From Candidatus Heimdallarchaeota archaeon (GTDB taxonomy: Archaea; Asgardarchaeota; Wukongarchaeia; Wukongarchaeales; JBHIFL01): DNA of 22,152 nucleotides. The position numbers and the translations under genes were made by a program. The notes below the pieces were generated by a model, which saw only the letters and a list, made by a program, of their open reading frames with translations, was not told where the DNA came from and did not search any database. Shown piece by piece: positions 1 to 22,152 of this stretch. Numbering within the stretch: the stretch's first letter is position 1; every line of letters begins with the position of its first letter. The stretch spans positions 1-22,152 of the forward strand of contig JBHIFL010000065.1 in the NCBI GenBank assembly GCA_046761065.1. Direction: 5' to 3'.

Positions 1-234
1 TTCTAAAAAATGAGGAGGTGTAGATTTATTCTCTGCATCAAGCCCACGTGTTCTTGTGAACTTCAATGAAATATTTTATCGTGTACAATTGCTCTAAATT
101 ATATTTATATGAAAACGTCCAAACAAATATTCAGGTAAATGAATAGAGATGGAATATCGTGAGGGGATTTGTGATAACTAAAACCTCGTCTCTGTGCGAG
201 ATCAATCATCTCTCAATCTTAAAAGGTGGTTAAA

Positions 235-3200
235 ATGAAAATAAGCAAGGGATGCAATATTCTAAGTGCATTAATTATCTTTAGTATCATTATTAGTATA
301 TCAATTGGGCCGATTGGAGAATCGATAGGGGCAACCCAACCAAAGGTGGGGCGAATTGTAGTTTTAGCCGATGACTGGCCTATATCCGACAGTTATTGGA
401 GTACAAGTACGAACTCGTTCACCTTAAATACTTTTAGCTGGCTCACCGAATTTTCGAGTAGCAAACGGATCTTGAGAGATGCTTATTCTGATCCGCCGAT
501 CAAAACTAAAATGGTCGACACCCTCCAATCCAATGGGTATACGGTCACTATTTTAGACACCTCCAGTTGGACTCCTACCCTATTAGCAACCTATAATGCT
601 GTATTTATTGAGTATAGCTCCATCAATCATACACTGTTAACGGAATACGTAATGGGGGGTGGTGGAGTCTTCCTTATTGGGGGGCATTATGGATCTGAAC
701 AGCTGTTTAATGAGTTTCTCTCGAACTTTGGGATGAGTTTGCAGGAGCCAGTCTTTCCTGGTCATGTCACCCTGACGAGTTTCGAGCCTCATTCGGTGAC
801 AACCGGGGTTTCCGCCTTGGAAACATTGAATCCTACGCCAATCTTAGTTCATTCGAATGAACCCACAATTTTAGCATCCTGGGGAGACTGGAATTGGTTG
901 GTTACCTATTCAATAGAAAAAGTACCCACAACCGGGTTAGTGGCGTATTACCAATTTGAGTATAATGTGCGGGATTCGGTGGGCAGCAATCATGGCAGCA
1001 ATCATGGGGCTACGTATGTAGAGGGCAAAATCGGAACCGCATTGCACTTTGATGGGGTGGATGATTATGTGGAGATTCCTGATGCAGCTGTACTACGGCT
1101 TACACCCCCATTTACTCTGGAAGCATGGGTACACCCTGAAGACATAGGATCAGAAACAATTCCATCTAATACAATCATTTGTAAAGTTGGAGCCTTTTCT
1201 TCAAACGAAGTGAACTACGGGATGGACTGGCAGTGGGCGATATCCCCTTATTTTGCGTTTGAAACTGAAAGGGCTTCAGATGATAAGGACTTCGGAGTTT
1301 TTTCTAACAGCCATTCAATCAATCAATGGTATCACGTGGTAGGCCTCTATGATGGTACAACTATGAAAATTTATGTAAATGGCGTGTTAGAAGGGGAGAA
1401 ATACGTAGATAGCTTTCTTCCCTATACCGGCTCAGCTCCCCTCCAAATCGGTGGGGTTACGCTTCCTGGTCATGGTCCGGGTCAAGGTAATTTCAAAGGA
1501 GTGATCGACGAAGTCCGGATCTACAACCGAGCGTTATCCAAAGAAGAAGTTGCACAACACTACCAAGCCGAAATTACTCCGAGCGGAGTGCCCACCACCG
1601 CTGGAGGCGGAGATATCGAGTGGCAGCAGACCTATGATGGCACTGTAAGTACGATTCCAGGACCACTAGGGGCTTATTCGATCATCCAGACGGCGGATGA
1701 GGGCTTTATTCTCGCTGGACGAATGGACGAAGATGCTTGGCTGGTGAAAACCGACTCGCGTGGGAATATCGAGTGGCAGCAGACCTATGGCGGCTCGGGG
1801 ATCGATGCAACCTACGCAGTCATCCAGACGGCGGATGGCGGGTTTGCGCTGGCCGGTTACACCTGTCCCGAGGGCACGGACCCGGGGTCAGGTATGGATT
1901 TCTGGTTGGTGAAGACTGATGCTCGTGGAAACATGGAGTGGAACCGGACCTATAACCAAGGCGGCTTTAACGATTTTGTTTATGCGGGGATCCAGACAGC
2001 GGATGGAGGGTTTGTCCTTGCTGGGAGGACTGCTTTTTGCTATGAGGGCTGTTTTGATGCCTGGTTGGTGAAGACTGATGTCTACGGAAATATAGAATGG
2101 CAGCAGACCTATGGTGGTGATAGTGGTGAGGGAGCCCGCGCAATGATTCAGACGGCGGATGGCGGGTTTGCGCTCGCTGGGAGGACTTTTTCCTACGGGG
2201 CAGGTATGGATGACTTCTGGTTAGTGAAGACGGATGCCCACGGGAATATGGAGTGGCAGCAGACCTATGGCGGCGCTGAAAGAGATGGGCCCAGTGCAGT
2301 CATCCAGACGATGGACGGCGGTTTTATGTTGGCTGGCTACACTACGGATCCTGGGGCAGGGGATCCTACTAACTGGCTGGATGATATCTGGCTGGTGAAG
2401 ACTGATGCCCACGGGACAGTTCAGTGGAGTCAGACTTATGGTGGAAGTGGTGATGATGAAGCCTATGCGGTGATTCAGATGGAGGATGGGGGCTTTATTC
2501 TCGCTGGACGAATGGGTGAAGATGCTTGGCTGGCGAAAATCGATTCCTGTGGGAATATCGAGTGGCAGCAGACCTATGGCGGCGCTGGGGAGGAGGCGGC
2601 CCAGGCGGTGATCCAAACGGTGGATGAAGGGTTCGCATTCGCTGGTCACAAGGACGGGAATGCGTGGCTAGTGAAGATAACACCGTCCGCGTTTTCTGCA
2701 CCCTCCATTACGATCGTTAGTCCCAATGGAGGGGAGTCTTGGAGCGGAATGCACGCCCTCACGTGGACCGCCACTGATCCTCAAGCCGATCCGTTGACCT
2801 ACACCGTCTCTTACAGTCCCAATGGTGGGCAAACATGGACCCAACTGGCGACGGGGCTCAATGAGTCCTCGTATCTCTGGGATACCACCACGGTGGTGGA
2901 TGGGACGAATTATCTGATCAAGGTGGAGGCAACTGACGGTTCATATACTCGGATGGATCTCTCGAACGGATTCTTTGAAATCGCGAATAAGGCCCCGAAC
3001 ACCGCGCCATCGGTACAAGTCATCCGACCCAATGGGGGGGAAGAGGTCCGCACCATATACGAGATCCAATGGAATGCTACTGATCTTGAGGGGGATCCCC
3101 TCACCTATACGATCAGTTATAGTCCCAATGGTGGAGACACCTGGACTCAACTCGCGAGTGAGGTAACGGGGACCTCCTATCACTGGGATACTTCTGGCGT

Positions 3201-3429
3201 GCAAGTGGGTGAGAATTACTTGGTAAAGATAGAGGCTAGTGATGGCCGCCTTACTGCTGAAGATTGCTCAGATGCCCCATTCACGGTCGAACGGGAAATC
3301 CCTACCGAGACGAGGTTGAAAGCATTTTTTGTGCCAAGTTTTAGAGTGGTAGAGGTACTGGGTGCGCTTTTTGTCTTGCTAGACCTTGGTAAGAGGCGGA
3401 AAAGGTGGAAAATGTTATTAGAAGAGTAA
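235..3429 (+). CDS. Large secreted/cell-surface modular protein: signal peptide, N-terminal alpha/beta domain, LamG-like jellyroll, 7-repeat beta-propeller, two Ig-like repeats, C-terminal archaeosortase-type sorting signal
   Basis: 1067-aa ORF from GTG 226; ATG 235 follows an SD-like GGTGG. Hydrophobic N-terminus. LamG motifs ALHFDGVDDYVEI, FTLEAWV, WYHVVGLYDG..KIYVNG, FKGVIDEVRIYNRALS. Seven xEWQQTYGG...IQTADGGF.LAG...D.WLVKTD repeats. Two PSxxxxxPNGGE...W.ATD...DPLTY..SYSPNGG.TW repeats. C-terminus is VPSF, then a hydrophobic stretch, then KRRKRWK. Confidence 0.9.
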   Translation: MKISKGCNILSALIIFSIIISISIGPIGESIGATQPKVGRIVVLADDWPISDSYWSTSTNSFTLNTFSWLTEFSSSKRILRDAYSDPPIKTKMVDTLQSNGYTVTILDTSSWTPTLLATYNAVFIEYSSINHTLLTEYVMGGGGVFLIGGHYGSEQLFNEFLSNFGMSLQEPVFPGHVTLTSFEPHSVTTGVSALETLNPTPILVHSNEPTILASWGDWNWLVTYSIEKVPTTGLVAYYQFEYNVRDSVGSNHGSNHGATYVEGKIGTALHFDGVDDYVEIPDAAVLRLTPPFTLEAWVHPEDIGSETIPSNTIICKVGAFSSNEVNYGMDWQWAISPYFAFETERASDDKDFGVFSNSHSINQWYHVVGLYDGTTMKIYVNGVLEGEKYVDSFLPYTGSAPLQIGGVTLPGHGPGQGNFKGVIDEVRIYNRALSKEEVAQHYQAEITPSGVPTTAGGGDIEWQQTYDGTVSTIPGPLGAYSIIQTADEGFILAGRMDEDAWLVKTDSRGNIEWQQTYGGSGIDATYAVIQTADGGFALAGYTCPEGTDPGSGMDFWLVKTDARGNMEWNRTYNQGGFNDFVYAGIQTADGGFVLAGRTAFCYEGCFDAWLVKTDVYGNIEWQQTYGGDSGEGARAMIQTADGGFALAGRTFSYGAGMDDFWLVKTDAHGNMEWQQTYGGAERDGPSAVIQTMDGGFMLAGYTTDPGAGDPTNWLDDIWLVKTDAHGTVQWSQTYGGSGDDEAYAVIQMEDGGFILAGRMGEDAWLAKIDSCGNIEWQQTYGGAGEEAAQAVIQTVDEGFAFAGHKDGNAWLVKITPSAFSAPSITIVSPNGGESWSGMHALTWTATDPQADPLTYTVSYSPNGGQTWTQLATGLNESSYLWDTTTVVDGTNYLIKVEATDGSYTRMDLSNGFFEIANKAPNTAPSVQVIRPNGGEEVRTIYEIQWNATDLEGDPLTYTISYSPNGGDTWTQLASEVTGTSYHWDTSGVQVGENYLVKIEASDGRLTAEDCSDAPFTVEREIPTETRLKAFFVPSFRVVEVLGALFVLLDLGKRRKRWKMLLEE
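1612..2680 (+). repeat. Seven intragenic ~45-55 aa repeats (predicted 7-bladed beta-propeller)
   Basis: Seven W(Q/N/S)xTY motifs and seven (D/N)xWL(V/A)K motifs counted. DNA 1701-1794 and 2490-2583 differ at only 7 of 94 positions. Confidence 0.85.
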
Positions 3430-3433
3430 TGGG

Positions 3434-3930
3434 ATGCATAGGAGAAAAATGGCTAAAGCTGTATAAATCCTGCTTAGCTTAGTTTTGTTTCTTGTTAAGT
3501 AATATCACCGTCAAGGTCGCTGCATCAAGAGTTGCTGCAGATCGTGCCGCTGCTCACCAATCTACCCCGATAAGACTCCCTTCCTCTCCAATCCTTCCAG
3601 TTACAATCGCTTGGGACTTGGTTTACGACCATCGAGGGCGTTATGGAATGAAATCGGACTTATGGCGGTTTTGAGTACGAATAGCCAAAGTTCGTCATCC
3701 AGATGGCAGATGGCGGCTATGTCCCCGCTGGGAGAACTTATTCTTTCAGAGCATGCTTGTCTGATGCCTGGCTGTTGAAGACCGATGCCAACAGCAACAT
3801 GGAGTGGCAACAGACATTTGGTGGCACTAATGCTAATCATGCATGTTCTGTTATCCAGGCAATAGATAACGGATTTGTATTAGACGGTGAAATCCATATT
3901 TTTGAGACGGCACGTACTGACACCTAGCTG
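3434..3930 (+). pseudogene. Decayed paralog of the beta-propeller surface protein
   Basis: One frame reads ME*NRTYGGFEYE*PKFVIQMADGGYVPAGRTYSF...DAWLLKTDANSNMEWQQTFGG...DT*L. Stops at 3649 (TGA) and 3925 (TAG) replace conserved Trp; a further TAG lies at 3682. A broken signal-peptide-like remnant (MHRRKMAKAV*ILLSLVLFLV) starts at 3434. Confidence 0.75.
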
Positions 3931-3974
3931 TTATGTCTCATGAAGAGATTATTAAATAAAATTTAATTACGATT

Positions 3975-4910
3975 TCAACCTACAGTTGTTTTCCACACAG
4001 TGTAGCCTTTTTTTTCGATGACTTTAGCAATCTGCTTTTGGGATTGCTCGTTAGGTGCCAAGGCAATTACTAAGCCACCACGACCAGTCCCTGTAAGTTT
4101 TGCGCCAACGGCTCCATTATTACGGGCCAAATCAACTAATAAATCATTGAGTTCACTTGAAACGGTAATATCTTGGAGTAAACGGTGATTTTGATTCATT
4201 AGTTTGCCTATCGTAGGAATATCGCCTTCGATCAATGCATTTCTTGCTTCATGGACGAGTTTACTGTATTCATTGAAGATGGTTTCAAATTTTTCGGGCT
4301 TTTCTTCTTTCAATCGTCGGACATCTGTAACTACTTCTGAAGTTGAAGATGATATCCCCGTGTTTGCTATTACCAAAGGCATTTTCTTTGCAGCTTGAAG
4401 GCGTTCTATTGTATTTGGCCCACCACTTAAGTTTTTGACGAACCGAATCAAACCCCCATAGGTGGCAGCAGTGTTGTCTATACCTGAAGGAGTGCCATGA
4501 TAACTTTTCTCTCCTTCATATGCGGCTTCATTGATTTGTTCATCATCTAAATTCAGATTATACTCATCATTAAGTGCACGTGCTAGTGATGCACATTGCG
4601 CTGCCGAAGCTCCAACTCCACTAGCCGCATAAAGGTCTCCAGCAAATGTTATCTCGAGTTTTTGGTTTTCAGTATCTATTTTAAGATAGTTTAATATATT
4701 TTCAATGGCTTGTTGGGCTTCATCAAACTTCATTTTTTTGTAGCCCGGCGTAGCCGGTCGCTGATCATTGATCTTCCAACCTTGACCGTCAACAACATTT
4801 ACATTTGCGATAGTTTTAGCTCCAAGTGCAGAAGCTATTGCAGGTAGCCCATAGACGACAAAATGCTCTCCAAATAAGATTGTTTTTCCATATCCCTGTC
4901 CAGTGCCCAT
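3975..4910 (-). CDS. mvk: Mevalonate kinase (GHMP family)
   Basis: GKTILFGEHFVVYG, GVGASAA (GHMP motif 2), HGTPSGIDN, AKLTGTGRGG; adjacent to mevalonate-pathway genes. Confidence 0.95.
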   Translation of the reverse strand: MGTGQGYGKTILFGEHFVVYGLPAIASALGAKTIANVNVVDGQGWKINDQRPATPGYKKMKFDEAQQAIENILNYLKIDTENQKLEITFAGDLYAASGVGASAAQCASLARALNDEYNLNLDDEQINEAAYEGEKSYHGTPSGIDNTAATYGGLIRFVKNLSGGPNTIERLQAAKKMPLVIANTGISSSTSEVVTDVRRLKEEKPEKFETIFNEYSKLVHEARNALIEGDIPTIGKLMNQNHRLLQDITVSSELNDLLVDLARNNGAVGAKLTGTGRGGLVIALAPNEQSQKQIAKVIEKKGYTVWKTTVG

Positions 4911-4925
4911 TTATTTCCTCGCCTT

Positions 4926-5318
4926 TCATTCGTTAATCTCTACCAATCCTTCTGAACCGTTCACTGTAACCATTTGGCCGGTTTTTATTTGATTAATGTT
5001 AATTTTATCTACACACGGAATATCACTAATAATGCACCCAACTGCGATAATGGTATCGATTTCTTTATTGACGATCGCTGCTGGAGCGGTATTGGCCTTC
5101 TTCATCCAATACATGGTGTAGGACCCAACGGTCGATCCTTTCCCAGTAGGAAACACTAAAACTTTACCTACAACGGATTGCCCTTCTAATTCATGGCCGA
5201 CTTCTATAACAACTCCTGTCTCGGGATCCACCCCGCCGTAGAACGAGATACCTTGGGTAGTCACAAGGGCTTCAGCAGTTGCAATTCCTTTGAAGATTTT
5301 TCTTCCTTCCAACTTCAT
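4926..5318 (-). CDS. Phosphomevalonate dehydratase small subunit (AcnX swiveling domain, DUF126)
   Basis: ISFYGGVDPETG, GKVLVFPTGKGSTVGSY. The true start is likely ATG 5318 (MKLEGRKI), overlapping the upstream stop (ATGA), rather than 5396. Confidence 0.9.
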   Translation of the reverse strand: MKLEGRKIFKGIATAEALVTTQGISFYGGVDPETGVVIEVGHELEGQSVVGKVLVFPTGKGSTVGSYTMYWMKKANTAPAAIVNKEIDTIIAVGCIISDIPCVDKININQIKTGQMVTVNGSEGLVEINE

Positions 5319-6514
5319 TTTGTGGCCTCCGCAACACATTCTTCGACTGTTCCTATTTTGATTTTGAATTTGTGTCTCGCCCGTGCATAGTAGCATGCCT
5401 TTGCGGAATCTACCATCATGCCTTTAAATCGCCCTTTGATGGGAGCTACCACGCAACAGGTGTCTGCAGCGAATTTAGCCCCCGCGCTCTCAATAATTTG
5501 TGTATAACCGGCTTCATCCGCAAGGCGTTTCGTAGGACGACCAGTAGTAATCCAAAATTCCTTGGTTACCTTTTTACCTTCGAGTAACTTGGCTAGTTGT
5601 GCAATTTCGTGGATGGATGCATGAGGACACCCTATACTGACAAAATCAATCTCGATATCCTCATCTGTGAGTTCAGCTCGTACTTTAATTAAGTCATCTT
5701 GCGTAATTTCCATTGTTTCAGTGGGTTTCGGGTATTTATTATATTCTGGTGTTATTCCTTCCATATGGAACAAAGCAGTACCAGCATACGTGGCTATAGA
5801 TGCACAGAAGGATTTTAATTCCTCTACGGTTGCTGAGGAAATGCCTGTAATATACGGGATTTTTTTCCCCCTTTCACCCAATCGATCACCAATTGCTTTC
5901 CCTAGGACACCAAATTGATCAGTTCCCTTGATTGAAGCTTTTACATTCACTAAAACTTCCCCATGACGGTTTTTATCTAGATGAAACCCATATTCTGGGG
6001 TCTTTCCAGTGAGAGCTGCTGCAAGGGCACTCGGACCTCCTTCACGATTCGTACGAGCGCCAATCACGGAGTTAGAATAACATACAGCACTACTTTCGGC
6101 CCAAGCAATGTGCTGCCCAAAGTGGGGGATATTTCCAATCAAATACGGGGTGCAGCTGGCGGTTGCGATGATCCCCATATGCGCAAAAGCATCGAGGACA
6201 CGATTCTGATTTCTAGCAAATTCTTCGTCAATTCCCAACGCTTGCCAATTGTTACGATCCATCCCTGCAGGGTTTAACGTAGTTAAAACCCGAACCTTTC
6301 CGTCTTCAGCCATTTCGGCTAAGAATTCAAGGCCCGCTTCACCTAAATTAGCGTAGGACACACCTGCAATCTGAACGCTAGTAACACCGATCATCCGTTC
6401 GGCTCCATAGATTTCGCCTAACGTCGTCAAAATTTCCATCGATTTCTGGACTGCCTTCCCATATTTACCATCCATCATATCTTGTTCTTCTGGGGTTAAT
6501 TGCACAACAATCAA
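5315..6514 (-). CDS. Phosphomevalonate dehydratase large subunit (aconitase X catalytic domain, DUF521)
   Basis: LTPEEQ.M.DG..G, GVSY.NLG, TTLNP, ASCTPY, AWAESSAV.Y.NSV.GARTNRE, IGCPHAS, DTCCVVAP (three Fe-S Cys). Confidence 0.92.
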   Translation of the reverse strand: MIVVQLTPEEQDMMDGKYGKAVQKSMEILTTLGEIYGAERMIGVTSVQIAGVSYANLGEAGLEFLAEMAEDGKVRVLTTLNPAGMDRNNWQALGIDEEFARNQNRVLDAFAHMGIIATASCTPYLIGNIPHFGQHIAWAESSAVCYSNSVIGARTNREGGPSALAAALTGKTPEYGFHLDKNRHGEVLVNVKASIKGTDQFGVLGKAIGDRLGERGKKIPYITGISSATVEELKSFCASIATYAGTALFHMEGITPEYNKYPKPTETMEITQDDLIKVRAELTDEDIEIDFVSIGCPHASIHEIAQLAKLLEGKKVTKEFWITTGRPTKRLADEAGYTQIIESAGAKFAADTCCVVAPIKGRFKGMMVDSAKACYYARARHKFKIKIGTVEECVAEATK

Positions 6515-6523
6515 CTCCTACCA

Positions 6524-7825
6524 TCAGAAGTATTTCGTGAGGTCTACTTTTGGAAATTCTGCTTTTCCAAAGCTCTTTCCTTTAACCACGAGCGGAGCTG
6601 TTAAATCGAATCCTATCTTTGTCGTCATTTTCGTTCCTGGTTCGGCGCTCGGATCTAGACTACTGCCTGGCTCTTTCTCTTTCACAATCATGTCAACATC
6701 GCCTTGGAACCGGGTGGCCATGGCCCATTCGACCGACAGTGGGTCGTAGATGTCAATATCTTTGTCTACCACAAACACATGTTTACAACTAGAATGACCC
6801 GCAAAAGCTCCCTGAATGGCTTTTTTACCGTCTTCTTCTGATTGTTTATTGATTTGTACGATAGCATGCAGCCAGGAACATCCTCCGGGATTGATGTTTA
6901 CATCTAAACATTTGACCCCTGCTTCAGTTACCTGTTTAAAAATCGTTGGTTCTCTTGGCATGCCCATCAAAATCTTATGTTCAAGTGCCCCGGGCAATAG
7001 AGCTTGCCAGATCGCATCTTTTCGATGAGTAATTTTCTTAACTTCAAAGATCGACTCTTCTCTGACCATATCATAAAGCTCGGTCAAATCCACAAAGGGC
7101 CCCTCCTCGTGCTTTTCCTCGAGATATACCCGGCCTTCAAGAACAAATTCAGCTTCAGCAGGAATCATGAGATCGACACTTTTAGCGTTAACCACATTCA
7201 TAGGCTCTAAAGCGTTCGCTATCTGTAGTTCATCAATACCAATATCAACGGATGTAGCTGCTGCAACAAGAACGTTAGGAGGGTTCCCAACGCAGAAGGC
7301 TACATCCAATTCCCCGTTTTTTTCCAAGAAGGTATGAAAGTTACGTCCACTAACAATTCTTGTGGCAAGATGATCTTTAGAAAACTGCATAGCCCGGTGA
7401 AAGTCCAGATTTTGCCCATAATCGGGATCTCGCGTGACGACAACAGCAGAACTAATGTATGGTCCTCCATCTTTTTTACAGTGATGCAGTATTGGTATCT
7501 TATCCAAATCAACACTTTCTTCGATAACTTCTTGACATGGGGCAGTTGAAACTATATCTGGCTCTGAACGTTCGTCAATAGCTTTGGTCATCTTTGGGAT
7601 AAGTTCTGCGGGAGTTATTTTGAAATAGGAGGCAATAGCACTCTTTGTACAAAATAGGTTGCCTATTACGCGAAATTCAGATTCTTTTACATTGGTAAAA
7701 AGTACTGGAGTAGGTTCAATTGCATGTAAAATGCCAGAAATCTCTAATGTCTTAGATATTTCCTTATCTACCGTTCGTAAAGTTCCAACCTTATCAATTT
7801 GGCTTATATATTCGCGAAAGCCCAT
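6524..7825 (-). CDS. UbiD-family prFMN decarboxylase, probable anhydromevalonate phosphate decarboxylase
   Basis: DGGPYISSA, EFVLEG, EGPFVD, CSWLHAIVQI, VVDKDIDIYD...VEWAMATRFQ, GSSLDPS; operonic with the AcnX subunits and mvk. Confidence 0.88.
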   Translation of the reverse strand: MGFREYISQIDKVGTLRTVDKEISKTLEISGILHAIEPTPVLFTNVKESEFRVIGNLFCTKSAIASYFKITPAELIPKMTKAIDERSEPDIVSTAPCQEVIEESVDLDKIPILHHCKKDGGPYISSAVVVTRDPDYGQNLDFHRAMQFSKDHLATRIVSGRNFHTFLEKNGELDVAFCVGNPPNVLVAAATSVDIGIDELQIANALEPMNVVNAKSVDLMIPAEAEFVLEGRVYLEEKHEEGPFVDLTELYDMVREESIFEVKKITHRKDAIWQALLPGALEHKILMGMPREPTIFKQVTEAGVKCLDVNINPGGCSWLHAIVQINKQSEEDGKKAIQGAFAGHSSCKHVFVVDKDIDIYDPLSVEWAMATRFQGDVDMIVKEKEPGSSLDPSAEPGTKMTTKIGFDLTAPLVVKGKSFGKAEFPKVDLTKYF

Positions 7826-8127
7826 AAAAATCCTCTCACATTTTTAACTGATCTTTTGGGTTTAAATCCACTGATTAACCCTTATCTTTTTTTCTTCGCT
7901 CTTTGAGAGCGTTGAAAAGGTATTACTTGATCTAATTTCAATTTTATGCTTCACACAAGGCGTCAAAAAACAAATATTCTGTGTGATTTTTTTTCACGAA
8001 TCTTTCCGTCTCCCCGTGAAGCCGTCGCAAGGCTTACTTGTCTCTTTCTTTTCTCCCTCACTTTACCAAACTTGTTAATTAGCACTTAATATACGCATAT
8101 CGCAAGGAGGTAACATCCTTTATGTTC

Positions 8128-8775
8128 TCATACTCGCAACAAGCGCGCTTTGAAGTCATCTAATATCACACTCTCGAGCTCCCCAGTCGACGGAATTAAA
8201 CCACGTTCTCGCATGTACTGCCGTGCAAGCAACCAGTATACTGTAGCAAGTGCGTTCCGTCCTTTGTTATTGCAAGGGATAACAAGATCCACTCTTTCTG
8301 TCATATTATCCGTATCAAGGAGTCCGATCGTTGGAACCCCTACCTTCCCTGCTTCATTAAGGGCTTGGAAATCTGCTCTGGGATCAGTAACCATAATTAC
8401 TTCGGGTTCTAAGTAGGTAGGCGCCTTCGGATTGGTTAGAGTTCCTGGAACGAACCTCCCCGGGAATGCTCGAGCTCCCGTAACTTTTGAAAATATCTGA
8501 ATCGGGCGATGAGCATATTGGCGCGCTGAGAACAGAGCAATGAGTTCTGGTTTAAACCTAGCAAGAAAAACAGAGGCAACACGGATACGTTCATCGGTTT
8601 TTCGAACATCTAAGACATAAAGTCCGTCTGGTCGAACCCGATAAATAAATTTCTGCATGTCTGCGGTGCCAATTCCTGTCCCAATATGGACTCCTGCAGC
8701 AAGATAATCCTCCAATGGGATCAATAGTTCTATCTCGCTCTCACTCACCGCTATTTCTTCTTTTTCCTCACTCAA
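8128..8775 (-). CDS. rps2: 30S ribosomal protein S2 (uS2), archaeal type
   Basis: YLAAGVHIGT, FIYRVRPDGLYVLDV, GRFVPGTLTNP, DLVIPCNNKGR; TTG start. Confidence 0.97.
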   Translation of the reverse strand: MSEEKEEIAVSESEIELLIPLEDYLAAGVHIGTGIGTADMQKFIYRVRPDGLYVLDVRKTDERIRVASVFLARFKPELIALFSARQYAHRPIQIFSKVTGARAFPGRFVPGTLTNPKAPTYLEPEVIMVTDPRADFQALNEAGKVGVPTIGLLDTDNMTERVDLVIPCNNKGRNALATVYWLLARQYMRERGLIPSTGELESVILDDFKARLLRV

Positions 8776-8910
8776 TTCATTGACAACTCCGTCTCAATCT
8801 CATAATCCATGATAGTTAGGCGGGTAACATTCTCCAACCGCCGCTGAAATGATCACTAGCTACAAATGTTCCTCTATTTTAAGGATGGACCAAAATCGCA
8901 TCAGTCCTTT

Positions 8911-8920
8911 ATTTATATAA
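8911..8920 (-). promoter_or_regulatory. Putative TATA box for rps2
   Basis: TTATATAAAT on the minus strand just downstream of the rpoN stop. Confidence 0.4.
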
Positions 8921-8947
8921 TGGAAATTAGCTCTCCCATAGTCTTTT

Positions 8948-9154
8948 TTAGATCGAGAATCGCATTGTATCATCAATCAGATTACGATGGCTTAGCAACA
9001 TCCTTCTGCAACAATAACGTGTAAGACCTAGATCATCCAAGATTTTTCGAGCTTCCTCTCCTTGTTCCAATCGTTCAACAAATTCTTCCCACTTATCAGC
9101 AATCAGTTTCCCACAGGAAAAGCAACGTATTGGTATTCCAGCAGCCATAATCAC
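8948..9154 (-). CDS. rpoN: DNA-directed RNA polymerase subunit N (Rpo10)
   Basis: [10 protein letters not shown]...[18 protein letters not shown]; the start may be ATG 9148. Confidence 0.97.
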
Positions 9155-9304
9155 TCATTACTCCACGTTTACTTTAATTTGCATTCCCATTCATAATAAA
9201 CGCGGGGATAAGATAACTTAAGTTTTTTGTGGTGAGCACATTCTCCAAAAAGGATCAGGCACTATTCCATCCGATCTTGATACGTTTCCACCCGTTTTCG
9301 ACTA

Positions 9305-10462
9305 TCAAAAACCCCAGTCTCTCGAGATACGGAACCCTTTCATTAATTGGTAGAACGCGGCGAGGCGACTCCAAGTACTGGGATGACGAAAACATCTCCC
9401 CAGAAGGATTAATTTGTCACTAGAACTGAACCGAAATTCTCGTGTGTTTATGAGAACCCCAAGTCGAGCGAGGTCGGAATTATTGAAATAATGGTAAAGT
9501 AATTCATGAGATTGAAGCAGATCCTGCGAAACTATTGGCAACTCTTGTATTTTCTGTTCATAATGTGCGAGTTTCCAAGCTGAGTAATCTTCTTCTTCTA
9601 ATGCCTCAACAGCGGTTTCTCCTGCCAGTGATCCAGTCAACATGGCAGTGCCTATCCCACCAAAAAAAATTGGATTGGTAAAGCCTCCTGCGTCACCTGC
9701 AACCATAAAATTGTCCGTAAAGCATTGTTGCACTGGCCCCCCTGAAGGAATTATTCCTGCAATAAGTTGGTCAATTTTTCCGTTAAGATTCCGCATTTTC
9801 CTGAATTTATCTAACCGTTCTCGGGGATTCTTTCCACCACTAAGGCAAATCCCTACGTTAGCAATCCTCTCCCCCTTATTGAAAACCCACCCATAGCCGT
9901 GGGGAGTAATACTGAAATCAAAGTAAAATTGAAATCCTTCAACTTCAACCCCTTTAACACGATATTCTACCCCTTGAATAATCTCATTAGGAGGAGCAAG
10001 CTTCATTTGACGCATCATTCTAGAAGAAGGACCATCGGCAGCAATTACTATCTTTGCAAGGGTTTTTATTCCTTGGGATGTTGTTGCTTCTATACCATAG
10101 CTTGTTCGGGCTAAATATTTTACGGGTGTATTTGTGTGAAGATACGCTCCTTCATCTTGTGCGATGTCAATCAATTTCCTGTCAAAGACGGGTCTATTAA
10201 TCGATAAGGCATTGATTCGAATATAACCGTAATACCCTCCTGCAAAGTTTAAATATTGGATCTCGATAGGTTGACCCTCTTTAGGAGCCCACGGAAACCG
10301 ATTGAGCATAGGTTGACTCATTCCTTCACCACAAGCAAGCGGGAAGCCTACAATTGGGTGTTCCTCAAAAACCTGAACAGTAAATCCAGCTCCTGCTACT
10401 TTTTTTGCTGCAGAACTCCCTGCTGGTCCTGCTCCAACAACCAACACATCTGTTTTTTGCAA
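9305..10462 (-). CDS. Geranylgeranyl reductase family FAD oxidoreductase (DGGGPL reductase-like)
   Basis: DVLVVGAGPAGS, ACGEG, IAADG, PHGYGWVF, GDAGGFTNPIFFGGI. Confidence 0.88.
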   Translation of the reverse strand: MQKTDVLVVGAGPAGSSAAKKVAGAGFTVQVFEEHPIVGFPLACGEGMSQPMLNRFPWAPKEGQPIEIQYLNFAGGYYGYIRINALSINRPVFDRKLIDIAQDEGAYLHTNTPVKYLARTSYGIEATTSQGIKTLAKIVIAADGPSSRMMRQMKLAPPNEIIQGVEYRVKGVEVEGFQFYFDFSITPHGYGWVFNKGERIANVGICLSGGKNPRERLDKFRKMRNLNGKIDQLIAGIIPSGGPVQQCFTDNFMVAGDAGGFTNPIFFGGIGTAMLTGSLAGETAVEALEEEDYSAWKLAHYEQKIQELPIVSQDLLQSHELLYHYFNNSDLARLGVLINTREFRFSSSDKLILLGRCFRHPSTWSRLAAFYQLMKGFRISRDWGF

Positions 10463-10691
10463 AAAATTCTTCTCCTAGTTAAGCTTCGTTTCGACTTCTT
10501 TTTTCGAACCTCGCATATTTTCTTAGGGTAAGCTCGAAGTTAAGTTTATAATTCAATGATCCCTGTATAAAATCCATCATTAGACCGGTTCATTACAACG
10601 AGATGAAAGTTACTCTCGACACATCTCTTCAATTACAATGAGTTAAATAGGATTTCTGTCTTATATGTGCAAATAGCATTGAATACTATTA

Positions 10692-11453
10692 ATGGCGATC
10701 TTCATGATTGGTACCAGAATCACTAGATGCCTTGCAAGCCATTTCGAAACGCAATTTGAAGGTTTATTTAAAATAACAATCATAGGCTCAACTGGTTCTG
10801 GGAAAACTACTTTATTGAAGACAATCGTTGATTTTTCATCTAAGGGTATTGAGCAACCACGTCAACATTTCCTCGAAGAGAAACATGATCTCAGCTATAC
10901 ACTGGTAGATCGTGCTCTTCGGAAGAAGGAAGCCTTCACTACGGTTTCATTCAATGCTGTAGGGACCATAATTGTACAGACGACTTTCAATACTATTGAA
11001 TTTCATCCTATGGAAGACCATACAAACCTCTATACGCGGACAGACATTGCAACGCTCTGGGCTATTCTCTTTTATGATACCGCCGGCCAAATACGCTTTG
11101 ATTTCATGCCCGAAATCTGCGTCCGGGGAGCAGACGGTGTTATGGTGTTTGCCGATGGGTCTTCAACAACTAGTATCGAAAGAATTCGCCATTATTTGGA
11201 TCTTGTAGAAGAAGAAGAAGTCCGTACCAATAAGAAAATCCCAATTTGTATCTTTGTCAATAAAGCCGATCTCCGGGAAAAAGGCCTTTTTATTGGTGCT
11301 CCATATGCAAAAATGGTTGTCGGACCAAAATATGCGGATTATATTTATGAAACGATTGGAATCACGGGTGAAGGGGTCGAAGAACCATTCCGAGAGTTGC
11401 TTCATGCCCTGATTCAGGAAAAAAAGATGAAAAGTCTTTCAAATCGTTCTTGA
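10692..11453 (+). CDS. Small GTPase of the Ras superfamily (MglA/Rup-like) with long insertions
   Basis: G1 GSTGSGKT, G2-like TTV, G3 DTAGQ(IRFDFM), G4 NKAD, degenerate G5 ETIG, then TGEGV. Start codon uncertain. Confidence 0.88.
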   Translation: MAIFMIGTRITRCLASHFETQFEGLFKITIIGSTGSGKTTLLKTIVDFSSKGIEQPRQHFLEEKHDLSYTLVDRALRKKEAFTTVSFNAVGTIIVQTTFNTIEFHPMEDHTNLYTRTDIATLWAILFYDTAGQIRFDFMPEICVRGADGVMVFADGSSTTSIERIRHYLDLVEEEEVRTNKKIPICIFVNKADLREKGLFIGAPYAKMVVGPKYADYIYETIGITGEGVEEPFRELLHALIQEKKMKSLSNRS

Positions 11454-11525
11454 GGACTTTAAGCTGCTAGTTCTCAAAGAAGCATGAATCGACCATTTCC
11501 AGAATAGTAGGATTGATTATGGGGT

Positions 11526-12272
11526 TTGATATACGTGATAGAGCCAGAGGCATTATTGGCGGCGCTTGCCACCCTTACCAAGTTAGTTCAAACTAATCCA
11601 GATGAAGCCTTTAAAAGAGTAAAAACTGATCTTACTTATGGGTTAATTGCCTTCAAACCGCAGGAAACATTGAAAATTACCGGAAACGTTCAATTATATG
11701 TAAAAAGACTTGAAACTGCTCAACAGGATATTCTTCAAGGGACCATAGACATGGCTCGCCTTAATTATACTGAAGGGTTTATCTTAGCCAGTCTAGTCTC
11801 GTTTTATAGACAGTGGAACATGGATGCTGATCTCGAAGGAGAGTTACCAGCAGTTTTAATGCGGCTCGAGGATCTGATGCGAAGCACAGAAAACGAATTT
11901 ATTCGCAAAAGTAGTCGCAATGCTATACGTGATATGCAGGAAATGGAAACATACCTTTATGAGCGATCTGAATTTTTTTATCCCTTCCTAATACGCTACT
12001 ATTCTTCCGGTTTTAACCCTGAATATATATTAGATCTACTTTCAAAAAACGAACTCTCGGAATCCAAGATAATTGGATTCCTCTTGGCGATTTACCGTAA
12101 TAATCGCTATCTTCGGAGTAAACTTCAGGAATTAGTCGGGGCAGATCAGCTATCTCCAACCCTGTTGAAAATCTTGGAGGGCCTTGAGAAATTCTCTGAA
12201 CGAGCAAACCGAAAAGATTTACGGGATCTCGCAGCCCATTTTGTTAGAATCGAACTTAAAAAACAAAATTAA
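11526..12272 (+). CDS. Hypothetical protein, apparently all-alpha-helical
   Basis: 248-aa ORF with a TTG start that fills the gap; rich in L/E/R amphipathic segments; no family motif recognised. Confidence 0.8.
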   Translation: MIYVIEPEALLAALATLTKLVQTNPDEAFKRVKTDLTYGLIAFKPQETLKITGNVQLYVKRLETAQQDILQGTIDMARLNYTEGFILASLVSFYRQWNMDADLEGELPAVLMRLEDLMRSTENEFIRKSSRNAIRDMQEMETYLYERSEFFYPFLIRYYSSGFNPEYILDLLSKNELSESKIIGFLLAIYRNNRYLRSKLQELVGADQLSPTLLKILEGLEKFSERANRKDLRDLAAHFVRIELKKQN

Positions 12273-12368
12273 TTCTAACTCCGGTACAACTTTAGCCCTT
12301 AGCTTTCCTTCTCCTTTCTTAGAGTGATTCATATACGAGTCTTAAGCCTGATTTCTCCCAGCAAGTCA

Positions 12369-13697
12369 TTAAATCTCGCAGGGACCATGCCAAGGTTCCA
12401 CCAACTTCTCAGGTTTATGTATTTTTTCCCGCCCAATTCTTTGGGGGGGTTTGGATAAATGCCGCACTGAACGAGGAGGTGGATAATATGTACCTTCTAC
12501 TATATTTCTCGCTTTTGTTTGGCAGATTTTTGTTGTGTTTCGCAACTTTCTTCCACAATTGCACTTGTAACCCTTCCCCTTTCCTGCACTTTTCATACGC
12601 TTTCCACATTCCAGACAAACTGGATTCAGGTAGTCTACGTGCGGAACTAATTCTAAAATGGTTAATTTTTCCAAGTTGAGTGTCATAGGGTTGTGAATCG
12701 TTGGAGGCCTTGTCCCTCCATATACTCTTACTTTGTCTCTAACGAGTAATGCTCGAACCACGTTCCTAAGCTTCCCTGAGGGTTCATACGCCGCACATGG
12801 AATCGTTCCACTTAAATCTTCAAGATCGAAAAACACATGACCTCCTGGAATAGTTCGCGGAGGTGTAGCGACTTTCCCTCTCAATATAACCGGAATATGA
12901 GGTTTAAGATCGGCTATTTGCTGCTCATGGGTGAAATGAGCATCTGTTCCTTGATTCGTTCGGAATATTACCCAACATGCAATCGGTTCATTTACTAATA
13001 TCTGGTTATGTGCGTTATATACAATTTGTGGATTCTCTCCTCGAATCCCATAGAGCACCGGATCCGGCCCATGCGGAGTGATAAGCGATTTTTGCGCTTC
13101 TTCATCCACATTGTTAAAGGTTAGAGGGTGTGTTTTTCGGTTCATGGAGAAGACTGAATTAACATCTACCCTCCGGGGAGTTGCCCAATATTCATTAGAC
13201 CGGAATGCTAAAAGTTCATAAGTATGGTCTCTTTCAAGGGGGTTCCCAAGGGCAGCTAACGCCCCAATTAACCCACGCCCATTTCCCCAAAGGAAATAAT
13301 GCATGTCGTGTTTTTCAGCAAGTTGCTTCGCTGTTTTTATTGTGCATACCGCTGTTAAGGCCGATCGGGAGAACGTGCGTATATCGTTAGCAATTGATTG
13401 GGAATAGACCACTAACCCCGGATTCGTATTTTTAAAGGGTTTCTCATAATAGTCATCGATTGTATATTGTGCTAGCTCTAACACTTTTTCTTCAGTTATA
13501 CTCTGACTTTTAAGCCGTAAACACACAGCTCCATTTCCTCGGGTCTTAAATGGGATATTGGGGTTTAATCGAATTAAATTGGGGTAGTCAACAAACTCTG
13601 CTCCAACCTCTAAAAGGGTCGCAACCAATTTGGCTGCCACATATGTTGTACACCCGCCTTCTAACGAGTCTGTATCATCGAATGCACAACATATCAT
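12369..13697 (-). CDS. tiaS: tRNA(Ile2) 2-agmatinylcytidine synthetase
   Basis: DDTDSLEGGCTTY, P.LIRLNPNIPFKTRGNGAV, GRGLIGALAA, PHGPDPVLYGIRG, TNQGTDAH, GGHVFF OB-fold, Zn ribbon CLECG..MKSAG..GYKC.CG, RHLSKP. Start ATG 13697 or 13712. Confidence 0.96.
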   Translation of the reverse strand: MICCAFDDTDSLEGGCTTYVAAKLVATLLEVGAEFVDYPNLIRLNPNIPFKTRGNGAVCLRLKSQSITEEKVLELAQYTIDDYYEKPFKNTNPGLVVYSQSIANDIRTFSRSALTAVCTIKTAKQLAEKHDMHYFLWGNGRGLIGALAALGNPLERDHTYELLAFRSNEYWATPRRVDVNSVFSMNRKTHPLTFNNVDEEAQKSLITPHGPDPVLYGIRGENPQIVYNAHNQILVNEPIACWVIFRTNQGTDAHFTHEQQIADLKPHIPVILRGKVATPPRTIPGGHVFFDLEDLSGTIPCAAYEPSGKLRNVVRALLVRDKVRVYGGTRPPTIHNPMTLNLEKLTILELVPHVDYLNPVCLECGKRMKSAGKGKGYKCNCGRKLRNTTKICQTKARNIVEGTYYPPPRSVRHLSKPPQRIGREKIHKPEKLVEPWHGPCEI

Positions 13698-13920
13698 CGG
13701 TAACACCCTCATCGTTTGGTTTTTTTGGCATACTCATTGGATCTATTTGCTTTGTGAAGAAGAATGCCCCATAACGCCCTTACACTTACTTGATGGTGTC
13801 TATGGGGCGATCTCTGAATCTTCCTTTTTTTATTTTAATTATCAAAAGACCCTCATGCGAAACAGTGAAGTCTTTCTATTTTCTTCACGAGTACTATATA
13901 TACAATAACTTGGTGATTAG

Positions 13921-14892
13921 ATGAATGCTGAAGACTCTTCTAGGGTAGTTGGACACATAAAAATCCGAGAACAAATGCGGATCGGGGATTTAATCCAGCA
14001 ATTTGACCAATCTGGTGCCTTTGGTGCCGGATGCTTGGCCGAAGCAGCGACTATTTACAATCAAATGCTAACTGATCCCACCACTACAGTGATTACCACT
14101 TTGGCAGGCGCTATGGTTCCTGGCGGCATGCGTCGCATCCTCCGGGATATGCTAACCTTAAAATATACCGATGTTCTAATCACAACCGGAGCAAACTTAA
14201 CCCACGACTTAATTGAGGCGTTTGGCTACCACCATCATCGAAAACCTCCCTCTACCTCGGATGTCTGCTTAAGAGAGCAAGGTATTAGTCGTATACATAA
14301 TGTTTACGTAACGAATCAGGCATTTATCCTCTTGGAAGAACGACTCCAGCAACTTTTTGATGAGATTGCTCCCTCACAATCGGCGATGATCCCCCCCAAC
14401 CGACTTCTCAGAGAATTAGGGCTCCGGATCAACGATCCCAATTCGATTATTGCTACTGCAGCAAAAAGAGGAATCCCGATCTTCTGTCCTGCGATTACTG
14501 ATTCGATATTAGGTCTTCAATTGATGCTTTACGCGGAAACGCATCCTATTTCGCTCGATCCTCTTGCTGACCTTAAGGAACTAATCCACATCGCGTTCGA
14601 GGCGGAAACTACTGGTGTTTTGATTATTGGCGGCGGTGTTCCTAAAAATTATGCCTTGCAAAGCGCCCTGATAACTGGTAAAGGATTCCGTTATGCGGTA
14701 CAACTGACTACTGATCATCCAGAGGCGGGAGGGCTCAGTGGTGCCACACTCAATGAAGCTCAAAGTTGGGGCAAACTCGATCCAAAGGCACAGTTTGCGT
14801 CTGTTATTGCCGATGCAACCATTACCCTCCCCCTTCTCCTCGCATTTATTTTAGAGCAAAATAAGGGCCGGGTACGGGATATCTTTGAATAA
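13921..14892 (+). CDS. dys: Deoxyhypusine synthase family protein
   Basis: GAMVPGGMR, TGANLTHDLIEA, PIFCPAITDS, GGGVPKNY, GGLSGATLNEAQSWGK (catalytic Lys present), DATI.LPL. Confidence 0.93.
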   Translation: MNAEDSSRVVGHIKIREQMRIGDLIQQFDQSGAFGAGCLAEAATIYNQMLTDPTTTVITTLAGAMVPGGMRRILRDMLTLKYTDVLITTGANLTHDLIEAFGYHHHRKPPSTSDVCLREQGISRIHNVYVTNQAFILLEERLQQLFDEIAPSQSAMIPPNRLLRELGLRINDPNSIIATAAKRGIPIFCPAITDSILGLQLMLYAETHPISLDPLADLKELIHIAFEAETTGVLIIGGGVPKNYALQSALITGKGFRYAVQLTTDHPEAGGLSGATLNEAQSWGKLDPKAQFASVIADATITLPLLLAFILEQNKGRVRDIFE

Positions 14893-14996
14893 AAATTGGC
14901 AAATAGTGTATCTGCTTTTCCTTACGATCTGAATCATGCATCGTACCGACTCTGAGCAATCGATTGAGCATAAAAATGCTGCTAAGTTCGATATAT

Positions 14997-15004
14997 AAGA
15001 CTTT
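14997..15004 (+). repeat. 8-bp target-site duplication, left copy (AAGACTTT)
   Basis: Identical to 16390-16397 and abuts IRL. Confidence 0.9.
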
Positions 15005-16389
15005 CTATGATTTTGCATAAAACTTCAGTGGACTGATCACCATTTTTTTAGAGCCGCCGACGAAAATAGGGAGACACCGAATTGCTCAAGTGATGAACTA
15101 TGTTATCAACTCGATGTCTCCTCAGGAATGAAGTCTTCTTTTTTAAAATGTTTTCCGGTGTTCACATCTTCCGCAAGCTTGGATTCCGAGTCCTCGAGAG
15201 CCCCATCACCGCTTTCCACGCGGATAAGTACAAGAAACACTACAAGACCTCCTCCGAGATCCTTACGGTCGTGAACATGAGCATAGAGAATGCCGATTCC
15301 CTCAAGGACATGATTGACGCCCTCAATGCCGATTCCCTCCTGCGTCAGGCCTTCGGCTATATCACCCCGGTCCAGCAGTCCCAACTCTCCCGGGATCTGC
15401 GGCAATGGGACTTGCGGATGTTCCACCAGATTTTACAGGCCCTATTGAAGCTAGCCAAGGCACACCAGCACTTCAAAGGCTTGAAACACGCGAAGTTGAT
15501 CCGAGATCTCGCCGCCTGGGACTTGACCTTCATTTTAGGCAAGCAGGTGGTGGCTCTCGACTCCACCTTCAAAATCCTGAACCCGGACACCTATCCCACG
15601 GTGGAATATGGCTACTGCACCCTGACCGGATGCAAAGAACCCGGCCTCAAGGCCCATCTCGCCCACCACGTCACAGCAGACACTCCAATTGGGCTGGAAG
15701 TGACTCCCGGCAACGTCCACGACTCCACGCAATTCACAGCCCTGTTCAGCTGGGTAACCCGAGTGCTGGATCCAAAGGAGGTCATTCTGACCTATGACAA
15801 GGCGTATTACAAGATAGCCTGGTTTGACGAGCTGTGTGAGGCGGGATACTGGTTCGTGACCCCCCCTTGAAGAAGAATAGTCTGAATCAAGCTCAGATTT
15901 TAAGCGTTGAAGAGTGCTCTCAGAACAATATTCGGATAACAGACCGGGAAATACGGCTTAATACCGGGACCCACAACCTGCGGGCGGTGCACCTGGCCAA
16001 CCAGACCACCGGCGAGGAGTTCCGCCTCCTGACCAATGTCATGGAATGCGAGGCGGAGACGCTCCAAAGGCTGTATAAGGCCCGTTGGCAGATAGAAATC
16101 CTGTTCCGGGCGGTGAAGCAATGTTTCGGACTAAAAACAAAACGGCCAATCGGCCGGTCATTGAATGCCGTCATGATCCCGATCTTCTGTACGATCATAG
16201 CGTACTTAGTGCTCAGTATCTACCGGAGGATGGTGTGCGGGGGGATGACGGTGTTCGAACTAAAGAGACAGATTAAATACGCGCGCCAAAGCTCATGCCA
16301 CGCATGTGACGCGGGAGAATGGGGGAGGAGGTGTCGAGAGGTGAACTTCGCCCCAAAGGAGGTGAATAAATTTTAATGCAAAATCAAAG
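15005..16389 (+). mobile_element. IS4-family insertion sequence, 1385 bp, with intact ends
   Basis: IRL CTATGATTTTGCATAAAA (15005-15022) matches the reverse complement of IRR, CTTTGATTTTGCATTAAA (16372-16389), at 16/18. Direct repeat AAGACTTT at 14997-15004 and 16390-16397. Visibly more GC-rich than the flanks. Confidence 0.93.
15100..16376 (+). pseudogene. IS4-family DDE transposase split by a frameshift at a C7 run (ORFs 15100-15870 and 15867-16376)
   Basis: N-part has a DUF4372-like ADKYKKHY...SLKD segment, ALDST (D1) and TYDKAY (D2). C-part has RLLTN and Y-x2-R-W-x-I-E-x6-K (YREK). The junction FVTPP*/LKKN puts the second ORF in the -1 frame. Confidence 0.85.
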
Positions 16390-16397
16390 AAGACTTT
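16390..16397 (+). repeat. 8-bp target-site duplication, right copy (AAGACTTT)
   Basis: Identical to 14997-15004 and abuts IRR. Confidence 0.9.
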
Positions 16398-16404
16398 ATG
16401 AAAA

Positions 16405-16412
16405 TTTATAAA
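16405..16412 (+). promoter_or_regulatory. Putative TATA box of the ABC operon
   Basis: TTTATAAA preceded by purine-rich GAAAA (BRE-like), about 40 nt upstream of ATG 16452. Confidence 0.55.
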
Positions 16413-16451
16413 GGTCTTTCCGGATACTACAGAAGGTTGGGGATAAATTTT

Positions 16452-17381
16452 ATGTCTCAGTCTGCTCTACGGGTTTCAAACCTGACGAAGTTCTATGGGA
16501 ATTTTAAAGCTTTGGATTCTGTTTCTTTTTCGGTAGAGGCGGGATGGATCTATGGTTACCTTGGACCAAATGGGGCAGGAAAGACGACCACTATCCGGAC
16601 GATGTTAGGCCTACTTCGACCCGATGAAGGTGAAGTGCAGATCACAGGGGTTAACCCGTATAAAAATCCGGTGCAGACTCTTCAGATCGTTGGTTATGCC
16701 CCGGAACTTCCCAATCTGCAGACCTTCTTCAATGGCGAGCAGCTACTCGATTTTACTGGTAAGATTTTTGGGCTATCGCATAAGGTCAGGAGGGATAGGG
16801 TTAAACAACTCCTACAACTCGTGGGTCTAAAGGATGTTAAGAAGAAGATCGGAAAGTACAGTAAAGGTATGGTTCAGAGGCTCTCCATCGCCCAATCCCT
16901 CATTAACAACCCTACCATCCTCATTATGGACGAACCCACAATTGGGATGGATCCAGAGGCCACCGCCCACTTCAGGGATCTTATAACAAACTTCCCAAAA
17001 GAAGGGAAGACGGTATTTATCTCATCCCATCTCCTCGGTGAGGTTCAGAGGATCTGTACCCATGTAGGAGTAATCGACAAGGGCAAAATCATCGTCGACG
17101 GTCCAATATCACGGGTACTGGAAGCCTTCACCCAACAGTGGGTCGTGGAGGCTGAGTTGAAACAGGTAACCCCAGAGATCATCACCCACCTTCAACAGCT
17201 CAGTTATGTACAGAATGTCCAGACTTTGGGGAACAAGCTCCTCATTGAGCTTAATGAGAAGAAGGACTTTCGGGGTGAGATATCCTCTGAGATCGTAAAA
17301 CACAAAGGCGTTCTGCTGAGCTTGAACCTCCACAGGATCACACTTGAGGAGGCTTATCTACGGGCCTTGAGGGGAGGTTGA
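16452..17381 (+). CDS. ABC-2/DrrA-type transporter ATP-binding protein
   Basis: Walker A GPNGAGKTT, signature YSKGMVQR, Walker B ILIMDEPT, H-loop SSHLLGEV. ATG 16452 is preferred to 16398, whose 5' extension covers the TATA box. Confidence 0.95.
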   Translation: MSQSALRVSNLTKFYGNFKALDSVSFSVEAGWIYGYLGPNGAGKTTTIRTMLGLLRPDEGEVQITGVNPYKNPVQTLQIVGYAPELPNLQTFFNGEQLLDFTGKIFGLSHKVRRDRVKQLLQLVGLKDVKKKIGKYSKGMVQRLSIAQSLINNPTILIMDEPTIGMDPEATAHFRDLITNFPKEGKTVFISSHLLGEVQRICTHVGVIDKGKIIVDGPISRVLEAFTQQWVVEAELKQVTPEIITHLQQLSYVQNVQTLGNKLLIELNEKKDFRGEISSEIVKHKGVLLSLNLHRITLEEAYLRALRGG

Positions 17382-18250
17382 TACCAGTGCACTTCCTTCA
17401 GAGGTCTGCTAACCTCATAGTTTATGAAGTTCGGAGGGCGTTGGCAAAGAAAAAGATCTATGTCTTGTTGATTTTGGCATTCGCGCTTCAAATAGGCATC
17501 TATACGTTGTTCAAATACGTATTCACCAATCCTCCCCCTGAAGTTACCATTACTGGGCCTCCCCTGGAAGAGTTTAAAGGGACTATGTGGCTTCTCGGTG
17601 TGTTGGGTGGTTCTCAAGGTTTATTCATTCCTATTATCGCCATAATCATCGCTGGTGGATCTATGTCTGAAGAATACGAACACGGAACCGCTGACATTCT
17701 GCTTTCAAAACCTGTTACGAGGATAGAATATGTGACCGGCAAGTATTTGGGCGGTTTATCGTTTTTAAGCCTTATAATCGCTCTGATCACCGGTTTGGGC
17801 GTTGCCTTGGCCTACGGACTTTTCGGCCCGCAGGATTCCCTTCATCTTGTTCCTGTTGTGTACATGGCCCTAGTCTACGCAAACCTCCTCTTCTTCTCAC
17901 TGGCCTTCATGTTCAGCGAGATCATCAGAAGCACCACATCCGCCATTATGGCCGCTATCGGCATATTCATCGGCTCCATAGCGGTCGGCAGCTACCTTTC
18001 CGTGCTATACGCCATGACACAACAACAGCTTTACTTGAATATTAGCAGATGGCTTCCATACTGGACCACCTCAAACTTTCCTAGCTTCGTGATCTCAGAG
18101 CTCATGACTACTCCAAGCAGCCCCTTCGTGTCGGTACAAAGTGGAAACCTTCAACTAGCTGCCACAATTATTGCGGTTTACACCACTGCCTCCATCTTAA
18201 TAGCCACATTCAAACTAATCAGATCTGATATTACAAAGAAACCTGATTAA
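17378..18250 (+). CDS. ABC-2 type transporter permease
   Basis: About six hydrophobic segments; SEEYEHGT..ILLSKPVTR..Y..GKYLG motif; TTGA overlap with the ATPase stop. Confidence 0.92.
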   Translation: MIPVHFLQRSANLIVYEVRRALAKKKIYVLLILAFALQIGIYTLFKYVFTNPPPEVTITGPPLEEFKGTMWLLGVLGGSQGLFIPIIAIIIAGGSMSEEYEHGTADILLSKPVTRIEYVTGKYLGGLSFLSLIIALITGLGVALAYGLFGPQDSLHLVPVVYMALVYANLLFFSLAFMFSEIIRSTTSAIMAAIGIFIGSIAVGSYLSVLYAMTQQQLYLNISRWLPYWTTSNFPSFVISELMTTPSSPFVSVQSGNLQLAATIIAVYTTASILIATFKLIRSDITKKPD

Positions 18251-18416
18251 CTGCCCCTTCTTTCTCTAACACAAAATTTCTTAGCGTCTCTCGACATTTG
18301 GTGGAATCTAAGATTTTCTAGGGCAAAGGTCCTATCGTCACGACCTCAGAAAGCCATTAGATCTCTTTAGAATAAAAAAAGTAACAAGAAAGGACATCTC
18401 TTGGTTAATATAAATA

Positions 18417-18579
18417 TGGTAGCGGGGGGTGGATTTGAACCACCGATATCTCGACGGGGGAGTAGATTTCAACTACCACCGCTCTCGGGGTATCTCCGCG
18501 CGAGCTTATGAGCCCCGCGGGATTTCAGGCTGCCAACAAGACTTAATACGTAGCAATCTCCTGGCTACCCCACCCCGCT
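18417..18579 (-). tRNA. Initiator tRNA-Met (CAT) with three introns
   Basis: Exons 18579-18558, 18523-18507, 18491-18484 and 18447-18417 splice to 78 nt: AGCGGGGTGGGGTAGCCAGGAGATCCCGCGGGGCTCATAACCCCGAGATCGGTGGTTCAAATCCACCCCCCGCTACCA. A1-U72 pair, three consecutive G-C pairs in the anticodon stem, encoded CCA. Introns: 34 nt (20a/21), 15 nt (37/38), 36 nt (45/46). Confidence 0.92.
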
Positions 18580-18890
18580 TGGGTTATGGGGCAACAATTC
18601 TTTTTAGGATGATTAGGATTATTTATCATAGATGAATATTTCGGTTTGATACGAGTTCTTGGAAGATATAAATGATATTACTCCGTTGGCACAATCAAAA
18701 TGTGGTGTGACGCACCCTTTCCTTTGACCTACGAACAACGTTTCCTCGTATATTGGGCACCAAAGATATTATTTTGCTTTAGGAATCGAATCCACCTATG
18801 CCTCATTGGAAAGATAATGTAAAACTCTCGAATTCTCCAAAGACTACTTTCAAGAACAAATAAATACTCGCAGTTGAACCTAGCAAAGAA

Positions 18891-18897
18891 TTTATAA
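18891..18897 (+). promoter_or_regulatory. Putative BRE/TATA for rpl12
   Basis: CAAAGAA followed by TTTATAA, about 80 nt upstream of the start; SD-like GAGGTG at 18963-18968. Confidence 0.5.
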
Positions 18898-18975
18898 CAT
18901 CAGTTGTACATCTCTCCATTAGATGATATTATAAAATGGAAGAGTCTAGGCAATTTAAGCAAGAGGTGCACGATG

Positions 18976-19287
18976 ATGGAGTATTTACATGCAGCACTGC
19001 TATTGCATTCAGCAAATAAACCAATTGATGAAGCAAGTTTGAGCAAGGTTCTAAAAGCTGCGGGTCTTTCCCCTGATGAAGCCCGAATCAAAGCGCTTGT
19101 GGCCGCTCTAGACGGGGTGGATATTGATGAGGCGATCAAAACCGCCCCTAGCTTTGCAGTCGCTCCAGCGGCAGCAGCGGCTCCAACGGCTTCTAGTGCT
19201 CAACCGGCAGTTACCAAAGAAAAAGTAAAAGAAGAGAAAAAGGAAGAGGAAGAGGAAGACTTAGGATTATCTTCCCTATTTGGATAG
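18976..19287 (+). CDS. rpl12: 50S ribosomal stalk protein L12 (aP1/P12)
   Basis: [35 protein letters not shown], Ala-rich hinge, acidic tail [14 protein letters not shown]. The start follows GAGGTG, so the ORF-track start at 18904 is too long. Confidence 0.95.
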
Positions 19288-19409
19288 GGCTTCCCGTTTT
19301 TCTACTTTCCCCCCTCCTCTATCCCCCTTTGTGTCTCTCAATGATAAAGATATTACTTATAGAAAGGTATATTTTTTCACCCATCTTTTTCTGAACTATA
19401 GTATCGGCC

Positions 19410-19567
19410 GGGCCCGTAGCTCAGCCTGGATTGTCTAATCTCCGTCGTTTAGATTAGTGCTAGACAGAGCACCGGCCTTCTATCCACTAGGGGAGCCAGC
19501 CGGTGGTCATGGGTTCAAAAAAAGCAAAGGATAACCTTTGTCATGGAGACTCCCATCGGGCCCGCCA
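19410..19567 (+). tRNA. tRNA-Arg (TCT) with three introns
   Basis: Exons 19410-19431, 19466-19482, 19498-19519 and 19551-19567 splice to 78 nt: GGGCCCGTAGCTCAGCCTGGATAGAGCACCGGCCTTCTAAGCCGGTGGTCATGGGTTCAAATCCCATCGGGCCCGCCA. Introns: 34 nt (20a/21), 15 nt (37/38), 31 nt (59/60). Confidence 0.92.
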
Positions 19568-19873
19568 CTAATTTACTTTTTGGAAGGATTGATTTAATAT
19601 AAAGTAGCTAGAATTATAAATTTGAGGATATCCATCTTCAAGAGTAAGAGATAGAGATCCTTTTCTGATACAAATTTCGATGGTTGATGGAGATGGAGTG
19701 TTAGGGAGATTCGGACTCCCAGAATAATATTAATTCCGATAAAAAACTTTGGATTAAAAAGTCACCCTATACCATATTAGAACTTGGTAAAGAGATAATA
19801 AATTGGTCTGCATTTGACTCCACGTGAGCTATTCTGATCGGTTGTTTATATCAATGGGGCAAAGGTGATAGTG

Positions 19874-20614
19874 ATGATTAACCTTGAGATTGTCGCCCAT
19901 CGAGGCGTCCCCCAAGAAAAACCTGAAAATACTATTTCTTCATTTCAACGGGCTATTGAACTAGGCGCAGATGCTATTGAACTTGATATACGACTAGCAC
20001 GCGACCGAGTCCCCATCGTCTATCACTACTTCTATCTCGACGAAGCCACATCAGGCTCTGGGTTGATATCCAACTATGCTCTTGCTCAACTCCAAGATGT
20101 GAAAGTCCTAGGAAATGATCGGAAGCCAGTCAAGGATGCTAGAATCCCAACACTTTACTGGACCTAATTGGTGGACAGATAGGGTTAGAGATTGAAATCA
20201 AAGGTCCGGAGTCAGAGTCCTCAAAAGTTGTAGGAGATGTACTCAACAGGTTCAAACATCTGTGGGAGACGATAGAGGTCACTTCCTATGAGCCTGTATT
20301 GCTTCTCGACATTCAGCAACGTTGCCTAAAACTAGCTACGAATTTGCTTTTTCCACGATCTGAAAATTGGATGAAATTAGATGTGATCGCATATCTTGCA
20401 ACACATCGAGCTAAACTTGCCCAAGCTAGAGCAATTCACTTACATCCGACTCAGCTATCATCCAAAGTTGTTTCCGCAATTCGATCTCACGGAATAGAAG
20501 TACATGCTTGGGATGTAAACGATGAACAGTCACTTAGAACCGCTGTGAAGCTAGGCATACCCCCGGGTTTGTACCGATAACCTGCAACAAACCCTTAATT
20601 TCCGGGAACGGTAA
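19874..20614 (+). pseudogene. Glycerophosphodiester phosphodiesterase (GDPD/UgpQ-like), two frameshifts
   Basis: IVAHRG...PENT..SF..A...GADAIELDI, then RIPTL. A frame break at about 20155 continues LDLIGGQIGLEIEIKG...TSYEP...HAWDVND. A second break at the C5 run near 20560 continues GIPRVCTDN to TAA 20612-20614. Confidence 0.85.
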
Positions 20615-20679
20615 TTCATACCAAAAGAACGGTCAAAAACCTTGATCTAGTCTAAAATTAACAAAGACAGTGCCTACCC

Positions 20680-21999
20680 TTATAGCTTGGCAAGGAATTT
20701 ATCCAAGATAGTTTCAAGATTGGGCGTACCAATTTCCTCTAATGAATATCGAACTCGGATGGTTGGTTGCTTAATTTTCACGACTCGGCGTAAATCAATG
20801 GGAGTTCCAATGATTACAGTATCGCAGTCAATTGCTTTAATGGTATTCTCAAGTTCCATAGTTTGCGTTTTACCGTATCCCATGGCAGGAAGGACAGCTT
20901 CCAAATGCGTGTATTGCTGATAGACGTCTTTAATGGAACTCTTGGCAAAAGACCGGGGATCAACGATTTCTGCGGCTCCATGTGTCTTAGCAGCAAGAGT
21001 TGCGGCGCCGAAAGCCATTTCTCCATGGGTCACGGTTGGACCGTCTTCAATGCAGAGGACCCGCTTCCCAGCAATTAAGTCGGGGCTATCATCAAGTGAC
21101 AGTGAAGAGTTCGCTTTGATAATTGTTGCCTTGGGGTTTAGGGTGCGGAGATTCTGTTCAAGTTTCGATACATTCTCAAGAGGAGCCGTGCCAACCTTAT
21201 TGATGATCAATATGTCCGCCATTCGGGCATTCGTCTCGCCAGGATGATAGGTTCGCTCATGACCTACGCGATGTGGGTCTGCCACCACGATGTGGAGATC
21301 GGGTTTGTAGAAGGGGAGGTCATTATTCCCACCATCCCAAATAATCACCTGGGCTTCTTTTTCAGCTTCTTTTAAGATTTTGCCATAATCCGCTCCTGCA
21401 AAAACGACGATTCCCATATCTATGAGGGGTTCATATTCTTCTCGTTCCTCAATCGTAGTCTTTTGCTTGTCTAAATCTTCATATGATTCAAATCGCTGGC
21501 AGATTTGGTTTTTCAAATCGCCATAAGGCATTGGATGTCTTATCGCAACCACTTGAACACCTTTATCTCTGAGGATGCTAGCAATGCGCCGGGTTGTTGG
21601 ACTCTTCCCTGACCCGGTTCTCACAGCACAGACAGCTATGATTGGGACTTCTGAAGGGAGCATCGTGCTCCAGGGTCCCATCAATCTGAAATCTGCACCG
21701 TTACTTAAAACAATTGAGGCCCGGTTCATCACATAGGTGTAGGGCACGTCACTATAGCCAAAAACGACATGGTCCACTTTGAACTTCTTAATTAGTTTAG
21801 GTAGTTCCTCTTCAGGGAAAATTGGAATCCCTTTAGGATATTTGGGGCCTGAAAGTTCTGGTGGATATTTCCGGTCAGAGATGAAAGGAATTTGAGTAGC
21901 GGTGAAAGCCACTACTTCATATTCCTCATTGTTCCTAAAATAAACGTTGAAATTGTGGAAATCTCTCCCAGCAGCTCCCATGATGATAACGTTTCTCAA
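20680..21999 (-). CDS. COG2403 P-loop protein of the cDPG-synthetase family; probable arginine synthetase (ArcE-like)
   Basis: N-terminal IIMGAAGRDFHNFN, AVRTGSGKS, RHPMPYG, TIEEREEYEP, WDGGNND.PF, EDGPT.THG, LPAMGY. It lacks the N-terminal IDGEHYP motif I recall for true CpgS. Confidence 0.8.
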   Translation of the reverse strand: MRNVIIMGAAGRDFHNFNVYFRNNEEYEVVAFTATQIPFISDRKYPPELSGPKYPKGIPIFPEEELPKLIKKFKVDHVVFGYSDVPYTYVMNRASIVLSNGADFRLMGPWSTMLPSEVPIIAVCAVRTGSGKSPTTRRIASILRDKGVQVVAIRHPMPYGDLKNQICQRFESYEDLDKQKTTIEEREEYEPLIDMGIVVFAGADYGKILKEAEKEAQVIIWDGGNNDLPFYKPDLHIVVADPHRVGHERTYHPGETNARMADILIINKVGTAPLENVSKLEQNLRTLNPKATIIKANSSLSLDDSPDLIAGKRVLCIEDGPTVTHGEMAFGAATLAAKTHGAAEIVDPRSFAKSSIKDVYQQYTHLEAVLPAMGYGKTQTMELENTIKAIDCDTVIIGTPIDLRRVVKIKQPTIRVRYSLEEIGTPNLETILDKFLAKL

Positions 22000-22152
22000 T
22001 TTGCTACACCTTTATCATAGATTTCGTTTGGTTTAAAGAACACAACTATTTGCTCACATACCTGATAAGTCAATTAGTAAATCAGAATTAATTTCTCTCT
22101 CTTTTTAAAACATCCTCAAATTTGCAATGCAAATGCAACTTCGTTTCCACGA

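Follow-up and report, generated by a model that had tools for sequence, protein, structure and literature searches.

The initiator tRNA (iMet) and tRNA-Arg(TCT) genes of an Asgard archaeon are each interrupted at three sites, and form clean 78-nt cloverleaves only after all three inserts have been removed. Both are found on contig C65 of the source genome (G000), in the stretch of 22,152 nucleotides that was analysed (hereafter the window). They are very probably functional, the only detectable genes for iMet and Arg(UCU), each with three BHB introns that would be cut by an (alpha-beta)2 EndA and joined by RtcB. The iMet(CAT) gene covers 163 nt of the minus strand (18579..18417), with exons of 22, 17, 8 and 31 nt; the Arg(TCT) gene covers 158 nt of the plus strand (19410..19567), with exons of 22, 17, 22 and 17 nt. 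In both cases the exons add up to 78 nt, the CCA is encoded, and the ribosomal P1 gene stands between the two. ARAGORN calls the spliced products as tRNA-Met(cat) and tRNA-Arg(tct), 78 bases each and with complete cloverleaves, whereas it calls no tRNA in either unspliced gene; across the whole window, both ARAGORN and an Rfam gathering scan report zero tRNAs. Read directly from the sequence, the iMet product pairs A1 with U72 and closes the bottom of its anticodon stem with three G-C pairs, as is typical of archaeal initiators. A search of the whole assembly (91.5% complete, 8.2% contamination, 234 contigs) with both spliced sequences, using blastn-short, matched only these exons and gave no second copy of either gene. 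A sequence-only reading of the window had given exactly these gene ends and had obtained the two cloverleaves by taking out three introns from each gene, all of which holds. It had also expected standard annotation probably to miss or miscall both genes, which the two scans do miss, and had named intact intron-less iMet and Arg(TCT) genes elsewhere, together with an absence of spliced reads, as a refutation; no such gene turned up in the assembly search.

The six inserts occupy the sites which that reading had assigned to them. Each gene has a 34-nt intron in the D-loop at 20a/21 (gene positions 23-56), namely iMet intron 1 (18524..18557, minus strand) and Arg intron 1 (19432..19465, plus strand), and a 15-nt intron at gene positions 74-88, in the anticodon loop at 37/38 for iMet intron 2 (18492..18506, minus) and at the canonical 37/38 position for Arg intron 2 (19483..19497, plus). 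The third intron is in the variable loop at 45/46 in iMet (36 nt, 18448..18483, minus, gene positions 97-132), and in the T-loop at 59/60 in Arg (31 nt, 19520..19550, plus, gene positions 111-141). After splicing, the predicted D-loop junctions read AGCCAGGAG followed by A and AGCCTGGAT followed by A. The others are predicted as CAUA-A and UCUA-A, AG-AUC in the variable loop and UUCAAA-U in the T-loop, with hyphens marking the joins.

All six junctions are BHB-like, and only one is a strict canonical BHB. This is Arg intron 2 (CTTC/GGAG, 4/4 pairs, bulges TA^T and CC^A), where the anticodon stem provides a 7-bp outer helix and the inner helix has 2 bp, giving a strict hBHBh' motif. In iMet intron 1 the central helix CAGG/CCTG pairs at 4/4 positions between bulges AG^A and AA^A, and a 6-bp inner helix is present while an adjacent outer helix is absent, an HBh'-like arrangement. 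The remaining four are of the relaxed class. Arg intron 1 has a 4/4 central helix (CTGG/CTAG) with bulges AT^T and AC^A, and small loops displace both flanking helices: a 7-bp internal hairpin stands behind a 2x2 loop, and the adjacent outer helix is 1 bp only. The bulges and helices of the two D-loop introns had been quoted in the same form in the sequence-only reading. In both, the 3' "bulge" is opposite A14-G15-C16, and is therefore really part of an internal loop. For iMet intron 2, direct reading of the sequence gives CTCA/GGAG (3/4), with the anticodon stem adjoining in register as outer helix; its boundary slides by 1 nt, and the slid version, TCAT/GAGA, likewise pairs at 3/4. The central helix of iMet intron 3 is CCCG/CGAG (3/4) with a 4-bp inner helix, and in Arg intron 3, where the T-stem supplies an outer helix of 5 bp, it is TTCA/GGAG (3/4).

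With the boundaries fixed by compact homologues (slide of 1 nt at most), the central helix thus pairs at 4/4 positions in three of the six introns and at 3/4 in the other three. Among arbitrary excisions of the same lengths within the same two genes, about 3% score 4/4 and about 11–14% score 3/4, so that six out of six introns at 3/4 or better is far beyond chance. A single 3/4 central helix on its own is weak evidence, and the weakness of individual 3/4 motifs is also stressed in a 2026 preprint on Asgard tRNA genes (bioRxiv 10.64898/2026.10.13.758758). As a detector, a loose BHB scan (4/4 central pairs plus any 2-bp flank) was rejected, having returned dozens of chance matches in both genes.

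The placement of the boundaries comes from compact homologues. In a spliced alignment of the predicted mature iMet with iMet loci from about 30 genomes in the phylum, the spliced product agrees with the compact iMet gene L029 (genome G075) at 77/78 positions, and the variable loop left by removal of intron 3, AGATC, is that of the relatives' compact iMet genes. A genome of the same order (G001) has an uninterrupted variable loop and T-arm, CCCCG-AGATC-GGTGG, which sets iMet intron 3 at 45/46 and rules out a repeated CGGTGGT as its excision site. A compact Arg gene (L063) agrees with the spliced Arg product over the first 27 nt (27/27), and the Arg genes of G001 and of a further genome, G002, have exactly the T-arm and acceptor end of that product. 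In the latter two genomes the restored GGTTCAAATCCCATCGGGCCCGCCA is found uninterrupted, and removal of Arg intron 3 restores TTCAAAT plus CCCAT exactly as they have it. Introns in the iMet genes of relatives are found at 7/8, 13/14, about 19, 20a/21, 37/38 and 47/48, and these varied sites agree with the repeated intron gains in Asgard tRNAs described in the 2026 preprint.

The same homologues bear on the possibility that the genes are spliced with at least one boundary placed differently, iMet intron 3 being excised within CGGTGGT or Arg intron 3 as a 30-nt intron. The 7-nt direct repeat CGGTGGT would permit eight excisions (47/48 to 54/55), all with an equal product, and the 30-nt Arg excision would have a perfect 4/4 central helix (TTCA/TGGA). 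However, the eight iMet excisions would leave the variable loop AGAGC rather than the AGATC of the relatives' compact genes, G001 included, and the alternative sites form 0–3 of 4 central pairs; the 30-nt Arg excision would produce an 8-nt T-loop, against TTCAAAT-CCCAT in G001 and G002. Such a shift of boundary is improbable.

Two irregularities were seen among the relatives. The 3' part of the G001 iMet gene (L010, G001:C33:1-199; position 38 to CCA) lies 174 nt from the contig start, with no recognisable 5' exons upstream, and no iMet 5' exon was found anywhere in G001 or G002; an assembly gap or a split gene could explain this, as could a long intron or additional introns. In G012 and G042, compact Arg(TCT)-like genes (L055 and L050) read CCGGC-CCTCTAA-GCCGG, which would put C at position 33, as opposed to the near-universal U.

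Two full-length actins of the eukaryote type (454 and 445 bits) are encoded in the source genome, as is a profilin that passes the Pfam cut-off; the profilin family has no match in any of 14 control prokaryotes. The genome therefore belongs to an Asgard archaeon and not to a member of the Thermoproteales. An Asgard lineage had been thought probable from the window alone, and a Thermoproteales origin, which would have lowered the novelty of the genes, is ruled out. In the genome set compared, its GTDB class is represented by three species, the source included, and the single-contig genomes among the relatives searched have the phylum alone in common with it.

Interrupted genes are the rule in this genome. 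In 4.4 Mb, ARAGORN finds only 3 intron-less tRNAs, and only 12 matches to RF00005 exceed the cut-off. A motif-free census was made by spliced alignment of 55 compact reference tRNAs from relatives over the ORF-masked genome; loci were kept only if ARAGORN called the spliced product a tRNA, and inserts were counted from 10 nt upwards. The final run used a heavier intron penalty, since a cheap one over-split genes and forced the reference anticodon on them, and the intron option of ARAGORN was left out of reference building because it mis-assigns anticodons. This gave 35 genes (median length, 136 nt), of which 32 (91%) are interrupted: 3, 11, 10, 10 and 1 genes have 0, 1, 2, 3 and 4 inserts, respectively, so that 21 of the 35 contain at least two and 11 at least three. 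The mean, at least 1.86 inserts per gene, should be taken as a rough minimum. The census is rough, with distant references, some boundaries and anticodon calls approximate, and about 10 expected genes unrecovered, and its figures are probably underestimates. Even so, the genome-wide intron-rich tRNA set that had been conjectured from two genes is borne out. In genomes of this kind, most tRNA genes escape ARAGORN and Rfam. A relative with a complete, single-contig genome of 3.6 Mb (G037) has only 10 RF00005 matches at E <= 1e-5, and its tRNA set is probably heavily interrupted too. At G029:C54:19101-26270, about 25 compact tRNA genes form two arrays on one contig; these arrays might be mobile or viral.

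An insert in the T-loop region occurs in 18 of the 35 census genes. These inserts are about 28–32 nt long, usually with an A-run at the start and ...TTGG(A/G) at the end (examples are C20:38408-38554, C5:40137-40294, C1:153603-153766 and C1:148946-149125). The hairpin of Arg intron 3, CAAAGGATAACCTTTG, has a weak match (14/16, p = 0.025) in the T-loop intron of a C20 gene for Lys(TTT). The T-loop inserts may be a loose intron family, or may have converged on pairing with TTCA. For the other five introns, the best matches among all other census introns were no better than those of shuffles (p 0.2–0.75), and closely related introns recurring across tRNA genes, as in the transposed families of the Thermoproteales, were not found here.

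A pattern scan of metagenome contigs yielded one relative, JABAOC010016790.1 (L079), whose flanking protein genes are 84–87% identical to those of the window, with gene order conserved. Between the two, the iMet exons are 100% identical, and L079 has introns of 33, 15 and 35 nt at the same three positions. The hairpin loop of intron 1 is heavily diverged; six helix pairs are kept through one-sided changes (T-A to T-G, G-C to G-T, T-G to C-G), with a seventh added. Intron 2 is identical in sequence. Arg intron 1 is at the same site with 3 substitutions, and the contig ends within the Arg gene, before introns 2 and 3. The presence of the same architecture in a diverged sequence argues against decaying pseudogenes, disrupted by insertions and with working copies in unassembled DNA. 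An assembly that is incomplete (91.5%) and fragmented (234 contigs) could harbour such copies, and both loci are rejected by standard finders. Against this, the exons are intact and identical or nearly so to those of relatives though the flanks are about 15% diverged, the inserts are retained in L079, all six junctions are BHB-like, the assembly is without any other iMet or Arg(TCT) copy, and 91% of the recovered tRNA genes share this build; pseudogenes are accordingly a very unlikely explanation. Chimeric joins or a contaminant contig, for which the contamination estimate of 8.2% might speak, can be dismissed, since the independent L079 contig has the same architecture in diverged sequence with conserved gene order, and the same style of interruption occurs on many contigs of the source genome.

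The enzymes that such genes would need are encoded in the genome. There are two EndA paralogues, on C15 and C2, each with PF01974 and PF02778. The C15 protein (195 aa) has as its best PDB match the catalytic alpha subunit of Aeropyrum pernix (A. pernix 3P1Z_B; E 7e-41, end to end), and it retains the catalytic Tyr, His and Lys (VYEHG...IDHSPF...SVRKRF when aligned with the A. pernix alpha chain). Its N-terminal loop segment GIRKPKSPHF aligns ungapped to VEKPRGADF of A. pernix, so that K50, counted from the alignment, equals K44 of the L1/CSL (Crenarchaea-specific loop), the residue whose role is given in PMC5829648. The C2 protein (214 aa) is beta-like, having Ala at the position of M. jannaschii His125 (GRDPAKLF). 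RtcB is found on C14 (534 bits). Judged by its subunit sequences, the EndA pair has the (alpha-beta)2 pattern with an L1 loop, resembling the A. pernix enzyme (3P1Z, 3AJV; PMC5829648) in its catalytic triad, in its L1-loop lysine and in the absence of the catalytic His from the second paralogue. It differs from crenarchaeal EndA in its beta-like paralogue, whose sequence is nearer to M. jannaschii EndA than to any crenarchaeal chain of known structure. Among the clusters listed in a protein atlas look-up for the alpha subunit, the commonest taxa were Bathyarchaeota or Nitrososphaerota only. An (alpha-beta)2 EndA with the L1 loop had already been reported for Asgard in 2018 (PMC5829648), where relaxed and non-canonical introns are described as cut only by loop-bearing (alpha-beta)2 and epsilon2 enzymes. 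The sequence-only reading had supposed an endonuclease of broad specificity and had proposed that EndA be classified; the putative (alpha-beta)2 assignment, with a loop-bearing catalytic alpha and a His-less paralogue, fits that supposition.

In the proposed pathway, each gene would be transcribed as a precursor of about 160 nt with three protein-spliced (BHB-type) introns. The heteromeric (alpha-beta)2 endonuclease with its L1/CSL loop would cut the two bulges flanking each 4-bp central helix, and RtcB would ligate the exons to 78-nt tRNAs with their genome-encoded CCA. One strict and five relaxed junctions make up the substrate class known for loop-bearing (alpha-beta)2 enzymes. Splicing in vivo, the exact phosphodiesters cleaved and the order of removal are predictions. 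With regard to order, the central helix of iMet intron 3 takes up the 3' strand of the anticodon stem, which is also the outer helix of intron 2. The two motifs are thus mutually exclusive and cannot coexist, and removal is probably sequential.

Heavily interrupted tRNA genes are already known from Asgard archaea. In complete genomes of Atabeyarchaeia and Freyarchaeia, introns occur in 92–95% of tRNA genes, more than half of the genes have several, and the positions are often non-canonical (Valentin-Alvarado et al. 2024, PMC11291895). The preprint of October 2026 (bioRxiv 10.64898/2026.10.13.758758) adds a census of 90 Asgard genomes, with about 2.2 introns per gene in intron-rich families; the mean of at least 1.86 found here is within the range of those families, though the pipelines differ. 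The present set is like the published ones in the share of interrupted genes (32/35) and of genes with several introns (21/35), in its many non-canonical D-arm and T-arm sites, in having two EndA paralogues, in D-arm introns that standard tools miss, and in the scarcity of families common to several tRNA types. The novelty implied by the sequence-only reading does not survive this comparison, since intron-saturated Asgard tRNA sets are in print; the two genes are a further example and not a new phenomenon, although no paper was found that describes these two genes in particular.

The multi-intron tRNAs of the Thermoproteales (Sugahara 2008; Fujishima 2010), as far as they are summarised in PMC4090602 and the 2026 preprint, offer the other parallel: a tRNA there can have as many as three introns, non-canonical positions occur along with relaxed BHB motifs, and the (alpha-beta)2 EndA bears the CSL/L1 loop. 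The present organism belongs to a different phylum, as actin and profilin indicate, and, unlike the transposed families outlined in those summaries, five of the six introns are without a detectable relative in the other tRNA genes of the genome.

The two genes leave the published picture unchanged. They extend it to a further Asgard genome, outside the classes of the single-contig relatives searched, in which even the initiator tRNA would need multi-step splicing. This means that translation initiation would depend on EndA and RtcB. With introns in the D-loop, the anticodon loop and the variable loop or T-loop, they also provide two clean, conserved test substrates for the substrate range of an Asgard (alpha-beta)2 EndA.

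A possibly new detail is the likeness of iMet intron 3 to the 3' end of its own gene. Gene positions 99-134, which make up most of the intron, resemble a degenerate tandem copy of positions 135-166 (window 18414-18481, minus strand), a stretch of 32 nt that runs from C48 through the T-arm and the 3' acceptor strand to CCA and 3 nt of trailer. For this alignment z = 8.4, a score reached by 1 in 20,000 shuffles (p about 1e-4); the same self-comparison in L079 gives z = 4.2. The other five introns of the two genes show no likeness of this kind to their own gene. Genome-wide, iMet intron 3 is the only one of 62 introns to resemble its own exons at p < 0.01, and tandem duplication was therefore rejected as a general origin of introns. 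A 7-nt repeat in the Arg gene, GTCATGG, was also discarded, being at chance level. Tentatively, and with the odds somewhat against it, iMet intron 3 could be a decayed tandem copy, produced by duplication or left as an integration scar at the 3' end of the tRNA gene, and later excised as a BHB intron. Local duplication and the integration-scar model of Sugahara et al. 2012 (PMC3293823) both agree with the intron. If true, a duplication-like origin would be a testable lead on how tRNA introns are gained. Neither an integrase nor an att repeat was found near the iMet gene: the 3.5-kb segment directly downstream of it contains no integrase, and an att-like repeat of the iMet 3' end was looked for at the far side of that segment and not found. 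This segment (window 14868-18406) is missing from the otherwise collinear L079, and contains a DDE transposase split in two ORFs (15100-15870 and 15867-16376) and an ABC transporter pair (16398-18250). Elsewhere in the window, 12369-13712 (minus strand) and 13921-14892 (plus strand) encode TiaS (tRNA-Ile2 agmatidine synthetase) and deoxyhypusine synthase, ordinary translation-related neighbours.

Follow-up and report, generated by a model that had tools for sequence, protein, structure and literature searches.

How introns entered archaeal tRNA genes was called 'the central open problem' in an Asgard census of October 2026 (Goswami et al. 2026, bioRxiv 10.64898/2026.10.13.758758), and copying of a gene's own exons is not among the tests listed there. 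The question arises in concrete form at an initiator tRNA gene in the window, the whole stretch of 22,152 nucleotides analysed here from the genome of a Candidatus Heimdallarchaeota archaeon (G000), where the third of three introns resembles the T-arm of the gene that it interrupts. The features of this gene are as follows.

18417..18579, minus strand: tRNA-iMet(CAT) gene with three introns and an encoded CCA, the sole copy found in G000.
18558..18579, minus strand: exon 1, positions 1-20a; the boundary is set from BHB geometry, and a 1-nt slide gives the same product.
18524..18557, minus strand: intron 1, D-loop 20a/21, 34 nt, unlike any exon and missing in the relative L026.
18507..18523, minus strand: exon 2, positions 21-37, with the anticodon CAT, from the spliced cloverleaf.
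18492..18506, minus strand: intron 2, canonical 37/38, 15 nt, from the spliced cloverleaf and comparison of orthologs.
18484..18491, minus strand: exon 3, 8 nt, positions 38-45, of which 40-43 are 18489-18486.
18448..18483, minus strand: intron 3, variable loop 45/46, 36 nt, precisely missing in L055 and in run X8.
18461..18477, minus strand: putative T-arm-derived core of intron 3, 13/17 against the gene's own T-arm (16/17 in the ortholog L026).
18457..18477, minus strand: 21-nt stretch of intron 3, 17/21 identical to exon positions 49-69 in an ungapped comparison.
18454..18482, minus strand: intron 3 hairpin, made of the outer BHB helix h' (18482-18479 with 18457-18454) and a shifted inner stem.
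18474-18472 with 18463-18461, minus strand: the shifted inner stem, present in four of four close orthologs.
18448..18453, minus strand: 3' end of intron 3, with the central-helix 3' strand CGAG (3/4 pairs, identical to exon positions 42-45) and the first two bases of the 3' bulge.
18417..18447, minus strand: exon 4, positions 46-76, with the real T-arm (18444-18428), the acceptor 3' strand and CCA; the putative template of the copy.

Removal of the three introns (34, 15 and 36 nt) yields a 78-nt tRNA-Met(CAT) that is recognised by ARAGORN and bears the hallmarks of an initiator, A1-U72 and three G-C pairs. The unspliced gene is too interrupted for these programs, and neither ARAGORN nor Rfam called it in the window. 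The host genome represents a family of its own, with two further genomes (G001 and G002) in the same order, and its closest relatives by rpl12/P1 carry the NCBI labels Hodarchaeota or Heimdallarchaeota. Among the relatives, the iMet locus is syntenic in the order deoxyhypusine synthase, iMet, rpl12/P1, tRNA-Arg. Deoxyhypusine synthase directly adjoins iMet in L027, L055, L056 and L065; in the window the two are separated by the stretch 14900-18400, which holds a split DDE transposase (15100-16376) and an ABC transporter pair (16398-18250). The neighbouring tRNA-Arg(TCT) (19410-19567, plus strand) also has three introns. Its 37/38 intron is missing in L059, L063, L065, L070 and L026, and an additional T-stem insert is found in L026 and L066, suggesting fast intron turnover. 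Further along, a glycerophosphodiester phosphodiesterase gene lies in two pieces (19865-20580, plus strand; GDPD residues 1-88 and 177-234), which may reflect a frameshift, a pseudogene or a hidden intron. Elsewhere in the genome, contig C5 of G000 carries a 259-nt tRNA-like gene, a very long interrupted candidate whose inserts look nested and in which 8 nt are repeated internally close to the T-arm.

The first-pass annotation had inferred a rescue of the third intron by bulge-helix-bulge (BHB) splicing, and the frame of a BHB motif is present. Removal of the intron restores a complete cloverleaf, and the intron-free relatives have the identical junction. The bulges measure 3 nt on each side (AG|A and AT|A). 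The central helix pairs exon positions 40-43 with the intron CGAG in three of four pairs, with a C41.A mismatch that makes the motif a relaxed one; in L026 all four pairs are formed. Helix h' has 4 bp and shows one both-sided change among four orthologs. An outer exon helix h is missing, C39 being unable to pair with U47 and A38 with C48, so that the predicted motif is the short form and not the full hBHBh'. A BHB form without the outer exon helix is common at non-canonical sites. The genome encodes the splicing machinery, with two EndA-family genes (PF01974 matches) and one RtcB, and intron 3 is best read, from its predicted pairing, as an ordinary EndA-type, non-canonical, protein-spliced archaeal tRNA intron. 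EndA would cut after G45 and before A46, and RtcB would join the exons. Because positions 40-43 belong to both the anticodon stem and the 5' strand of the BHB central helix, which borrows them, the anticodon stem would have to be open during cleavage.

The likeness to the exon was compared on the minus strand. Intron positions 18477-18457 and exon positions 18444-18424 share 17 of 21 bases without a gap, the differences falling at tRNA positions 52, 56, 62 and 65; the sequence and the coordinates first given for this match to the T-arm and acceptor strand are correct. Shuffling had been proposed as a check, and the match proved to be beyond chance: P=0.0008 with dinucleotide shuffles on both strands and P=0.0004 with gapped local alignment. 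Under a null that preserves the base pairs along with the stem (5 bp) and the loop (7 nt), the values were P=0.0015-0.003 for the 17-nt arm and P<1e-4 for the 21-mer. Introns 1 and 2 of the same gene showed no comparable match to their own tRNA (P 0.79 and 0.38). When 107 candidate intron-bearing tRNA genes, some of them false positives, were ranked by the match to their own T-arm, the iMet of L026 came first, the elongator tRNA-Met of G001 second and the window gene third. The T-arm core of intron 3 is thus very probably derived from the exon, as judged by sequence comparison. The start of the intron was also considered as a minihelix copied from the 5' end of the tRNA, and this reading was set aside; it needs two gaps, and L026 has no such likeness.

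Orthologs were gathered by pattern scans and by look-ups via the neighbouring rpl12 gene. The 45/46 introns of the family all share roughly one layout, and their alignment, which the first-pass annotation had suggested, bears out that they keep the T-arm resemblance. The copy is exact over 16 nt in L026 (0/5000 shuffles), where it begins six bases past the splice site as in the window and scores 16/17 against its own iMet T-arm versus 12 against the eMet arm. The intron of L065 aligns end to end with exon positions 46-71 followed by 42-45 (26/30, with one 3-nt insert), and three of its four changes are C-to-T. Wear is greater in L027 (P 0.01) and L056 (P 0.003), the intron of L070 retains the stem with a different loop (P 0.01), and that of L061 is truncated by the contig end and retains a similar A-rich loop. 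In six more distant Asgard genomes the 45/46 introns, 23-27 nt long, bear no resemblance to the T-arm, and the 45/46 intron is missing in 16 of the 22 iMet genes sampled. The match of run X1 to the window shows no difference, but this run may be where the window comes from. Other short variable-loop inserts, after position 46 or 47 and unrelated to the 45/46 family, are seen in the iMet genes of L039 and L040 (G378, G381) and of L030.

Absence of the intron is also documented. L055, which is nested among intron-bearing relatives in the tree, has introns 1 and 2 but exactly lacks intron 3, and a contig in run X8 is exactly without intron 3 as well; by tree position and junction, this state is best read as precise loss. 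The basal branch raises a different point. L026 sits on a long branch, and its flanks are only 57% identical to the window although its T-arm copy is exact; such a combination calls for a more recent birth, for selection or for gene conversion by the exon, and is not accounted for by simple neutral decay after a single old event. The exact copy rests on one contig, since the kin L066-L069 have no iMet beside rpl12. An assembly artefact is nevertheless unlikely because the 16-nt repeat has distinct, BHB-forming flanks.

A second tRNA in the order offers an independent case. The elongator tRNA-Met gene of G001 (L098:1533-1567, minus strand; G001:C55, about 9855-9895) has a 35-nt intron at 44/45 with its own T-arm at the tip. 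This intron matches the T-arm of its gene over 14 exact nt (15/17, P=0.0012), and its stem is that of its own gene (AAGGG) and not that of iMet (GGTGG), with 15/17 for the former versus 11/17 for the latter. The congener G002 has the same eMet gene with the same flanks (L116), and there the intron is missing. As for iMet in these two genomes, the gene of G001 has its 5' half beyond the contig end and an intron-free 45/46 junction, and no iMet gene was found in G002. The match to the own arm in two different tRNAs therefore indicates that the template was the host gene.

This leads to the question of how the exon was copied. Intron 3 was probably copied from its host gene by tandem duplication and is now decaying neutrally, a reading drawn from the order of the repeated segments. 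For the window clade it is favoured because the intron starts in register with A46, a C-run follows the T-arm, and the intron ends in CGAG, identical to exon positions 42-45. At its birth a short segment, about positions 42/44 to 70/71, would have been duplicated head to tail, and slippage could have been favoured by CCCCG, which is present at 39-43 and again at 66-70. CGAG, with which the second copy starts, would then pair with positions 40-43, the C-run of the first copy would pair with its own G-rich start, and small slips of +3 nt and +2 nt would have completed the bulges. Afterwards selection would have held only the BHB frame and the hairpin, leaving the T-arm copy to decay as a footprint that has no function in itself; among the orthologs the loop and the stem register differ, as signs of such decay. 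The close clade ends in CGAG, the imperfect partner that a direct repeat supplies, and L026 and the six distant introns have the perfect CGGG. Two points count against the tandem model, namely that the two additional slips were chosen after the fact and that a fresh tandem duplicate would not have spliced correctly. Moreover, the acceptor-like C-run doubles as the 3' strand of the BHB helix; since other orthologs have TCGC, TCAT or CTGT there (L056, L070, L061 and L026 differ), it may be partly convergent.

A hairpin-primed fold-back, in which the exon source is the same and the mechanism another, is a less likely alternative. The variable loop and T-arm would be copied, the new strand would fold on the T-stem, copy from position 48 back to 39/40 and resume at 45/46; such a course, possible but on balance doubtful, would place a T-arm at the tip of the intron stem, supply the partner of the central helix at once and need only a small deletion to open the bulge. 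The introns of L026 and of the G001 eMet have the T-arm at the stem tip and lack the acceptor strand, so that for these two a fold-back copy fits at least as well, accounting as it does for a near-exact T-arm without the acceptor strand after it. The bases behind their T-arms resemble the reverse complement of positions 39/40-48 less two bases (ATCGGG in L026, ACTAAGG in G001). However, the 3' ends of BHB introns always complement the exon, so that this fit is partly guaranteed. Scores of the two models divide likewise: the tandem model is far better for the window and L065 (36-39 versus 19-22), and fold-back is slightly ahead for L026 (32 versus 29). The precise losses in L055 and X8 imply that a re-gain at the same site is possible. 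With fold-back, L026 and the G001 eMet might, with rather low probability, be young and separate births, a view with which exon origin is still compatible; yet L026 and L056 share the offset, a U at 65 and GAT before the stem, which points to one ancestral intron. Extending this, it is conceivable, if rather unlikely, that variable-loop introns in this Asgard order were repeatedly born from their own T-arm by a hairpin-primed template switch that made most of the BHB in one step, and in that tentative scheme the L026 iMet and G001 eMet introns would be young separate births and the window intron older. If true, recurrent births of this type would be a defined, repeatable way to make spliceable tRNA introns from scratch.

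With either mechanism, the claim that the intron derives from a duplicated iMet 3' end stands in its exon origin, carried by L026, L065 and the G001 eMet, and finds no support in the integrative-element route that had been offered for it. According to that route, the copy is the att-site scar of a virus or plasmid that integrated at the tRNA 3' end and was later deleted, which is improbable. Integration into tRNA genes, with duplication of part of the gene, is known for archaeal elements (PMC3293823, PMC4090602), and a fully deleted element would leave a trace much like a tandem duplication. In other Asgard genomes (L073 and L074; G126:C20 and G130:C58), tRNA 3' ends survive as a pair of tandem remnants with T-loop and acceptor strand; these lie about 48 nt from each other, no 5' half is visible, and they are possible att scars. 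In the window, on the other hand, no integrase was found on the contig or beside the iMet gene, the integrase matches of G000 lie on other contigs with no tRNA fragment beside them, and no second iMet 3' half was found in the assembly (genome 91% complete). The family-wide synteny is intact, with no foreign DNA between the two copies, and Goswami et al. (2026, bioRxiv 10.64898/2026.10.13.758758) saw no enrichment of mobile elements near intron gains. No viral att copy was found either; an exact-pattern scan of viral contigs for attP gave 12 matches, all of them whole phage tRNA genes with other sequence at position 66, in a collection in which Asgard elements are thinly sampled. Viral contigs L043, L046, L048-L050 and L053 carry iMet-like tRNA genes with unusual anticodon-loop bases after CAT. 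A 14-nt match on G000:C94 near an integrase was rejected as chance, lying inside an ORF with E=0.25. That contig holds an integrase, a transposase-like ORF and lipoprotein-like ORFs, and looks foreign to the bin (contamination 8.2%).

The first-pass annotation had further read the differences at 52 and 62 as a compensatory swap that keeps a T-arm-like hairpin, and had proposed a decoy role. Of these, the A-U pair can indeed form in the T-arm register; a maintained T-arm, however, is not supported, the register being broken in three of four close orthologs, and the change from G to A at 52 may just as well belong to a 3-nt insert. In the isolated window intron, the pairing probability of the T-arm register is about 0.1 versus 0.86-0.90 for the shifted register, and in the close orthologs the values are 0.1 or less versus 0.86-1.0. 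The shifted register is 100% paired across the four close orthologs, among which the sole both-sided change lies in the outer BHB helix; neither register has a significant covariation score with these four related sequences. A 5-bp stem with a 7-nt loop conserved with covariation was found only in L026.

That the intron is kept as a functional T-arm mimic, be it a decoy for T-arm enzymes, a folding switch or a functional excised circular RNA, is accordingly very improbable, and for the window clade this reading is largely refuted. The perfect T-arm of L026 folds in the true register (four pairs, pair probability 0.93-0.99) on its long branch, the loop AAA is invariant in the four close orthologs, and the full three-intron window precursor can take the T-arm register, which appears in its minimum-energy fold. 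Yet the invariant T-loop bases (54-56 and 58) are not all kept in the close orthologs: position 56 is G, G, A and T, and L027 has A at position 55. The loop of L070 is a different one, no predicted fold pairs the acceptor 5' strand with the intron, and the intron is cleanly lost in the close relatives L055 and X8. A resemblance by chance or convergence, in which a stem of G+C and a loop of A+T beside a G+C-rich tRNA happen to look like a T-arm, draws on the very many introns scanned, on a match of only 13/17 within the window arm and on low-complexity C-runs, but is barely credible beside P<=0.003 under the structure-preserving null, the 16 exact bases of L026 and the 14 of the G001 eMet, the specificity of each host's intron for its own arm and the six distant 45/46 introns without any likeness; it is refuted for the T-arm core, though not for the acceptor-like C-run alone.

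Intron 3 may be set beside several known systems. Asgard archaea are known to have tRNA genes with several introns, non-canonical ones included (Valentin-Alvarado et al. 2024, PMC11291895), and, as in those introns (PMC11291895; bioRxiv 10.64898/2026.10.13.758758), the gene has multiple introns and the intron is short, sits at a non-canonical site in a BHB frame and is patchy among relatives. Unlike in the others, its source is legible and appears to be the T-arm of the host gene. In Thermoproteales, as related in two reviews (Fujishima et al. 2010, via PMC4090602 and PMC4390854), similar introns recur in different tRNAs by transposition. That account and the present case both involve non-canonical introns that were gained late, within the limits set by the BHB requirement; in contrast to what the reviews relate, intron 3 is exon-like, each host has its own arm, and no second copy of the intron was found in another tRNA of the genome (91% complete). 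For the Caldiarchaeum tRNA-Thr(GGU), which likewise has an intron at 45/46, a mobile-element model of tRNA disruption was proposed (Sugahara et al. 2012, PMC3293823). Duplicated tRNA sequence and gain or loss of an intron among close relatives are shared with that case, but in Caldiarchaeum the tRNA fragment is 1.8 kb distant and flanks a recombinase gene, and the paper does not call the intron itself exon-derived, whereas at the window locus the copy itself is the intron and no element is present.

Transposition and mobile elements are treated in the reviews and in the Caldiarchaeum paper (PMC4090602, PMC4390854, PMC3293823). An archaeal tRNA intron made from its own T-arm was not found in the literature searched (most subscription journals lay outside its coverage), nor did that search yield a relevant paper on template switching or exon-like introns in archaea. 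Judged by its predicted architecture, intron 3 belongs to a known kind of intron, and its origin is unusually easy to read. The locus displays one route of intron entry, local copying of a host exon, and provides a series of an exact copy, decayed copies and a precise loss, with a second tRNA that supports it independently. A cheap test follows as well, the comparison of each young intron with the exons of its own host.

A strict scan for double T-loops covered a wider set. The 400 Asgard genomes scanned gave 17 matches, no more than a control with the reversed pattern. One clear case in a tRNA intron came out of it, the elongator gene of G001, with L087 as the sole match that is a T-arm copy within an intron; the tandem 3' remnants are L073 and L074, and the other matches look like chance. 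The 101 genomes of the class around a Thermofilaceae genome (G400) gave no match. The own-exon route looks uncommon, and because the scan detects near-intact T-loops only, this route is regarded as a contributor and not as the general answer. A repeat of another kind was seen in a tRNA-Pro gene of G002 (L119; G002:C156, ending near 3036), in which a 24-nt stretch from the D-arm to the anticodon stem is repeated 23 nt further on, inside an insert in the anticodon region (score 14), and is likely a tandem duplication of the gene's own exon.
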